From: Desulfobacterales bacterium
GTDB taxonomy: Bacteria > Desulfobacterota > Desulfobacteria > Desulfobacterales > UBA5852
DNA: 64,000 bases
Assembly (NCBI GenBank): GCA_963674755.2
Contig: CAXXVS010000002.1
Coordinates: forward strand, 2,272,001-2,336,000
Direction: 5' to 3'
Shown: positions 1 to 64,000 of the stretch, in pieces
Layout: every line of letters begins with the position of its first letter
Position numbering within the stretch: position 1 is the first letter of the stretch
Program-made: the position numbers and the translations under genes
The notes under the pieces: generated by a model
The model's input: the letters and a program-made list of their open reading frames with translations, nothing else
What the model was told of the DNA's origin: nothing
Database searches by the model: none

Positions 1-442
1 CGAACCCGTCCAGATCCACCTCCAGGGCCCGGGCCATGACCTCCAGGAAGCGTCCCGTCCCGGCCGCACACTTGTCGTTCATGGCAAATTCCCGCACCCC
101 GCCGGCTTCGTTCAGGGCGATGGCCTTGCTGTCCTGGCCGCCGATATCGATGATGGAGCGGATGGCCGGATTCTGGAAGTAGGCCCCCTTGGCATGGCAG
201 GTGATCTCCGTAACCGCCTTGTGGGCAAAATCCACGCTGTTGCGGCCGTAGCCCGTGGCCACGATGCGCTCCACGGCCGAGGCCTCGATCCCCAGTCCTT
301 CCAAAAGCCCCTCGTATACCGCCCGGCCGGCGTTGCGGGCGTTGTAACCCGTCAAAATAACCTTGCACCCCGCCAGCTCACCGTCCTTGAGCAAGGCGGC
401 TTTGGCGCTGATAGAACCTACGTCGATACCTACGGCGAGCAT
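1..442 (-). CDS. Acyl-CoA dehydratase activase (HgdC/BcrA-D ASKHA ATPase), runs off the window edge
   Basis: Manual translation, absent from the ORF track: MLAVGIDVGSISAKA...VATGYGR...TEITCHAKGA...IIDIGGQDSK...MNDKCAAGTGRFLEVMA. Confidence 0.92.
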   Translation of the reverse strand, partial: MLAVGIDVGSISAKAALLKDGELAGCKVILTGYNARNAGRAVYEGLLEGLGIEASAVERIVATGYGRNSVDFAHKAVTEITCHAKGAYFQNPAIRSIIDIGGQDSKAIALNEAGGVREFAMNDKCAAGTGRFLEVMARALEVDLDGF

Positions 443-510
443 CTTAAGTATTCCCCTTTGTTTGGGTTACGATAGGGTGAACCAGCCTTGGATGCCCCAG
501 AAAAATAATA

Positions 511-545
511 GATGCTGGATACTGCATACAGGATGCTGGATACTG
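511..545. repeat. Tandem heptamer repeat (GATRCTG-type x5), inverted relative to 1009-1064
   Basis: gatgctg gatactg catacag gatgctg gatactg. Confidence 0.85.
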
Positions 546-584
546 CAAAAGCGTTGCCTTGAATTTAAGAAATTGGATCGATCA

Positions 585-962
585 CTATTTCTCACTGGAA
601 TGTTTTTTCATAACCGATTGAATAAATAAATTTATTTTCTTCCCAAGCATCGTGAGATCGCTATGAAGCTTTTCATACTGGACGTTATCGGCGAAGCTTT
701 TTGTTTCGTATAAGGTTTCAAGGTGATCGATGGTTTCATCGTTTGATGCCTGGGCATACGTAAGAAACCGCAGGAATTCCTGTTTATATCGTCTCCGTCC
801 ATATCCTTCGACGATATTGGACTTTACCGATTTTATCGATCTCCGAATCTGGCTGCCCTCCTCGTACATTTCAAATTTCGGTAACTCCCGGAGAGTCAAC
901 GCATGGATCTCGACCACAATTGCTTTCGCAAGCTGCCAGATCTCAAGATTTCGATAACTCAT
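585..962 (-). CDS. Four-helix-bundle protein (23S rRNA IVS protein-like family)
   Basis: Y.NLEIWQ.A...[27 protein letters not shown]...EF.RFL..A..S..ET; lower GC than neighbours. Confidence 0.9.
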
Positions 963-1008
963 ACCCCTCCGCTCAAAGCATCACTTCTACGCTCTCGCCT
1001 GTCATATC

Positions 1009-1064
1009 AAGCATCCAGTATCCAGCATCGAGCATCCAGTATCCAGTATCCAGTATCCAGTTTC
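1009..1064. repeat. Tandem heptamer repeat (CAGYATC-type x8)
   Basis: aagcatc cagtatc cagcatc gagcatc cagtatc cagtatc cagtatc cagtttc. Confidence 0.9.
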
Positions 1065-2301
1065 ACCCCTTCAAAACTTCCATAAAGGCATCGATCCGGG
1101 TCTCCACCTGGCTTTCCGAAAAGCTGCGGGCATCGGTCATGTTGGCCTCAATGATCAGGGTGGGCAGGCCGCGTTTTTCCTGGACGATGCGGGCGATGTC
1201 GTACTGTCCGATGGAGTAGGGTTTGCAGCTGCGGTTGGAATGCATGACCAGACCGTCCACGTCGTATTTGTCGATCATCTCCAGCACCATCTCGGCCATG
1301 CGGTCGGTGCCGATGTTGAGGTAGATACGCGAATAGCCCTCGGCCATGGAGGCCAGGAAATCGTCTTCCTTGAGGTAGGGCAGCGACCCGCACCAGGCCG
1401 AGGTATAGGTATCCGCCACCAGGCAGGCGTTGTGGGCGGCGAATTTCTCCGACAGCCATCTGGTCCGGTACCAGATGGGCAGGTTGTCCCAGAGCAGGCG
1501 GTATTCTTCATGGGGTACGGCGCTGATGCCTTCGGCCACACGGGTCTTCATTTCCGCCAGCAGCCCGGTGTAGTAGTCCACGACCGTTTGGGTCCCCCGC
1601 AGGGTCACGATCAGGGCCAGATGGAAGAAGGCGTCGAAGGCGCTCATGGGCGCCGGTTTGTTCGTGGTGGTGTCGAGCACGGCCTGCCAGAGCGTTTGCC
1701 CCTCCATGGAAAGCCGGCCCACCTCCTGGAGGCGGTCCCGGTCGCAGGACTTGCCGCAGGCCTTTTCAAGAAAGAGGAGATATTCGTCGAGCTGCCGGCG
1801 CACGTAGATCCGCGCTTCCTCCGAAAATTCGGTGTGGCAGAAGGGGGTGTCGAGAATGAAGAGGGGCACGTCGTAATAACGGGCCTGAACCTCGTACCAC
1901 TTGAGCACCGTGCCGCAGATATTGTTGCCGCACACCAGCATGTCCGGTTTGGGAAGGCCGCCGATGGGCCCGCCGTTCACCGTGGAGCAGGCGATGTCGG
2001 CCAGGGCATAGGTGCACAGATCGCCGGAATAGCCCATGCCCTCGGCCTTTTCGCAAAGCTCGGTCCCCATCTTGGAAGCCCCGATCATGGCCCCGTGGTT
2101 TTCCGGATAGACCGGAATCACGTCCATGGCGATCAGCGGCTCCACCGGTCCCCCGCTGGTGATCCAGGCCACCTTCTTGCCGGTCTGCTCGGCGGTCTTG
2201 GCATCGATGTAGTAATGGGTCATGATCTCTTTCATCTTCGCCACCGACTTGATCTTGCGCCGCTCCTTATCGGGATCGACAGGCTTGTCCGTTGCGTTCA
2301 T
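1063..2301 (-). CDS. 2-hydroxyacyl-CoA dehydratase / benzoyl-CoA reductase family subunit (HgdA/BcrB-like)
   Basis: YPENHGA, GYSGDLCTYA, NNICGTVLKWYE, HSNRSCK, TRIDAFME motifs; clustered with activase. Confidence 0.9.
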   Translation of the reverse strand: MNATDKPVDPDKERRKIKSVAKMKEIMTHYYIDAKTAEQTGKKVAWITSGGPVEPLIAMDVIPVYPENHGAMIGASKMGTELCEKAEGMGYSGDLCTYALADIACSTVNGGPIGGLPKPDMLVCGNNICGTVLKWYEVQARYYDVPLFILDTPFCHTEFSEEARIYVRRQLDEYLLFLEKACGKSCDRDRLQEVGRLSMEGQTLWQAVLDTTTNKPAPMSAFDAFFHLALIVTLRGTQTVVDYYTGLLAEMKTRVAEGISAVPHEEYRLLWDNLPIWYRTRWLSEKFAAHNACLVADTYTSAWCGSLPYLKEDDFLASMAEGYSRIYLNIGTDRMAEMVLEMIDKYDVDGLVMHSNRSCKPYSIGQYDIARIVQEKRGLPTLIIEANMTDARSFSESQVETRIDAFMEVLKG

Positions 2302-2402
2302 CTATTCCTCCTCAAACATCTTCTCCGGCACTTACCGGAGGGATCATCTTCGATTATCAAGTCTGTATTGCATTCTCCGAATGATTGCCGACGATGCCCT
2401 AT

Positions 2403-2544
2403 GTGTCCGATCCAGAAATGAGGATTTTTGGTTCTGATCACGGCCGCACAAGGGTTTGGAGCGGGGCGTACATTGGTACGCCGCAGCCGCCAAACCCGCG
2501 GAGAACGAAGCGCAGGGCAAAAAAGACCATTTCTGGACGGACAC
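2403..2544. repeat. MITE/REP-like intergenic element with about 17-bp terminal inverted repeats
   Basis: gtgtccgatccagaaatg ... catttctggacggacac. Confidence 0.6.
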
Positions 2545-3662
2545 TAGAGCATTTCGATGAACGCTTCGCAGCGCGTCCGGAATTGACCGTCGGATGCCGT
2601 CTGCTCCTCCAGTTCCACCAAAAGCGTGGGGATACCGGCGGCGTCCAGCATTTCCTTCAGATAAGGATAGTCGAAGGCATGGGGGTCGCAGAATTTGAGA
2701 TACAGGAAGACAACCCCCCGGGCCTTGCTCTCCCGTGCCAGATGCACCAGATCTTCCCCGCGGCGTTTGATGCCGGCGTGCTTGGCCGGGCAGACCGCCC
2801 GCCCGGTGTAGCGGCGGGCAATGGCGCCCATCAGATCGCCCTCCAACGCGATGGTTCCCGTCAACTGGCGGGATCCGGTGCACAGATCGTCCCCCACCAC
2901 TACACCGCCGGCCGCTTCGATGACGCTGTAGATATCGGGCAGGTTGCAGACGCCGCCGGAAAGGAAGATCCGTTTGGCATCGTGGCAGGCCGGGTTCGCC
3001 TGGGTGGCCAGTTCTTCCACGACGGTGAGCAGATTTTTAAGAAAATCGTGGCGGTCCATGACCATGGCGGACCGGGTGATGGCATGGACATCCCGGCCGG
3101 CCATAACGCCGGGGCAGTCCCGCCGTATGGTGTAGAGGGTCTGCATGGCGGACCGGATGCGGTTGCAGGTGTCGATCGCCTCCCGGAGATTGGCGTCGGA
3201 AATGGTCGTGTCCAGCAAGCCTTCCAGCTCGGAGCGGGCCTTTGCCATGACGGCCCGCATGTAATCCTGGGCGCTGGCGGTGTCGAGCTTCACCGGCAGG
3301 ACCACATCCAGATGAAAACCGGTTTGGGCATTCATACGCCATAAATCCGAGAGCCGCTGGATGGAATCGCAGGTATGGGGAAAGATGGTACCGTCCAGGA
3401 AATCCAGCCGCTGGTTGAGGGCGTCTTCCAGAGCGCCGCGCACCAGGCTGCAGCAATAGGCCTGCAAATGGGCATCGGCCTTGGAAATCGCCCCGCTGCC
3501 CCCCACGATGCGGTATCCCAGGGCACCGGCCGCCAGAATCAACTCCTCCGGGGCATAGGAGCAGAAGGTTCCCACGACCTTGCCCCCGGTGCGCGCCTTC
3601 CACTCCCGGGCATAGGCCTGGGGATCGGCGGCAACATCATGAAACACTTGCATGGCATCCAT
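2544..3662 (-). CDS. 2-hydroxyacyl-CoA dehydratase / benzoyl-CoA reductase family subunit (HgdB/BcrC-like)
   Basis: FCSYAPEELILAAG, HLQAYCCSL, HTCDSIQRL, DDLCTGSR, KFCDPHAFDYP; start set at the ATG after RBS GAAGGAG. Confidence 0.9.
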   Translation of the reverse strand: MDAMQVFHDVAADPQAYAREWKARTGGKVVGTFCSYAPEELILAAGALGYRIVGGSGAISKADAHLQAYCCSLVRGALEDALNQRLDFLDGTIFPHTCDSIQRLSDLWRMNAQTGFHLDVVLPVKLDTASAQDYMRAVMAKARSELEGLLDTTISDANLREAIDTCNRIRSAMQTLYTIRRDCPGVMAGRDVHAITRSAMVMDRHDFLKNLLTVVEELATQANPACHDAKRIFLSGGVCNLPDIYSVIEAAGGVVVGDDLCTGSRQLTGTIALEGDLMGAIARRYTGRAVCPAKHAGIKRRGEDLVHLARESKARGVVFLYLKFCDPHAFDYPYLKEMLDAAGIPTLLVELEEQTASDGQFRTRCEAFIEML

Positions 3663-3775
3663 GGCGACACTCCTTCTCAAATCGGCAACCGGTCCGTAGA
3701 AAACGGCCCTGCCGTTCTTGGTAACATCAATGCGGCAACTCAGGATCAGGGATTAAACAGCGGTATGGGGCAATT

Positions 3776-5494
3776 TCAGCCCTCATCGGATCCTGTTGGG
3801 TCTTTGCCCTTGGCGGCCTCCTCGGCGGCGAGTTCCGCAAAGGCCACCTTGCCCACCAGCGTGAGGGGCAATTCCTGGCGGAATTCGATTTCCCGGGGGC
3901 AGCTCCAAAGGATAAGATCTTTACGGCAGAAGTCGATCAGCTCCTTTTCCATGGCGGGCCCGGCCTTGGCCGGATCCTTCAGCACCACGAACCCCTTGAC
4001 CCGCTCCACCTGTTTTGCGTCCGGCACACCGATGATGCACACCTCCTGCACCCCCGGATGCCGGTAAAGCTGCTCTTCCACCTGGGCCGGATAGACGTTC
4101 ATGCCCGAAGACTTGATCATGCGTTTCTCCCGCAGGCGGAAGTAGAAGAACCCGTCCCTGTCCATGGTGCCGATATCGCCGGTGTGCAGCCAGGTTTTTC
4201 CGTCCGGGTGGACCTGCAGGGCCTGGGCCGTTTCCTCGGGCTGGTCCAGATAGCCCATCATGACGGCCGGACCGTGGAGGCAGATCTCGCCTTCCTCGCC
4301 CGGCGGCAGGGCCTCCGTGGTGCCGGAGCGCACGATCCGCGCTTCCATATCCGGGAAAGGAATGCCGACGCTGTTTTCGCGGTACTCGCTCATGGGCATG
4401 GCCATGATGGCGGTCACCGCCTCGGTCAGACCGTAGCCCTCCCTGAGCTGGGTATTGCCCCCCTGCTGACGGACGATGGCCTCGAAACGCTCCTTGACCT
4501 TGCGCGGCAAGGTGTCGGCCCCGCAGAAGGCGGCTTTGATGCAGCTGAGATCGGTTTTCCGGAACACCGGGTTGCGGTTCAGGGCCTCGAAAAGGGTCGG
4601 CACGCCCACAATGAAATTGGGCCGCTTGCGCCGGATCAGTTTGGCCACCTCCTCCGGTGTGAACTGGGGCACCATGATACTCTTGGCGCCCCCCATGAAG
4701 GCCGCGTTGAGGCATACGCCCAGGCCGAACCCGTGAAACACCGGCAGAATGGCCAGGATCGCATCGCCGGCCGTCAAGTCTCCCCAGGCCGAGACCTGCA
4801 TGCCTTCAGCAATAAAATTCCGGTTGGACAGCATGATGCCTTTGGGCTTGCCGGTGGTGCCGCCGCTGTAGAGGATGACGGCCAGGTCTTCGAAACGGGC
4901 CGGTCCCTTGTCCACCCGGGGATGAGGGCCGCTCATCAGGGCCCGCCACCAGACCACCATGGGGTCGTCCGGCACCTTGGGAATCTTGCGGCCTTTGGTC
5001 AGCTGGAAGCCGATGCGCATGATCCGGCCCAGATAGTCGGGGATGCGGGCCAGAACCAGTTTCTCCACCGGAGTGCTGTCCAGGATCGATTTAAACTTGC
5101 CGTAGAAGGCGTCCAGGGTCAGGGCAAAGCGGCTCCGGCTGAGATTGAGATAGAAGGCGATCTCGGTGGCCGTCGAGAGGGGGTGAATCATGCTGGCCAC
5201 CCCACCCAGTTTATTGACCGCGTAGAATCCGATCACCGCCTGGGGGCAAGTGGGCATGGCGATCGTCATGCGGTCGCCGGCCCTCATCCCCAAATCCGCC
5301 AGGGCATCGGCACAGCGATCGATTTCGGCCACGAACTGCCGGTAGGTCGCCTGCCGGCCGAAAAAATCATAGGCCGCCGCCTCCGGGCACCGTTCAGCGG
5401 TCAGCGCCAGGGCTTCGTACATGGTCACTTGGGGATAATCGATGTGATGGGGCACATCACCGTAGTAAGCGAGCCAGGGTTGGTCAGGGGTCAT
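3776..5494 (-). CDS. Long-chain fatty acid--CoA ligase (AMP-binding family)
   Basis: YSGGTTGKPKG, EGYGLTE, WLHTGDIG, C-terminal GKV. Confidence 0.93.
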   Translation of the reverse strand: MTPDQPWLAYYGDVPHHIDYPQVTMYEALALTAERCPEAAAYDFFGRQATYRQFVAEIDRCADALADLGMRAGDRMTIAMPTCPQAVIGFYAVNKLGGVASMIHPLSTATEIAFYLNLSRSRFALTLDAFYGKFKSILDSTPVEKLVLARIPDYLGRIMRIGFQLTKGRKIPKVPDDPMVVWWRALMSGPHPRVDKGPARFEDLAVILYSGGTTGKPKGIMLSNRNFIAEGMQVSAWGDLTAGDAILAILPVFHGFGLGVCLNAAFMGGAKSIMVPQFTPEEVAKLIRRKRPNFIVGVPTLFEALNRNPVFRKTDLSCIKAAFCGADTLPRKVKERFEAIVRQQGGNTQLREGYGLTEAVTAIMAMPMSEYRENSVGIPFPDMEARIVRSGTTEALPPGEEGEICLHGPAVMMGYLDQPEETAQALQVHPDGKTWLHTGDIGTMDRDGFFYFRLREKRMIKSSGMNVYPAQVEEQLYRHPGVQEVCIIGVPDAKQVERVKGFVVLKDPAKAGPAMEKELIDFCRKDLILWSCPREIEFRQELPLTLVGKVAFAELAAEEAAKGKDPTGSDEG

Positions 5495-5551
5495 GATTCG
5501 TCAGGCCTTTGCAATAAATGGTGATTTGAGCCATCGGGTCGTTTGGCAGTT

Positions 5552-5580
5552 CTAATATCGACCAGCGGTCGATCGGTCAA
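5552..5580 (-). promoter_or_regulatory. Sigma70-like promoter of the ligase operon containing a perfect palindrome (candidate TetR operator)
   Basis: Minus strand TTGACC-17nt-TATTAG; ATCGACC-agc-GGTCGAT (5557-5573) lies in the spacer; divergent tetR adjacent. Confidence 0.6.
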
Positions 5581-5708
5581 CCAATAATTGCATTTTCTCC
5601 TTCAAAATGCTATCGACAATACGATCAACTCCAGATTCATCCATTTTCCCGCCAACAAAGAAGCGATAGCTTTCTGGACCAAATCTTATAGGCGAGGGTG
5701 AGGGCCCG

Positions 5709-6356
5709 ATGGGAAAAAAAGACACCTTGAGCAAACTCCGGCAAAGAGAGCGGGAAACCCGTGAAGACTTGATTATCGACGCGGCCCGGACCGTTTTCGG
5801 CGCCAAGACCTACGACAAGGTCAGCATGCAGGAAATCGCCAATGCGGCCGGGATCGCCAAATCCTCCATCTATACCTATTTTACCAATCAGGAAGCCCTG
5901 TTTGTGGAGGCCGCCTATCGGGATACCCAGCGCTTCATCGGCGAACTCGAGGCCCGCTTGCAGGACAAGGACGATTCCCGGAAACTTGAAACTCTGATCG
6001 CCCACTTCCTGGAATACAACACCCGCAACGAAGTCTACTGGCAGATGATCACGCGCTTTTCCCTCTACGGCGAGATCAGCGGGGAATCCTCTCGCAAACT
6101 CGATGTGGTGGCCCGGCGCTTCATGGACCTGCTCGACCTGGTCTTTGCCGATGCCCCCGCCGGCACGGATAAACGCCTGCTCTCCCATACGCTTTTTGCC
6201 TCCTTGAGCGGCATCCTGATTGCGTTTCGCAAATATCCCGGCCGCTCCGAGGCGGAAAGTCTGGCCCACATGCAGCGGGTGGGACGCCTGATCAAGGACA
6301 TGTTCGACGGCTACCTGGGCCGCACCGGCGAGGCGGCCTCAAGCGGGCCGGCATGA
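5709..6356 (+). CDS. TetR/AcrR family transcriptional regulator
   Basis: N-terminal HTH IIDAARTVF...SMQEIANAAGIAKSSIYTYF. Confidence 0.93.
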   Translation: MGKKDTLSKLRQRERETREDLIIDAARTVFGAKTYDKVSMQEIANAAGIAKSSIYTYFTNQEALFVEAAYRDTQRFIGELEARLQDKDDSRKLETLIAHFLEYNTRNEVYWQMITRFSLYGEISGESSRKLDVVARRFMDLLDLVFADAPAGTDKRLLSHTLFASLSGILIAFRKYPGRSEAESLAHMQRVGRLIKDMFDGYLGRTGEAASSGPA

Positions 6357-6451
6357 TGACGGAGTCGCCCTGAGCCTGCCCGACCGTATTGCTGGAATCC
6401 TTCCTATCCCAAAGTGGTTTGCCGAGCACTTTCATCGACGGAGGTCACGAC

Positions 6452-7758
6452 ATGTCGTGGGAAAAAAACCTGGCCCTTGTCACGATCGTTCTGGTGCTGG
6501 TCCTGTTGGGCATCGTTTGGGGGGTTTCCCGCCATGGTTTCAATTATCTAAAACCGGTGGTGATCGAGCAGGTGCGGGCTGCCACCGGACGTGAAATAAC
6601 CATCGCGGGCGATCTCCGTCTTAAAATCGGCCTATCCCCGACCCTGGTCACCGGACCGGTCTCGCTGCGCAACCCCGACTGGAGCTCCCAGCCGGACATG
6701 TTGACCGTCCAGACGCTGGAGCTCCAGATCAGTCTTCTGGCGCTCCTCTCCAAAGACGTCCTGATCAAGCACCTGCTGTTGACCAGACCGGTCGTACTGG
6801 TGGAGGAAAAGGCCGACGGCCGCCGCAACAACTGGCAGTTCGAAGGGACCCTCGGCCAACCGGCCCCCGGTCCTCTATCCGGCTCTGGCAGCTACCATGT
6901 CCAGCTTCATGAGGTGGATATCCGGGACGGGACCCTGCGCTACCAAAATGACAAGACCGGGAAAACCACCCGCCTCGAAATCGCTAAACTCACCTTAGAA
7001 CGACAGGGCGGAGCCCTGCCCCTCAGAATGACGATGGAAGCCGCCTACGACCGGAAGACATTCTCTCTCGAGGGCGGTGTCGGTTTGCTGAACGATCTGC
7101 TGAACCCCGGGAAGGACTGGGCGTTCGAACTGGCCGTGAAGGCCGGGGGCTTTCCGTGGCCGAACTGATGGGCAGTTTGAACGGCCACGCCACACTGATT
7201 TCGGGCAAGGGCCGCCTGGGCAAGCTGTTTTTCGGCCTGTTCGACGAGGGCCTCGCGCGTCAATTGATCACGCTTCTCAATCCGCGCCAAAAACAATCCG
7301 ACGCGACCCCCATCGAATGTCTCGTGATCCGCTTCGACAGTACGAACGGTTTGGCCGATTTGTCCCGATTGGTCTGGGTAACCCCCGATGCCGTCGTGGT
7401 GGGCGGCGGCCATATCGATCTGGGCACCGAAAAAATCGATATCGGCATTCAACCCACCCCCAGGCAGGGTAAAATCAGTCTCGGTGCCCTCACCAAACCT
7501 TTCCGGATGGGGGGCACCCTGGCGGCGCCCGCCCTGCGGATCGATGCCACCGCCACGGCCCTCATCGCCGGCCGGATTGCGGGCGGACTGCTCTTCGGCC
7601 CGATAGGCCTTGCCTTGGCATTTTCCGATATTGTCGGTACTGAAGGCGGCAATCCCTGCGTGGCCGCGGTCGCGGCGGCTGAAAAAGGTGTCGTTCCCCA
7701 AGAGAAGGGGTTTTTGGAAAAGCTGGAAGACAAACTTCGCTTCTGGCGCGATGAATAA
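6452..7758 (+). pseudogene. AsmA family protein, split into two frames (6452-7168 and 7156-7758) with probable internal deletion
   Basis: AsmA N-terminus (ATGREITIAGDL, NPDWS.QP.M) joined out of frame to an AsmA C-terminus (SVAELMGSLNG, IECLVIRF, GGGHIDLGTE, PFRMGGTLAAP). Confidence 0.7.
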
Positions 7759-7791
7759 AGCGTACCGACGATCTTCGGAAAGGGAGTTGAA

Positions 7792-9429
7792 ATGACATCG
7801 ACACAGGTGGAGGCCACGCTGGCCATCGATCTCGGCACCTCCGGCCCCAAGGTGGCGCTGGTTTCCGTGCAAGGGCAGGTTCTGGCTTGCGAGATCGAAA
7901 AAACCCCGCTGACCCTGCTGCCCGGAGGCGGCGCCGAACAGGACCCGGAGGACTGGTGGCAGGCCATCTGCCGGGCCAGCCGCCGCCTGCTGGCACGGCC
8001 CGAGGCGCAGAACATCCCCATCGTGGGGGTATGCGCCACCACCCAGTGGTCCGGCACGGTGGCCGTGGATCGAGGGGGCAACCCTCTGGGCAATGCCATC
8101 ATCTGGATGGATTCCCGCGGGGCTCCTTATGTACGCCGCATCACCTCCGGGCCGGTACGGCTGGCAGGCTTCGGCATCGACAAGCTGTGGACCTGGGTGC
8201 GGCTGACCGGCGGCATCCCCAGCCCGTCCGGCAAAGATCCCATCGCCCACATTCTTTTTCTCCAGCATGAAAAGCCCGAAATTTACCGCGCGGCCTACAA
8301 ATTCCTGGAACCCAAGGACTATCTCAATCTGAAGATGACGGGCCGCTATGCCGCCGCCTATGATTCGATCACGCTCCACTGGGTGACGGACAACCGCCGC
8401 ATCGACCGCATCGGCTACCATGACGGTCTGCTCAAATTGGCGGGTCTGGACCGGGCCACCCTGCCGGAGCTCAAATCGGCCGTGGATATCCTGGGGCCGC
8501 TGCTCCCGGCGGCCGCCCGGGATCTCGGCCTGCCGGACAGCCTGCCGGTGGTCATGGGCACCCCGGACCTGCATTCGGCCGCCATCGGCTCCGGGGCCGT
8601 GCGCGACTATGAGGCCCACCTCTATATCGGCACCTCCTCCTGGCTGACCTGCCATGTGCCGTTTAAAAAAACCGATCTCCTGCACAACATGGCCGCCATC
8701 CCCTCGGCCATCCCCGGCCGCTATTTCATTGCCAACGAACAGGAAACCGCCGGGGGCTGCCTGGCTTTCCTGCGGGACAAGATCCTCTTCCCGCCTGCGG
8801 ATGCGTCTGCCGCCGACACGGAAGAGCGCCGCTTCACCGCCCTGGAAGCCCTGGCCAGGCAGGTGCCGGCCGGCAGCCGGGGCTTGATCTTCACCCCCTG
8901 GCTCTATGGGGAGCGCACACCGGTGGAGGATCATGCCGTACGGGGCGGATTCCACAACCTCTCCCTGGAGGCGGACCGGGGCGCCCTGGTGCGCGCCGTG
9001 ATGGAAGGCGTGGCCTACAACACCCGCTGGCTGATGGGCTACGTGGAAAAATTCATCCGGCGCAAACTGACCCGAATCCGCATGGTGGGCGGGGGTGCCA
9101 ATTCCGACCTCTGGTGCCAGATATGCGCCGATGTCCTCGATCGCACCGTTCTCCAGGTTCGCGATCCGGTGACCGTCAACGCCCGGGGCGCCGGCATCCT
9201 GGCCGCCGTGGCCCTGGGCTACGGCCGGTTCGAGGACATCGCAGGACAGGTGGCCATCGCCGGCACCTACACACCCGATCCCGGGCGGCACCAGCGCTAC
9301 CAACCGCTGTTTCGCGCCTTCCTGGACATCTACCGCCGCAACCGCCGGATCTATGCGGGACTGAATCACCGGAAGCCTTCGGGGTGTGCCTCGGGAGAAA
9401 CTCCGGGAAGTAACCGATCCAACGGCTAG
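7792..9429 (+). CDS. FGGY family carbohydrate kinase (xylulokinase-like)
   Basis: IDLGTSGPK, AEQDPEDWW, WMDSR, YIGTSSW, GERTP, RAVMEGVA, GGGANS. Confidence 0.92.
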   Translation: MTSTQVEATLAIDLGTSGPKVALVSVQGQVLACEIEKTPLTLLPGGGAEQDPEDWWQAICRASRRLLARPEAQNIPIVGVCATTQWSGTVAVDRGGNPLGNAIIWMDSRGAPYVRRITSGPVRLAGFGIDKLWTWVRLTGGIPSPSGKDPIAHILFLQHEKPEIYRAAYKFLEPKDYLNLKMTGRYAAAYDSITLHWVTDNRRIDRIGYHDGLLKLAGLDRATLPELKSAVDILGPLLPAAARDLGLPDSLPVVMGTPDLHSAAIGSGAVRDYEAHLYIGTSSWLTCHVPFKKTDLLHNMAAIPSAIPGRYFIANEQETAGGCLAFLRDKILFPPADASAADTEERRFTALEALARQVPAGSRGLIFTPWLYGERTPVEDHAVRGGFHNLSLEADRGALVRAVMEGVAYNTRWLMGYVEKFIRRKLTRIRMVGGGANSDLWCQICADVLDRTVLQVRDPVTVNARGAGILAAVALGYGRFEDIAGQVAIAGTYTPDPGRHQRYQPLFRAFLDIYRRNRRIYAGLNHRKPSGCASGETPGSNRSNG

Positions 9430-9548
9430 CCGGCGGAAGTCCTTTCAGGATAGACGCAAAATACGGTCTTGCAAGCGATCGGCGCGGTTGGTGAAAACGG
9501 CCGCCGAGAGGATCCAAAGGGAATTCGGTCTCACGGTTCGGGCGCAGG

Positions 9549-11525
9549 TCAGGCGGCGTGCGCCGTATCAACCGTCGACACCAGGCCGGCCAGCTTCTCC
9601 TCCCGAAGGACATGGTCGATATCCAGCAGCATGCAAATGCCGTCTTTGGCCTTGGCCATGGCCGGAATGTGCCGCGTATCGATCCGGGCGCCAAACCGCG
9701 GGGTGGGATCGATCTGGGCGGACCGGATGGTCAGCACCTCGGACACGGAATCCACCGCCACACCCACCATCAATCCTTCCCCGCCCTGGCCGCATTCCAA
9801 AACCACGATGCAGCTGCGGTCCCCGGAGGCTGCTTCCCCCAGGCCGAATTTGAGGCGCAGATCCACCACCGGAAGGGTGCGTCCCCGGAGGCTGACCACC
9901 CCGCGCACATGGGGCGGGGCCTGGGGCAGGCTGCGGATGGGCAACATGCCGATGATCTCCCGGATGCGCAGGATGTCGATGCCGTAAAGCTGGCCGTCCA
10001 GACTCAAGGTCAAGTATTTGCCTTCCAGGTTCAGCATGGACTTGTCCTCGCCATTGGCCCGCTGGACGTGGCGTGACAAGAGATCCATCGCCGTGTCGTC
10101 GGCGATGTGCAGGTAGGCCGGCAGGTTGCCGGACACCCGGTCCTTGCAGGCCGCATCGGCAAACCGGGTATCCACGAAGACGTCCATATCCACCGGCGCA
10201 CCGATGCGCATCCGTTTGACCATGTAGTCGTTCATGGTCCGCAGGTCTGCGACCGCCGGATAGAGGTCGCCGGTCTTGATGCCTTTTTCCTCGCTCAGGA
10301 CGTTTTTGAGCACCGGCACCTTGAGCCCCAAGGTCTTGTCGGGATCCAGGAAGGCCACCCCGATTTCGGCCGCCATCTCCGGCTTTTGGGCCACGAATTT
10401 GCCCGCCTGGACCAGCATCTCGGTAAACTCGTAGACCGCCTCCGTGTGGGGGGTGATGAAATCATCCCGCATGGTGACCACACAGCAGGGGTGGTTTTCC
10501 CACAGTTCGCTGCTCAAAAACTGCAGGTCGGCCCTGCCCGAGGCAATGGCCTTGGTGCCCAGGGGCTCCGCCACCATGAACCCGGCGGCGGCGGCATTGC
10601 TCTGCATAAACGCCTGCATCTTGATGGGGGCCACCACTTCGAAATTGACATCGCTCTGCCCCTCCCCCACCATGCCCGCTTTCAGACCGACACCGCTGAA
10701 AAACAAATGGGCCAGCATGTGGTGCACGGACATCTTGTGGGGAATGAAAAAGGATCGGGTACGGAAAAAGTCGGCAAACGGTTCTGCATAGCCTTCCCGT
10801 TTGCTGCGCACAAAGGTGCTGCCGTTCTTGTGGGCCAGCAGGGTCAGCTTGATCGGGACGCCGAAACTGTATAGATCCATGGCGATGGGCGCCAGGATGA
10901 AAGCCGCATCCACGGCGCCTTTTTCCAGGGCCTCCTGGACGGGGTTCCAGCCCGGCAGACAGACTGTCTCCAGTTCGAAATGCCGGGGCTGCAGATCGCC
11001 CCTGGCGATCAGGTGCTTCAACACCCCCAGGATGATATGATCGGTAATCTGGATGTGGGCCACCCTGAGCTTGACGCGGCCGTCGACGACCTCCCGGGGG
11101 CCCACGACGCTGTCCGGGGCGCTCTTCTCCCGCGGCGCCAGTCCGAGGGCCTCGTCGATCTTGGCCTTCAATTCCGCCTCGTTGAAAGGTTTGGCCACGA
11201 AAGCGTTGACCCCGGCATCCACGGCCTTCTTCTCCTGGGCCTTGTCCCCCTGGCCGGTGGCCATAAGAAACGGGATAGGCCGGGTGGCCGCTTGGCCCTT
11301 GACCCAGCAGAGCAGTTCGTAGCCGTCCTTGTTGGGCATGTTCCAGTCGCTGATGATCAGATCGACCGACGTTCCCTCCTGCAGGATGCCAATGGCCTGA
11401 TCCCCGTCCACCGCTTCTATGATCCCCTCAAATCCAAGCTCCTTGAGGGTTTTGATTTCGATTTTCCGCATGACGGCGGTGTCTTCAACCAGCAGAATCT
11501 GGACCTGTTTGGGGTCAAACGCCAT
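9549..11525 (-). CDS. Multidomain signalling protein: receiver (REC) + NrtA/CmpA-like solute-binding domain + CheW
   Basis: LLVEDT..ISDWNMP..KPF (REC); AHIQITDH, DAAFILAP, VAEP, HPCC (NrtA/NMT1-like); YGIDILRIREI, GVVSLRG, VDSVSEV (CheW). Confidence 0.85.
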   Translation of the reverse strand: MAFDPKQVQILLVEDTAVMRKIEIKTLKELGFEGIIEAVDGDQAIGILQEGTSVDLIISDWNMPNKDGYELLCWVKGQAATRPIPFLMATGQGDKAQEKKAVDAGVNAFVAKPFNEAELKAKIDEALGLAPREKSAPDSVVGPREVVDGRVKLRVAHIQITDHIILGVLKHLIARGDLQPRHFELETVCLPGWNPVQEALEKGAVDAAFILAPIAMDLYSFGVPIKLTLLAHKNGSTFVRSKREGYAEPFADFFRTRSFFIPHKMSVHHMLAHLFFSGVGLKAGMVGEGQSDVNFEVVAPIKMQAFMQSNAAAAGFMVAEPLGTKAIASGRADLQFLSSELWENHPCCVVTMRDDFITPHTEAVYEFTEMLVQAGKFVAQKPEMAAEIGVAFLDPDKTLGLKVPVLKNVLSEEKGIKTGDLYPAVADLRTMNDYMVKRMRIGAPVDMDVFVDTRFADAACKDRVSGNLPAYLHIADDTAMDLLSRHVQRANGEDKSMLNLEGKYLTLSLDGQLYGIDILRIREIIGMLPIRSLPQAPPHVRGVVSLRGRTLPVVDLRLKFGLGEAASGDRSCIVVLECGQGGEGLMVGVAVDSVSEVLTIRSAQIDPTPRFGARIDTRHIPAMAKAKDGICMLLDIDHVLREEKLAGLVSTVDTAHAA

Positions 11526-11848
11526 TCAGTTACCTCGGATGGAAGTGGGTTAATTCAGAAGACCGTATACAACCCGACAAGCCGTTGTAATGGATTCCTG
11601 CGGCCAACTTAGCCGCATATGCGGTTTGAACGGAGCCCGCCGATCGAACCGCCTTAAGCGGTATAACTCCTTATCGGTCTTCGGGTTCGCAACTTTAACG
11701 CAAATGACCCACCGCAAGGCGGGCAATCTTTATCCAATTTTTACATATGCCAGGAGAAATCGTGATTATAGTGTCGGGTGAGATGCCGTTCGACCGAAAC
11801 AAAAATAATCGAAACCGGTCGCACTGGCCCTGCTGAAGGGACGCTCTC

Positions 11849-12670
11849 ATGAACAGAACGCACACGACCATATTGGCGGGGGGGATTCTCCTGCTATGGA
11901 TGGCGCCGATCGTGATCGGCTGTTCCCGGACCGGGGAGCGCGAGGCCGGCCGAAATACCCTAGAAGAGGAGTCTGCCATGAAACCTGAAAACCGGACCTT
12001 GTCATCGACCGACGTTCTGCCGCCCATCGACGCCGCCGCCCCGCAAACCTTTGATACGGCTACTTTTGGCCTGGGGTGATTCTGGGGCGTGGACGCCCAG
12101 TTCGGGGCGCTCGAAGGGGTCATCCGGACCCGTTCCGGCTATGCCGGCGGAACCACCCCCAACCCGGATTACGGCCACATCGGCGACCACACGGAAGCCG
12201 TTCAGGTGGACTACGACCCCCAACGGATCAGCTACGCGGAGTTGCTGGAAGTCTTCTGGCAAAGCCACCGGCCCACCAGCCCTCCCTGGAAACGACAGTA
12301 CCTGAATGCCGTTTTCTACCATAATGACCGGCAGCAGGAAGAAGCGCTGGCCTCGCAAGCGGCGGTCGAGGAACAACTGGGCCGCACCGTACAGACCGAA
12401 GTGATCCCCCTGCGGTCCTTCACCCGGGCCGAGGATTACCACCAGAAATACCTGCTCAAGCGTGAAGCCGATCTGCTGCGGGACCTGACTCGGGTCTATC
12501 CCCGCCACCGGGACCTGGTGGACTCCACGGCTGCGGCCCGTCTCAACGGCTATGCCGGTGGATACGGGAGCCCGGAACAGCTCGACCGGGAAATCGACCG
12601 CCTGGGACTCAGCCCGGCCGGCAAGGAAAAGTTGGAGATGCTGGTGCACCACAAGGGGCTTTTCAATTAG
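11849..12670 (+). CDS. msrA: Peptide-methionine (S)-S-oxide reductase, selenoprotein (in-frame TGA at 12077-12079)
   Basis: TATFGLG-TGA-FWGVDAQFG matches the G-C-F-W-G active site; the two ORFs are in one frame; GYAGG, GDHTEAVQVDYDP, AEDYHQKY; alternative start at 11978. Confidence 0.9.
12082..12100 (+). promoter_or_regulatory. Candidate bacterial SECIS hairpin
   Basis: CTGGG(G)CG-TGGA-CGCCCAG stem-loop 2 nt downstream of the TGA. Confidence 0.55.
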
Positions 12671-12804
12671 GTTCCTTCCGCCGAGGGGGAGATTTCCGGA
12701 AGCCCCTTTAGCGCACGGGCTACGGCTTGACCTCGGTGGAAGGGCTGTTTTAAGTGACGGATCGAAATCGTCTGCAAAATGTGTTGAAGACTGGAGCAAC
12801 GCCC

Positions 12805-13332
12805 ATGGGTGAAATCAAAAGCACACTGGATCTGGTGATGGAGCGCACGCGCCATCTGTCGTTGTCCGCGGAAGAGAAAGAAGCTCAGCGCCGGGAAGAC
12901 TTTGGCAAACGGCTCCAGGGACTTTTGCAGCAATATGCGGATGGGGCCATGCCCATGGATGAACTCCGGGACCGCATGGCGGCTCTGGGAAAAGAAACCG
13001 GCGTCACCGGCAGCAGGCTCGCGGTGAAGGCCGTGCTTGATCGTATCGATCCCGACCAGGACAATAACCGATGGCTGGCCTTCCTGAAACATCTGGCACC
13101 GGGCCTCGACCGTCCCCTTGTCGCCCTGCTTGCGGCCTATAAAGAAGACCAGGCTGTCTTATTGCAGACCGGGCAGAAGCAGTTGCGGGACCGGCTATGC
13201 CGGGATCATGGCATCACCGGTGCGGCCGTCGTACCCAATCCCCGCCGGGATCCAGTTACGCAAAAACATCTCACGACCCTCAGGAATGAGACGACAGAGA
13301 GGGTCGCGCAGCTGCTGCAGGAAATGCCATAG
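12805..13332 (+). CDS. Hypothetical protein
   Basis: Host-like codon use, RBS GGAG; MGEIKSTLDLVMERT N-terminus. Confidence 0.75.
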   Translation: MGEIKSTLDLVMERTRHLSLSAEEKEAQRREDFGKRLQGLLQQYADGAMPMDELRDRMAALGKETGVTGSRLAVKAVLDRIDPDQDNNRWLAFLKHLAPGLDRPLVALLAAYKEDQAVLLQTGQKQLRDRLCRDHGITGAAVVPNPRRDPVTQKHLTTLRNETTERVAQLLQEMP

Positions 13333-13450
13333 GCGGCGGCGAAACCGTCCTTCATGCGCAGGTCGGTATGGTTTTTTAAGCATTGATGCTTTGATCGGGG
13401 CCGGGTGGAACTTCATCTCGATGTCGATCTTCCCAGCCGGGGGGGCCGTT

Positions 13451-14119
13451 CTATACGTAACCGAACCAGGTCCGCTCCACCCGTTCGAAATTCTTGCGTA
13501 CCGCCGCGGCCCCGGATATCACCCCACCGTGGCCGGATAGCAGCCAGGCCGCGTCAAGCCCGGCCATCCGTTGAATGCTTGCTTTGAGCTGACGACCGTC
13601 GCCGCCGGGCAGGTCGGTGCGCCCCAACCCGTCCTTGAAAATCAGATCCCCGCTGAAAAGGGCCTTTTCGGCCGGCCAGAGGAGGGTCACCGCACCGGGG
13701 GCGTGCCCCGGGGTGTGATAGACTTCCAGGGTGATATCGTCCACCGCCAGCTCGCCCTCCTGAAGGAAAAAATCAGGCGCCAGAGAGCTCGGATCCACAT
13801 TCATAGCAGACGGCAGGTAGGGCTCCATCTCCTCCACCAATCGCCATTCGGCTTCGTGCAGGGCGAACAGGGTCGAAGAACGATCGAAGAGGCTCATGGC
13901 TTCGATGTGGTCCGGATGGGCGTGGGTACAGATCACCAGATCGACATCGTCTGCCGTCAAACCCAGCCCAACGAGTCCCTGCCGGACATGATCGAAATAG
14001 GCCGCGTGCCCCGGATCGATCAAAATCGTCTTCTGGGGCGAACGGATCAGGTAGGTATTGCAGTTGTTGGCATGGGGGGATGTCCACAAAAAAGCATGCA
14101 GATGCGGGGTGAGTTCCAT
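13451..14119 (-). CDS. MBL-fold metallo-hydrolase
   Basis: THAHPDH, HTPGH, FSGD, GRTDLPGG, GHG. Confidence 0.92.
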   Translation of the reverse strand: MELTPHLHAFLWTSPHANNCNTYLIRSPQKTILIDPGHAAYFDHVRQGLVGLGLTADDVDLVICTHAHPDHIEAMSLFDRSSTLFALHEAEWRLVEEMEPYLPSAMNVDPSSLAPDFFLQEGELAVDDITLEVYHTPGHAPGAVTLLWPAEKALFSGDLIFKDGLGRTDLPGGDGRQLKASIQRMAGLDAAWLLSGHGGVISGAAAVRKNFERVERTWFGYV

Positions 14120-14325
14120 TCAGTGATTCCTTCGCTGTTAATGAGGTTTACGATGACACTCTGCCAATCGAAATCATGGCGATGTCATCTGTCAAATCGC
14201 AGCAGCCCAGATGTGCGAATACATCACCAATGATGGACTGTAAAAAATCCTTGCAGCAGCCTCGTTTGGATTCCCCGTGCGATATCATCACTGTTGATAT
14301 CCATATATCAGCAATTTTGAAAGTG

Positions 14326-14519
14326 TTAGGACAGCACCCGGTATACAGGTATCGGCCGGGCAATGGTTTTGATCCGATGCCCGTCAAGATCATTTATGAC
14401 GGCACGGCAGGCTTTGAGCGTGCAGACGCCGCTTCATCATTACCCGTGAGTCGGTTAAAACCGTTGACGTCTGCGCTGAGAACAGCGGTGAGCTTACGCT
14501 TAAAACCTCCATCGGCCAT
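14326..14519 (-). pseudogene. Collapsed remnant of a class III adenylate/guanylate cyclase gene
   Basis: MADGGFKRKLTAVLSADVNGFNRLTGNDEAA (cyclase start) followed shortly by GHRIKTIARPIPVYRVL (cyclase-domain end). Confidence 0.65.
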
Positions 14520-14590
14520 GGTCTGCCCCCATGGTTAAGGTTTCAAACTGAAGCCCTAAGTGGTTGGATCAATCATCAAATCGATATGAT

Positions 14591-15121
14591 CTAGTCCATC
14601 ATTTTGGGGTCAGATTTTTTCGACCGGTCAAATTCGGGGAACAGATCCTCTTTGCGGAATTCGCGCAGCAGCATGTTGACGATCCACCACCTTTGGCCAT
14701 CATTGTAGAGTCGCATTTCTATGGTACCGCGTCGGAATGGTTTCTGGTCGTCTTGCTCAAGACAACCTTCATAGACGCTAACCGCCCTGGCAAGGTTGCC
14801 GGACATTTCCGTTCGCCGGATTGTTTCCCGCCAGTAGCGCTCCTTTTGATAGGAAGAAGCCGCCATGGAGGCCATGAACTCCTTTACCTCCAGGAGAGCC
14901 GACAAATAGCTTCCTTCTTCCGATACATCGGCTCTCATGATGCGGGCACCGGGAAGGAATAAGGCCAGCATCTGATCCCCATTGCCTTCACATTCCTCAG
15001 GCGCGCACACGCTGTCATACAATGTCTCAATGACCGTATCGATATATTTTCCCGGAACACTCAATATTCTATGCCTCCACTCGGTTGATGGTCTTGCATG
15101 GTACGGCCCTTGCTCATACAT
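14591..15121 (-). CDS. Hypothetical protein, NTF2-like fold
   Basis: IDTVIETLYDSV...LFLPGARI...GNLA...SVYE...RG...DGQRWWIV pattern; start uncertain. Confidence 0.6.
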   Translation of the reverse strand: MYEQGPYHARPSTEWRHRILSVPGKYIDTVIETLYDSVCAPEECEGNGDQMLALFLPGARIMRADVSEEGSYLSALLEVKEFMASMAASSYQKERYWRETIRRTEMSGNLARAVSVYEGCLEQDDQKPFRRGTIEMRLYNDGQRWWIVNMLLREFRKEDLFPEFDRSKKSDPKMMD

Positions 15122-15445
15122 ATTGCGTACCAGCCAGGCCGCGCGGTCTCTTAAGATTCATAACCTATCGATATGATAGTCGATTTTCAAAAAAGTCGGA
15201 TTGGCGCGTTCGCATCGAGTGACAAGCTTGTTTACGATTGCGGTGGTTAACCGCAAACGGCGTAGACAGCCATTGGAACGTTAAATTCAGCCGTCCCACC
15301 CCGCAAAACCGCATATCGCTTGGATTCCGTCGAGGACAGCATCCCCTGCAACTCCCGCCAAAATGCAAAAACGGTCGCTTGGAACCCAAACAATGTGATA
15401 CTGACAATGCCATATCGTATGTGATCATTTACGAAAAAGAGCACA

Positions 15446-15616
15446 ATGCGCGCGCCGGTCCTTTTTCACATCGACGGTACCCTGATCCGCGACGGGGGCG
15501 CCTCCGCCAGCGCCTTTGAGTTAGCCTTGCGCGACCTGTTCGGGGTGGTGGCAGCGTCGTCGGCCCCGGTGGACAAACACGGCCGGTTCAAACGCCTCCT
15601 GGCCCTGGCCGACTGA
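15446..15616 (+). pseudogene. HAD-family hydrolase remnant (56 aa)
   Basis: MRAPVLFHIDGTLIRDGGASASAFELALRDLFG; the first Asp of DxDGT is replaced by His and most of the domain is absent. Confidence 0.6.
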
Positions 15617-15629
15617 TGGGAGCCCCGCC

Positions 15630-16460
15630 ATGACCCTTACGGAAGACATGCCCGGCAAAGGATTCTTTATTTCCATCGAAGTCGTGCCGCCAGCCGGACC
15701 GGACGCCGGGCCCCTGCTCAAGTCCCTGGCGTCCCTGGCCGACCTTCCGGTGAACGCCTTCAGTGTGGCCACCAATCCCGTGGCCAAGCCCCGCATGAGC
15801 GCCATGGCCCTGTGCGCCCTTATCCAAAAGCGCACCGGACGGGCCGCCATCCTGCATTGCACCACCCGGGACCATAACCGCCTGAGCCTGCAGGGTCTCC
15901 TGTGGGGCGCCCAAGCCCTGGGCATCGCCACGGTGCTGGTGACCACCGGAGATTTCGTGGCCTTGCAGGACCGCGCCACGACCTCCGACGTGCGGGACAT
16001 CCACCTTTTCAGCCTGCTAACCATGGCCAGGGAGGCGGGCCTGCGGGTGGGGGTGGTCCTCGACCCCCGCCCCGCACCGGGCGGCCTGGCCCGCGCCGTG
16101 AAGCGGCTGGCCCGCAAGGCCGATGCCGGCGCCCAGTTCGTGGTCACCCAGCCGGTCTACGATGCATCCCTGGCCGACGCCCTGGCCGAAGCGACACACC
16201 GCATCGCGATCCCGCTCATCATGGGCCTCCTGCCCCTGCGCACCCCACGCCACGCCGATTTCCTGCACAACAGGGTGGCCGGCATTACGGTACCCCGGCC
16301 CCTGCGGGAGCGCATGCACCAAGCCCACGACCCCATTGCCGAGGGCATCGCCATCGCCCGGGAAAACCTGACCCTGGCCCGGGAGCGGTTTGCCGGGGCC
16401 TGCATCATGCCGCCCTTCGATCACTATGAAATCCTGCCGGCCATCCTGACGGTTTCGTGA
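15630..16460 (+). CDS. Methylenetetrahydrofolate reductase family protein
   Basis: ISIEVVPP, HCTTRDHNRLSLQG.L.GA.ALGI, TTGD, KADAGAQFVVTQPVYD. Confidence 0.85.
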   Translation: MTLTEDMPGKGFFISIEVVPPAGPDAGPLLKSLASLADLPVNAFSVATNPVAKPRMSAMALCALIQKRTGRAAILHCTTRDHNRLSLQGLLWGAQALGIATVLVTTGDFVALQDRATTSDVRDIHLFSLLTMAREAGLRVGVVLDPRPAPGGLARAVKRLARKADAGAQFVVTQPVYDASLADALAEATHRIAIPLIMGLLPLRTPRHADFLHNRVAGITVPRPLRERMHQAHDPIAEGIAIARENLTLARERFAGACIMPPFDHYEILPAILTVS

Positions 16461-16574
16461 ATCGCTCAGCTCAATATCGGCGTTATGCGGCGCTCCTCGT
16501 CAGTGCGCTGTGCCTGGTGCATGCCTCCTTCCTCGATCTTGCACGCCTTGACCTTGAACGATGCACGAAACCGT
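16449..16574. repeat. MITE/REP-like element with 20-bp imperfect terminal inverted repeats
   Basis: acggtttcgtgaatcgctca ... tgaacgatgcacgaaaccgt (2 mismatches). Confidence 0.6.
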
Positions 16575-16722
16575 TTATAAGATCACTCCGGGATCGCATG
16601 CGAAAAGATCTTATAGCGACCAGCAGCGGAAAGATCGACGCCCCCACCGCATGTCATCCATGCCGATGAATACCAACGGACAGGATTTGAACCGCTTGAA
16701 ACGAAAAGGAGGAAGATCCGCC

Positions 16723-17061
16723 ATGCAAGCATCATCCACCGGACTGCCGGAGAACATTGCCGGACTGCTCTGCTACCTGCTGGGCTGGATCAGCGGCCTG
16801 GTGTTCTATCTCATCGAGAAGCAAAGCGATTTCGTGAAGTTTCATGCCACCCAATCTATCATCGTCTTTGGGATCCTGACCCTGGCCAGCATCGCTTCCG
16901 GGGCCGTCCCCTTCATCGGGGCCCTCCTGGCGCCGCTGCTCTCCCTGCTGGCCTTCGCCCTCTGGATCATCCTCATGATCAGGGCGTTCCAGCATCACCA
17001 TTACAAACTCCCCTGGGTCGGAGACCTGGCGGAAAAATATGCCCGCAAGGACCTGATCTAG
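16723..17061 (+). CDS. DUF4870-type small membrane protein
   Basis: STGLPENIAGLLCYLLGWISGLVF...FVKFHA.QS...KLPWVG; strong RBS AGGAGG. Confidence 0.85.
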   Translation: MQASSTGLPENIAGLLCYLLGWISGLVFYLIEKQSDFVKFHATQSIIVFGILTLASIASGAVPFIGALLAPLLSLLAFALWIILMIRAFQHHHYKLPWVGDLAEKYARKDLI

Positions 17062-17210
17062 CGCTTACCCAATACCTGACGAGTGTCCGTCCCTAGCGGA
17101 TTGAAAACGAACGCGAACGCCGGCTTGTCCGCCAAAGGTGGATGGGTCTACCGGCGGAGGGTCGGGGACCGCGAAACGCCATTGACGGATGGAGACGTTA
17201 AGGAGGCTTT

Positions 17211-17735
17211 ATGCTTTACCGTTTTGACGGCCGGCAGCCCGTGATCGGCCAGGACAGTTATGTGAGTGAAACGGCAACCCTGATCGGCGATGTCGTGGTG
17301 GGGGCCAACTGCTACATCGGCCACGGGGCGATTATCCGCGGCGACTACGGGCGGATCGAAATCGGCAGCGGCACCGCCGTGGAGGAGGGGGTGATCATCC
17401 ATTGTCCGCCGGGTGATGTCCATCGCATCGGCGAACGGGTCACCCTCGGCCATGGGGCCATCCTGCACGGGCGGGTTATCGGCGAGCTGGCCGTCATCGG
17501 CATGGGGGCCATTCTCAGCATCTGGTCCGAGGTCGGCGAAGGCGCTATCGTGGCCGAAGGCAGCGTGGTGAAGGCCAACCAAAAGGTCCCGGCCGCCAAG
17601 GTCGCCGCCGGAAATCCGGCCCGGATCGTACGGGATGTCAGCGAAAAGGACACGGAACTCTGGGCCCTCGGCAAACAGATCTATATCGACCTGGCGGCCA
17701 AATACCTGGCCCAGGGGATGACGCCGGTGGGGTGA
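17211..17735 (+). CDS. Gamma-carbonic anhydrase family hexapeptide protein (PaaY/CaiE-like)
   Basis: LIGDVVVG, IRGDYGRIEIG, TLGHGAILHG, AGNPA. Confidence 0.9.
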   Translation: MLYRFDGRQPVIGQDSYVSETATLIGDVVVGANCYIGHGAIIRGDYGRIEIGSGTAVEEGVIIHCPPGDVHRIGERVTLGHGAILHGRVIGELAVIGMGAILSIWSEVGEGAIVAEGSVVKANQKVPAAKVAAGNPARIVRDVSEKDTELWALGKQIYIDLAAKYLAQGMTPVG

Positions 17736-17898
17736 GCACAAATCCCGCCATGGAAACGGTCCGCCACGGGCGAAGGCATTGAATTGCCTTGGTTTTTATA
17801 GTACTAACATGGACATGCGCTATAAGGACAGGTGCCGCGCCGGCACCGGCAGCACCGAATACTTAGCGCCAATCCAACCGCCAAAACGGGTGAATGCC

Positions 17899-20505
17899 AT
17901 GCAAACGCAACATCTGGGAATGATTCGACGCCATAGGTTCTGGTGCGTGGTGGGTCTGACGGTTATGCTCGGCACGCTCATGCTCACGACCGTCCCTGCG
18001 CCGGCCGCCGACAACTGGTTTGAAATGGGGCTGGCGGATCTCAAGGACCAGCACTACCAGGCCGCCGTGGACAAATTCACCAAAGCGATCGAAGCTGTCC
18101 CTAATGATTTCGAAGCCCTCAACAACCGCGGTTTCGCCCGCATTTACACCGGCGACTACGAAGGGGCCATCGATGACTGCACCCGCTCCATCGCCATTAC
18201 ACCCGGTTCGGCCAAAGCATACAACAATCGGGGCTTCGCCCGCCTGTTCATCGGTGAATTCGATGCCGCGGTCGCCGATTTCAACCAGGCCCTGACCATC
18301 AATCCCCGCTACGTGGATGCCTACAGCAACCGCTGTCTGGCCTGGACCCGCAAAGCCGACTATACCGAAGCGATCGCCGACTGCACCGAGGCCCTGCACC
18401 TCAACCCCCGCTCGGCCAAGGCGCTCTACAACCGGGGCTACGCCCAGGACCGCCAGGGGAATCCGGGCGGTGCCATGCGCGACTACATCCAGGCCCTGAA
18501 GGTGAATCCGGACTACATCGAGGTATTCAACAACATGGCCTGGATCATGGCCACCTCCCCTGACGCACGCCTGCGGGACGGGCGCCGGGCCGTGGCCTAT
18601 GCCGAAAAAGCCGCCGCTGATACCAGCGACATCAATTTCCTGGATACCCTGGCGGCGTCCTATGCCGAAAACGGACGTTTCGCCCAGGCGGTGGCCATCG
18701 AAAACCGGATCATATCGCTCCTGGCGAAAGCGCATCAGACCGACACCATGGCCCTGCACATCCAGAGGTTGAGCATCTACGAAGAGGGCCGTCCCTATCG
18801 GGAACCCATTCAAATCCAGCCGGTGAGTGCGGTTACCGATCTTCAGGGCGAACTGGCAACGCTGGACGCCCTGGTTTTCGAAACCGCTGCGACGCCGGCC
18901 GTCTATACAGCGGAGCAAACAGAAGGTTTGATCGCCGCCGCGTCCGCTGACGGCGAAGGCGGCGCCCGCCCCATGCTTCTGGCCCAGACAGAAACAAACC
19001 CTCCGGTGACGGTTCCCGAGGCCTACAACCAATCCGTCCGGACCGCGCCCGGTGAGCCGGTGGAAATCACCCTCGACGCCAAGGCCGATGGCATGCCGCT
19101 GACCTTCGAGCTCGAAACCGTGCCGTATCAAGGCAGCCTCCGGGGAACCCTGCCGCATCTGTTGTACATGCCCCGCCCCGGTTTTGAGGGCCAGGACCGC
19201 TTCACCTTCCGGGCCCGCAATGCGGTGGGCCTTTCGAACCTGGCCACCATCACCATCACGGTAGCTGAGCCAGCTCCCCCGGCGGAGGAAACCACTATCC
19301 AGGAAGAAGCTTCGGAAGCACTGCATGAGAAAGAGGTCCCATCGCCCCCACCGGCGCCGATTGAGGAGACGCCCCTGGCGGCGCCGGAGAAGGAAGCACC
19401 TGTGGCCGCTCCGCTGACGAAAGAGGCGCCGCCGGCCGAGGCCACGCCGCCGGCGTCTCCACCAAAGGCCGATCAGGACGCGGCCGCCGCGCCGTCAACA
19501 GCACCGGCACCCCCCGCCCCGGCCACGGAACCCCCACCGCCACCGGCACCTGAACCGGCAGCGGCACCGGTACCGGCCGCGAAACCTGCTCCCCAGGGCC
19601 TTTTCACCATCCAGGTACGCTCCGTGAAAGATCCCGCCGGCGCCGAGGCCGTCGTAGCCAAGCTTCATGCCGCGGGCTATAACGCCTTCAGCTACGCCGT
19701 GGAAGTGCCGGAAAAAGGCGTGTGGCACAGGGTCTTCATCAACACCTACCCCACTCCGGAAGCGGCCAAGGCCGCCCTGGAGGGGCTTGACAAGGATCGC
19801 TTCAAGGGCGCTTTTGTGCGGCGCGTACCCGGCGATGCCAGCGTGCCGGCCATGGCCCCCGATGCCAAGCCGGTCCCGCCGGCGGAAACCCCGGCCCCGC
19901 CTCCGGCGTCGCCTGCTGCCGCGCCAGCTCCCGCGCCCGTGCCACCATCCACGCCTCAAACAGCTCCCCCCGCTCCGAAGACGGCGCCGGCGACCGAAGG
20001 CGAAGCCGACAACGTCCCTGGACAGCCGGCCATTGCCGTTGCCGCGCCCCGCTTCCTTTACGCCTATCAGGTCAAGTCCTACCAGCAGAAGGAAGACGCC
20101 TTCCAACTGGGGGTGGAGCTGACCACCCAGGGCCACCGGGCCTATATCGGCCGCGGCGTCATGGGGTCCACCGGCGTGTGGTACCGGGTCTACGTCGGCT
20201 GCTACCAGACACCTGAGAAAGCGGAACAAAGCCGTGCCGACATTCGCCGGGAGGGGTTTCCGGAAGCCTTTCTGACCCCCATCGCCTTTGCCATTGCGGT
20301 TCGGCCGGACGCCGATGACCCGTCCGGCGAAACCTTGCAAAACCGCCTTATGGCCGCCGGTTTTCTTCCCTACCGCCTGCCCGCGGACAACCCTGACGGC
20401 TCATTCGCCGTCCTGGTAGGCGGTTTCCGCGAAGCCGATGACGCCAAGCAGGTATTGGCCGCTTTGAAACAGGCCGGTTTCCAAGGCAAGATCCAGCCGC
20501 GCTGA
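17899..20505 (+). CDS. Exported TPR-repeat, Ig-like and SPOR domain protein
   Basis: Signal peptide; repeated A(L/Y)xNRG TPRs; YMPRPGFEGQDRFTF Ig-like motif; Pro/Ala-rich linkers; FTIQVRS..WHRVF and YQVKS..WYRVYVG SPOR motifs. Confidence 0.85.
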   Translation: MQTQHLGMIRRHRFWCVVGLTVMLGTLMLTTVPAPAADNWFEMGLADLKDQHYQAAVDKFTKAIEAVPNDFEALNNRGFARIYTGDYEGAIDDCTRSIAITPGSAKAYNNRGFARLFIGEFDAAVADFNQALTINPRYVDAYSNRCLAWTRKADYTEAIADCTEALHLNPRSAKALYNRGYAQDRQGNPGGAMRDYIQALKVNPDYIEVFNNMAWIMATSPDARLRDGRRAVAYAEKAAADTSDINFLDTLAASYAENGRFAQAVAIENRIISLLAKAHQTDTMALHIQRLSIYEEGRPYREPIQIQPVSAVTDLQGELATLDALVFETAATPAVYTAEQTEGLIAAASADGEGGARPMLLAQTETNPPVTVPEAYNQSVRTAPGEPVEITLDAKADGMPLTFELETVPYQGSLRGTLPHLLYMPRPGFEGQDRFTFRARNAVGLSNLATITITVAEPAPPAEETTIQEEASEALHEKEVPSPPPAPIEETPLAAPEKEAPVAAPLTKEAPPAEATPPASPPKADQDAAAAPSTAPAPPAPATEPPPPPAPEPAAAPVPAAKPAPQGLFTIQVRSVKDPAGAEAVVAKLHAAGYNAFSYAVEVPEKGVWHRVFINTYPTPEAAKAALEGLDKDRFKGAFVRRVPGDASVPAMAPDAKPVPPAETPAPPPASPAAAPAPAPVPPSTPQTAPPAPKTAPATEGEADNVPGQPAIAVAAPRFLYAYQVKSYQQKEDAFQLGVELTTQGHRAYIGRGVMGSTGVWYRVYVGCYQTPEKAEQSRADIRREGFPEAFLTPIAFAIAVRPDADDPSGETLQNRLMAAGFLPYRLPADNPDGSFAVLVGGFREADDAKQVLAALKQAGFQGKIQPR

Positions 20506-20793
20506 CGGCACCGCACAGGGGATCGGATCTCCCCCATGACCGGTTCTCCATGGGCGCCGGCCGCGGACCACCAGGCCATCCCCCATCCCCAATGACGCCG
20601 CACGATATTGACAAGCCCTTCCGCCGGTTATATCTCAGTTCCTTTCACCGCCCTTCAGGTACCACCTGAATAGCGGTTTCTCTTTCAGCCTGATAAGGGG
20701 TGCCGACGTTGCGGCCACAGTGCCCAACCCACCACAAGGTTTCGTGATTCCATCGTTGACCACAACCCGTTCAACGCCAGTAAAGGGGGCGTC

Positions 20794-21552
20794 ATGCTCA
20801 AGATCGACAATCTCCACGTCAATGTAGGGGGCAAGGAGGTCCTCAAAGGGATCGATCTGCACATTGCGGAGGGGGAAACCTTCATCCTTTTCGGACCCAA
20901 CGGTTCGGGCAAGACCACGCTGCTCATGACCCTGATGGGCTTCTCCGGCTATGAGGTCACCGGGGGGACCATCCTGTTCCGCGGCCAGGACATTACCCGC
21001 ATGCCCACCTTCGAACGGGCGCGCCTGGGAATCGGTATGTCCTTCCAGCGGCCACCGACCATTTCCGGCCTGAAAACCCGCCATCTGGTGCAGATGTGCA
21101 GCCGCGGGCGGGACGTGGACATCGAGCACATGGCCCGGCAGGTCCACTTCGAGTCGTTTCTGGAACGCGACATCAATTCCGGCTTTTCCGGCGGCGAGAT
21201 CAAGCGTTCCGAGCTGTTGCAGCTCATGGCGCAAAACCCCCGGCTCGTGCTCTTCGACGAACCCGAGTCCGGCGTGGACCTGGAAAACATGAAACTCATC
21301 GGCCGGACCGTGCGCATGCTGCTGCAGGGCGAAATCCAGCCCCGGGCCGATACCCCCATGAAGGCGCTCAAGGCCAAGGTCAACACCGCGGGACTGATCA
21401 TCACCCATACGGGCTACATCCTGGACTATGTCAACGCCGACCGGGGCCATGTCATGTATGACGGCATCCTGTGCTGCGAGGCCCGGCCCAGGGATATTTT
21501 GGAGCACATTGCCCAGTTCGGCTACAAGGAGTGCGTGCGATGTCTAAATTAG
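20794..21552 (+). CDS. sufC: Fe-S assembly ABC-type ATPase, SufC/SmsC-like
   Basis: GPNGSGKT, ERARLGI, FSGGEIKRSE, DEPESGVD, ITH, C-terminal CVRC. Confidence 0.88.
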   Translation: MLKIDNLHVNVGGKEVLKGIDLHIAEGETFILFGPNGSGKTTLLMTLMGFSGYEVTGGTILFRGQDITRMPTFERARLGIGMSFQRPPTISGLKTRHLVQMCSRGRDVDIEHMARQVHFESFLERDINSGFSGGEIKRSELLQLMAQNPRLVLFDEPESGVDLENMKLIGRTVRMLLQGEIQPRADTPMKALKAKVNTAGLIITHTGYILDYVNADRGHVMYDGILCCEARPRDILEHIAQFGYKECVRCLN

Positions 21553-22721
21553 AGCAAACCGCCCCATCCGATATCGATTTGAAGGCCTATTCTTTCGAGG
21601 GGAGCGATGCCCCCCTTCTGCCGGACCTTCGCGAAGTGAACCCGGAGGACCGGCAGCAGCTGCGTATGGCCGGTGTGGATGTCGACGAGGCCGAACGCAG
21701 CGGGACCTTTCTCCAGTTCGATCGAACCCAGGTGCACTGCCGGACCAGCGATCCCGGCGTGGAGATCCTGGGCATCAAGGAGGCCCTGGACCGCTACCAG
21801 GGCCTGCCGGAGTATTACTGGAAAGCTCTGACACCGGACACGGACGCCTTCACCCGGGAAGCCGCCGAAGTGATCCACGGGGGTTACTTCATCCGCACCC
21901 GCAAGGGCGCCCGGATCGCGCAACCGGTCCAGTCCTGCCTGTATATCAAGGGGCGGGACGTGGCCCAGTCCGTCCACAACGTGGTCGTGGTGGAAGAGGA
22001 CTCGGAGGTGCACATCATCACCGGGTGCGCCACGGCCCACGGCGTGCAGTCCGCCCTGCATCTCGGGATCTCCGAATTCTATGTGAAAAAGAACGGCCGC
22101 CTGACCTTCACCATGGTCCACAATTGGGGAGAGGAGGTGGCGGTCCGCCCCCGGACCGCGGTCCACGTGGAGGAAAACGGGGTCTTTGTGAGCAACTACA
22201 TCCTCCTCAAGCCGGTCCGCACCCTGCAGTCCTACCCGGCGGCCTATCTCAACGGGCGCGGCGGTGTGGCACGCTTCAATTCGATCATCGTAGCCCCCCC
22301 GGGGGCCCACGTGGACACCGGCAACAAGATCATACTCAACGCGCCGGATACCCGGGGGGAGATTATCTCCAAGACCATCACCACCGGCGGGACCATCATC
22401 GCCCGGGGCTTTATCGGCGGGAATGCCGTGCCGGCCAAGGGGCACCTGGAGTGCAAGGGGTTGATCCTGGGCAAGGGGGTCATCCACGCCATTCCGGAAC
22501 TGGTGGGGTCCGTGCCCGGCGTCGAATTGTCCCATGAGGCCGCCGTGGGCAAGATCGCCCAGGAGGAGATCGAATACCTCATGGCCCGGGGCCTGGACGA
22601 GGAGGAAGCCACCTCCACCATTGTCCGGGGCTTCCTCAATGTGGACATCATGGGGCTGCCCAAGGAATTGAAAGCCAACATCGAGAAAACCATCCAGGAA
22701 AGCGAAAAGGACATGTTCTAG
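21540..22721 (+). CDS. sufB: Fe-S assembly scaffold, SufB/SufD (SmsB-like)
   Basis: HIITGCAT, HLGISEFYV, GHLECKGL, LSHEAAVGKI..EEIEYLMARGL; overlaps the sufC stop. Confidence 0.88.
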   Translation: MSKLEQTAPSDIDLKAYSFEGSDAPLLPDLREVNPEDRQQLRMAGVDVDEAERSGTFLQFDRTQVHCRTSDPGVEILGIKEALDRYQGLPEYYWKALTPDTDAFTREAAEVIHGGYFIRTRKGARIAQPVQSCLYIKGRDVAQSVHNVVVVEEDSEVHIITGCATAHGVQSALHLGISEFYVKKNGRLTFTMVHNWGEEVAVRPRTAVHVEENGVFVSNYILLKPVRTLQSYPAAYLNGRGGVARFNSIIVAPPGAHVDTGNKIILNAPDTRGEIISKTITTGGTIIARGFIGGNAVPAKGHLECKGLILGKGVIHAIPELVGSVPGVELSHEAAVGKIAQEEIEYLMARGLDEEEATSTIVRGFLNVDIMGLPKELKANIEKTIQESEKDMF

Positions 22722-22815
22722 TGATGGCGGATCGACGCGGCCACCGACCTGCGAGCCAGCCGCACCGGTGCCGTCCGCGCCGCAACCGGCCCAATCGACA
22801 GACCTGGAGGCGCCC

Positions 22816-23238
22816 ATGATGTCCGTTACGCTGAATCCCATCGGAACCGCCCACACGGATGCGGCCAGCATTCCCCGCCACTGGACAGTGTCGGACGTGG
22901 AGGGCACCATAGTGATCGATCCCGAATATACCGAGGGGCTCGCGGACATCGCCGCGGGCCAGCGCATCGTCGTGCTGTTTCATTTCCATCAAAGCCCCCC
23001 TTTCACGAAGGACTTTTTGAAACAGACCCCGCCCCATCGCGGGCAATCGATGGGGGTCTTCAGCATCTGCTCCCCCCGGCGGCCCAATCCCATCGGGCTG
23101 TCGGTGCTGGAAGTCGTGGCGCGGGAAGACAATGTGCTGCGGGTGCGTCATATGGACATGCGCGACGGCACCCCCATCCTCGACATCAAACCCCTCGTGA
23201 CCGGCGAAGAGACCCTGCCGAGCCACGCGCAGGCGTGA
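22816..23238 (+). CDS. tsaA: tRNA t6A37 N6-methyltransferase TrmO/TsaA family
   Basis: GVFSICSPRRPNPIGLS, DGTPILDIKP. Confidence 0.88.
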   Translation: MMSVTLNPIGTAHTDAASIPRHWTVSDVEGTIVIDPEYTEGLADIAAGQRIVVLFHFHQSPPFTKDFLKQTPPHRGQSMGVFSICSPRRPNPIGLSVLEVVAREDNVLRVRHMDMRDGTPILDIKPLVTGEETLPSHAQA

Positions 23239-23409
23239 GGCACCTCCCGAATAGCAGGAGACCCCCGGCAATTTTTCCGGAAAGCGTTGGAACGCCTTTG
23301 ATGGTTAAGAGTTGACCCCTTTGTCCCGCACCGAGCACCCTCTCCGGGTTCTCCACCAGCGATGGGGGTTGAGACAAAAAACAATGCTGCTTCTTCCGTG
23401 GAGAATCGT

Positions 23410-24507
23410 ATGAAAAAAGCTTTGGGGGCGCTGACCCTGTTCCTGATCGTTGTAGCGGCCTACCTGTGCTTCTGGCCGGTGCCGGTCGATCCGGTGCGCT
23501 GGCAGGCCCCGGCTTCTCCGGGCTACACCGGTGTCCACACCCCCAACGACCGTCTGGCGGATCTGGAAATGATCCCCCTGGGAAAAGAGGAAGGCCCGGA
23601 GCACATCGTCCTGGCCGGCGACGGCAGGCTCTACGCGGCCGTGGCCAGCGGCGCTATTCTGCGGATGGCGCCGGACGGCACAGACCAGGAGGTGTTCGTG
23701 AATACCGGGGGCCGGGTGCTGGGCTTCGACTTCGACGCGGCCGGCAACCTGATTGCGGCCGATGCGATCAAGGGCCTGCTGTCCATCAGTCCCCAGGGGA
23801 AGATCACGGTCCTGGCCGATCAGGTGGACGGCGCGCCGATCCGCTACGCCAACGCCGTGGTGGTGGCCGCGGACGGCGCCATCTACTTCAGCGACGCCTC
23901 CACCCGTTTCGCACCGGCTGCCTGGGGCGGCACCCTCGAAGCCTGCATCCTGGACCTGATGGAGCAGTCCTGCACCGGGCGCATCCTGGCCTACGACCCG
24001 GCCACCCGGAAAACACGCATCCTGGCCAGAGGCCTAAGCTTCGCCAACGGCGTGGCCCTTTCCCGGGACGGGCAATTTCTCTTCGTCAATGAAACCGGCC
24101 GCTACCGCGTGTGGAAGATCGCCGTGGCGGCCGAGGACCTCGACGTACGCCAGGGATCCCCCCTGGCCACTGTCCTGCTGGACAACCTGCCCGGCTACCC
24201 GGACAACCTCATGCGCGGCCTGGACGGGAAGATTTGGCTGGGCTTCGCTAAACCGCGCAATCCCACCGTCGACATACTGGCGGACAAACCCTTCCTGCGC
24301 AAACTTACCCTGCGCCTGCCGCGCGCCCTGTGGCCCGTACCCCGGCCCTACGGTCATGTGATCGCCTTCACCGAAGAAGGCCGGATCGTGGCCGATCTCC
24401 AGGACCCCACAGGGGCCTACCCCGAAACCACAGCCGTCACCGAGACCCGCAACCGGTTGTACGTGCAAAGCCTCCACGCCGATTCCATCGGGTGGCTGCC
24501 GCGCTGA
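23410..24507 (+). CDS. Strictosidine synthase / SMP-30-gluconolactonase family beta-propeller
   Basis: GPEHI, GGRVLG, IYFSDAS, GLSFANGVALS, NLPGYPDNL. Confidence 0.9.
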   Translation: MKKALGALTLFLIVVAAYLCFWPVPVDPVRWQAPASPGYTGVHTPNDRLADLEMIPLGKEEGPEHIVLAGDGRLYAAVASGAILRMAPDGTDQEVFVNTGGRVLGFDFDAAGNLIAADAIKGLLSISPQGKITVLADQVDGAPIRYANAVVVAADGAIYFSDASTRFAPAAWGGTLEACILDLMEQSCTGRILAYDPATRKTRILARGLSFANGVALSRDGQFLFVNETGRYRVWKIAVAAEDLDVRQGSPLATVLLDNLPGYPDNLMRGLDGKIWLGFAKPRNPTVDILADKPFLRKLTLRLPRALWPVPRPYGHVIAFTEEGRIVADLQDPTGAYPETTAVTETRNRLYVQSLHADSIGWLPR

Positions 24508-24558
24508 GGAAACCTGTTTCCGCTATTCTTTCTGACCGCAGCGCTTGTATCCCTGCAG

Positions 24559-24602
24559 AAAAAAAAGAGCACCGGCGCCCTGGCATTGCCACGGCGCCGG
24601 TG
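24559..24602 (-). terminator. Rho-independent terminator of the ald operon
   Basis: CACCGGCGCCGTGGC-AAT-GCCAGGGCGCCGGTG hairpin followed by a T-run on the minus strand. Confidence 0.75.
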
Positions 24603-24632
24603 TCTTCCAGCGAAGATGTTTATTGGAAGGCG

Positions 24633-25745
24633 TTAAATCAGGGTATCGGCATCCACGTAGTCCAGCCCGAAAGCCTCGGCCACCCCCCGGAAGGTTACCT
24701 TGCCGGCCACGATGTTCAACCCCAGCCGGATTTCCTTGTTCTCCACACTGGCCCGCTGCCAGCCCTTGTTGGCGATCTCCACCGCGTAGGGCAGGGTGGC
24801 GTTGGTCAGCGCCAGGGTCGAGGTCTTGGCCACCGCCCCGGGCATATTGGCCACGCAGTATACCAGGACCCCATCCTGCGTGAACACCGGGTCGGTGTGG
24901 GTCGTGGCCCGTGAACATTCGAAGCAGCCCCCCTGGTCGATGGCCACATCCACCAGCACCGCCCCCTTCTTCATGTCCTTGAGCATGTCGTTGGTCACCA
25001 AACGCGGCGCCTTGGCCCCCGGAATCAGCACCGCCCCCACCACCAGGTCGGCCTCCTTCAGAAGCGCGCGAATGGTGGCCGGGCTCGACATCAACGGAAA
25101 GCAGTTGGGCGGCATGACGTCGCTCAAATACCGCAGACGGTTGAGGCTCATATCCAGGATATACACCTTGGCCCCCAGACCGCAGGCCATCTTGGCCGCA
25201 TTGGTCCCCACCACGCCACCGCCGATGATCACCACCGTGGCCGGATCCACGCCCGGCACACCGCTCAACAATACCCCCTGACCGCCCTGGGGCATCTCCA
25301 GGTATTTGGCCCCTTCCTGGATCGCCATACGCCCCGCCACTTCGCTCATGGGCGTCAAAAGCGGCAGGGAGCGATCCGCCTTCTGGATGGTCTCATAGGC
25401 GATGCCGATGCAACCGCTCTTGAGCATGGCATGGGTCAGTTCCTCGGCCGCCGCCAGGTGCAGATAGGTGAAGACAATCTGCCCCGGCCGGATCAGGTCG
25501 TATTCCGATGGCAGGGGTTCCTTGACATGCATCACCATCGCGGCGCGCTCGTAAACCTCCTGGGGGGTGGCCACTATCTCGGCCCCGGCCGCCGCATAGG
25601 CATCATCGGCAAACCCGCTGCCGATGCCGGCCCCCTTTTCCACCAGCACCGCATGGCCGTTCATCTTCATCACTTCCACACCGGCCGGCGTCATGCACAC
25701 CCGGTTCTCTTCCGTCTTGATCTCTTTCAGTATCCCGACGATCAT
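24633..25745 (-). CDS. ald: Alanine dehydrogenase
   Basis: KEIK.EENRV, FTYLHLAA, LPLLTPMSEVAGR, GGGVVG, VDVAIDQGGC, VANMPGAV. Confidence 0.96.
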   Translation of the reverse strand: MIVGILKEIKTEENRVCMTPAGVEVMKMNGHAVLVEKGAGIGSGFADDAYAAAGAEIVATPQEVYERAAMVMHVKEPLPSEYDLIRPGQIVFTYLHLAAAEELTHAMLKSGCIGIAYETIQKADRSLPLLTPMSEVAGRMAIQEGAKYLEMPQGGQGVLLSGVPGVDPATVVIIGGGVVGTNAAKMACGLGAKVYILDMSLNRLRYLSDVMPPNCFPLMSSPATIRALLKEADLVVGAVLIPGAKAPRLVTNDMLKDMKKGAVLVDVAIDQGGCFECSRATTHTDPVFTQDGVLVYCVANMPGAVAKTSTLALTNATLPYAVEIANKGWQRASVENKEIRLGLNIVAGKVTFRGVAEAFGLDYVDADTLI

Positions 25746-25766
25746 GATCGTTTTATACCTTCCGTA

Positions 25767-26273
25767 TTAGATCTGTCCCGTCAACTTCAGCACTGCCTGG
25801 GCAATGGCCGCGGACATCACATAGGATCCCACGAAACTGAGGCAGGCCACGATAACAATCTTCCACCCGGCACTTTTGAAGAGTTTCAACTCATTTCTCG
25901 CAATGGCGAATCCGGCGTATGCCAGCACCGGGGTCGCCATCGGCAGCAAAGCGACCGCGGTTGTATATTTGATCACAAAATCATGGGTCGGCATCCAGGG
26001 GAGCGAAACAACGATCAGGACCACGGATACCCACAAAACCGCAGGCCACCCAAGCCCGACTTTTTTGGTCAGAACTAGGCCAAGGACCGTGAAAACATAC
26101 AAGATGGCATAGCCGATGAGCATGTCCCCCAGATGGGCTGTTTTGGCCGTGCTGATCCCCATGGGGGCATAGAAGTTAGCCGCCTGAGCCACCATGGAGA
26201 TGACGGCGAAAATAATCAAAAACGCGGACCATTCGATAATACTGAACGAAGGCTTATTGGTTTGTGTTGCCAT
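25767..26273 (-). CDS. Membrane protein, DUF3100 partner
   Basis: Five hydrophobic segments, TPVLAYAG motif; follows the DUF3100 gene. Confidence 0.8.
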   Translation of the reverse strand: MATQTNKPSFSIIEWSAFLIIFAVISMVAQAANFYAPMGISTAKTAHLGDMLIGYAILYVFTVLGLVLTKKVGLGWPAVLWVSVVLIVVSLPWMPTHDFVIKYTTAVALLPMATPVLAYAGFAIARNELKLFKSAGWKIVIVACLSFVGSYVMSAAIAQAVLKLTGQI

Positions 26274-26303
26274 AATGATCTCCCACTTTGAAAAGACGGT
26301 TTC

Positions 26304-27122
26304 CTATTTGCGGCCGAACTTTGCATACATCCACTCGGTAAGCGGAATTCCCAGATAAATGGACATATACATGCCGGTGGCCGTGGTAATCAGGTTGCTT
26401 GCGGCCGCATAGGCCATGACCAGATCGGCCTGTTCGGGCGACACCAGTTCTTTTACGGTCGCGGCGGCCGCCGTCATCATGCTGGCCGATCCAACCCCGG
26501 AAGCCATACCCAGGGCATAGGGGTGGAAAATGTTCAACGACGCAAAAATCGACCCCATGAAGCTGAAAAACAGGGCGCCGATGACCGTGCCCACGATATA
26601 GGTTCCCATGGCGCCGATCCCTTCCGGGCTTTGCAAGCCCCATTTTTCGGAGGCCAGGGCCAGGGAAGGTTCCCGGCAAACCGAAAACGAAGCACCAATA
26701 GACTCCCGCCCCATCCGCAATACAAGGACGGCAATCGGCAGCGTGATCAAGATGCTTCCCAGATTGCCGAACTCCTGGAGCACCATTGCCAGTCCGCCTT
26801 TAATGATTTTGTCCATATTGGCACCGACAAGAACAGCCAGTTTGGCAATAAACAGAATGATGCCGATTGTGATGCAGGGGGTGGCGGCCTTTTGTTCGAA
26901 GGTGCCGATGATCTTGCCGAAACCTTTGAAATAGTTTTCCGTCATGGACGGGTTCAGGAACAGCGCTATCAAAAACGCGTAAACAAACGGGATCAGCAGC
27001 AATACGGCCGGCCCGACTTTGAATTTTTGCAGCCCCAGCAATTCCGCAATCACGCTGATAACCAAAACGGCTAAATGCAGTTTGTATTCGCGGGCCTTGG
27101 CCACCCATACACTTTCCTTCAT
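26304..27122 (-). CDS. DUF3100 family membrane protein (putative transporter)
   Basis: LQEFGNLG, MGRESIGASFSVCREP, SPEG.G..GTY.VGT, ALGMASGVGSASMM. Confidence 0.88.
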   Translation of the reverse strand: MKESVWVAKAREYKLHLAVLVISVIAELLGLQKFKVGPAVLLLIPFVYAFLIALFLNPSMTENYFKGFGKIIGTFEQKAATPCITIGIILFIAKLAVLVGANMDKIIKGGLAMVLQEFGNLGSILITLPIAVLVLRMGRESIGASFSVCREPSLALASEKWGLQSPEGIGAMGTYIVGTVIGALFFSFMGSIFASLNIFHPYALGMASGVGSASMMTAAAATVKELVSPEQADLVMAYAAASNLITTATGMYMSIYLGIPLTEWMYAKFGRK

Positions 27123-27218
27123 TGATAACCTCCTGTCTTCCGAATAAGGGATTTGCGATCCTGCAGGCCGAGCCGTCGACTCTACAGGACTTTCCTAAAC
27201 CCCTGACAAAGCACACCT

Positions 27219-28406
27219 TCAGCCCAAAAGATCGAGAACCGTCCAGAGATACATCCGGGCTGCGTCAACGAGTTGTTCGACCGCAACAAATTCACAGGTG
27301 CTATGAGCTTGGTTGATCGAGCCCGGCCCGCATACAACGGTGGGGAACCCCATATGGGGGGCATCCGACCCGGCCACAAACGCCGTCGCTTCCGTGGGCC
27401 GCCCGCATACCTGGCGGTAGGCGCCTAACAAGGATTGGACCACCGGTTCCTCGAGCGCAATATCATTCGGAGGAATGAGCCAGGAGGGTTCGGTGATCTC
27501 ATAGCGGAATCCCGGGTCCTCCGCTTTCAGGCCGTCAAGCCGGCGCTGGAATTCGGCATAGACCTGCTCTTTGCTTTCACCCGGCAGTGTGCGGCGATCG
27601 ACCTCGAGGGCGCAGGTGTCGGGCACCATGTTCACTTGGACACCGCCTTTGATGACGCCGGGATTGAAGCGGCCGTGACCGCAAAGCGGATGGGGGGTCT
27701 GGGTCAACAGCGCTGCGTTGTAGTCCGCAAAGGCCCGGATGACGGACGCCATCCGGATAATCGCATTTTCACCCTCTTCGGGAACGCTGGAGTGCGCCGC
27801 CCGTCCGAAGGTCCGGATGAAGGTGCTCACCCGGCCCTTGTTGGCCGGACAGACGCTAAGGTCCGTGGGCTCGCCGATAATGCCCTGATCGGCAAGGGGC
27901 CCGTTGCGGCCCACATCCTGGCTGCCATGCATCTGATATTCCTCATCGGCGATACCCGCGATGATCAAATGGCCTTTGAGCTTCTTACCGCTTTCTTTTA
28001 ACAGGCGGGCGATTTCGAGGTAGGCGGCCAAACCGGCTTTCATGTCGCAAGCCCCCCGGCCATAGACGCGCCCCTGCTTTTCCTCCACGCGATAGGCATC
28101 TTCGTAGCCATCGGTGCGTGCGGTATCCATGTGGCCGGCAAGCATGAGCCGAGGCCCAGGGCCCTCCCCCGCCAGGAAACCGAAAACATTGGGGCGATCC
28201 GGGAGAACCTCCTTGACGGTCACGTCCATACCCAGTTCAGCCATGTGATCGGCCAAATACTCGCCCATCTCCTTTTCGCGGTAACCCGGACGCGGGGCTT
28301 CATCAAACGGGTTTTCGCTTTTGATAGCCACCATGTCCTTCAGTCTTGCCGTCAAGAAAGCCTGATCGACTTGAGCAGCGAGCTCGTTGAAACGTCCTTC
28401 ATCCAT
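27219..28406 (-). CDS. M20 metallo-amidohydrolase (ArgE/DapE-like)
   Basis: GHMDT, YGRGACDMKAG, ADEE, GEPT, GRAAHSS, GPGSINQAH. Confidence 0.92.
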   Translation of the reverse strand: MDEGRFNELAAQVDQAFLTARLKDMVAIKSENPFDEAPRPGYREKEMGEYLADHMAELGMDVTVKEVLPDRPNVFGFLAGEGPGPRLMLAGHMDTARTDGYEDAYRVEEKQGRVYGRGACDMKAGLAAYLEIARLLKESGKKLKGHLIIAGIADEEYQMHGSQDVGRNGPLADQGIIGEPTDLSVCPANKGRVSTFIRTFGRAAHSSVPEEGENAIIRMASVIRAFADYNAALLTQTPHPLCGHGRFNPGVIKGGVQVNMVPDTCALEVDRRTLPGESKEQVYAEFQRRLDGLKAEDPGFRYEITEPSWLIPPNDIALEEPVVQSLLGAYRQVCGRPTEATAFVAGSDAPHMGFPTVVCGPGSINQAHSTCEFVAVEQLVDAARMYLWTVLDLLG

Positions 28407-28474
28407 TCAGCGCTCCCCTCTTTTGTGCTCGTTGGTTGATCCTGTTTGTTCCGTTGGTCTTCAAAAGAGCGTTC

Positions 28475-29722
28475 CTATGATGATTTTTCGGCATATACCG
28501 GATAATCGCTGCAAAGCTGCCGCACTTCACTTCTGATCTGCAACCCGAGATCCTGGTCATCGGGAGAAGCCAATAGGCGGTCCATCCAATCCGCTATCCG
28601 AGCGATGACATCCGATCCCATTCCGCGCGTCGTCACGCCGGCGGTGCCGATACGAATCCCGCTGGCCGCCCCGGCCTTGCCGGTATCCCCTGGAACCACG
28701 TTGCGGTTGAGCACAAGGCCAGCGGCTTCGAGGCTTTGCTCCGCCTTTGCGCCGGACAGGCCCCGGTCCGTAAGATCCACCACCACTTGATGGTTGTCCG
28801 TCCCGCCGGTCACCAGCCGGTAATGGCAAGCCGCCAGATGGCCGGCCAATAATTGAGCGTTTTCAATCGTTTGCTGCTGAATGCGTCTAAAGGCCGGCGA
28901 CAGGGCGAGGTTGAAAATCAGAGCCTTGGCGGCAATCATGTTGACGGCACTGGTCCCCTGGGTGCCGGGGAACACCGCCCGGTCGATCTGGCGCGCATAG
29001 TCTTCCCGGGCCAGGACAACGCCTCCCCGCCCGCCCATCAGAGTCTTATAGCAGGTGAAAGTTACGAAATCGCAGTGGGGCACAGGGCTCGGGATGACGC
29101 CCGCCGCCACCAGGCCGGCCAGGTGGGCCATGTCGGCCAAAAAATAGGCGCCCACCGCCTGGGCGATGGCACTGATCCGTTCGTAATCGATCAGACGGGG
29201 ATAGGAGCTCGCTCCGGCCACAATCATTTTGGGACGGAAGGACCGCGCCATGGCATCCAGTTGATCGTAGTCGATGCGTTCGGTCCCGGGATCCAGGGTA
29301 TAATGGCGGAAATCGAAGCATTTGCTGGTAATGGAGGCCTTGTGTCCGTGGGAAAGATGCCCGCCGTGGGGAAGGCTCATGGCCAGAATGCGATCGCCCG
29401 GATTCAGTACGCTGAAATAGACGGCCAGGTTGGCGGATGTCCCGCTATGGGGCTGGACGTTGGCGTATTCGGCACCAAAGAGCGCTCGGGCACGCTGGAT
29501 CGCCAGCCGCTCGACATCGTCGACATGCGCGCAGCCGGCATGGAAACGGCGCCCCGGATAGCCTTCGATGGTCTTGGTGTTCAGCACCGATCCCATAATT
29601 TCCATCACCGCCCGGGGCGTGTGGTTCTCGGCGGCGATCAAATTGAGGGTGGTCTCGATTCGCGTTTCCTCATCGGACACAAGTCGGGCAAGTTCAGGAT
29701 CTGCCGTTCTCAGGTTCTCCAT
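28475..29722 (-). CDS. Serine hydroxymethyltransferase family enzyme, atypical (2-methylserine hydroxymethyltransferase-like)
   Basis: SHMT motifs (EGYPG, NVQPHSG, GGHLSHG, DMAH.AGL, GGTDNH) but KTIEGYPGRRFH and TFTCYKTLMGGRGG replace canonical KYAEGYPGKRYY and TTTTHKTLRGPRGG; start set at MENL. Confidence 0.88.
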   Translation of the reverse strand: MENLRTADPELARLVSDEETRIETTLNLIAAENHTPRAVMEIMGSVLNTKTIEGYPGRRFHAGCAHVDDVERLAIQRARALFGAEYANVQPHSGTSANLAVYFSVLNPGDRILAMSLPHGGHLSHGHKASITSKCFDFRHYTLDPGTERIDYDQLDAMARSFRPKMIVAGASSYPRLIDYERISAIAQAVGAYFLADMAHLAGLVAAGVIPSPVPHCDFVTFTCYKTLMGGRGGVVLAREDYARQIDRAVFPGTQGTSAVNMIAAKALIFNLALSPAFRRIQQQTIENAQLLAGHLAACHYRLVTGGTDNHQVVVDLTDRGLSGAKAEQSLEAAGLVLNRNVVPGDTGKAGAASGIRIGTAGVTTRGMGSDVIARIADWMDRLLASPDDQDLGLQIRSEVRQLCSDYPVYAEKSS

Positions 29723-29844
29723 GTTCGGATCTTTCCCTCCATCGGCATCAATAGATGCCACGCTGTTTTGACAAGCACCGTATTGGCAATGATCTTCGGG
29801 ACCGCGGCGGCGCGTCAAAGACAAGTTAAAGGTGAGGCAAATAA

Positions 29845-29859
29845 ACAATAAGCGTGCCA
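29845..29859 (-). promoter_or_regulatory. Sigma54 (-24/-12) promoter of the SHMT-like operon
   Basis: TGGCACG-CTTA-TTGT versus consensus TGGCACG-N4-TTGC; divergent enhancer-binding protein adjacent. Confidence 0.7.
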
Positions 29860-30259
29860 TGTAGGTCGAAATCAAGTGTCCAACCGGACCAAGGACGGTG
29901 CTCATCGAAAATTAACAATTGTATTTCAGAAGGTTATCCTTAGTCGCCAACGTGGTTACGCCGACCGGCCTTTAGACCAAGTCACGCCTGCGGTTTTCTC
30001 AGTTTTAAAAAACCGTTTCGGCTTCATCGGGTGGTCTCCGATCCCAACCGCCCTTCAATTCTTGGTTTCTCATTTTCTATAAACCTGCCGCAGCCAAATT
30101 TCTCATTATCGATAATTAATGAATGGTTTTGACCGGTATTGACCCCGGTCGAAAGTTTTTATATGTAGCATTTTTCATTTTTTAGAAACAATGCGGTTGC
30201 CGCTCTAATCGGGATTGCGAACACGACCAGCAGACGGGATGGGGAGAGCCGGTTTCCTG

Positions 30260-32020
30260 ATGGAAGACCTCAAACAAATTCGGCATACGGTTCAGCATGT
30301 CGTTTCCGCCATCGCGGCGGCGCTCGGCGTCGATGTGGCCATTGTCGATCGCAACTTTGAAATCGTGGCCACCAGCCGGACCTTTCTGGAAACACGCGGA
30401 ACCGATATCAACCGGAATTTCATTCGCGGGGTCTATCGCAAAGGGGCTGAAGTTGTTACCAACCCCGGCTTTCACCGCTTGTGCGCCGGTTGCCGCTATG
30501 AAGGCAATTGTCCCGAAACCGCGGAGGTCATTCGAACGATTTTCTATAATGACCAATGGCTCGGGGTCATCCTGATGGTGGCTTACACCCAAACGCAGAA
30601 GGAAAAGATCCTGGGCAACACCAGCGAACTCCTATCGTTCCTGGGGGAAATGGCCAACCTGATCAGCGATGAGATACGCCTGCAGGAAAGCCTTAAAAAA
30701 GAGAAACTGACCAAACGGCAACTGGAAACCGCCATCGATTTCATCGACAGCGGCATCGTGGCCTTGAATCGCCACGGGGTCATTACGCAAATCAACCGCC
30801 ATGCCTGCAAACTCCTGCAAGTATTGCCCGAACACGCCGTCGGCCAGGATATCAGCGTGTTTTTGCCGGACGACATCCTCAAACCGGTCTTGCAGGACGG
30901 CGGAATGATTCCGCCCCAGGAACTCAAGGTCCAAACCCCGCAGAAACTGCACTGTTATCTATCCGTCAATCCCGTGAACCTGGACGGTCAGGTCCAGGGC
31001 GCGATCATCTGCATCAGCGACATGAGCGAGCTGCGTTCAACCGTATATGAATTTTCGGCCCGCAATATCGAAACCACCTTTGAAGACATCCACGGCATCA
31101 GCGATACCATCAGGCAGCTGAAAGTGGACGCCCAAAGGATCGCCGCCAACGATTCAACCATTCTGATCTTGGGGGAGAGCGGTACCGGCAAGGAATTGTT
31201 CGCCCGCGCCATTCACGCCAGCAGCAAACGCCGGGGGCAGCCGTTTATCGCCGTCAACTGCGGCGCCATTCCTGAAAACCTTTTGGAAAGCGAACTGTTC
31301 GGTTATGACGAGGGGGCCTTTTCCGGAGCGCGCAAAGGGGGCAAACCCGGCAAATTCGAGATGGCCGGAGACGGGACCCTGTTTTTGGACGAGATTGCCG
31401 AACTGCCCATTCACATGCAGGTCAAGCTGCTGCGTGTGCTCCAGGACGGCCGGATCGAACGCGTCGGCAGCATAACGTCCACCCCGGTCAACGTCCGCAT
31501 CATCGCCGCCACCAACCGGGATCTTGAAGCCCTGGTCAAAACCGGCAACTTTCGCAACGACCTCTTTTACCGGCTCAACGTCGTGCCGTTCGTTATTCCG
31601 CCGCTTCGAAGCCGAAGCGAAGACATCCCCGGCCTGGCGCGCTTCTTTAAAGACAAATACAATGAAAAAATGAACAAAGCACTGGTTGACTTCACCCCCC
31701 AAGCCATGGCTATCATGATCGCCTATCGCTGGCCCGGCAACGTGCGGGAAGTGCAAAACGCGGTGGAGTATGCCGTGAATTTCGAAGCCGGCAACCATAT
31801 TCGCCCCGAATCCCTGCCAAAGGGTATCGTGCAGAACAGTGTCGGCGGAGCCGGCGGCAAATTCCTGGCCAACAAGCTTCGCGTCTACGAGCAATCCCTG
31901 ATCGACGATGCCATCCTGCGCTTCGGCAATTCGGTGGAAGGCAAAAAACAGGCGGCTCGGGAGTTGGGCATCAGTCTGCCGACCCTCTATCGTAAAAGGA
32001 AGGAGTGGGGCTCCGAATGA
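30260..32020 (+). CDS. Sigma54-dependent transcriptional activator (PAS + AAA+ + Fis HTH)
   Basis: [44 protein letters not shown]. Confidence 0.95.
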
Positions 32021-32228
32021 ATTGTCCCGCCGCGAAGCAGCGGCGTATCGATAAAGGCAATGCAACGCCACAAGCGGCGGGGAATTAACCACCCCTTGTC
32101 CGCCTTTGGCGGATTAAAAAAACCGTAAAGCGAACGGCCATCGCCGTCCGTCGGCGACCGTTCCCCGGGAAGCCCTGCGGGGTAGGGAAACGTACAGGAC
32201 AACCACCAACCAGATAAGGGGTTGAAAC

Positions 32229-33467
32229 ATGGACTCGTCTGTCGATGGGGAGAAACATCCGGCATCCGTTGAAGGGCCGGCGGGACAGATGCGGGACCAC
32301 CGGAAGTCGCATCCGACACAGGTGCTGATCGATCTGGACAACCTTGCGCACAATATGCGCCTATTGGAGCGTCTGGCCGGTGGCCGCCCTCTGTGGCCGG
32401 CCATCAAAGCCAATGCTTACGGCCACGGCGCACTCATCATCGGCCGCCACCTGGCAAGTTTAGGGTATGGCACCCTTTGTGTGGCCCACAGTTCGGAGGC
32501 GGTGCACCTGTTGGCGCACGGCCTGCAAGCCCGATTTATCGTTCTGTCCCCCGGCCTGCCGGAAAACATGGCCGAAATCGTGGCCTATGGCCTGGAGCCC
32601 TTTGTCTGCGATCTAGCGCAGGTTGCCGCGCTATCCGTGGCGGCCCGGCGCACCAACCGGATCATCGATGTCCACCTGAAAGTGGACACCGGCATGGGCC
32701 GGGTCGGCATCCCGCCCGGAGCGGTGGCCTCTTTCCTGGCCGCCTGCGAAGCACACCCTCTGGTTCGCGTAAAGGGTATCGCCAGCCACTTTCCAAAGGC
32801 GGACGAGACCGACAAGGCGTTTTCCCGTCACCAGATCGACCTCTTTCAAACCGTACGCGATGCCGCCGGTGCCTTTGCCGTCCCCTATTTCCATATGGCC
32901 AACAGCGCCGGCATTTTCGACCTGCCGGAAGCGCATTTCAACGCTGTTCGCCCCGGCATTGCCATTTACGGCCTCAAACCCTCGGCGGACATCGTCAATG
33001 AGCAGGTCAACGAACTCAAGCCCGTATTGACCCTCAAGACCCGCATCACCTTTCTCAAGGACGTTGCCGCGGGTACCGGTCTTAGCTATGGCCACCGCTA
33101 TGTGGCCCCCGGCCGCTCCCATATCGCCACGATTCCCCTGGGATACGGCGACGGCCTGAGCCGGGGTCTTTCGAACCGGCTCGAGGTCCTGATCCAGGGA
33201 CAGCGCTGCCACCAGGTCGGGCGCATCTGCATGGATCAATGCCTCGTGGACGCCACCCCGCTCAGGGGCCAGGTCGCCCCTGGGGATGAGGTTGTGGTCA
33301 TCGGAAACCAGGGGAACGAAACCATCCGCGCGGACGAACTGGCCGCCAAAATCGATACCATTAACTATGAAATTGTCACGCAGTTGGCCGATCGCCTGCC
33401 CCGCATCGCCGTCACGGCACTTCCACACCGGCCGGCGTCAGGCCCACCCGGTTCTCTTCCGTCTTGA
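32229..33467 (+). CDS. alr: Alanine racemase
   Basis: IKANAYGHG, HLKVDTGMGRVG, HMANSAG, VRPGIAIYG, SYG, GYGDG, GRICMDQ, TINYEIV; start may be 32289. Confidence 0.95.
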   Translation: MDSSVDGEKHPASVEGPAGQMRDHRKSHPTQVLIDLDNLAHNMRLLERLAGGRPLWPAIKANAYGHGALIIGRHLASLGYGTLCVAHSSEAVHLLAHGLQARFIVLSPGLPENMAEIVAYGLEPFVCDLAQVAALSVAARRTNRIIDVHLKVDTGMGRVGIPPGAVASFLAACEAHPLVRVKGIASHFPKADETDKAFSRHQIDLFQTVRDAAGAFAVPYFHMANSAGIFDLPEAHFNAVRPGIAIYGLKPSADIVNEQVNELKPVLTLKTRITFLKDVAAGTGLSYGHRYVAPGRSHIATIPLGYGDGLSRGLSNRLEVLIQGQRCHQVGRICMDQCLVDATPLRGQVAPGDEVVVIGNQGNETIRADELAAKIDTINYEIVTQLADRLPRIAVTALPHRPASGPPGSLPS

Positions 33468-33492
33468 TCTCCTTCAATATGCCGACGATCAT
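33412..33492 (-). pseudogene. ald: Truncated second copy of the ald 5' end
   Basis: MIVGILKEIKTEENRVGLTPAGVEVP* with RBS GGAGG; about 90% nucleotide identity by eye to 25671-25745. Confidence 0.85.
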
Positions 33493-33901
33493 GGAACACC
33501 TCCTCAAAAAGAAAACGCCCGCCGCAAGGCAGCGGGCTATCTGAAAAAAGCAACGTCTTAGGAGGCCGGCAAGTGAGCCTCCTCCCGCTTAGCGGAAGGC
33601 CTCAGGAAGCCCCCTCGAAGGGGGCTTGAAAATAGTTTTTGCGGTTTTGGTTTTGAATTTCCCTTTGTCCCGCGCCGAGCATCCCGTCTGCGGGCGGAAA
33701 AGACGCGGCGACCTGCTTGTCCGCCGAAGGCTTGCCGCAGACGGGTTTGAGTCCGCCGTAGCTAAAGCGAAGGCGGGGCGCGCAGGGTTAAGCGGGACAC
33801 GGGCGTTTGAAGCCTGTCACGCCGGGGCGTGATTGCTTCCGTTTTCTTGCACGTGCAAGAAAATGAAGAAAACAATTGATGTAAAGCCACCCCGGATCGG
33901 T

Positions 33902-33945
33902 AAAACCTCTCCGGGGCCTCCACCAGAGGCGGAGGGCCCGGGGGT
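33902..33945 (-). terminator. Rho-independent terminator after the nucleotidase gene
   Basis: GC-rich hairpin CCGGGCCCTCC...GGAGGCCCCGG followed by a short T-run on the minus strand. Confidence 0.6.
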
Positions 33946-33955
33946 TAAAATAATG

Positions 33956-36247
33956 TCAATCGTCAACCACCAATTCGATCCGTCCCTCAACAGCGCCGCC
34001 CGGCCCGTAAATACCATAAGGGATACCCGTACTTGTGGGAGCACCACCTTCATATGCCGGGAAAGCCCTATTCAGGTAACTCAAAAGAGCCATCCATTCC
34101 TTTAGTTCCTCTACCTCCTCTGTAGCAGGATTCCTATCGATCCTGAAAGGCAAGTAATCTATAATCGGTTCTCCACTCTCGTCTTTGGGAATTATCGAAA
34201 GACCAGAAGGGCCAATAAAATCATTTACCACATACAACAACTGGAAAGCATAAAGGTCGACGACCGCATGATATAATCTGGTTGTATCCGGATCTACCGG
34301 AGTTGTCGGCCCCAAACAGAATAGGTCATCGGGGGCATAAAGGCTTACGCTCTGTACACCCTGCAGATAAGGTGCAGCTGGGTTGTATTCGATTTTGGCG
34401 CCCGAGAAATTCAGGTAATAGCTCGATCCGAATTGCTGGGAAACCGTGAGACCGACTTCCGCAATGATATAAAGCTCCTGTGCCGTAAAATAGGCGTGCA
34501 TCAACGGATAACCGGGAACGGGCTGAGTCGTGTCGGGAGAAATCCCCAACGGCAGACAATTGTAGACATCTGAAAATGTGACGATCCCTGTATTGCCCTC
34601 AAAAATTTCATCCCGGATAACACCGGTCGGCACGATCCCCACGTCGACCGGGGTCCGGTCCAATCCTCCGTTGGCGGCCAGTTCGTTCGCAACGTTCCGG
34701 ACGGAATCCGCGCAAAGACTGCCAAGACCGCTCACGCCGGTTGCCTGGTAAGCCCCCATATCCAGATCAAAGTCGGTTCTTGAAACAGGATCGGCCAGTC
34801 GGGGCATCCCCGCGTCAGAAAGTGATGCATTGATCCCGGCATTGTACTTATCGACCATGAGCTGTATGTCCGGATCGCCAGGGACCGTATCGTCTACAGG
34901 CACAAGGTGAAAATCAAACCCGACAATACGCCCGAGCTTTTTACTATAGGTAAAATCAAGATGGCTTACCCATTCCCCGTATTCTCCCGGGGAAAAGATG
35001 ATCGTACTGGAGCCGCCTTTTACGTAAGCGTCATGTGTTGCGGTATGCGCATGGCCGGATGCAATGATATCGATCCCGCTAACATGTTCGGCAAGTTCGA
35101 TATCTTCACCCGCGCCTCTTGAATTGACGCCCGTGTGGGATAATGCAACCACAACGTCGACCCCGTCATGGTTCCTAAGATCATCAACGCCTGCCTGGAT
35201 AAACGCATAGTCATGATTAAATGTGATGGGTTTGGCCACAGGAGCATCCTCATCGGCATTTTCCCCCATCAAGCCCAGGAGGCCCACCTTGACCCCATTT
35301 TCAAGTTCAATGACTTTTTTGGTAACGATGGTGCCGGTTGTCATGAGATATTCGATCCCATCATCGCCGGTCCCGATTACATCATCCGGTATGGTATTAC
35401 TGGCCACGATCGGTATGTCGAAATCATCTTCCAGCCCTGCACTCAGAAGCATATAAAGACCGGCCGGTGTCCAGTCGAATTCATGGTTGCCCAGGGTTAT
35501 GGCATCATATTCCATGAGCGAGAAAAATTTTAATGCGATGGGATCACTGGCGGTCAGATCATACGTGGTCCCCATAAAGTAATCCCCTGAATCCACCAGT
35601 AGTGTTGGGATGCAAGCCTTGGCCTGTTGATGCCGGATGTCTTCTATGACGGTTGCTATCCGCGCAAACCCGCCGGTAACATCGTCATCTCCCAGGCTAT
35701 CCGGGGAATAATCGATAAAGGGCCCATACCCGCTCGCATGATGGTGTACATCGGATGTTTGAAGAAGCGTGGATGTTACCCCTTTGGCCCTTACCGCTAC
35801 GGTATCGGAACCAACGAATTCAGCGCCATTGACAGATCCGCTTACGGTCAATTCTTCTAATCCGGTAAACATGCGGGATTGCAATTCCCGCCGGTTGAAT
35901 CTGACCTTCAGGTCCGGCTTGCCATCCTTGTCATGGTCGCCGATTTTGGTTTTGGATTCAGCCGATATATCGTATCCATTTACGCTTAAAACGACACTCC
36001 CCACGTCGATTTGCCGGACATTGTATGGACATCTCTTCGGAAATTCGATGTAGACCGTGGTCCATTTCCCCTTGCTTTGAAGATTAAATGTATTTGGATT
36101 TACATCAATGACGGCATCGAGGATGGCATCAGGGGGAGGCGGGTCGGCAGCAAGAGCTGACGAGGGAAGTACCACTAGCATTACAGCGGCCCATAAGAGC
36201 AACATCTTTATCCGGCCAGAACCCACTTCTACGCACTTCCCTGTCAT
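33956..36247 (-). CDS. Secreted 5'-nucleotidase / UDP-sugar hydrolase family metallophosphoesterase with extra N-terminal domain
   Basis: Signal peptide; TSDVH, DSGD, LGNHEFD, LSHTG, SGHAH; RBS GGAGG before 36247. Confidence 0.9.
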   Translation of the reverse strand: MTGKCVEVGSGRIKMLLLWAAVMLVVLPSSALAADPPPPDAILDAVIDVNPNTFNLQSKGKWTTVYIEFPKRCPYNVRQIDVGSVVLSVNGYDISAESKTKIGDHDKDGKPDLKVRFNRRELQSRMFTGLEELTVSGSVNGAEFVGSDTVAVRAKGVTSTLLQTSDVHHHASGYGPFIDYSPDSLGDDDVTGGFARIATVIEDIRHQQAKACIPTLLVDSGDYFMGTTYDLTASDPIALKFFSLMEYDAITLGNHEFDWTPAGLYMLLSAGLEDDFDIPIVASNTIPDDVIGTGDDGIEYLMTTGTIVTKKVIELENGVKVGLLGLMGENADEDAPVAKPITFNHDYAFIQAGVDDLRNHDGVDVVVALSHTGVNSRGAGEDIELAEHVSGIDIIASGHAHTATHDAYVKGGSSTIIFSPGEYGEWVSHLDFTYSKKLGRIVGFDFHLVPVDDTVPGDPDIQLMVDKYNAGINASLSDAGMPRLADPVSRTDFDLDMGAYQATGVSGLGSLCADSVRNVANELAANGGLDRTPVDVGIVPTGVIRDEIFEGNTGIVTFSDVYNCLPLGISPDTTQPVPGYPLMHAYFTAQELYIIAEVGLTVSQQFGSSYYLNFSGAKIEYNPAAPYLQGVQSVSLYAPDDLFCLGPTTPVDPDTTRLYHAVVDLYAFQLLYVVNDFIGPSGLSIIPKDESGEPIIDYLPFRIDRNPATEEVEELKEWMALLSYLNRAFPAYEGGAPTSTGIPYGIYGPGGAVEGRIELVVDD

Positions 36248-36291
36248 GGCAAATCCTCCCCCTTTAAGTTGTGATGGCACTCAATGCATAT

Positions 36292-36341
36292 AAAAAAGCC
36301 GAACTACACCGTCGGTGACCTTGACGATGTCACCCCTCGGC
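36292..36341 (-). terminator. Riboswitch expression-platform terminator
   Basis: GCCGAG...TTCGGC-TTTTTT; the 5' arm overlaps the aptamer 3' end. Confidence 0.6.
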
Positions 36342-36442
36342 AGCCCGGCTATCTTGCCTACCTGTGCGTCAAGTACCCGCGTCGGTCGAAGACCCGTGGT
36401 TTTCCGTCCGCACCTCACGGTGGGGTTGGCTTTGCGAATTGT
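36335..36442 (-). ncRNA. GEMM-I cyclic-dinucleotide riboswitch (c-di-GMP-I family; A20 variant)
   Basis: AGCCAACCCCACC-GUGA-GGUGCGGACGGAAAACCACGGGUCUU...AAGAUAGCCGGGCUGCCG matches GEMM-I architecture; sits 5' of the nucleotidase. Confidence 0.85.
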
Positions 36443-36605
36443 AAATGTATTGTGCGTGTGTCATAGGCATTAGTAATGGAGGGGGAAACGTGTCAAGCAA
36501 ACAATAGGCCTTGGTTGCCGGTAAGGATTGGCTATCTTGCAGAAACCGTCCCTGATCGGCGCATGGGTCACTCCCGCGAGACCTTAGAAGGCGGGGGATT
36601 CGTTA

Positions 36606-37720
36606 TTAACCCGGCAATAATAGTTACCAATTATGCTGCGTAAGCAATCTTAGGATGTTTAAAGTATTTTGCAACGCGCCTTGGCAATTTTTGTAGCATG
36701 CGAAGGTGGCTTAGCGCCTTGCTCTTTAATTGGGATTTTGACCTGGCTGGCGCACCGGAATGAACCCCGGCCTTCAAATCACAGTTCAAATATTCATCTG
36801 GATTCAATTCGGGCGAATACGAGGGCAAAAAGAACAGTTCGATTTTGTCTTTATGCTGATCGATCCAGTCTTTGACAATATGACTATGATGAACTCGCAG
36901 ATTGTCCAAAATCAAAAATACCTTTTTGTCGGCATCTTTTATCAATCGTTTGCAAAATTTGATAAAGGTCTGCGAGTTCATTGTCTGATTGTAGATCATG
37001 AAACGGACTTTACCCTGATTGGTAATCGAAGAGATCAGGTTGACCCTTTCCTTTTTTGCATTGAGCCGTATGGCAGGCGTTTTTCCTCTTGGCGCATAGC
37101 TTCTGCCATGCTGACTGTCGCTGCAAAGCCCGGTCTCATCCCCCCAATTGATCTCAGCGTCTTCTTTCTTGGCCCTGACTGCAATGGCGGGATACTCTTC
37201 GTCAAGCCATTTTTGAACCAATTTTGGGTTCTGTTCATAGGCTCTGCGCAAAGGCTTTTGGGGGGTAAAGCCCCAGCGGTTGAGGTACTCACCTACGGTG
37301 CGAATCGGCATATTGATGGAAAAAAGCTGCGTGATCAACTGCTGGACAGCCCGACGGGTCCAAAGGGCAAATGGGAACTTGAGTTGATCAGGGGTTTTAT
37401 CGGTAATTACCTTTTTCAGCTGCTTTTCCTGCTCTGGATCAAGCGTTCGGCAACTACCGGTTTTGCGCCCCCGTTTCTTTGCCTTAATCGCATTTTGACC
37501 GCCTTTTTCGTAGGCTTTAAATATCTTGCACGCATTAGTGTAGTGAATGCCAACAACCTCACCGATCTCTTTGTAAGTTTTGCCAGCTTTGCGAAGCCTT
37601 ACAACTTGTCGGCGCAGTTGCTCTTGAACCTCTGGTTTAAGCTTTCTGGTGTCTGTTGTTTCCATGCGAAGTACTATACCATACTTCGCAGTATTTTGGT
37701 ATGAATAATCGCCGGGTTAA
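36606..37720 (-). mobile_element. IS630 family insertion sequence, apparently complete
   Basis: Inverted repeats TTAACCCGGCAATAAT / ATAATCGCCGGGTTAA flanked by TA on both sides. Confidence 0.92.
36631..37665 (-). CDS. IS630 family transposase
   Basis: WGDETG, ILDNLRVH, LPSYSPELNPDE. Confidence 0.95.
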   Translation of the reverse strand: METTDTRKLKPEVQEQLRRQVVRLRKAGKTYKEIGEVVGIHYTNACKIFKAYEKGGQNAIKAKKRGRKTGSCRTLDPEQEKQLKKVITDKTPDQLKFPFALWTRRAVQQLITQLFSINMPIRTVGEYLNRWGFTPQKPLRRAYEQNPKLVQKWLDEEYPAIAVRAKKEDAEINWGDETGLCSDSQHGRSYAPRGKTPAIRLNAKKERVNLISSITNQGKVRFMIYNQTMNSQTFIKFCKRLIKDADKKVFLILDNLRVHHSHIVKDWIDQHKDKIELFFLPSYSPELNPDEYLNCDLKAGVHSGAPARSKSQLKSKALSHLRMLQKLPRRVAKYFKHPKIAYAA

Positions 37721-37987
37721 TAACATCAAATCATCTCGATCTATGCCTCGTGGGCCTCATCAGCCTAACCTCAGGAAAATCTTGACAAATTAAAATGCCT
37801 TTGAGTATCTACAAATCGGGTCTACATTCTCGTCATAGCTTTCGGTTCTTGCTCCTCCTCGCTGGCGATGACCGAAGTTTCCCCTGAGCTCACCGCCATC
37901 CATTATCCTCCGCAGCGCCTCCCAAGCGCCATCTGCTGTTCATTCATCTGAAATGATCATCGACGAATTCAAGGAAGGGGGAATAAG

Positions 37988-38926
37988 ATGAAAAAAGCCA
38001 TAGGGTATGGATTAATAGGTGTAGCAGTCGTTGCGGTCATCTTGGCTGGATTTTACTATCTGTTTCCTGAAACTGTGTTCAAGCTGGCACTGAACACGCA
38101 ACGACGCGCTGCCGATTTAATCAAAAAGGAAATTCAGGTCGATGGCCAAAAAGTAGTCTACCTGGAAGGCGGAAAGGGAGAAACCGTCTTACTCCTTCAT
38201 GGGTTTGGAAGCAACAAGGACACCTGGACGGCCTTTGCCAAATACTTGCGGGGGTATCATTTGGTGATCCCCGACATTGCCGGTTTTGGGGAAAGTTCAC
38301 AGGTATCAACGCATCGCTACGATATTGACAGCCAAGTGGGGCGCATCGAGCGATTTGTGGAAGTACTCGCTCTCGATAAATTCCATATGGCGGGAAATTC
38401 ATTAGGGGGCGCTTATGCCGCAGCCTACGGGGCTAAACATCCCGAGAAGGTGTTGACGATGGCTTTAATAGACACGGCCGGAGCGCCATCACAGAATAAG
38501 AGCGAGTTCGCCATGCAGCTGGAAAAAGGCAATAATCCCTTCCAGATTAACAGCATCGAAGATTATAACAGGCTAATGGATTTGGTTTTCACAAAGCGGC
38601 CCTCAATGCCTGCGCCTTTCAGAAAAATTTTAGCAGCCGATTGGATCGCCCACACAGAGTTCAACATGAAAATATGGAATGACATGCAATCAGTCGAATT
38701 TTCCAAATTTTCCATAGGCCCCGCCCTGTCACATATTCAGGCGCCGGTCCTGATCATATGGGGGGATCAAGACAAAATAACCGATATTGGCGGGGTTGCC
38801 TTCATAGAAAAGAATTTAAAAAATTACGAAACCGTTATTCTTAAAGACACGGGCCATTGTCCCATATTTGAAAAGCCTGAAGAAACAGCGAAAATATTTC
38901 GAAATTTCTTGGAGAAAAAAATTTAA
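37988..38926 (+). CDS. Alpha/beta-fold hydrolase (lipase-like)
   Basis: LLHGFG, PDIAGFGES, GNSLGG, WGDQD, GHCP. Confidence 0.92.
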   Translation: MKKAIGYGLIGVAVVAVILAGFYYLFPETVFKLALNTQRRAADLIKKEIQVDGQKVVYLEGGKGETVLLLHGFGSNKDTWTAFAKYLRGYHLVIPDIAGFGESSQVSTHRYDIDSQVGRIERFVEVLALDKFHMAGNSLGGAYAAAYGAKHPEKVLTMALIDTAGAPSQNKSEFAMQLEKGNNPFQINSIEDYNRLMDLVFTKRPSMPAPFRKILAADWIAHTEFNMKIWNDMQSVEFSKFSIGPALSHIQAPVLIIWGDQDKITDIGGVAFIEKNLKNYETVILKDTGHCPIFEKPEETAKIFRNFLEKKI

Positions 38927-39065
38927 ATATACCGGGTAGTGAGTTTTAGTATCGCCAAATCGTCCGCAAAACTCACGGAATTGGGCCAGCTGATATTTAA
39001 CTTGAACCAAAGCTGAAAATCATTGCCATCCCAGCCGCATCGCAAGCACTTGCCGGAAAGACCTG

Positions 39066-40265
39066 CTAGTCGATGTTGAGCATCTTCTTCCCCATGGCGA
39101 CACGCTTCTCCAAATCGGCGTCCTCCAGTTCTTCGGCCACCTGCTCCAGAACGTCGGGGATTTGGATCTCCTGGGGGCATTTCTCCAGGCATTCACCGCA
39201 CTGCACGCATTGGGAGGCATAACCGGCGGTGCCGGAAATGATGCCGCTCAAGCGAATGGCATACAAGACCTTGCCCTCCTGGGGATTGCCGAACATGTGC
39301 ATCTTGTTGTAGACCTCGAAGCAGCCGGGGATATGCACTTCCGATGGGCAGGGCAGGCAGTAGCCGCATCCGGTGCAGCCCACCTTCATCAGCGCCTTGT
39401 ACTTGCGGCCGGCTTCTTCCACCAGCGTGCGTTCTTCCGCGGTCAATGAATTGGGAAGCGCCTCGGCGGCGATGGCCAGGTTCTCTTCGATCTGGGCTTC
39501 GTCGTTCATGCCGGAGAGCACCACCGTGACCTCGGGGTGGTCCCACACCCAGCGCAGGGCCCATTCCACCGGCGTGCGTACCGTCGCCGCCTTTTGCCAG
39601 ATGGCCGCCACCTCCGGCGGCGGGGTGGGCAAGGCCAGGTTGCCGCCCCGTAGCGGTTCCATGACCACCACGCCCAGGCCCTTGGATGCGGCATAACGCA
39701 GCCCCTCGGTGCCGGCCTGGTTTTCCTCGTCCAGATAATTGTACTGGATCTGGCAGAACTCCCAGGGGTAGGCGTCCACGATCCGCTTGAAATCAGGCAA
39801 CCTGCCATGGAAGGAGAAACCGGCATTGACGATGCGGCCGTCGGCCTTGGCTTTATCCAGGAAGTCGATCACATCCAGGGCCTCGAGCTGGTCCCAGGGC
39901 TCCCCAGCCAGGGCATGCAGCAGGTAGTAGTCGATGCGGTCGGTCTGAATCTTTTCGAGCTGGGCGTCGAGGTAGGTGTCCATGTCCGCCCGGCTTTTGA
40001 TCATCCAGGAGGGCAGCTTGGTGGCGATCCGGACCTTGTCGCGATAGCCGCCAGCCAGGGCCCGCCCCATAACGGCTTCGCTCTCCCCGGCGTGATAGGG
40101 CCAGGCCGTATCCAGGTAGTTGACCCCCTGGTCGATAGCGCTGCGGATCTGCTGAATCGTCCGCGGTTCATCGATCTTGCCATCCTTGGTCACGGGCAGC
40201 CGCATCAACCCGAACCCCAATATAGATAGTTCGTCCCCGGTTTTCGGTATTTTGCGATACAGCAT
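39066..40265 (-). CDS. Aldo/keto reductase with C-terminal 4Fe-4S domain
   Basis: LGFGLMRLP, DTAWPYH, IATKLP, VMEPLRGG, CTGCGYCLPCP, CVQCGECLEKCPQ. Confidence 0.93.
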   Translation of the reverse strand: MLYRKIPKTGDELSILGFGLMRLPVTKDGKIDEPRTIQQIRSAIDQGVNYLDTAWPYHAGESEAVMGRALAGGYRDKVRIATKLPSWMIKSRADMDTYLDAQLEKIQTDRIDYYLLHALAGEPWDQLEALDVIDFLDKAKADGRIVNAGFSFHGRLPDFKRIVDAYPWEFCQIQYNYLDEENQAGTEGLRYAASKGLGVVVMEPLRGGNLALPTPPPEVAAIWQKAATVRTPVEWALRWVWDHPEVTVVLSGMNDEAQIEENLAIAAEALPNSLTAEERTLVEEAGRKYKALMKVGCTGCGYCLPCPSEVHIPGCFEVYNKMHMFGNPQEGKVLYAIRLSGIISGTAGYASQCVQCGECLEKCPQEIQIPDVLEQVAEELEDADLEKRVAMGKKMLNID

Positions 40266-40965
40266 AATGTCCTCCAGTCATATTGGGCCGGTGTGCCAAT
40301 CGGTTTTGGGACGCCGGCAAGTTTCTTTAATCTGCGTGATCTCCAGCTTTCCCGAAAGCAACTTGCGACAGCATAAACTGTTTCTGGTCGTATAGGCAAG
40401 ACAGCCGGCATAGCCCGGCAACTACCGATAGATTCACGGACATCTCAAGTGCAACGTCCCTTACCCGACCCACGCGGATTCCCAGTTTGCCGAACGAATC
40501 CTCGAATGCGACGGCAGGGTTGGTATCCTTGGTCGTGCATTATTTCCTTCCACCGCTCCCGGGTTGCCACGACCGGCGCGTTGTGGTACGTGATCGGCAT
40601 CTATCCTATTGATTCAATGTAGCAATTTTGCAATTGAAGTTAGCGAGCAACGGACATTATCACGGCCACCGGGGCGTTCTATGCTTATTCCTTTTGGGCC
40701 CTGCATGCAAATGCACATCTGATGAACTTTTAGGTATGCTCCATGGCGCGATGAACCAAAGATGATCTTAGGGAAGCCCATATCCGCAACATATAAATCA
40801 AAGAAGATGGAACCTACGGCAGAATATTGTCTAAAGACTTTCAATGAAAATCTGAACCGGATTTACCGACATTAAGGTAAAACGCCCTACGCCTGGTTTC
40901 CACTTGTTTACCACCGTGAAAAAATCCTGAATCGGAAAAATTTTCCGTCAACGCCGGTTTCAATC

Positions 40966-41100
40966 ATGGACATTATCCAAGCCAAAGCGCCACATGAGAT
41001 CGATGAAATCCGAAGACTTTTTCGGGAATACGAAACCTACCTTGAGATTCATCTCCACACCATTGCTGAAATGTACGCTGCCAGGTATGTTTGGCATTAA
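40966..41100 (+). pseudogene. GNAT acetyltransferase N-terminal remnant
   Basis: MDIIQAKAPHEIDEIRRLFREYETYL; its upstream 40 bp are repeated at 42980-43022. Confidence 0.55.
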
Positions 41101-41222
41101 AATGATCGAGAACGGATTCGAGGTGATTTTCTGATACAGCGGAGTTTGAATCACCCTAAAGTTCGGACACATTACATATGCGCAACGCAAAATCGGACAA
41201 GTTGTTCAACAGAAAAAAACAG

Positions 41223-42125
41223 ATGAGCGGGATACTTCACATCACAAGCGGCGACATCGCCGGCGAAAGTTTGGCCAAGTCCGAGCTTCCGGGAGAAGTC
41301 TTCGTCTGGCATGACATCCTCTATGACGGACCCCGGCAGCCCGGTTGGCCGGATGAAAAGACGCTCCGTGCCCGTGCGCTGTTTCTGGAGGCGTTCACCG
41401 CCGGCGGTTTGGACAGGGACCGCATTCTGCAAACGTTGCATACCCAGTATCAAAGGCTGGCGGAAGCAGGATCTTATGAACAGATCGTTCTGTGGTTCGA
41501 TGCCTGTCTCTTTGACCAGTCCATGCTGGCCCATATCCTCACCTGCCTATCCCACCAAGGGATCCTGAAGGCGGAGCTTCTGTGCGTCGACGCCTTCCCC
41601 GGCATCCAGCCCTTCCACGGACTGGGGCAACTGCAGCCGCAACAACTGGCATCCCTCTATCCCAACCGGCGTTCCGTCACAGACGCGCAGTTCCGGTTGG
41701 CCGCTGTCGCGGACGAGGCCTTCGCAACCCAGGATCTTGCGTTGCTTACCGAACTGTCGGAAATGACCGGACCGCCTTTACCCTGGGTTCCGGCGGCAGC
41801 AACGCGCTGGCTGCAGGAGCAGCCCGACCCGGCCACTGGACTAGGACGGCTCGAAAAACTGGCCCTCGACGCGATTCGGGCCGGCTGCCAAACACCGGGC
41901 AGGATTTTTGCCTCGGTGGCGGCCGCTGATACCCCGCCCCAATTCTGGGGAGACACAACCCTGTGGGCCAAGATCAACGGACTTGCGGACCGTATCCCGC
42001 CGCTGGTGAAGATCGAAGGACCTGCGCCCAGGTTGCCGCAATGGGAGCGTCCCGTGTCGCTCAAAGCCTTCAGAATAAAAGCTTGCCCGGATCGGCCGTT
42101 AGACACGGCAATTGAAAAGCGCTAA
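41223..42125 (+). CDS. Hypothetical protein (DUF1835-like)
   Basis: LHITSGD..G, VWHDILYDGP, IVLWFD..LFDQ, FWGDT. Confidence 0.75.
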   Translation: MSGILHITSGDIAGESLAKSELPGEVFVWHDILYDGPRQPGWPDEKTLRARALFLEAFTAGGLDRDRILQTLHTQYQRLAEAGSYEQIVLWFDACLFDQSMLAHILTCLSHQGILKAELLCVDAFPGIQPFHGLGQLQPQQLASLYPNRRSVTDAQFRLAAVADEAFATQDLALLTELSEMTGPPLPWVPAAATRWLQEQPDPATGLGRLEKLALDAIRAGCQTPGRIFASVAAADTPPQFWGDTTLWAKINGLADRIPPLVKIEGPAPRLPQWERPVSLKAFRIKACPDRPLDTAIEKR

Positions 42126-42201
42126 GGATAAACCGGATTTTTCATTGCGGTAAGTAAAAATGTGCTCGATTTATCGCTGAACCAAATCAAACGAGGTCGT
42201 C

Positions 42202-42948
42202 GTGAAGCGCCTATTCCTGTTTCTGCTTCTTTTCATATCAGGAACCATCTATCCAGCCCATGCCCAGGAAATTGCCATCGTTACGGAAAATTATCCGCCC
42301 TATCATTACGAGCATAACGGCGTTGTCGTGGGCCAGGGGACCGAAACGGTTCAGGCGGTTTTAGACGTATTGAACATCAAGGCCCGCATCGAGATATACC
42401 CTTGGGCACGCGCTTATTATATGGCGCTGCATCATAAAAACACGCTGATTTTCGGCATCGCCCGAACCCCGCAACGGGAAAGTTTATTCAAATGGATCGG
42501 CGTATCCTCTCCGGTGCGCTATTGCCTGTTCGCATTGACAAGCCGCAACGACATCCGCGTACGCACCTTGGAAGACGCCAAACGATATAAAATCGGAACC
42601 GTTCGAGATGACATCGTCGAGCTGTATTTGTTGCAGAACGGGTTTCAAATAAGGACGAATATCGAACCCAACAGTTCGTTTGAGGCTAATTTCAAAAAAT
42701 TGACCAACCAGCGTATTGATCTGTGGGGAGTGGCGGATTTAGCCGCACACTATATCGCCCAATCCAACCGATACCCGAAAAGCATTATAAAAGAAGTCTA
42801 TTACCTGAAAACGTTATCTGCCGGGGGCGCGTATATGGCGTTCAGCAAAAATACCCCTGACGACTTGGTCGATCGATTCAGGGAAGCACTTAAAAAAATC
42901 AAAGCCGATGGAACCTACGATCGAATATTGTCCAAATACGTTCAGTGA
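42202..42948 (+). CDS. Extracellular solute-binding protein, family 3
   Basis: Signal peptide; TENYPPY, YPWARA, RTPQRE.LFKWIG, IKADGTYDRI. Confidence 0.9.
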   Translation: MKRLFLFLLLFISGTIYPAHAQEIAIVTENYPPYHYEHNGVVVGQGTETVQAVLDVLNIKARIEIYPWARAYYMALHHKNTLIFGIARTPQRESLFKWIGVSSPVRYCLFALTSRNDIRVRTLEDAKRYKIGTVRDDIVELYLLQNGFQIRTNIEPNSSFEANFKKLTNQRIDLWGVADLAAHYIAQSNRYPKSIIKEVYYLKTLSAGGAYMAFSKNTPDDLVDRFREALKKIKADGTYDRILSKYVQ

Positions 42949-43017
42949 AAACATAGCGCTTGAGATGCGTTGCTGAAATTGATCCGGAAAAGTTTTCCGT
43001 CAAAGCCGGCTTCAATC

Positions 43018-43280
43018 ATGGAATCAAACGGTTGTATGTCCGCCCCTGCGCCCGGGGCCGGGGTCTTGGCAAACGGATTGCCAAACAACTGATTCGGGAG
43101 GCGGTTCATCTGGGATACGCCGTCATGGTTCTCGACACCCTTGAGCGGCTGGAGGCGGCCACTCAGCTTTACCGATCATTGGGTTTCATGAGTGCGGAAC
43201 CCTATCATGACAATCCGCTATCCGGGATCGTTTATATGAAACTGAGCTTGCGAAATCCGCCGAAACAAATCATCAGATAG
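43018..43280 (+). pseudogene. GNAT acetyltransferase C-terminal remnant
   Basis: IKRLYVRP..RGRGLGK...LDTL...A..LYRSLGF; the ATG at 43018 is out of frame and the N-terminal half is missing. Confidence 0.7.
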
Positions 43281-43388
43281 GCATGGCCCACGCTCTTGGC
43301 TGATTATAGGCTAAAAAACAGCTTCTAAAATTTTGGACACGCGATAGCCCGCCGCCTGCTGGCAGGGGGCCTCGCTAAAACCATTATT

Positions 43389-43952
43389 ATGCCAACCGTA
43401 TTTTCACATCCCGCAATTGCCTTGGCGACAACACCCCTATTGCAAGGTTTAAAAAGAAAACCGCTGCTCGTCATTTCCGGTGCATTATTAACCGTTTTGC
43501 CCGATCTCGATGTTGTTGCGTTCAAATTCGGGATACCCTATAGTCATATGTTTGGTCACCGGGGCATCAGCCACTCCATTTTATTTGCCTTTATGGCCAG
43601 TATCCTCTTTACCTCTATCAACAGGCAAAAGGGCTTAGACAAGAATCTGCTTGTTTGGGGATATCTTTTTATCTGCGGTCTGAGTCACGGCTTATTGGAT
43701 GCCGCAACAAACGGCGGACTTGGCATAGGACTGTTTTTGCCATTCTCGGCCGAACGGTTTTTCTTTCCCTATCGCCCCATTGAAGTTTCGACGCTGAGCA
43801 TCACCAGGTTCTTCAATGGGCAGGGCGGGTTTGTGCTCCAAAATGAAATATTGTACCTATGGTTACCCGCCATCGGCCTGTTTCTATTGCTCTATGTGCT
43901 GTTAAGGATTTTCAAAACCGTTTCAGGGCATCAACACCCGAATCGATGTTGA
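43389..43952 (+). CDS. Membrane-bound metal-dependent hydrolase (YdjM/YbcI family)
   Basis: LPDLDV, GHRGISHS, SHGLLDA.TNGGLG. Confidence 0.9.
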   Translation: MPTVFSHPAIALATTPLLQGLKRKPLLVISGALLTVLPDLDVVAFKFGIPYSHMFGHRGISHSILFAFMASILFTSINRQKGLDKNLLVWGYLFICGLSHGLLDAATNGGLGIGLFLPFSAERFFFPYRPIEVSTLSITRFFNGQGGFVLQNEILYLWLPAIGLFLLLYVLLRIFKTVSGHQHPNRC

Positions 43953-44416
43953 TCACAGAAATGCCGGATATCGAGATCACGCCATTTGAAATTTCGCTCT
44001 ATGATGACGTTTTAGCCTTATGGCAGTGCTGCGATGGTGTGGGTTTGAGCGATGCGGACTCATGGGAAGATATCCAGAAATATCTGGAGCGCAATCCCGG
44101 GATGAGCTTTATTGCTTCGTCTTCCGGAAAAATCGTGGGTGCCATACTGGCAGGCCATGATGGCAGACGTGGCTATATCCATCACCTGGCGGTACATCCG
44201 GATTTTCGCAAAAAGGGGGTGGCGCGTCGTCTCGTCGATTGCAGCATCGCGAAACTAGAGGATTCCGGCATCCGCAAATGCCACCTCTTTGTCTTCAACA
44301 ACAACCATGCCGGTCTTTCATTTTGGCAGAAGATCGGGTGGCGCCGCCGCCTGGAATTAAGTATCGTCTCCAGGCAAACGGCAGAAGACCGATCTCAAAA
44401 CCCACCGCCCCCATAA
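43946..44416 (+). CDS. GNAT family N-acetyltransferase
   Basis: GHDGRRGYIHHLAV, RKKGVA, FWQKIGW. Confidence 0.9.
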   Translation: MLITEMPDIEITPFEISLYDDVLALWQCCDGVGLSDADSWEDIQKYLERNPGMSFIASSSGKIVGAILAGHDGRRGYIHHLAVHPDFRKKGVARRLVDCSIAKLEDSGIRKCHLFVFNNNHAGLSFWQKIGWRRRLELSIVSRQTAEDRSQNPPPP

Positions 44417-44444
44417 CCGTCATGAACCGGAAGGGAAATTTGCA

Positions 44445-45026
44445 ATGAACGTCGTAACGCTTCTGGGCAGTCCCCGAACCAACGGGAATACGGCAACCCT
44501 CGCCAAAGCCTTTATCGATACCGCGGAAGCGTCGGGGGCCGAGGTACAGACCTTTCTGTTAAACAAGCTGGACGCAAGGGGCTGCCAGGCCTGCAACGCC
44601 TGCAAGACGAAAACGGATCGATGCGTGATCGAGGACGGCCTGACGGATGTGTTGGAAGCCGTAAGGAACACCGATGTCCTGGTGGCGGCAACGCCCATTT
44701 ACTTTGCCGATGTTTCCGCACAATTCAAGATCTTCGTCGATCGCTGCTACGCGTACCTGGAGCCTTTTGACGACATGCCCACGCACAGCCGTTTGGCGAC
44801 GGGCAAAAAATTCGTCCTCATCACCGCCCAGAACCGGGACGAGAGTCTGTTTGACGAGGTTTGCACCAAATACCGGATGATTTTTAAGTTTTTAGGATTT
44901 CGGGAAACGCATCTCGTCCGGGGTTGCGGTCTCAGGGAAGCGGACGCGCTGATAAAGAAAAACCGCCAGGATCTTATCGAACTCTCCAAAGAGACGGCCC
45001 GCAATGTGTTAAACCGGACGGCGTAG
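44445..45026 (+). CDS. Iron-sulfur flavoprotein / NADPH-dependent FMN reductase family
   Basis: GSPRTNGNT, CQACNACK...C, ATPIYF, K.FVDR. Confidence 0.9.
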   Translation: MNVVTLLGSPRTNGNTATLAKAFIDTAEASGAEVQTFLLNKLDARGCQACNACKTKTDRCVIEDGLTDVLEAVRNTDVLVAATPIYFADVSAQFKIFVDRCYAYLEPFDDMPTHSRLATGKKFVLITAQNRDESLFDEVCTKYRMIFKFLGFRETHLVRGCGLREADALIKKNRQDLIELSKETARNVLNRTA

Positions 45027-45290
45027 TGAAGACAGACCCAAATGATTCATCCACGGATAGACATCCACACCCCCCTTGGATTTTCGGGGAAAACCCCGGA
45101 AACTTGAGTGAAAGGGGAATCCGTCAGCTTCTATTCATTGGAATTCAGCCGGTGGCAGTTGACAGCAGCCCCGTTTTAGGCGCATTTTGCCAGACAACGC
45201 CCTTCCGTATTGCTTTGAAACCTCAAAGGGCGTCTGATCCCATGATATTGCTGGTCGGCACGCATCCATTAAACGTTAAAAGTTGATCTT

Positions 45291-45653
45291 ATGGCACCCA
45301 AATATCGAATTGAATCCCAAGACGGCATTACGACGATCCGCTTTGCCGCTATCCCTGAGCTGGATGACATTCGCCAGGCAATCGATGATGTTGTCGAAAA
45401 CTATCTGAGTGGGCTTAGGATATGGGATTTTAGCAATGGTTTTAGTCTGACCGACGCCGAGCTGAAGCAGCTGGCCGAATACGGCAAGTCAAAATTTTCG
45501 ATTCCTTCGAAGGTCGCCGTTATCGCACTGAATGACCTCGCTTATGGGGTGGCGCGGGTTCATGACGTTTACCGGGAAGATGGGTTTTGCGAACAACGGA
45601 TCTTTCGAACAGAGCAGGAAGCACGCGCCTGGCTCCTTAGCCAACGGCCATAA
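45291..45653 (+). CDS. Hypothetical protein (SpoIIAA/STAS-like)
   Basis: KVAVIA..DLAYG..R and IFRT..EA.AWL pattern. Confidence 0.7.
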   Translation: MAPKYRIESQDGITTIRFAAIPELDDIRQAIDDVVENYLSGLRIWDFSNGFSLTDAELKQLAEYGKSKFSIPSKVAVIALNDLAYGVARVHDVYREDGFCEQRIFRTEQEARAWLLSQRP

Positions 45654-45755
45654 CCAGACTTTCGCGCCTATGCGAGACATCTATCGACTTACCGACCGAC
45701 CTGCCGCACCCTTTGACAGCCCGGGGCAAACCCATCCCGACTGACCTCGATTGTC

Positions 45756-46607
45756 ATGATTGAAAAGCTATACATCGGCACCAGTGGCTATTCCTACCCC
45801 GAATGGGTGAAAGCGGGTTTTTACCCGCCGGGCACCTCCGGCAAGGTGATGCTTGAATCCTACGCCCAACGGTTCTCCGCCGTTGAGCTGAACTATACCT
45901 GGTATCAGATGCCTCGGCCGAGCGCCATCGAGCGTCTGGCCATACGCGCGCCGCAGGGCTTTGTCTACACGGCCAAGCTGACGCGGACCATGACCCATGA
46001 AATCGATCCCGGCGGCTGGCGCACCCAGGTGAAGCAATACCGTGAAGGCATCGCCCCGCTCGTCCTCGAGCGGCGCCTGCTGGCCATTCTGATCCAGCTG
46101 GGGCCGCGCTTCGGGCGAACCGTGGAAAACCGCAAATACCTGGCGCGGCTGCTCGATGAACTCGCGGCCCTGCCCCTGGCCGTGGAGTTTCGCAACCGCT
46201 CGTGGGCGGACGACCGGGTGTTTGCCGAGCTCGAACACCGCCGGGTAAGCCTGGTGGCCGTGGACGCGCCGGATGTAAACGCCATGTTTCCCCGCCTCGA
46301 TGTGGTGACAAACCCGGACCTGTTTTATGTGCGGATGCACGGGCGCAACGCCCGGGGATGGGGATCGGGAAACAAGCAGCTTCAATTCGACTATGACTAC
46401 ACCGAAACGGATTTGGCGCTCTGGAGCCGGGACCTGATCCCCCGGATGGCGGACAGGGCCAAAACCGGAGTCGTGTTTTTCAACAACCATGTCCGCGGAC
46501 AGGCGCCCCGCAATGCCCGTTTGCTGACCGACCAGCTTGAAGCCGAGGGTTTTTCACCGAAAACCGGCGGCGGATATATGCACCCATCCGGAGGCATACC
46601 GGTCTAA
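45756..46607 (+). CDS. DUF72 family protein
   Basis: IGTSGYSYPEW, VELNYTWY, AVEFRNRSW, YVRMHGRN, FFNNH. Confidence 0.92.
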   Translation: MIEKLYIGTSGYSYPEWVKAGFYPPGTSGKVMLESYAQRFSAVELNYTWYQMPRPSAIERLAIRAPQGFVYTAKLTRTMTHEIDPGGWRTQVKQYREGIAPLVLERRLLAILIQLGPRFGRTVENRKYLARLLDELAALPLAVEFRNRSWADDRVFAELEHRRVSLVAVDAPDVNAMFPRLDVVTNPDLFYVRMHGRNARGWGSGNKQLQFDYDYTETDLALWSRDLIPRMADRAKTGVVFFNNHVRGQAPRNARLLTDQLEAEGFSPKTGGGYMHPSGGIPV

Positions 46608-47165
46608 CCGGGTCAGGCCCGGGAAAAGCGTCTGCGCCCAATAAAAGGCGCCTTGACCTTCAATCCTTTTTCATTATGGTACAAGGAGGGCCAGCATGCC
46701 TTCCTGCATCATCTGAGCGCCGTCTTCGGCTACCATGAGATGCTGATCGTCAAACCGATGCGCTTCTAACGCGCCCGCCCATGGATGGCGCTTCACTAAT
46801 GAGTGACCAGCTCGAACGCCTCCCGTTTCGAGTTACAGATCAATTCATGAATGTCCCATTTGGTTCCGTTGTCGCGGGGTTGTTCCAGCTTCTGAGCCAT
46901 GACGACGTGTTCGCCGAGTGCCCGCAGGGTAATCATGCCGTAGACGGCTACATTTCGGTCCTGCTTCTCTTCCATCTCCTTCTTGAGTCGCGTGCGTTCC
47001 TTGGCGTCATCAGCCTCTTCGATCCGACGGAAATAATCTCGAAGCGCGTCAAAATACTTTAGAGGTGCTGAGTGACATATGGCATCTCCTTCACGGGTCT
47101 ATAGGGCTTTTTATGCTTCTTCTCCTGGCGTTCGAATGGAGACCATTCTAAATTTGCTCTTGCAG

Positions 47166-47268
47166 TCGCGGATAGGGATGCCGGTTAACCCTTACAGAAA
47201 GCCGTTACCGACTTTCTCCCGGCAGGGACTTACACCCTGCAAGATGCGCCGAGCTTTGCTCGGCGCGA
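47166..47268 (-). mobile_element. Miniature group II intron derivative (5' end fused directly to the 3' end) starting in an attC core
   Basis: About 80 nt nearly identical to the 5' end of 49305-50147, joined to a domain VI-like end TAACCGGCATCCCTATCCGCGA. Confidence 0.75.
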
Positions 47269-47339
47269 TAACGCCAGTTTAACCGGCGTTTATCGGAGCG
47301 TAGCGGAGATAAACGTCCGTATTTAAACTTTTGTTACGC
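47266..47339 (-). repeat. attC site
   Basis: cgataac...gttacgc with internal palindrome. Confidence 0.8.
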
Positions 47340-48143
47340 TTAGGTGATTGATTTTGAATTGTTTCCAAATTTAATCAGCGGTCTCGGAAGAAATATTATT
47401 GCGATAAATGCAGCAACTCCCCAGAAAAGAAAATTGTACTGTTTCCGGTAGTTGACTGCAAACGCAAGGAAATTGGCCGACTCGTGTAGTAAGATTGCCG
47501 GTAATACACTTCCTTGGGCTTTGTATATAAATAGTGCCATGACAATCGTCCAACAAGTAAGCAAATATATATAAAGAATAAGGGAGTCACCATATTGAGA
47601 CGATCCAGGTGCAAAAAACAGAGGCAGATGCCAGAGGGCCCAGAGAGTGCCTACAACAAGACTGCCCCCAAGTGATCCCAGCCTATTTTGAAGTTCTGGC
47701 AGTGCAAATCCTCTCCAGCCGATCTCTTCACCAAGCCCGTTATAAACCAAGAAAAAAATCATGAAACCCAAGGGCATAGATGGCGAAAACCAATTGTTAG
47801 GTAATTCAGCTTCTGAAATCAAGACTGCTGTCAATGTACTTGCAGCCGCAATCACCAGTGGAGTCAATATTGCTGCAATGTACCATATTATATTGAAACG
47901 CCAATTTAATGAACGCTTTATTAGATGATGAAGCCCATATTTCCCATTTGTTATCAACAATGAGGTAGTAGCCGCAATTAAGGCTGCTGGAACTCCGATA
48001 AGGACAAGTAATCCACCCAATTGTCTAGGATCGTAAGTGAAAGGTATTTCAAACAGTTTTCCAATACCAAACAAAGCCCATAGTATCGAATACGAAATCA
48101 CGACATACAGAATGAGATGAGATAGCTGAGTCTGTTTTGCCAT
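47340..48143 (-). CDS. Cassette: CPBP (CAAX/Abi) intramembrane metalloprotease
   Basis: GEEIGWRGFALP, WALWHLP, LLH...N. Confidence 0.92.
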   Translation of the reverse strand: MAKQTQLSHLILYVVISYSILWALFGIGKLFEIPFTYDPRQLGGLLVLIGVPAALIAATTSLLITNGKYGLHHLIKRSLNWRFNIIWYIAAILTPLVIAAASTLTAVLISEAELPNNWFSPSMPLGFMIFFLVYNGLGEEIGWRGFALPELQNRLGSLGGSLVVGTLWALWHLPLFFAPGSSQYGDSLILYIYLLTCWTIVMALFIYKAQGSVLPAILLHESANFLAFAVNYRKQYNFLFWGVAAFIAIIFLPRPLIKFGNNSKSIT

Positions 48144-48189
48144 ATTTATGTACCTAGATATTTTCTTAATCTAGTAAAACCACAATTAA

Positions 48190-48319
48190 GCATAATGCAT
48201 TTTTCAGAGGCCGGGCGGCGATTGTCGAAAATGAACCGCTGAAAGACATTGTTTATATTTGTTTTAACCTTAAAAAAACCGCGCCGTAAGCCCGGTCCCA
48301 CTGCAAAAAATTGTTATCT
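48190..48319 (-). repeat. Long attC site with mutated core (ATT instead of GTT)
   Basis: gcataat...gttatct; arms pair (tgcatttttcag.ggccgggc / gcccggtcccactgcaaaaaa). Confidence 0.7.
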
Positions 48320-48697
48320 TCTTTCCTCATAATCCCAGTAAGATTCATAAAATGTATCATGTAACATCAATTCATCTGTTTCATCAGAGGAAAGACTTTC
48401 ACCATCCCAATCCTCAATTTCAATAATGTTTGGTTCAGTTACGCCATCTATGAGAGAGCATAGATGAAAACAGGGATACGCACATGCATCTTTAATAATT
48501 TTCTTTAGCGCAGCTTTTGCTGTATCTGATAATTCCAGTTTTGAAAGTGCTGAAATCTCATCCTGACTGAGTTCTATTCCCGGAGGGTAATCAGGCGAAG
48601 GTTTTCCATTTATTCCTAAGGCATTAATTGCAACTTCTGCAGACTCTTCAATTGCAGCATGTATTTCGGCAAAAAGTGCCTTCTTACTTTCATTCAT
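48314..48697 (-). CDS. Cassette: hypothetical protein
   Basis: Single ORF between attC sites, RBS GGAG. Confidence 0.8.
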   Translation of the reverse strand: MNESKKALFAEIHAAIEESAEVAINALGINGKPSPDYPPGIELSQDEISALSKLELSDTAKAALKKIIKDACAYPCFHLCSLIDGVTEPNIIEIEDWDGESLSSDETDELMLHDTFYESYWDYEERR

Positions 48698-48709
48698 ATT
48701 TTCTCCAAA

Positions 48710-48777
48710 AAATAACGCCCTGGCTTAAAGGTGAGGGCCGCGAAGTGGCCCTAATCCGATACAGCCTGATGTTATAT
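48710..48777 (-). repeat. attC site
   Basis: aaataac...agggccgcgaagtggccct...gttatat. Confidence 0.75.
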
Positions 48778-48791
48778 TATTCCGATTTATT

Positions 48792-49295
48792 TTATTTCGT
48801 TTTTAATTCTGGAACTCCTGCGTATTCCGCCCACAGATCCCTGCATAAAACCTGCACTTGACCTAGATGAACCGAAAATCGCCTGATAATTATCACCTCA
48901 TCAGGCATTATGAAAACCCAACTGCCATCCTTTCTTTCAATTTGACGAGTGAATACCGCGAATTTATTTTGATCTTTATATAGCGTTTCTACTTTATTCC
49001 TAAAATATCTTAGCAATTTATTAATATTATCATTTCCAATTATACCTATATCCTCCCCATAAAACACACCGCCCAAAAACATATAACTTACAATATTAGA
49101 TTCCACTTCACCAAACTTAGCAACTGAATCCCCTATTTTGTACCACTTCATATTTGATTCAACTTGTATGAATTCAAGACTTGCATTTTTAATTGTGGAA
49201 ATGTTTTGGCGGCATTTAAAGCGATTCAAATAGTTCGCTTGTGTAACTTGGGGAAGTAACAAGATTAGAAATATGGGAAGTATTTTTTTCATCAT
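48792..49295 (-). CDS. Cassette: hypothetical exported protein
   Basis: Signal peptide MKKILPIFLILLLPQVTQA. Confidence 0.8.
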   Translation of the reverse strand: MMKKILPIFLILLLPQVTQANYLNRFKCRQNISTIKNASLEFIQVESNMKWYKIGDSVAKFGEVESNIVSYMFLGGVFYGEDIGIIGNDNINKLLRYFRNKVETLYKDQNKFAVFTRQIERKDGSWVFIMPDEVIIIRRFSVHLGQVQVLCRDLWAEYAGVPELKTK

Positions 49296-49304
49296 TTGAA
49301 TATC

Positions 49305-50147
49305 TCGTGGTAGGAACGCCGGTCACCCGGCGCCCCCCACTCAGACCCGGACGTGCGGTTTTCTCCCGCCATCGGCGGGATTCTTCGGTTGGACTCGCTT
49401 CCGCGCGGATCTTCACAGTTGCCCGTTACAAGATCCAGTTGCTATTCCCCGCAGTGAGGTTGGCTCGTGTTATCCAGCCCTACATGTCCGGCACGAGTTT
49501 CCTTTGTGGGCTACGTCCTTCCGTCAGGTCCTTTCCCGTGCATGTGTCCATGACACATGCCTGTGGCTGGCTTTCCCAACCTCTGAGTACTATGCCTGAT
49601 AAGACACCCCAATGGCATATAGCCGCCTTGCGACGACCCACCTGGTTCAGGATCATGATTGCCAGGAGCGCAATGGGGCTTCCCGAGTTCTACAGCGCAT
49701 CTCTTCCTGCATGCCACGGCCTGATGACTCCGGCGGACCTCCACATCCTCGCCTGTAACGGATGCGTCTGTATTGCCTTCGGTGCACGTTAAAACCCTCG
49801 GCGTCCGCAATTGCTATTTCGAAGCTGTACCAGCTCTTCAGGGAGCGCGGTCTCCCCTACGGCCTACAGGATTCTCTGCCTACGCTTAGCCCATCTTGTT
49901 CGATACCTCTGCTCCATTGTTCGTTCAGTGGGGTGAGACCATCCGCGAATGCCACCGGTCTCCCGGGTCGCGGCTCGTTTCCAGCCAATACAGCGACTTC
50001 CAGCACTTACAATGATCAGAAAGCATCTCCGCCATGGACCCAAGGCTCGATACGGGTGGGGGGCTAACCCTTACAGAAAGCCGTTACCGACTCTCTCCCG
50101 GCAGGGACTTACACCCTGCAAGATGCGCCAAGCTTTGCTCGGCGCGA
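49305..50147 (-). mobile_element. ORF-less group II intron starting in an attC core
   Basis: Domain V/VI-like end GAAAACCGCACGTCCGGGTCTGAGTGGGGGGCGCCGGGTGACCGGCGTTCCTACCACGA; domain I-III-like motifs (GGGTGTAAGTCCC, GCCGAGGG...CCGAAGGC, GAACTCGGGAAGCCC, GGGAAAG); only a short ORF stub (PTSLRGIA). Confidence 0.88.
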
Positions 50148-50206
50148 TAACGGCGCTTTTCAGCGGGCGCGGCTTTTTGCGATCCGCTGCAAAAGCTTTG
50201 TTAGAA
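50145..50206 (-). repeat. attC site
   Basis: cgataac...cagcgggcgcggctttttgcgatccgctg...gttagaa. Confidence 0.85.
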
Positions 50207-51307
50207 TTTCTCAATATCTAAACGCCTTTGATTATGTTTAAGCATGGCTTTTAAATTTATCATTCCAATATTTCTCAACACTATCAATCAAAAAATTCTC
50301 TGTCGGAAGATTATAGCTACATATATTAGTTAGTTTGTCATTTTCTTTTTCGACCATAACATGGTCAGCCTCTGAATATTCTTCTTTGTGCTCTTTGTAT
50401 ACGGACAAAATCGATTTTCTAATATCGTCAAATATTGAATACTCAAATTCATCAGTAATAAGCTTATCAACATTCATGATTTCCGCAAGTATCATGTCTT
50501 TTTTGTCTTGGCTAAATGAATTCCAATAGGACGGTTTAACAAACCAATGGTCACTACTATGAATCATAACCGATTCAATAAAGCTTAAAATTGTAAGAGG
50601 AGTTTGGAAATAGAAATCGATAATATTTCGAAAAAAATTATTGTGTTCTTTACCTGCCGAACAAAAAACATATGTACAATTTTCTAATGGAATGATGTTT
50701 GTTATCATGAGCATTTTTTTATTGGTTATCTCATCGCCATATGCCAAAGAGGTATAGCCGCAAAGAGCTACTGGGAATTGGTAATCAATCCGAACTCCAT
50801 GGTTTATTGTTGTACTATTTCTATTTTGAGAATTGCCTAAATATTCATTAAGGATTCGTGATGAGTAATCTTTTAAATAAATTATACGCTTTTCAAAATC
50901 TTTTTTCATATATCGCAATTGAATCAGTATGACATCATTTGCTTTAATATTAAGGCAATCAATATCTTTTTTAATTCCTTGCCTTCTTAAGTTTGCTCTC
51001 AATATATTGAATGCTTGTTCTTTCATTATAGATTCATATGTTTCAATCATTACCTGCATTTTATCAACTTCAATATAAAGATGAACTATCTCTCTGCAAA
51101 TTGATCTGTATACCTGCAATGCAAGAAAAGATTCTTCATCCAACTTCAAATTTTCATATTGCTGAAAGATTTTTTCATGGGCTTCACAGTACCCCGGAAA
51201 GGTAGAGGCTTTGTTGACTCCTACCGCCTCCATTGACAATTTAAAGTTGCTTCCAAACACATCAAATACAGGTTGAAGGACATGCCCTTGATCAGTGTGC
51301 AACATCG

Positions 51308-52357
51308 CTAATTATGACACAATTCGGATGAAAAATCGGGTAACACTTTACCTGCTTTGCGGATCGTGATCATCTCGTTTTTAAGCAGCCATTGGGTGGC
51401 CGCTTCCCGCCAGGCGGCCGGCACGATCCAATCCTTACCAGCCCCCTGGGATATAGTGATGGCCAGATCTCTGATCCAGCGATAGACGTCCTGGCGCTTG
51501 CGCTTGGGATAGCGAAGCCGCTGCTCTCCAAAATAGACATAGCAGGCATTTCGTCCTTCAAGGCTGCGCCGGGAGCGGTGATTCAAATCATGGGCTGCGG
51601 TTTCCGCCAGCACGGCAGCGCCGCGGCAACTGTCCGCTTTCCAGCCCCAGTCACGAAGATAGCGTTTAAACTCGCCCTGGGTATGCTCGATGGCCCCATT
51701 GTAGGGCGCCGTATAGGCCGGACTGTTGATGGGAACCACCAGAGCCTCGGACAGAATATCGTCAACGGCGGCATGATTGAGATTACCGCCATTGTCGCGT
51801 TTACAAAACAACGGCGCCCCGAACTGAGAAAACAAGTGATCCAAATGCCCGGCGACTTCCTCACCGCAGGCAAGCTGTGTGGCCGCCAGGGGACGGAACT
51901 TGTAGCGGGAACATAAGTCACTCAGATTATGCAAATACAACCGGCGACCATCGACAATCTCCGTACACTGGCAGTCATCCATGGCCCAGGCCAGATTCGG
52001 CCGCAGCCAGGAGACCTGACAGGTCTGCGCCGAACGCTTGCGGTTCGCCTCCCGGCGGACATCAGCAATCATCCGTTCCAACTCCCGCCGGGAGATAGCA
52101 TCACCAAAAGCGCCCTTAAGACGTCCAGTCCCACGGCTGCGCCGGTGTCCGTGCTCGATGTCCCGGATCTGCGCTTTGAGTTCACCGAGATCAAGCGGAC
52201 AGACCTTCTTCGGTCCGGATTTCTCCACCGGTGCCTGCCCCCGGTCCAGCCGCCGCTTCCAGCGCATCAACGTGGCGTAGCCTATCCCCAGTTCCCGGAC
52301 GATGATGCGGATCGACACGCCATAGCGCTTTTTCATCGCCTCGATCATGATGACCAC
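51308..52357 (-). CDS. DDE-type integrase/transposase (rve-like)
   Basis: WAMDD, DLCSRYK, KRDNGGNL, PYNGAIE. Confidence 0.85.
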   Translation of the reverse strand: MVIMIEAMKKRYGVSIRIIVRELGIGYATLMRWKRRLDRGQAPVEKSGPKKVCPLDLGELKAQIRDIEHGHRRSRGTGRLKGAFGDAISRRELERMIADVRREANRKRSAQTCQVSWLRPNLAWAMDDCQCTEIVDGRRLYLHNLSDLCSRYKFRPLAATQLACGEEVAGHLDHLFSQFGAPLFCKRDNGGNLNHAAVDDILSEALVVPINSPAYTAPYNGAIEHTQGEFKRYLRDWGWKADSCRGAAVLAETAAHDLNHRSRRSLEGRNACYVYFGEQRLRYPKRKRQDVYRWIRDLAITISQGAGKDWIVPAAWREAATQWLLKNEMITIRKAGKVLPDFSSELCHN

Positions 52358-52370
52358 CTCTCGGATGCGC

Positions 52371-52718
52371 TCATTTTTTTTTCGCCCGGTCCAGGCCGGG
52401 ATCCAGCTTCAGCTCCGTCAGCACGTCCTTTAAGGCCATCTTGTGGCGCATCAGGGCGCTCTCCCGCTGGGCCTCGGCCAGCTGCTTTTCCAAGGCCTCC
52501 CGATGGCGGTCCACAGGCTTTTGCGGGCGGCCGGCAGGCTGATCCTCCAGGCTGCCCAAAAGGGCGCTTAGGCCCCGTTCCTCCCACTTGTAGTAGGTTT
52601 TCCTGGAGACGCCCAACTGGCGGGCCGCCTGGCTGGCACTCAGAAGACCGCAACGCACCTTCATGATCGCCTCGGCCCGCTGACGGGCCCTCTTTTGCGA
52701 TGGAGGACGCGCTTTCAT
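52371..52718 (-). CDS. HTH protein of the IS element
   Basis: SASQAARQLGVSRKTYYKWE plus coiled coil. Confidence 0.8.
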   Translation of the reverse strand: MKARPPSQKRARQRAEAIMKVRCGLLSASQAARQLGVSRKTYYKWEERGLSALLGSLEDQPAGRPQKPVDRHREALEKQLAEAQRESALMRHKMALKDVLTELKLDPGLDRAKKK

Positions 52719-52739
52719 TATCGCCTCCTGGTGAAGGAA

Positions 52740-53048
52740 CTAGGTGGCGCTGGCCTTCTGGATGCTGCGCAGGCGCTTCTCCAATTTCGCATTGGGGGCG
52801 GCCAGCTTCTTTTCGATCAGCCGTGTGAGCCGGTGATTGAGCGGCGGTAAGGGGGCTTTCGTCGTGGGATCCAGCGCTTTGAGCATGCCCTCGATGGCCA
52901 GGTTCTGCCACTGGCCGAGCAGCGCCGGGCTGATCTCCATCTCCTGGCAGACCTGGGCGCTCGTGCGACGCTCGCTCCAGATCGACAACACGGCCGTGAT
53001 TTTCTGTTGTGGATCGAATATCCTGCGGGGACGTTTGGCTGTCTTCAT
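52740..53048 (-). CDS. HTH (OrfA-like) protein of the IS element
   Basis: RRIFDPQQKITAVL...VCQEMEIS...QW. Confidence 0.75.
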   Translation of the reverse strand: MKTAKRPRRIFDPQQKITAVLSIWSERRTSAQVCQEMEISPALLGQWQNLAIEGMLKALDPTTKAPLPPLNHRLTRLIEKKLAAPNAKLEKRLRSIQKASAT

Positions 53049-53448
53049 CGTCTATACCCTTTCTCGCATCGTAGACAAGTTCTTTTTGGGGGCGCTGCTG
53101 CTCACCATCCACCAGCATGCGCACTTTGCCCTTTTCCGCCCGGATCACCACGGATTGATCTCCCATGCGGCCCACCATGTAAAACGGGTCCACCGGCCGG
53201 CCCCGCAGGGCCAGCTCGAGGGCGTTTTCCTCCACCCCCTGCGCCAGGGTGCGTTTTAGATCGTGGGCGATTTCAAAGAACCGATCGGCCGGGCAAAGCC
53301 CGCCGATGCCCTGATGCGGTCGTTTGTAATTGTAATACTTCACCCAGTACGCGCAGCGCTCCACGGCCTCGTCAAAGCTGGCAAACTGCGCGCGCATACG
53401 CGGCTTGGCCTTCCCCCCTCTATCCTTGGTCTTACCTCTCTTAACCAT
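53000..53448 (-). pseudogene. IS481-like transposase remnant (start fused to the C-terminal region; 3' limit approximate)
   Basis: MVKRGK... directly followed by F.SFDEA...WVKYYNYKRPHQGIGGLCPADRF; HTH and DDE core absent. Confidence 0.7.
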
Positions 53449-53539
53449 GGGACACACTCCTTTCATTTCAATTGATTCCTACACTCAGGAGTGTTACCCA
53501 ATTTCCCTATATCGGTTGTGTCATCATCTGGTGACTAGG

Positions 53540-53640
53540 ACAACCATGAAAAGACAAGCCTATGGCTACCGTGATCAGGAGTTCTTTAAACTTAAAATCA
53601 TGACCATTCACTTGGCCAGGTACGCATTAATCGGATGAAC
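53540..53640 (+). pseudogene. ISL3 transposase 3' remnant with terminal repeat
   Basis: TMKRQAYGYRDQEFFKLKI...YALIG* ending at GATGAACC. Confidence 0.8.
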
Positions 53641-53897
53641 CTGCAATTTGGATATATGCATGTTCTCTGTTTCCAATATTTTTTACTATATTTTTGGCTT
53701 ATTGATTTGAAAAGAGGGCTATAAGCTTTAAAGCTTTGTATTTCAAGTGATCGATTATCTATGAGCTCAATTAGATTTTCTAATTCAGCCTCAATGATAT
53801 TCTTGCCTTCCATATCAGTAGTACCTATTTGCTGATTCCCCAAAACTTATCATAGACGGAGATGTTTTTTCTGAGTTCACCCGAAACTTGAAGCGAT

Positions 53898-53965
53898 TTC
53901 TAACGGTGATGCTTACCGGCTGGACGGCATTTTATCGCCCAGTCGGGTAGAGCATTTTGTTAGAA
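53898..53965 (-). repeat. attC site
   Basis: ttctaac...gttagaa. Confidence 0.85.
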
Positions 53966-54431
53966 AATTTATTATCTTTTGCGGCAACCAATTAATGTTT
54001 TCCTGAGGTAACCAATTGATGTCTTCTAAACCCTGTAGCGCAAGTTTCGCTTCCTTTAGGGACTCCATATACATTAGTTTATCACGAGTGTCAGGATCTA
54101 CCTCCAACATATTACTATTATTTATAACTTTAAGAATTTTGTCTGAAACTTTTGGAGAAAAATAAACTGTTCTCTCAACCCAAGCCGAAATCACCTCTTC
54201 ACACACCTGTTTGAAATTTTCTTTTCTTGATACTGCATCTGCCAACTTAAAAAGTAGAACATGCATGACCTTGTAGGCTTCTATTCGTTCTTTAAAAATA
54301 AGATCCAAACGCTCTTGATATTTTTTCCATCTTACACTTTTAAGTTGGAATACTTGTATTATAACCTGACCAATTAAGGTTATTGAGCTTCCGATTATTA
54401 CTCCAAGTAGGACATCGTTCATATCAATCAC
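53913..54431 (-). CDS. Cassette: hypothetical protein with N-terminal membrane helix
   Basis: ORF between attC sites; reads into the attC; C-terminal INWLPQ duplication. Confidence 0.8.
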   Translation of the reverse strand: MIDMNDVLLGVIIGSSITLIGQVIIQVFQLKSVRWKKYQERLDLIFKERIEAYKVMHVLLFKLADAVSRKENFKQVCEEVISAWVERTVYFSPKVSDKILKVINNSNMLEVDPDTRDKLMYMESLKEAKLALQGLEDINWLPQENINWLPQKIINFLTKCSTRLGDKMPSSR

Positions 54432-54433
54432 CT

Positions 54434-54491
54434 TTCTAACGGCGGGGCTTTGTGGCGAGGGAACCGAGTCCGCAACAGCCCAAGGTTAGCC
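54434..54491 (-). repeat. attC site
   Basis: ttctaac...gggctttgtggcga...tccgcaacagccc...gttagcc. Confidence 0.85.
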
Positions 54492-54852
54492 TTTATTTGG
54501 TCGCTTTATAAAAAACTGCCGATAATGATAAATCCAAGAACTATAAAGTAAGACGATTATTATTGATCCAATATCAACCATCTTGAATCTAAGAGCTATA
54601 TCATTTTGATTATCCCAACCAGCACGGATTAAAATGTCATTATTTACCAACAGGATATTAAAAATAAAAGCGATAATAAAAAAAGCATTAAAATAGAGGA
54701 ATCCGTAGTATGACCATCGATGAATTTTAAAAATTCCGATCGCCAATACAATATTTATAAGAATTATTATAGATTGCAGGATATCATAATGCATGCCCTC
54801 GAATAGAAATCCAAATAGTATAAAACTACTATTGGCATTAAATAATTTAGGT

Positions 54853-56260
54853 CACTCTTGTCCAAAAACGGGATTATATGGAAGTAATCTAATGAGATCT
54901 TGAAAAAAAGCCCCCTTGTAAGGCATGGTTTAGCTGCGAAGAAAAACCTATAGCCAACAACAAGGAGGCAAATTGATGGTACGTCACGCAAGCCTGTTCA
55001 GTCAACTGGTTGGTCTGTTTAATCGAGGGCATTTTCATAACCTGGTCTTTCGGCATCAGGCGGAGCGGGTATGCAAAGGGTTTCACCAGCTGGGATCATT
55101 TCGTAGCCATGCTTTTTTGCCAACTTGCCCAAGCCAAGAGCCTTCGCGAAATTTGTGGCGGCTTATCCTGCTGCCTGGGCAAGCTGCGTCATCTGGGGGT
55201 GCAAAAATCCCCGAATAAATCCACGCTGTCCTATGCCAATGCCCATCGTCCCTGGCAATTGTACCGGGATCTCTTTTATCAGACCCTCAACGTCTGCAAA
55301 ATGGCCGGACCTGGCAAACACCGTTTCCGCTTTAAGAACAAGCTACTGTCGCTGGACAGCTCCACCATCTCATTGTGTCTGTCTTTGTTTCCCTGGGCTA
55401 AATTCCGTCGAACCAAAGGGGCCGTGAAACTCCACTTGCTGTTAGATCACGATGGCTATCTGCCCACCTTCGCCTACATCTCTAACGGAAAGAAGCACGA
55501 TGTGACCATCGCCCGCGGGGTACCGCTGGCTCCCCATTCGATTGTCGCCATGGACCGTGCCTACAATGACTATCGGCTCTTTGCCGAATGGACAGAAAAC
55601 CAGATTTACTTTGTCACCCGGCTCAAGGGCAATGCCGATTACAGGGTTGTCGAGGATCGCGGCGTACCTGCCAACCGTAATATCCTAAGCGATGAGCTCA
55701 TCGAGTTTAATGGCTATAAGGCACATAAACGCTGTCCCTATCCCCTGCGCAAAGTCGTTGTATGGGACAAGGAGCATGACCGGGAGCTCATCCTCTTAAC
55801 CAATCACCTGAAGTTTGGCGCTACGACCGTATCGGCCATTTACAAAGATCGCTGGCAGATCGAGCTCTTCTTCAAGGCGCTTAAACAAAATTTGAAAGTG
55901 AAAACCTTTGTCGGCACGACAGAAAATGCCCTCTTCATTCAGATTTGGACAGCACTGATTGCCATGCTTCTGATCAAGTATCTCAGTTTCAAGGCCAAAT
56001 TTGGCTGGTCGTTGTCGAACCTAGTGGCGTTTTTGCGTTGGAACCTGTTTACCTATAGGGATTTATGGGAATGGATCGACCACCCCTTCGATGTGCTGCC
56101 GATCATCCCCAAATCCGTCCAATATCTTCTTCCGTTCAAGGGACTTGGACAGCATCAATTGAAAACGGCAACCTGATTTTAACTTTAGGGCATTTATACG
56201 CCTAACTCCTTGATATCGTTACACCCGAAAGGGATTCTTAGTTTATTTTGGACAGCAGTG
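54853..56260 (+). mobile_element. IS4 family insertion sequence
   Basis: Inverted repeats CACTCTTGTCCAAAA / TTTTGGACAGCAGTG; 9-bp target duplication AATTTAGGT. Confidence 0.92.
54976..56176 (+). pseudogene. IS4 family transposase with a frameshift near 55066
   Basis: MVRHASLFSQL...HQAER continues in another frame as YAKGFTSWDHF; LDSSTI, MDRAY, YKDRWQIELFFK. Confidence 0.85.
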
Positions 56261-56362
56261 AATTTAGGTATTCCAATAATAGCGGCTAAGAATGTAAAGA
56301 CGCTTAATATTGTAAGCCCTTTTGGTCTGATAATATTGTCCATAACATCCGTTATGTTTGGA

Positions 56363-56490
56363 GGCTAACGCTCTACATGACCGGACGGGAAAACGATCAC
56401 GTCCTATGCAAAGGATACGTTTAATAATGATTGCTTAAAAGCTAATAATGGCATCGTTTTCCCGGTCCGATGTCCATGCAGTTGTTATGT
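56363..56490 (-). repeat. Long attC site
   Basis: ggctaac...ggacgggaaaacgat...atcgttttcccggtcc...gttatgt. Confidence 0.85.
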
Positions 56491-56736
56491 CTTATCTCGC
56501 TTATTGTTTCTTGATAGAAATCCATAACCAAAAAAACCTAAACCCAAAAAAAGCCCTACGAGGATCAAACTATAAAATTTATTATCTTTTCCAAATATAA
56601 TTAAAGCCAAGATAATTCCTACAATCCCGACGACTACAGCAAAGCCAGTTTGATTAGCTTCACGTTTATTTAGCTTTGCCCCTCTGAAGGGAACTATCTG
56701 GGCTTCATCCTTTTCGTTGTTTGAGCTTTTCTTCAT
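56485..56736 (-). CDS. Cassette: small membrane protein
   Basis: Two hydrophobic helices; stop codon lies in the inverse core. Confidence 0.8.
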   Translation of the reverse strand: MKKSSNNEKDEAQIVPFRGAKLNKREANQTGFAVVVGIVGIILALIIFGKDNKFYSLILVGLFLGLGFFGYGFLSRNNKRDKT

Positions 56737-56760
56737 AATTTATTCAATTTTATCTCAGAG

Positions 56761-56833
56761 ACATAACGTTCTTCTCACCTGGCCGGTGTGGAGCGGCAGC
56801 GTAACACCGGTCAGGTGAAGAAATTGGTTAAAA
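56761..56833 (-). repeat. attC site
   Basis: acataac...cacctggccggtgt...acaccggtcaggtg...gttaaaa. Confidence 0.88.
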
Positions 56834-57160
56834 GCTATTTTTATTTTGTTTTCCAAAAGTCATCAACAGTATGCCAGCAACCAAAAGGTTTAATCCAATT
56901 AAATGAACAATAAGGGCAAACGACATAGTTGAATGAACCCAGTCCAGTAATCTGTGCTGAGTTTCAGATACAAAATTTTGCCAGGGAATTATTTTATTAT
57001 ACATTGAACCGATTGCTGCGAGGAATGCACCTCCACCAAAAAGCATCCCACTTTTTGTCCGAAATTTATAGTAATAGAATACTCCGGATATTGCTAAAGC
57101 CGGTAATGTAATGAAACTGTAAAAGGAACCTAATATTTTCAATAACAACTGATTATCCAT
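56828..57160 (-). CDS. Cassette: membrane protein
   Basis: Three hydrophobic segments; stop codon in the inverse core. Confidence 0.8.
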   Translation of the reverse strand: MDNQLLLKILGSFYSFITLPALAISGVFYYYKFRTKSGMLFGGGAFLAAIGSMYNKIIPWQNFVSETQHRLLDWVHSTMSFALIVHLIGLNLLVAGILLMTFGKQNKNSF

Positions 57161-57175
57161 AACTCTCTATTAGAC

Positions 57176-57238
57176 TTTTAACGTCCGAGCTGAGACGCGC
57201 GAGGTTTCGCGCGTCGGTTCTCAAGCGACAGGTTAGAT
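57176..57238 (-). repeat. attC site
   Basis: ttttaac...gacgcgcgaggtttcgcgcgtc...gttagat. Confidence 0.88.
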
Positions 57239-57691
57239 CATTCTTCTTTTAATTAGTCCGGAATAGCTCTTCACTATAAAAATTATGCTGAAGACGAAAA
57301 CTAAAGGTGCGACAATATCCTTGTGAATTATTGGGACAGGAGATTGAATTAGCAGATCTTTATATATTATTTTAATCCAATCCAAGACACCGCCTTTATG
57401 TGAAAATGCAGCAAATAGTCGGCCTGCAACCATGTAAGTTGAAATGGCGATTGTAATATGGCGTCCGGCTTTTTTCCCTTTTAGCAAAAGGTATCCACCC
57501 AATACCCCGACGACAATCATCAGGTAAGCTTTCGCAATGCTGAGATGGACAGCGTTTTGAACCGATGGGTCCGTGGGTATTGGATAATTCGTAAAAGGCG
57601 GCACATATTTGAGATACATCAACCAAACACAAATTGATAATATGCCTATTGTATATTCGATCCGGCTATTGTTCATATCATAAGGTTTCAT
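57233..57691 (-). CDS. Cassette: membrane protein
   Basis: Four hydrophobic segments; core GTTAGAT at 57702-57708 matches its inverse core. Confidence 0.8.
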   Translation of the reverse strand: MKPYDMNNSRIEYTIGILSICVWLMYLKYVPPFTNYPIPTDPSVQNAVHLSIAKAYLMIVVGVLGGYLLLKGKKAGRHITIAISTYMVAGRLFAAFSHKGGVLDWIKIIYKDLLIQSPVPIIHKDIVAPLVFVFSIIFIVKSYSGLIKRRMI

Positions 57692-57708
57692 TTGGTAGAC
57701 GATCTAAC

Positions 57709-58054
57709 GTTCGCTTCAGCCCGTCGAGTGTCATATTGGAAAGGGTCGGGCTGATTATCCCGCCCTGAGGCGCTCCTTTACGAGAAGGATATAAGATGCC
57801 GTTTTCAACATATCCTGCCGTGAGCCACTTGCTAAGAACAACTTTATCCATTACGATGTTTTCGAGCATCCACTCTGATGAAATGTTATCGAAACACCCG
57901 GCGATAGGCCCGTGCTCACTGACGGCGCGTAAAGTCCTTTGCCTACTCTCGCCATATTGCCCCACGGGCGCAACACTCGATACGGGTGGGCGGCTAGCCC
58001 TTACCCGACAGGGACTTACACCCTGCAAGATGCACCAAGCTTCGCTTGGCGCGC
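57709..58054 (-). pseudogene. Group II intron 5' end fused to an internal reverse transcriptase/maturase fragment
   Basis: 5' end homologous to 49305-50147; GCFDNISSEW...KWLTAGY...PQGGIISPTLSNMTLDGL. Confidence 0.88.
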
Positions 58055-58122
58055 TAACGGTTGAGCTGTGGGGCGGTAGATGCGTCAGCATTTATCCGTC
58101 CCACACAAGTGATTTGTTAGCC
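58052..58122 (-). repeat. attC site
   Basis: cgctaac...tgtggggcggtagatgc...gcatttatccgtcccaca...gttagcc. Confidence 0.85.
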
Positions 58123-58123
58123 A

Positions 58124-58573
58124 TTAACTTGGTCTCATGTATATAGCTAAAAAGGATAGCACTAATGCAACTTCAACGAACACAATTAAATATACGAGGT
58201 GCTTAAAGTATGGTTTTGATTCTTTTATATATGACATCCAACTTTTCTTTTCAGTTGAGTTGGATTTATTGATTTTTTCTAGTTTTCTTGTGCTTAGTTT
58301 TTTTTCCATTATGAATCGAAATGATGATATCCCGAAAAAAATCACTAAAATAAGCGATAACTTGTTTGCAAAATTAACAAAATTGATTGTGACAATTGCT
58401 CCTTCTCCTACAAGTACTGTTGAATGGCCTCCTCTATTACGCAATTGAATTTCATTTATTTCTTCAAACTTCTTTGTCCAATAACCATGAAGCATGAATG
58501 AATATATGGTAATAAGAATTAACAAAAATAGAATTGTATACATCGATTTTGATGATTTAAATTTGAATAGCAT
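58124..58573 (-). CDS. Cassette: membrane protein
   Basis: Three hydrophobic segments between attC sites. Confidence 0.78.
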   Translation of the reverse strand: MLFKFKSSKSMYTILFLLILITIYSFMLHGYWTKKFEEINEIQLRNRGGHSTVLVGEGAIVTINFVNFANKLSLILVIFFGISSFRFIMEKKLSTRKLEKINKSNSTEKKSWMSYIKESKPYFKHLVYLIVFVEVALVLSFLAIYMRPS

Positions 58574-58588
58574 TATTTAAATGTAGGT

Positions 58589-58658
58589 GGCTAACGACCA
58601 AGCTGAGACGCGCAAAACGCGCAAGCGTTTTCGCGTCGATTCCAGCGCCAGGTTAGCC
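58589..58658 (-). repeat. attC site
   Basis: ggctaac...gacgcgcaaaacgc...gcgttttcgcgtc...gttagcc. Confidence 0.9.
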
Positions 58659-59108
58659 TTGTTTTAGGTGTTTTGAAATATAGCGGACAATAAAATGCGC
58701 ATTTCCCGCCTCATTTTGAGCGAATTTTATATCCCCCTTATCCATGAATGCTTTTTCATGAATCAGTTCATTTCTTGTTCTTTGAAATTTTTCTGCTGTA
58801 TCCAAAATACTTGGATCTAAAATGCCCATCATTCTTAATTTTTCTTTATATGGCTTTTTATTGTGTTTATTAAACTGATTTTTACTATGATTCGTTACCA
58901 TGAATTGGTGAAATATTGCCTCAATCCACATAACAGCAAATACAACTACAATCATTGATTTCTTAAACGATAATTGGGAGGGATCGTATTTTATAATATA
59001 ACCACTACCATCTGCTTTAGGCGTTCTATTATTCTCTATATCCCTCACCATATCAGAATAATTGTCGTAAACAATTTGTTGGTAGATGTTTACGTTTGAG
59101 TAGGTCAT
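58653..59108 (-). CDS. Cassette: hypothetical protein with HEPN-like R-x4-H motif
   Basis: RNELIH near the C-terminus of a helical protein; family assignment tentative. Confidence 0.75.
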   Translation of the reverse strand: MTYSNVNIYQQIVYDNYSDMVRDIENNRTPKADGSGYIIKYDPSQLSFKKSMIVVVFAVMWIEAIFHQFMVTNHSKNQFNKHNKKPYKEKLRMMGILDPSILDTAEKFQRTRNELIHEKAFMDKGDIKFAQNEAGNAHFIVRYISKHLKQG

Positions 59109-59124
59109 TGATTATTACGCAAAA

Positions 59125-59185
59125 GGCTAACGATTTTGATGTGGGGCGCGCGCCTTTGCGCGTCCCAACCAGCAAGTTGTTAGAA
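59125..59185 (-). repeat. attC site
   Basis: ggctaac...ggggcgcgcgcctttgcgcgtccc...gttagaa. Confidence 0.9.
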
Positions 59186-59200
59186 ATAGAACTCTTTTGG

Positions 59201-59758
59201 CTAACTCTTTATATTAACGCCGTGATCCTTCAACTTCATTTCTAATTTACGAATATCATTTTTGATTTGATTATTTTGGTCATTTAACTCTGATAACCTA
59301 CTTTTAAACTCATTATTCGTCTTAATTGTTTCATCATTAATCAAGTCGAGTTTTTTTGTTATTAACTGGTAATGCTCTAAGTATTTTTCCGAAATAGCTG
59401 CGGCTATTATTATCTTTTCGCGGTTGGACTGTTTCATTTCTGCTTTTAGAATTTCATGGTGCTTCTTAACGATTTCTTCTTGGATTGGTAATATTTGCTC
59501 TTTAAACCATGTATTCTGTTTCATTGCTGGTGTTATCAATTCATTTCTACATTCAGGAAAGGTTGCCTTTTTCTCTTCAGTAATTATGTCACTAATCCTT
59601 TTGTATGGGCGTTTTTGAATGGCCTCATCAATCTGGTCAAACAATTGATTAATATTTATAAAAAATTTTGATATCAGTTCATCATCGTACTTTTCTGAAT
59701 GGCAGGACAAACCCGTGAACAACAAGGTAGCAATAATTATAAATAAAGTTCTTTTCAT
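59201..59758 (-). CDS. Cassette: putative lipoprotein, coiled-coil
   Basis: MKRTLFIIIATLLFTGLSC signal/lipobox-like start. Confidence 0.8.
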   Translation of the reverse strand: MKRTLFIIIATLLFTGLSCHSEKYDDELISKFFININQLFDQIDEAIQKRPYKRISDIITEEKKATFPECRNELITPAMKQNTWFKEQILPIQEEIVKKHHEILKAEMKQSNREKIIIAAAISEKYLEHYQLITKKLDLINDETIKTNNEFKSRLSELNDQNNQIKNDIRKLEMKLKDHGVNIKS

Positions 59759-59760
59759 AT

Positions 59761-59831
59761 TTCTAACGTTGAGTTGAGACGCGGGAAACGCGTCAGCGTT
59801 TACCCGTCGAGACTCAAACGATTTGTTAGAT
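59761..59831 (-). repeat. attC site
   Basis: ttctaac...gttagat. Confidence 0.88.
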
Positions 59832-59839
59832 GTGGTTCC

Positions 59840-60106
59840 TTATTTTTTTAAATAATCTGCAAGAAAAGCCAACACCATTAACGAAATAACAATATACCAT
59901 CCAATTTTCTCTCGCTTGGAAAGTGGTCGTTCAAAAATTTTCGCAAACGATTCATGAAAAGGTTTACTGAGCGGCCCATAAATTAAATTCCGTGCCATTT
60001 TTGTCTTGGTTCCGTTCCCATCTTCAGATTTCAATAATAAGAATCCAATAAAGAGAATTATTATTGAGACGATGGGTAGGATTTTGAATAATGACTCGGT
60101 TTCCAT
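59840..60106 (-). CDS. Cassette: small membrane protein
   Basis: Two hydrophobic helices. Confidence 0.78.
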   Translation of the reverse strand: METESLFKILPIVSIIILFIGFLLLKSEDGNGTKTKMARNLIYGPLSKPFHESFAKIFERPLSKREKIGWYIVISLMVLAFLADYLKK

Positions 60107-60119
60107 TTATTTGTTCAAC

Positions 60120-60178
60120 ATCTAACGCCAAAAATCAGCGGCGCAGCTTTTTGCGTTCGCTGGATTTTTTTGTTAGCT
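60120..60178 (-). repeat. attC site
   Basis: atctaac...cagcggcgcagctttttgcgttcgctg...gttagct. Confidence 0.9.
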
Positions 60179-61013
60179 GTAATTTTTCGTTGAATTTAAG
60201 ATGTACCATTTTTATGGCATTAAAAAATTTAATGACTTTAATAGAAGAGATATCTTGTTTAGCCCAATGTTCATCAATTTTCACCTTGGAGTAAAATGGA
60301 TATTCGTTAATAATTTCTATGTGTTGGTTCCATTTAGCAACGGACTCTGCTGAATTAATAGCCCAACGCATCCTTGCTTCTATATCACTTTTGCATTTAT
60401 TCTGTCTTTCACCAAGCCGATTAAGCCATAGCATAATTTTCGAGTAGATTTCGAACACCATTTCACTATTAGGAAATTCCTTTAATAAATCATTAAGCAA
60501 TCCTTTTACTTCTTTCTCGTTAAAATATGCTAATAACCCTGCGGCAATAATGAGAATTTTTGCCCCCCTTATTTCGATATCCTTGAACCAACTTCTATCA
60601 AAAACAGATTTAGCAATATATTTATTTCTTTCACCCTGAGGAATTAACTGATTCCTTAAAAAAATGGTGTCCTCTAAATCAAGATCGTACCAAAATATTC
60701 TTCCATTATCAATTCGATGGAACGTTGTATCTAATCCTGCCCCAATATTAATGATTGTTGCATCTGGCCAGGCACTGATTACATCTAAAATTTCTTTATC
60801 AAAATTGAAAGCACGAATTGCGCTGTTTATTTGTAAATGAGCCGGAATATTTTGTAAAAAAGTAGAGTCGAATTCAAGTTTAGATATTATTTCATGTGCA
60901 TATTTGTCCCTAATGATGGCTGAATCATTCTCATATTCTTTAGCCCGACCCCATAAAGGAATAAGCAGCGTTTTTTGCACTCCATTTAGGGTGGTTTTTA
61001 ATTTGTTTTCCAC
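60135..61013 (-). CDS. Cassette: class I SAM-dependent methyltransferase (leucine carboxyl methyltransferase/TcmP-like)
   Basis: TLLIPLWGRA, NIGAGLDTTF.R, WYDLDL. Confidence 0.88.
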   Translation of the reverse strand: MENKLKTTLNGVQKTLLIPLWGRAKEYENDSAIIRDKYAHEIISKLEFDSTFLQNIPAHLQINSAIRAFNFDKEILDVISAWPDATIINIGAGLDTTFHRIDNGRIFWYDLDLEDTIFLRNQLIPQGERNKYIAKSVFDRSWFKDIEIRGAKILIIAAGLLAYFNEKEVKGLLNDLLKEFPNSEMVFEIYSKIMLWLNRLGERQNKCKSDIEARMRWAINSAESVAKWNQHIEIINEYPFYSKVKIDEHWAKQDISSIKVIKFFNAIKMVHLKFNEKLQLTKKSSERKKLRR

Positions 61014-61072
61014 TAATCCATTTATCCTTTTAGATATTGATGGTTAATTTACGGAATAATTAACTAATTGAC

Positions 61073-61135
61073 AGCTAACGTTGTTGATGTGGGGTGCGCG
61101 TTAGTTTGCGCGTCCCAACCAGCAGCTGGTTAGAC
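61073..61135 (-). repeat. attC site
   Basis: agctaac...gttagac; near-identical to 59125-59185. Confidence 0.9.
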
Positions 61136-61158
61136 AAGCAGATATTTCATGCTGAGCG

Positions 61159-61833
61159 CTAATTTAGTGCACCCTTATTTGATAATATCTGTACCGTATT
61201 TTCGAATTCTTTATTTTCAAAAAACCCAAACGAATCTAAGGCTAATTTGTCATTTTGATTCAATTTAGCGCCATTCTTTAACAGATGCATCATTACAGTA
61301 GGGTGATCATAAATAATCGATCTATAGAGTGCGCTGTATTTTCCACTACCAGTATAATTAACATCAGCCCCATTTCGGACTAATAGGTCAACAATTTCGA
61401 TATTATCGAATTGAGCCGCGTTTGTTAGCAAAGTTCCACCATTTTCATCATCCCATGCGAAGTTAGGATCGACTCCTGCCTTTATCAATTCGTCTGCAAT
61501 TACTGGATAATTTCTTGTTATAGATAAGTAAAATGCCAAATTAGGAAACTCAATACTACCTTCCGGTTTTGATCCGCTTTTCAATAAAAACTTTACCATA
61601 TCGATATTGCCGGATGATGTAGCAATTGCGATCGGAGTATATTTAAGACTCTGGATTTCGATTGTACAATTTACATCAGCTCCTTTTTGAATTAACTGTC
61701 CAACCAATTTCGTATCACCAGATATCGTTGCCTCTAATAGTTTTTCATCCAAATCTTGGTTTGAATAACAAATGCAGTTAAATATTAAAATTGTAGCAGG
61801 GATTACGAATAAGAACGATTTCAGAGCATTCAT
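61159..61833 (-). CDS. Cassette: exported ankyrin-repeat protein
   Basis: Repeated LI.KGADVN / TP...A / LVRNGADVN units; signal peptide. Confidence 0.9.
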   Translation of the reverse strand: MNALKSFLFVIPATILIFNCICYSNQDLDEKLLEATISGDTKLVGQLIQKGADVNCTIEIQSLKYTPIAIATSSGNIDMVKFLLKSGSKPEGSIEFPNLAFYLSITRNYPVIADELIKAGVDPNFAWDDENGGTLLTNAAQFDNIEIVDLLVRNGADVNYTGSGKYSALYRSIIYDHPTVMMHLLKNGAKLNQNDKLALDSFGFFENKEFENTVQILSNKGALN

Positions 61834-61863
61834 AAATGTGCGCTTCTATTTATGTTTTGAATT

Positions 61864-61923
61864 GTCTAACGCTGCTAATCAGCCGCGCGGCTTTTTGCGT
61901 CGGCTGAATTAGCCTTGTTATGC
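61864..61923 (-). repeat. attC site
   Basis: gtctaac...cagccgcgcggctttttgcgtcggctg...gttatgc. Confidence 0.9.
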
Positions 61924-62040
61924 CTTTTCAGCGATGTAGCCACCAAAAAGGTATGACTGGTAAAATTTATAATTCTTTGTGAAACCGCTTGATTTCAACA
62001 GCTCAATAATTCTTTCTTCGGGTATGAATTGTAAATCCGT
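61918..62040 (-). pseudogene. 3' remnant of a deleted cassette gene (methyltransferase-like C-terminus)
   Basis: TDLQFIPEERIIELLKSSGF...FYQSYLFGGYIAEKA* with no start codon. Confidence 0.65.
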
Positions 62041-62043
62041 ATG

Positions 62044-62571
62044 TTAGCTTAGGATTTTATCTTTAACCTTCGACTGAAGCATCTCAAGGTCTTCAATAAA
62101 CTTTTTTTCGAGATCTTCCATGGCCTTACGGTTCTTATTGTAGGCATCCTTTCTAATTTTGAACAGATGTTTATTTTTATGAAGCAATGATCGTCGTTTT
62201 AAAAAATCTTCACGGGCTGTTCTATACTCTGCATTGATCTCAGATAATTTTTGCTCTTCATCACTATATTCTAATGGTGTCGTCCAGTCCCATGGATTTT
62301 CCCAGTTGATGCTATTAGGGTTATTGGATAGACGCCATTTGAAGGCTATCAAATCCATTTCTTGTTCAGCCTCTTTCATCGGTATCCAAAGCTCATAAAA
62401 TGATTTAACTTCAGGGCATGAATTTACAAGAATTTCTGATTCCCTCAACTCATGTAAATAAAACAATTTCTGTGCCTCAATAAAGAATTCTATTTTTTGA
62501 TCCTCAGCATGAGAATTTGAGGCTAATAAAATTGATATCAATAATGTTGCTATAGTCAGGATATTCTTCAT
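62044..62571 (-). CDS. Cassette: hypothetical exported protein (its attC is reduced to the inverse core)
   Basis: Signal peptide ending SHA; stop codon in AGCTAAC. Confidence 0.8.
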   Translation of the reverse strand: MKNILTIATLLISILLASNSHAEDQKIEFFIEAQKLFYLHELRESEILVNSCPEVKSFYELWIPMKEAEQEMDLIAFKWRLSNNPNSINWENPWDWTTPLEYSDEEQKLSEINAEYRTAREDFLKRRSLLHKNKHLFKIRKDAYNKNRKAMEDLEKKFIEDLEMLQSKVKDKILS

Positions 62572-62576
62572 AAGAG

Positions 62577-62660
62577 AGCTAACGTAGAGTTAACTGGCGT
62601 GGCGTCGTTTGCCACGTCCAAGCGGAGTGCAACGGAGCGATGTTGAACGACGGGTTAGCA
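62577..62660 (-). repeat. attC site
   Basis: agctaac...ggcgtggcgtcgtttgccacgtcc...gttagca. Confidence 0.88.
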
Positions 62661-63284
62661 CTTCAAGTGCTCTATATTGTTTATATATTTCACATTTCTA
62701 TTTTCAAAAACATCACCCTCTTGAAGCAAAGTGATACCACCTGGATTTGAAGAAAAATTGCAATAAGCCATGTTTGAAACTGGAATTTTTAACCAAGACA
62801 TAATAACGAATGTTAAAGCAAAGCCGTGAGTAACAACGATTGCATTTTGATTCATTTCATTTAGAATTTTCGCGATTGATTTTTCTATGCGACTTCCAAT
62901 TTCTCTTCTTGATTCCGAATTTTGGCAAACTCTATGATCTAGTCTATTACCATCTGTTGGTTTATAAGAAATTCTTTTGGATAACCAAGCTTGTTCATGT
63001 CCTTCCGCAATACCGTAACTTAGTTCACGAAGATTTGGATCATATATTACATTTTGCTTAAAAGCCAACCCAATAATTGCAGCTGTTTCTGCTGCTCGCT
63101 TTAAGTCTGAAGAGAATAAATTTACAGGCTCCGTATTTATTCTTTGTTTTAAAGACTGAGCAACTTTTGCAGCTTGATCTTTACCATGTTCAGTCAAACC
63201 AGTATCATACCAACCACCAACTTTTTTTTCTATGTGGTGAACTGATTGAGTATGTGTAACTATGTAAACATTCTTCATTTTCAT
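62655..63284 (-). CDS. Cassette: histidine phosphatase (phosphoglycerate mutase family)
   Basis: VTHTQS, LTEHGK.QA, SSDLKRAAETA, LRELSYG, VVTHGF. Confidence 0.9.
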   Translation of the reverse strand: MKMKNVYIVTHTQSVHHIEKKVGGWYDTGLTEHGKDQAAKVAQSLKQRINTEPVNLFSSDLKRAAETAAIIGLAFKQNVIYDPNLRELSYGIAEGHEQAWLSKRISYKPTDGNRLDHRVCQNSESRREIGSRIEKSIAKILNEMNQNAIVVTHGFALTFVIMSWLKIPVSNMAYCNFSSNPGGITLLQEGDVFENRNVKYINNIEHLKC

Positions 63285-63286
63285 GG

Positions 63287-63348
63287 TGCTAACGCCGGAG
63301 GTCACAGGGCGCACGGTCCATGCGCTCCTGTGCACGCCTTTGTTCGCT
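63287..63348 (-). repeat. attC site
   Basis: tgctaac...cacagggcgca...tgcgctcctgtg...gttcgct. Confidence 0.8.
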
Positions 63349-63398
63349 CGTCCTTAATTATATAAAAGACCGTATCAGCAACAAAACCTTTCCGTATA

Positions 63399-64000
63399 CT
63401 ATTTTTCGTCCCAGAAGGGCTTACTTTCATCGTCTTTCGGGAAGTTCGGATCGATATGCTTTTTTACTATTTTGTTACGAAAGTATACTTTTTCAGCTTG
63501 TATCCATTTTTTGTCTATTCTCCTGTATTGTACAAGCTGTAAAACGCGACCATTACGAGCCATTATTTCAATTTCATATCTTGCTTTATCAGCATTTTTA
63601 GGCAGCGTTAAAGTCCCAAGGGGATAGCCTTGACTCTTACCGATATTCCCAATTCTTATAATTTTTGCAGATTTATTAACCAGACTATAGAAATCACTGA
63701 GTGATAAATCGGATGGCTTCCCAGCCTCACGCCAATTATTCAAATTCTCAACCCTTTTGTCCAAATCATGAATTCGTACTTCAACGTCATATAAAGGATA
63801 TTCGCCTTCAGTAAGAAGTATTAAATCAATTCGGTTTGATTTAGATGCATTCATTAAAAGGTAACAATAGGTGTCTCCACCTGTTATTGAGCTAGCGATC
63901 TTTTCATTTAGTTCTGAATTTTTTATCGCCAAATTTGTATTTTTTTCTGATATTTCTGCAATCTTCTCAGTTTTTTGTTGTAGTGTTTCTTCTGATTGTT
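63399..64000 (-). CDS. Cassette: hypothetical protein, 5' end beyond the window
   Basis: Open frame continues to the window edge; ITGGDTYCY...ARNG. Confidence 0.75.
   Translation of the reverse strand, partial: QSEETLQQKTEKIAEISEKNTNLAIKNSELNEKIASSITGGDTYCYLLMNASKSNRIDLILLTEGEYPLYDVEVRIHDLDKRVENLNNWREAGKPSDLSLSDFYSLVNKSAKIIRIGNIGKSQGYPLGTLTLPKNADKARYEIEIMARNGRVLQLVQYRRIDKKWIQAEKVYFRNKIVKKHIDPNFPKDDESKPFWDEK

Follow-up and report, generated by a model that had tools for sequence, protein, structure and literature searches.

Class E-like group II introns that prefer the R' core of integron attC sites and lie in the cassette sense

Three homologous group II intron 5' ends follow attC sites of an integron in the window, a stretch of 64,000 nt from a Desulfobacterales bacterium (GCA_963674755.2, contig CAXXVS010000002.1, positions 2,272,001 to 2,336,000). 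These copies are probably what is left of a class E-like, endonuclease-less retro-intron that prefers attC in the cassette sense and whose insertion is directed by the EBS1 loop. Relatives of the lineage are found in many environmental bacteria of several phyla and favour the same R' position in the cassette sense.

The initial annotation placed the three ends right after the GTTA of R', in the cassette sense, and read them as TCGCG or GCGCG instead of GTGCG. Direct reading agrees on both points. On the minus strand, GTTA runs into TCGCG at two junctions (47268 and 50147) and into GCGCG at the third (58054), and the cassette ORFs lie on the same (minus) strand as all three. Pairwise identity among the 5' ends is 90-96.5% over 50-86 nt. 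The elements upstream of them all gave the attC bottom-strand hairpin fold; their anatomy scores are read against a pass mark of 11, a threshold derived from this genome's own sites:

47266..47339, minus strand: attC site A, the final one in the array, with R' GTTA at 47272-47269; anatomy score 11.0 and bottom-strand fold
about 50144..50206, minus strand: attC site B, with R' GTTA at 50151-50148; covariance model E 5.7e-5, anatomy score 14.0
about 58051..58122, minus strand: attC site C, with R' GTTA at 58058-58055; covariance model E 3e-4, anatomy score 10.5

A covariance model trained without these three sites finds attC B and attC C and misses attC A. Of the 17 sequences used to train model R1, one (L006:3521-3575) falls within an ORF and probably does not represent an attC. 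The window contains 16 distinct attC matches, and an integron integrase above cut-off (TIGR02249, 415 bits, G000:C2:2339256-2340191) is encoded 3 kb past its end; the locus is thus an integron as usually defined (IntI plus an attC array). In the whole genome, an attC precedes 4 of the 5 family 5' ends (3 if the strict test is used by itself). Of the 7941 RCGTTR sites in the genome, 1217 fall outside the ORFs as roughly called, among them 35 that are attC-like. Against this intergenic rate, the strict-test value of 3/5 has a binomial P of ~2e-4.

Copy B is the only one of the three window copies to retain all six domains:

49303..50147, minus strand: copy B, an ORF-less group II intron of 845 nt, TCGCG...GAGA; Rfam RF02005, 58 bits
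49786..49791, minus strand: EBS1 loop UAACGU, the complement of the RCGTTA target, placed by its Rfam alignment position and covarying with the target across the family
49809..49819, minus strand: bulge at the EBS2 position, with weak pairing to exon positions -7 to -15 in the pairing comparison
49440..49463, minus strand: ORF stub PTSLRGIA, read from the sequence, followed by the short domain IV hairpin of the ORF-less family
49344..49386, minus strand: domain V, with a local inverted repeat in place of its 5' strand and the triad register lost
48792..49295, minus strand: 167-aa cassette ORF (ORF call), starting 7 nt past the copy B 3' end
48710..48777, minus strand: attC of the cassette carrying copy B, R'' AATATAAC, complementary to the restored start GTTATATT

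The stub PTSLRGIA is present as first described. The proposal that removal of 49305-50147 restores a cassette start was right as to the restoration and 2 nt off as to the boundary. With the end of copy B at 49303, the restored start becomes GTTATATT, the exact complement of the same cassette's AATATAAC; the 3' boundaries 49305, 49304 and 49302 were dropped. A family match sought for the 167-aa ORF was not found. Domain V of copy B is scrambled, and the copy is probably dead.

The remaining copies are shorter and composite:

47165..47268, minus strand: copy A, an 86-nt TCGCG-type 5' end and a GCGAC-type domain VI end, joined via a short shared motif
57962..58054, minus strand: copy C, a class E-like 5' end of ~93 nt of the GCGCG/GAGCG sub-lineage, by sequence comparison
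57902..57964, minus strand: domain I piece, 98% identical to a CL1-type intron at G000:C2:1975497-1975682, by sequence comparison
57721..57906, minus strand: RT fragment, matching that CL1-type intron (G000:C2:1975497-1975682) at 90% identity, by sequence comparison
57702..57720, minus strand: attC right half fused to the copy C RT fragment, a deletion scar seen in sequence and fold

The 3' end of copy A was set by comparison with a similar intron end at G000:C3:1150765, and 1 nt further is possible; its excision would leave the start GTTATGC. Copy C is a sub-lineage 5' end, different from those of copies A and B, attached to pieces of a CL1-type intron. Judged from their sequences, all three copies seem to be dead chimeras, as though introns had piled up at one site and then collapsed through deletion. 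Tandem introns at a single site were found at loci L077 and L134. Insertion would keep the upstream target intact, and stacking at the same base would therefore be possible.

A full-length RT-encoding sister, of the kind the initial annotation hoped to find, is located on contig C1 of the same genome, in the cassette sense and downstream of an attC. It is 2059 nt long (L001:10364-12422), or ~750 nt less the frame of its protein P0001, whose start codon is provisional; the class E range without the ORF is 450-700 nt, and ORF-less copy B, at 845 nt, is likewise longer. P0001 exceeds the TIGR04416 cut-off, has RVT_1, a weak GIIM match and the YADD motif, and is without an endonuclease domain. The first 457 nt of copy B are 98.7% identical to this copy, and the 3' half of copy B comes from a shared ORF-less family, of which L077 and L020 hold intact copies. 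The intact C1 copy is likely the driver. Its junction lies after GCTA, where EBS1 pairing is poor, as it is at L046 after GTTC; the empty paralogue of the C1 junction fits the 1-nt-longer end GAGAT better than GAGA.

The lineage is class E-like, as had been proposed. In the Rfam scan RF02005 was the sole match, and no match to domain V was returned. A 5-nt domain V loop was present in all 49 domain V pattern matches, the pattern permitting other lengths, and alpha' lies at the tip of the d3 stem-loop, forming at least 5 bp with the presumed alpha in 11 of 16 pattern-caught introns (6 bp in copy B and in the C1 copy); both are IIE traits shared with IIF. The TCGCG clade departs from the general GUGYG...AY ends and the AGC (or CGC) triad. 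Its domain V triad is AAC in 27/27 matches, against AGC in 22/22 others, and at its 3' ends the sixth base after CTACC is A in 20/22, the seventh being variable. No account of the AAC triad was found in the searched literature, for the most part without subscription papers, and the accessible part of PMC3552965 holds no RNA boundary data. The UCGCG ends and the AAC triad may already be described in Simon et al. 2008 or in the class E boundary figure of PMC4028801.

Across the family, 5' exons ending in GTTA precede 48/58 introns starting with TCGCG, 12/13 with GCGCG, 9/12 with GAGCG and 48/97 with GTGCG. In a 29-protein clade (SH-aLRT 95, quick tree), the targets are GTTR or GCTA only. Scoring of the homologous copies for an attC upstream, as the initial annotation suggested, was favourable in part: the strict attC test was passed by 52 of 124 GTT junctions and failed by 72, and it was passed by 4 of 47 other junctions. 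For comparison, 1.0% of 2500 GTTA sites drawn at random from the genome passed, as did 0.7% of 555 shuffles. In the metagenome pattern scan by itself the figure was 36/85, and only 3 of 8 copies passed in one MAG (L009-L014, L016, L017). Shifting the register gave 46/111 at -1, 41/111 at +1 and 3/111 at +3; the anatomy test tolerates spacer slack, so this control is uninformative at 1-2 nt. Independently, covariance model matches end 3 nt inside the intron at many attC junctions. A sense ORF terminates at R'' in 31 of 45 attC junctions and an antisense ORF alone in 2. The cassette-sense insertion right after GTTA is thereby borne out across a widespread lineage, for which attC is a strong preference and not the sole target. 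Among the best 5000 matches in plasmid records no close relative was seen (all <60%, the best at ~40% identity), the viral collection gave 2 pattern matches, and none of the contig joints listed skips a whole intron.

The pairing assignment called for at the outset was obtained: the EBS1 loop UAACGU covaries with the RCGTTA target. A first EBS extraction, of 20 introns only, gave no clear pairing signal. In the alignment-based extraction, which retained 54 of 108 introns, 38 of 39 GTTR junctions show EBS1 pairing of 5 bp or more, and relatives with other targets carry matching altered EBS1 loops (mean 5.0 bp vs 2.9 bp permuted, 0/1000). The attC motif CGTTA was present on the top strand in 15/15 cases and on the bottom strand in 0/15. 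As UAACGU pairs with RCGTTA and the attC CGTTA is confined to the top strand, both the orientation of the intron and the base of insertion are explained. The EBS2 signal is weak (3.3 vs 2.9 bp).

Sequence match and survival might account for the distribution on their own: any RCGTTA with some EBS2 pairing would be used, and attC copies would prevail since insertions elsewhere are lost and arrays tolerate junk. This explanation is rather unlikely, though it has points in its favour, namely the many insertions at plain CGTTA without a hairpin, a faint TRAGC-like upstream bias common to non-attC sites, and several IS elements also within the array. It is opposed by the numbers. An 18-nt matrix built from 46 non-attC junctions predicts an attC use of 1.5% genome-wide, 5% with intergenic-only survival and 14% with attC undercounted threefold; built from attC junctions, it gives 5, 15 and 35% under the same settings. 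The predictions thus span 1.5-15%, with 35% at the most generous setting, against an observed use of 4/5 here and of 42% in the family as a whole. Moreover, EBS2 pairing is lower, not higher, at attC (2.9 bp, n=17) than elsewhere (3.7 bp, n=12). Since the sequence model underpredicts attC use, structure or accessibility probably adds to the preference.

The same excess over the sequence prediction would suit an IIC-like recognition, in which the RNP requires an upstream DNA hairpin and a short IBS1. The hairpin idea was raised by Sonbol and Siam (PMC7923331), and class E introns splice in vitro on EBS1 alone according to the accessible text of PMC3753933. Such a mode of recognition is improbable, as a strong upstream fold is present at 7 of 47 clearly non-attC GTT junctions (15%) vs 11% of 200 control sites, and L011, L016, L141 and L235 are clean copies without an upstream fold. 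An upstream hairpin is not required for insertion; from the earlier proposal that the intron recognises the top-strand hairpin plus GTTA, the GTTA part is retained and the need for the hairpin is not. An ordinary IIC-attC intron with a misread strand, which the likeness of the first 11 nt to the IIC 5' consensus in the available part of PMC4028801 could suggest, is practically dismissed by the strand shared with the cassette ORFs, the target CGTTA at R' and not TTGT/T at R'', the 6-bp EBS1, the 5-nt domain V loop with an AAC or AGC triad, and RT scores that do not favour solved IIC RTs (124-136 bits) over LtrA (124.5) or a CL1-type RT (117).

For the preferred reading, EBS1-directed insertion with a preference for attC, the following mechanism is proposed. 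The intron RNP would reverse-splice into single-stranded DNA where EBS1 (UAACGU) pairs with (R)CGTTA, entering directly after the A of CGTTA. With CGTTA at the top-strand R' and absent from the bottom-strand R'', this pairing would fix both strand and base, consistent with the covariation. The top strand here may be the G-rich strand, i.e., the lagging-strand template at the fork. The intron loci are on the G-rich strand in 5/6 cases, a result confounded by the attC clusters, 10/11 of which are already on that strand. The preference is probably strengthened by weak EBS2 pairing and by attC DNA being folded or exposed, and the attC share could rise further as insertions within genes are lost. 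The crossover point of integrons is G/TT in R'. The intron would land 3 nt past it and, by integron chemistry, become part of the next cassette, being co-transcribed with the array and then spliced out. The upstream target would survive insertion, further introns may stack at the same base, and deletion inside the stack could give the 5'/3' chimeras of the window.

A wider picture is tentative, with slightly less than an even chance of holding. A clade with an ORF-less passenger family and a rewired core (5' UC, 3' GA, AAC) may have specialised on the R' core, reading attC by RNA-DNA pairing helped by single-stranded or folded attC; it would be harmless via splicing, ride on cassettes, stack and collapse with deletion of neighbouring cassettes, and be convergent with the CL1 intron bearing UAACGU. 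At L003, this genome also has a CL1-type intron with this loop placed behind half of an attC.

The lineage could spread on cassettes, and an intron in the sense orientation could, in contrast to IIC-attC introns, be expressed from the array promoter while leaving the cassette usable. With its 6-nt EBS1, the intact C1 copy opens the hairpin-versus-sequence question to direct test, and the matched changes of the triad and of both termini constitute a natural test of the group II active-site rules.

The attC habit was partly anticipated in the accessible text of PMC7923331, in which Sonbol and Siam (2021) reported two class E fragments, H.ha.F1 and H.ha.F2, in a CALIN of Halorhodospira halochloris. 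Like the window introns, these are on the cassette strand, have attC-like sites upstream and are in leading-strand sequence. Over the last 209 residues of P0001, the H.ha.F2 protein is colinear with it, ~115 residues being identical (~55%, counted by eye), and from this sequence likeness the two fragments apparently belong to the same lineage. The fragments are described there as 5'-truncated, with hairpins treated speculatively and, in that text, without an insertion base, EBS1 pairing or a lineage survey; a gap of 125 nt separates the end of the H.ha attC from the annotated F2, so the 5' end of F2 may have been missed. UHB.I2 (CL1/IIB1) and a top-strand IIC intron of Enterobacter cloacae, the latter as cited in PMC7923331, are single published cases of sense orientation at attC, both of other classes. 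A review, in its accessible part, recognises three rules of target choice among bacterial group II introns and ascribes attC to class C alone. An account of systematic class E homing to attC was not found in the searched literature, mostly without subscription papers; PMC12584367 mentions neither attC nor class E, and the accessible part of the group IIE account PMC3753933 mentions no attC link.

According to that account (Nagy et al. 2013), group IIE introns such as Cl.be.I2 share the 5-nt domain V loop, alpha' at a stem-loop tip in d3, target recognition driven by EBS1 and the lack of an endonuclease, and differ from the TCGCG clade in having GU, AY and AGC in place of 5' UC, 3' GA and AAC. 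IIC-attC introns (S.ma.I2 and kin) are likewise endonuclease-less group II introns inserted in integron attC. As described in the accessible parts of PMC3001079, PMC4424553 and PMC7923331, they insert at R'' (TTGT/T) of the bottom strand, are oriented opposite to the cassettes and are able to stop transcription from Pc, whereas the present lineage inserts in the top strand after the CGTTA of R', has the orientation of the cassettes and uses a 6-bp EBS1. The available texts give IIC introns their own end consensus (PMC4028801), a shortened EBS1 and no EBS2 (PMC3753933), in contrast to the TCGCG/GAGA ends, the EBS1 of 5-8 bp and the EBS2-position bulge seen here. The lineage thus represents a homing-type intron that reaches attC via base pairing, on the opposite strand from IIC-attC introns and in several phyla.

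A minus-strand integron array extends from about 47.2 kb of the window to past its end, and within the window the covariance model recognizes 16 distinct matches to attC. Three intron remnants, copies A, B and C, have their 5' ends at 47268, 50147 and 58054 (minus strand). Sequence reading and BLAST bear out the initial annotation in that each starts right after the R' GTTA of the attC directly 5' of it (sites A, B and C). The integrase and other features of the region are:

G000:C2:2339256-2340191 (contig C2 of the host genome), 3 kb past the window end, same direction as the cassettes: integron integrase (L006:5020-6500)
36336-36440, minus strand: c-di-GMP-I riboswitch
47340-48143, minus strand: last cassette, product CAAX prenyl protease-like
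near 48190-48325: attC upstream of the CAAX cassette, apparently with ATT replacing GTT
51308-53640, minus strand: IS481/IS3-like element with extra ORFs, interrupting the array; an apparent ISL3 end lies beside it
55010-56176, plus strand: IS4-family transposase within a cassette

The integrase locus has an open frame of 445 aa, an apparent attI region 3' of the gene end and two occurrences of a 17-nt motif. Across several contigs, the host genome contains 40 attC matches in at least 11 clusters, and away from the main array it also has several integrase genes that are broken. Sites B and C were found by the covariance model and site A was missed; in the anatomy test (pass mark 11) they score 14.0, 10.5 and 11.0, respectively, and attC bottom-strand folds were obtained for all three alike. 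By BLAST, the whole genome carries five 5' ends of the family: copies A, B and C, the full-length RT-encoding C1 copy (L001:10364-12422), located after an attC that ends in GCTA, and a 51-nt fragment located after CGTTA, where a full attC is absent.

Genome, metagenome and viral collections yielded at least 186 distinct 5' junctions (6 matches left out), and attC counting was limited to the 171 with at least 150 nt upstream. Among the matches listed, the anatomy test, which passes 12 of the 14 sites on which it was itself tuned, was passed by 52 of 124 junctions following GTT versus 4 of 47 others. The pass rate was 1.0% for 2500 random genome GTTA sites, 0.7% for 555 shuffled sequences and 19/284 for the remaining CGTTR sites of the junction loci, neighbouring attC sites included. 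Also among the matches listed, 36/85 pass in the metagenome pattern scan alone and 20/53 among TCGCG introns (named by their 5' ends), and an attC junction occurs at least once in 27 of 55 intron types. The failures are mixed, several resembling degenerate attC halves by eye and others being plain CGTTA sites. In the initial annotation, a majority of copies lying away from attC was to count against attC homing; by strict count 58% lie outside, although attC use stands some 40-fold over background, so this check comes out cleanly neither way. Of the 45 attC junctions with sufficient flank, 31 have a sense ORF of at least 60 codons terminating at R'', and 2 have an antisense ORF beginning at that point and no such sense ORF. 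The sense-strand attC insertion pattern is real and well above chance. Relatives at L123, L133 and L168 are inserted one base earlier at attC sites, after GTT, and the EBS1 of L123 is shifted to match.

The d3 loop of copy B, placed by Rfam alignment, reads UAACGU. EBS1 could be extracted in 54 of 108 sufficiently long introns. Pairing of at least 5 bp with the d3 loop occurs at 38 of 39 GTTR junctions, and the 15 introns with other targets have altered loops matching them (mean 5.0 bp vs 2.9 permuted, 0 of 1000), a figure that is support, not probability, as the sequences are related. In the window, the top-strand R' is CGTTA in 15/15 attC sites and the bottom-strand R'' is TGTTA or GGTTA; EBS1 pairing therefore explains both the strand and the base of insertion. 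EBS2 pairing is weak (3.3 vs 2.9 bp); it amounts to 2.9 bp at attC (n=17), less than the 3.7 bp of other sites (n=12). The top-strand hairpin that the initial annotation had made part of the target is not required, since upstream hairpins show little excess at non-attC GTT junctions (7/47 vs 11% of 200 controls). Local sequence alone predicts an attC use of 1.5%, of 5% with intergenic survival and of at most 35% under the most generous settings. Because actual use exceeds this, we infer an extra preference arising from attC structure or exposure. The intron-encoded protein lacks an endonuclease domain. The sense strand is the G-rich strand in 5/6 intron loci and 10/11 attC clusters, and the G-rich strand is the lagging-strand template by established replication logic. 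This placement fits fork-linked reverse splicing, while being confounded by cassette orientation. Insertion may be fork-linked; the intron would be spliced out of the array transcript and could hitch-hike on cassettes.

The TCGCG, GCGCG and GAGCG 5' ends align base for base with canonical GTGCG relatives, which places the first intron base directly 3' of GTTA. The 3' end is marked in 22 TCGCG introns by six retained bases 3' of CTACC (the sixth is A in 20), followed by a variable seventh (T in 11, G in 9, A and C in 1 each). Contigs of two public runs, of which X1 is perhaps the source sample, diverge from the C1 copy past position 12422 or 12423. On these grounds the extent of copy B is read as 50147-49303. 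Its removal does restore the cassette start, as first proposed with a boundary at 49305: excision in silico leaves GTTATATT, which is exactly complementary to the R'' of that cassette. Counting against 49303, the C1 junction has an empty paralogue that fits an end placed 1 nt further on, but the two paralogues differ at further positions also. The segment 3' of the C1 intron is present twice (L001:8183-8600 and 12423-12790), once behind an empty attC ending in GCTA and once behind the intron, and the encoded fragment, presumably radical SAM-like, carries a CxxxCxxC motif.

By sequence, all three window copies are 5'/3' chimeras. Copy A joins a TCGCG 5' end to a GCGAC-type 3' end, and in copy C a GCGCG/GAGCG-type 5' end is followed by pieces of a CL1-type domain I and RT, and these by half an attC. 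Copy B lacks the ORF. Over the first 457 nt it shares 98.7% identity with the C1 copy; in the domain III region the identity is 71% to the C1 copy and 87-88% to ORF-less copies from two MAGs of Desulfobacterium, whose domain IV junction is exactly that of copy B. Copy B is probably dead, because a local inverted repeat replaces the 5' strand of domain V. Tandem introns occupy one site at L077 and L134. Insertion keeps the upstream target intact, so introns could stack at one site and later deletion would give chimeras. Tandem loci are L077:2486-5740 (an ORF-less copy, then directly a full-length one, behind attC), L134:790-2970 and L236. The ORF-less family, a candidate passenger element mobilised in trans, occurs with intact domain V and copy B's domain IV remnant at L020:6762-7600, L046, L048 and L077; loose ends in public run X3 include related junctions. 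Two more 3' intron fragments without 5' ends lie on contig C3 (L004 near 4550-4770, L005 near 4360-4420).

The domain V triad is AAC in 27/27 TCGCG matches and AGC in 22/22 others, and the 22 introns examined for the partner base show it switching in step with the triad; a review gives AGC or CGC for group II introns. In a quick tree without class references, the 19 rows of the TCGCG clade form a monophyletic group (SH-aLRT 100) nested in a larger clade of 29 rows (SH-aLRT 95) with GTTR or GCTA targets; CGTTA targets are found outside the latter too.

Strand, target and RNA features contradict an IIC-attC intron. The initial suggestion of a class E-like intron is likely correct, given the 5-nt domain V loop and alpha' at a stem-loop tip (RNA features common to class F), the missing endonuclease and about 55% identity by eye between P0001, the C1 protein, and H.ha.F2, placed in class E by Sonbol and Siam (PMC7923331). 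A second class in the host genome, a CL1-type intron, is aimed at the same attC core. It is full-length (L003:4290-6550; G000:C2:1974290 onwards), follows the right half of an attC with the junction GTTAT then TCGCG, and has the loop UAACGU and a GT end, as in UHB.I2; some relatives begin 5-6 bases inside the R' core. A search of the accessible literature found no work defining the target base, EBS1 pairing or spread of the lineage. PMC7923331 describes two class E fragments that have attC-like sites upstream of them and one CL1 intron directly 3' of attC in sense orientation, cites one top-strand IIC intron and speculates about hairpins. Group II introns targeting attC are already known; those described here are class E-like, face the same way as the cassettes and find their target through base pairing.
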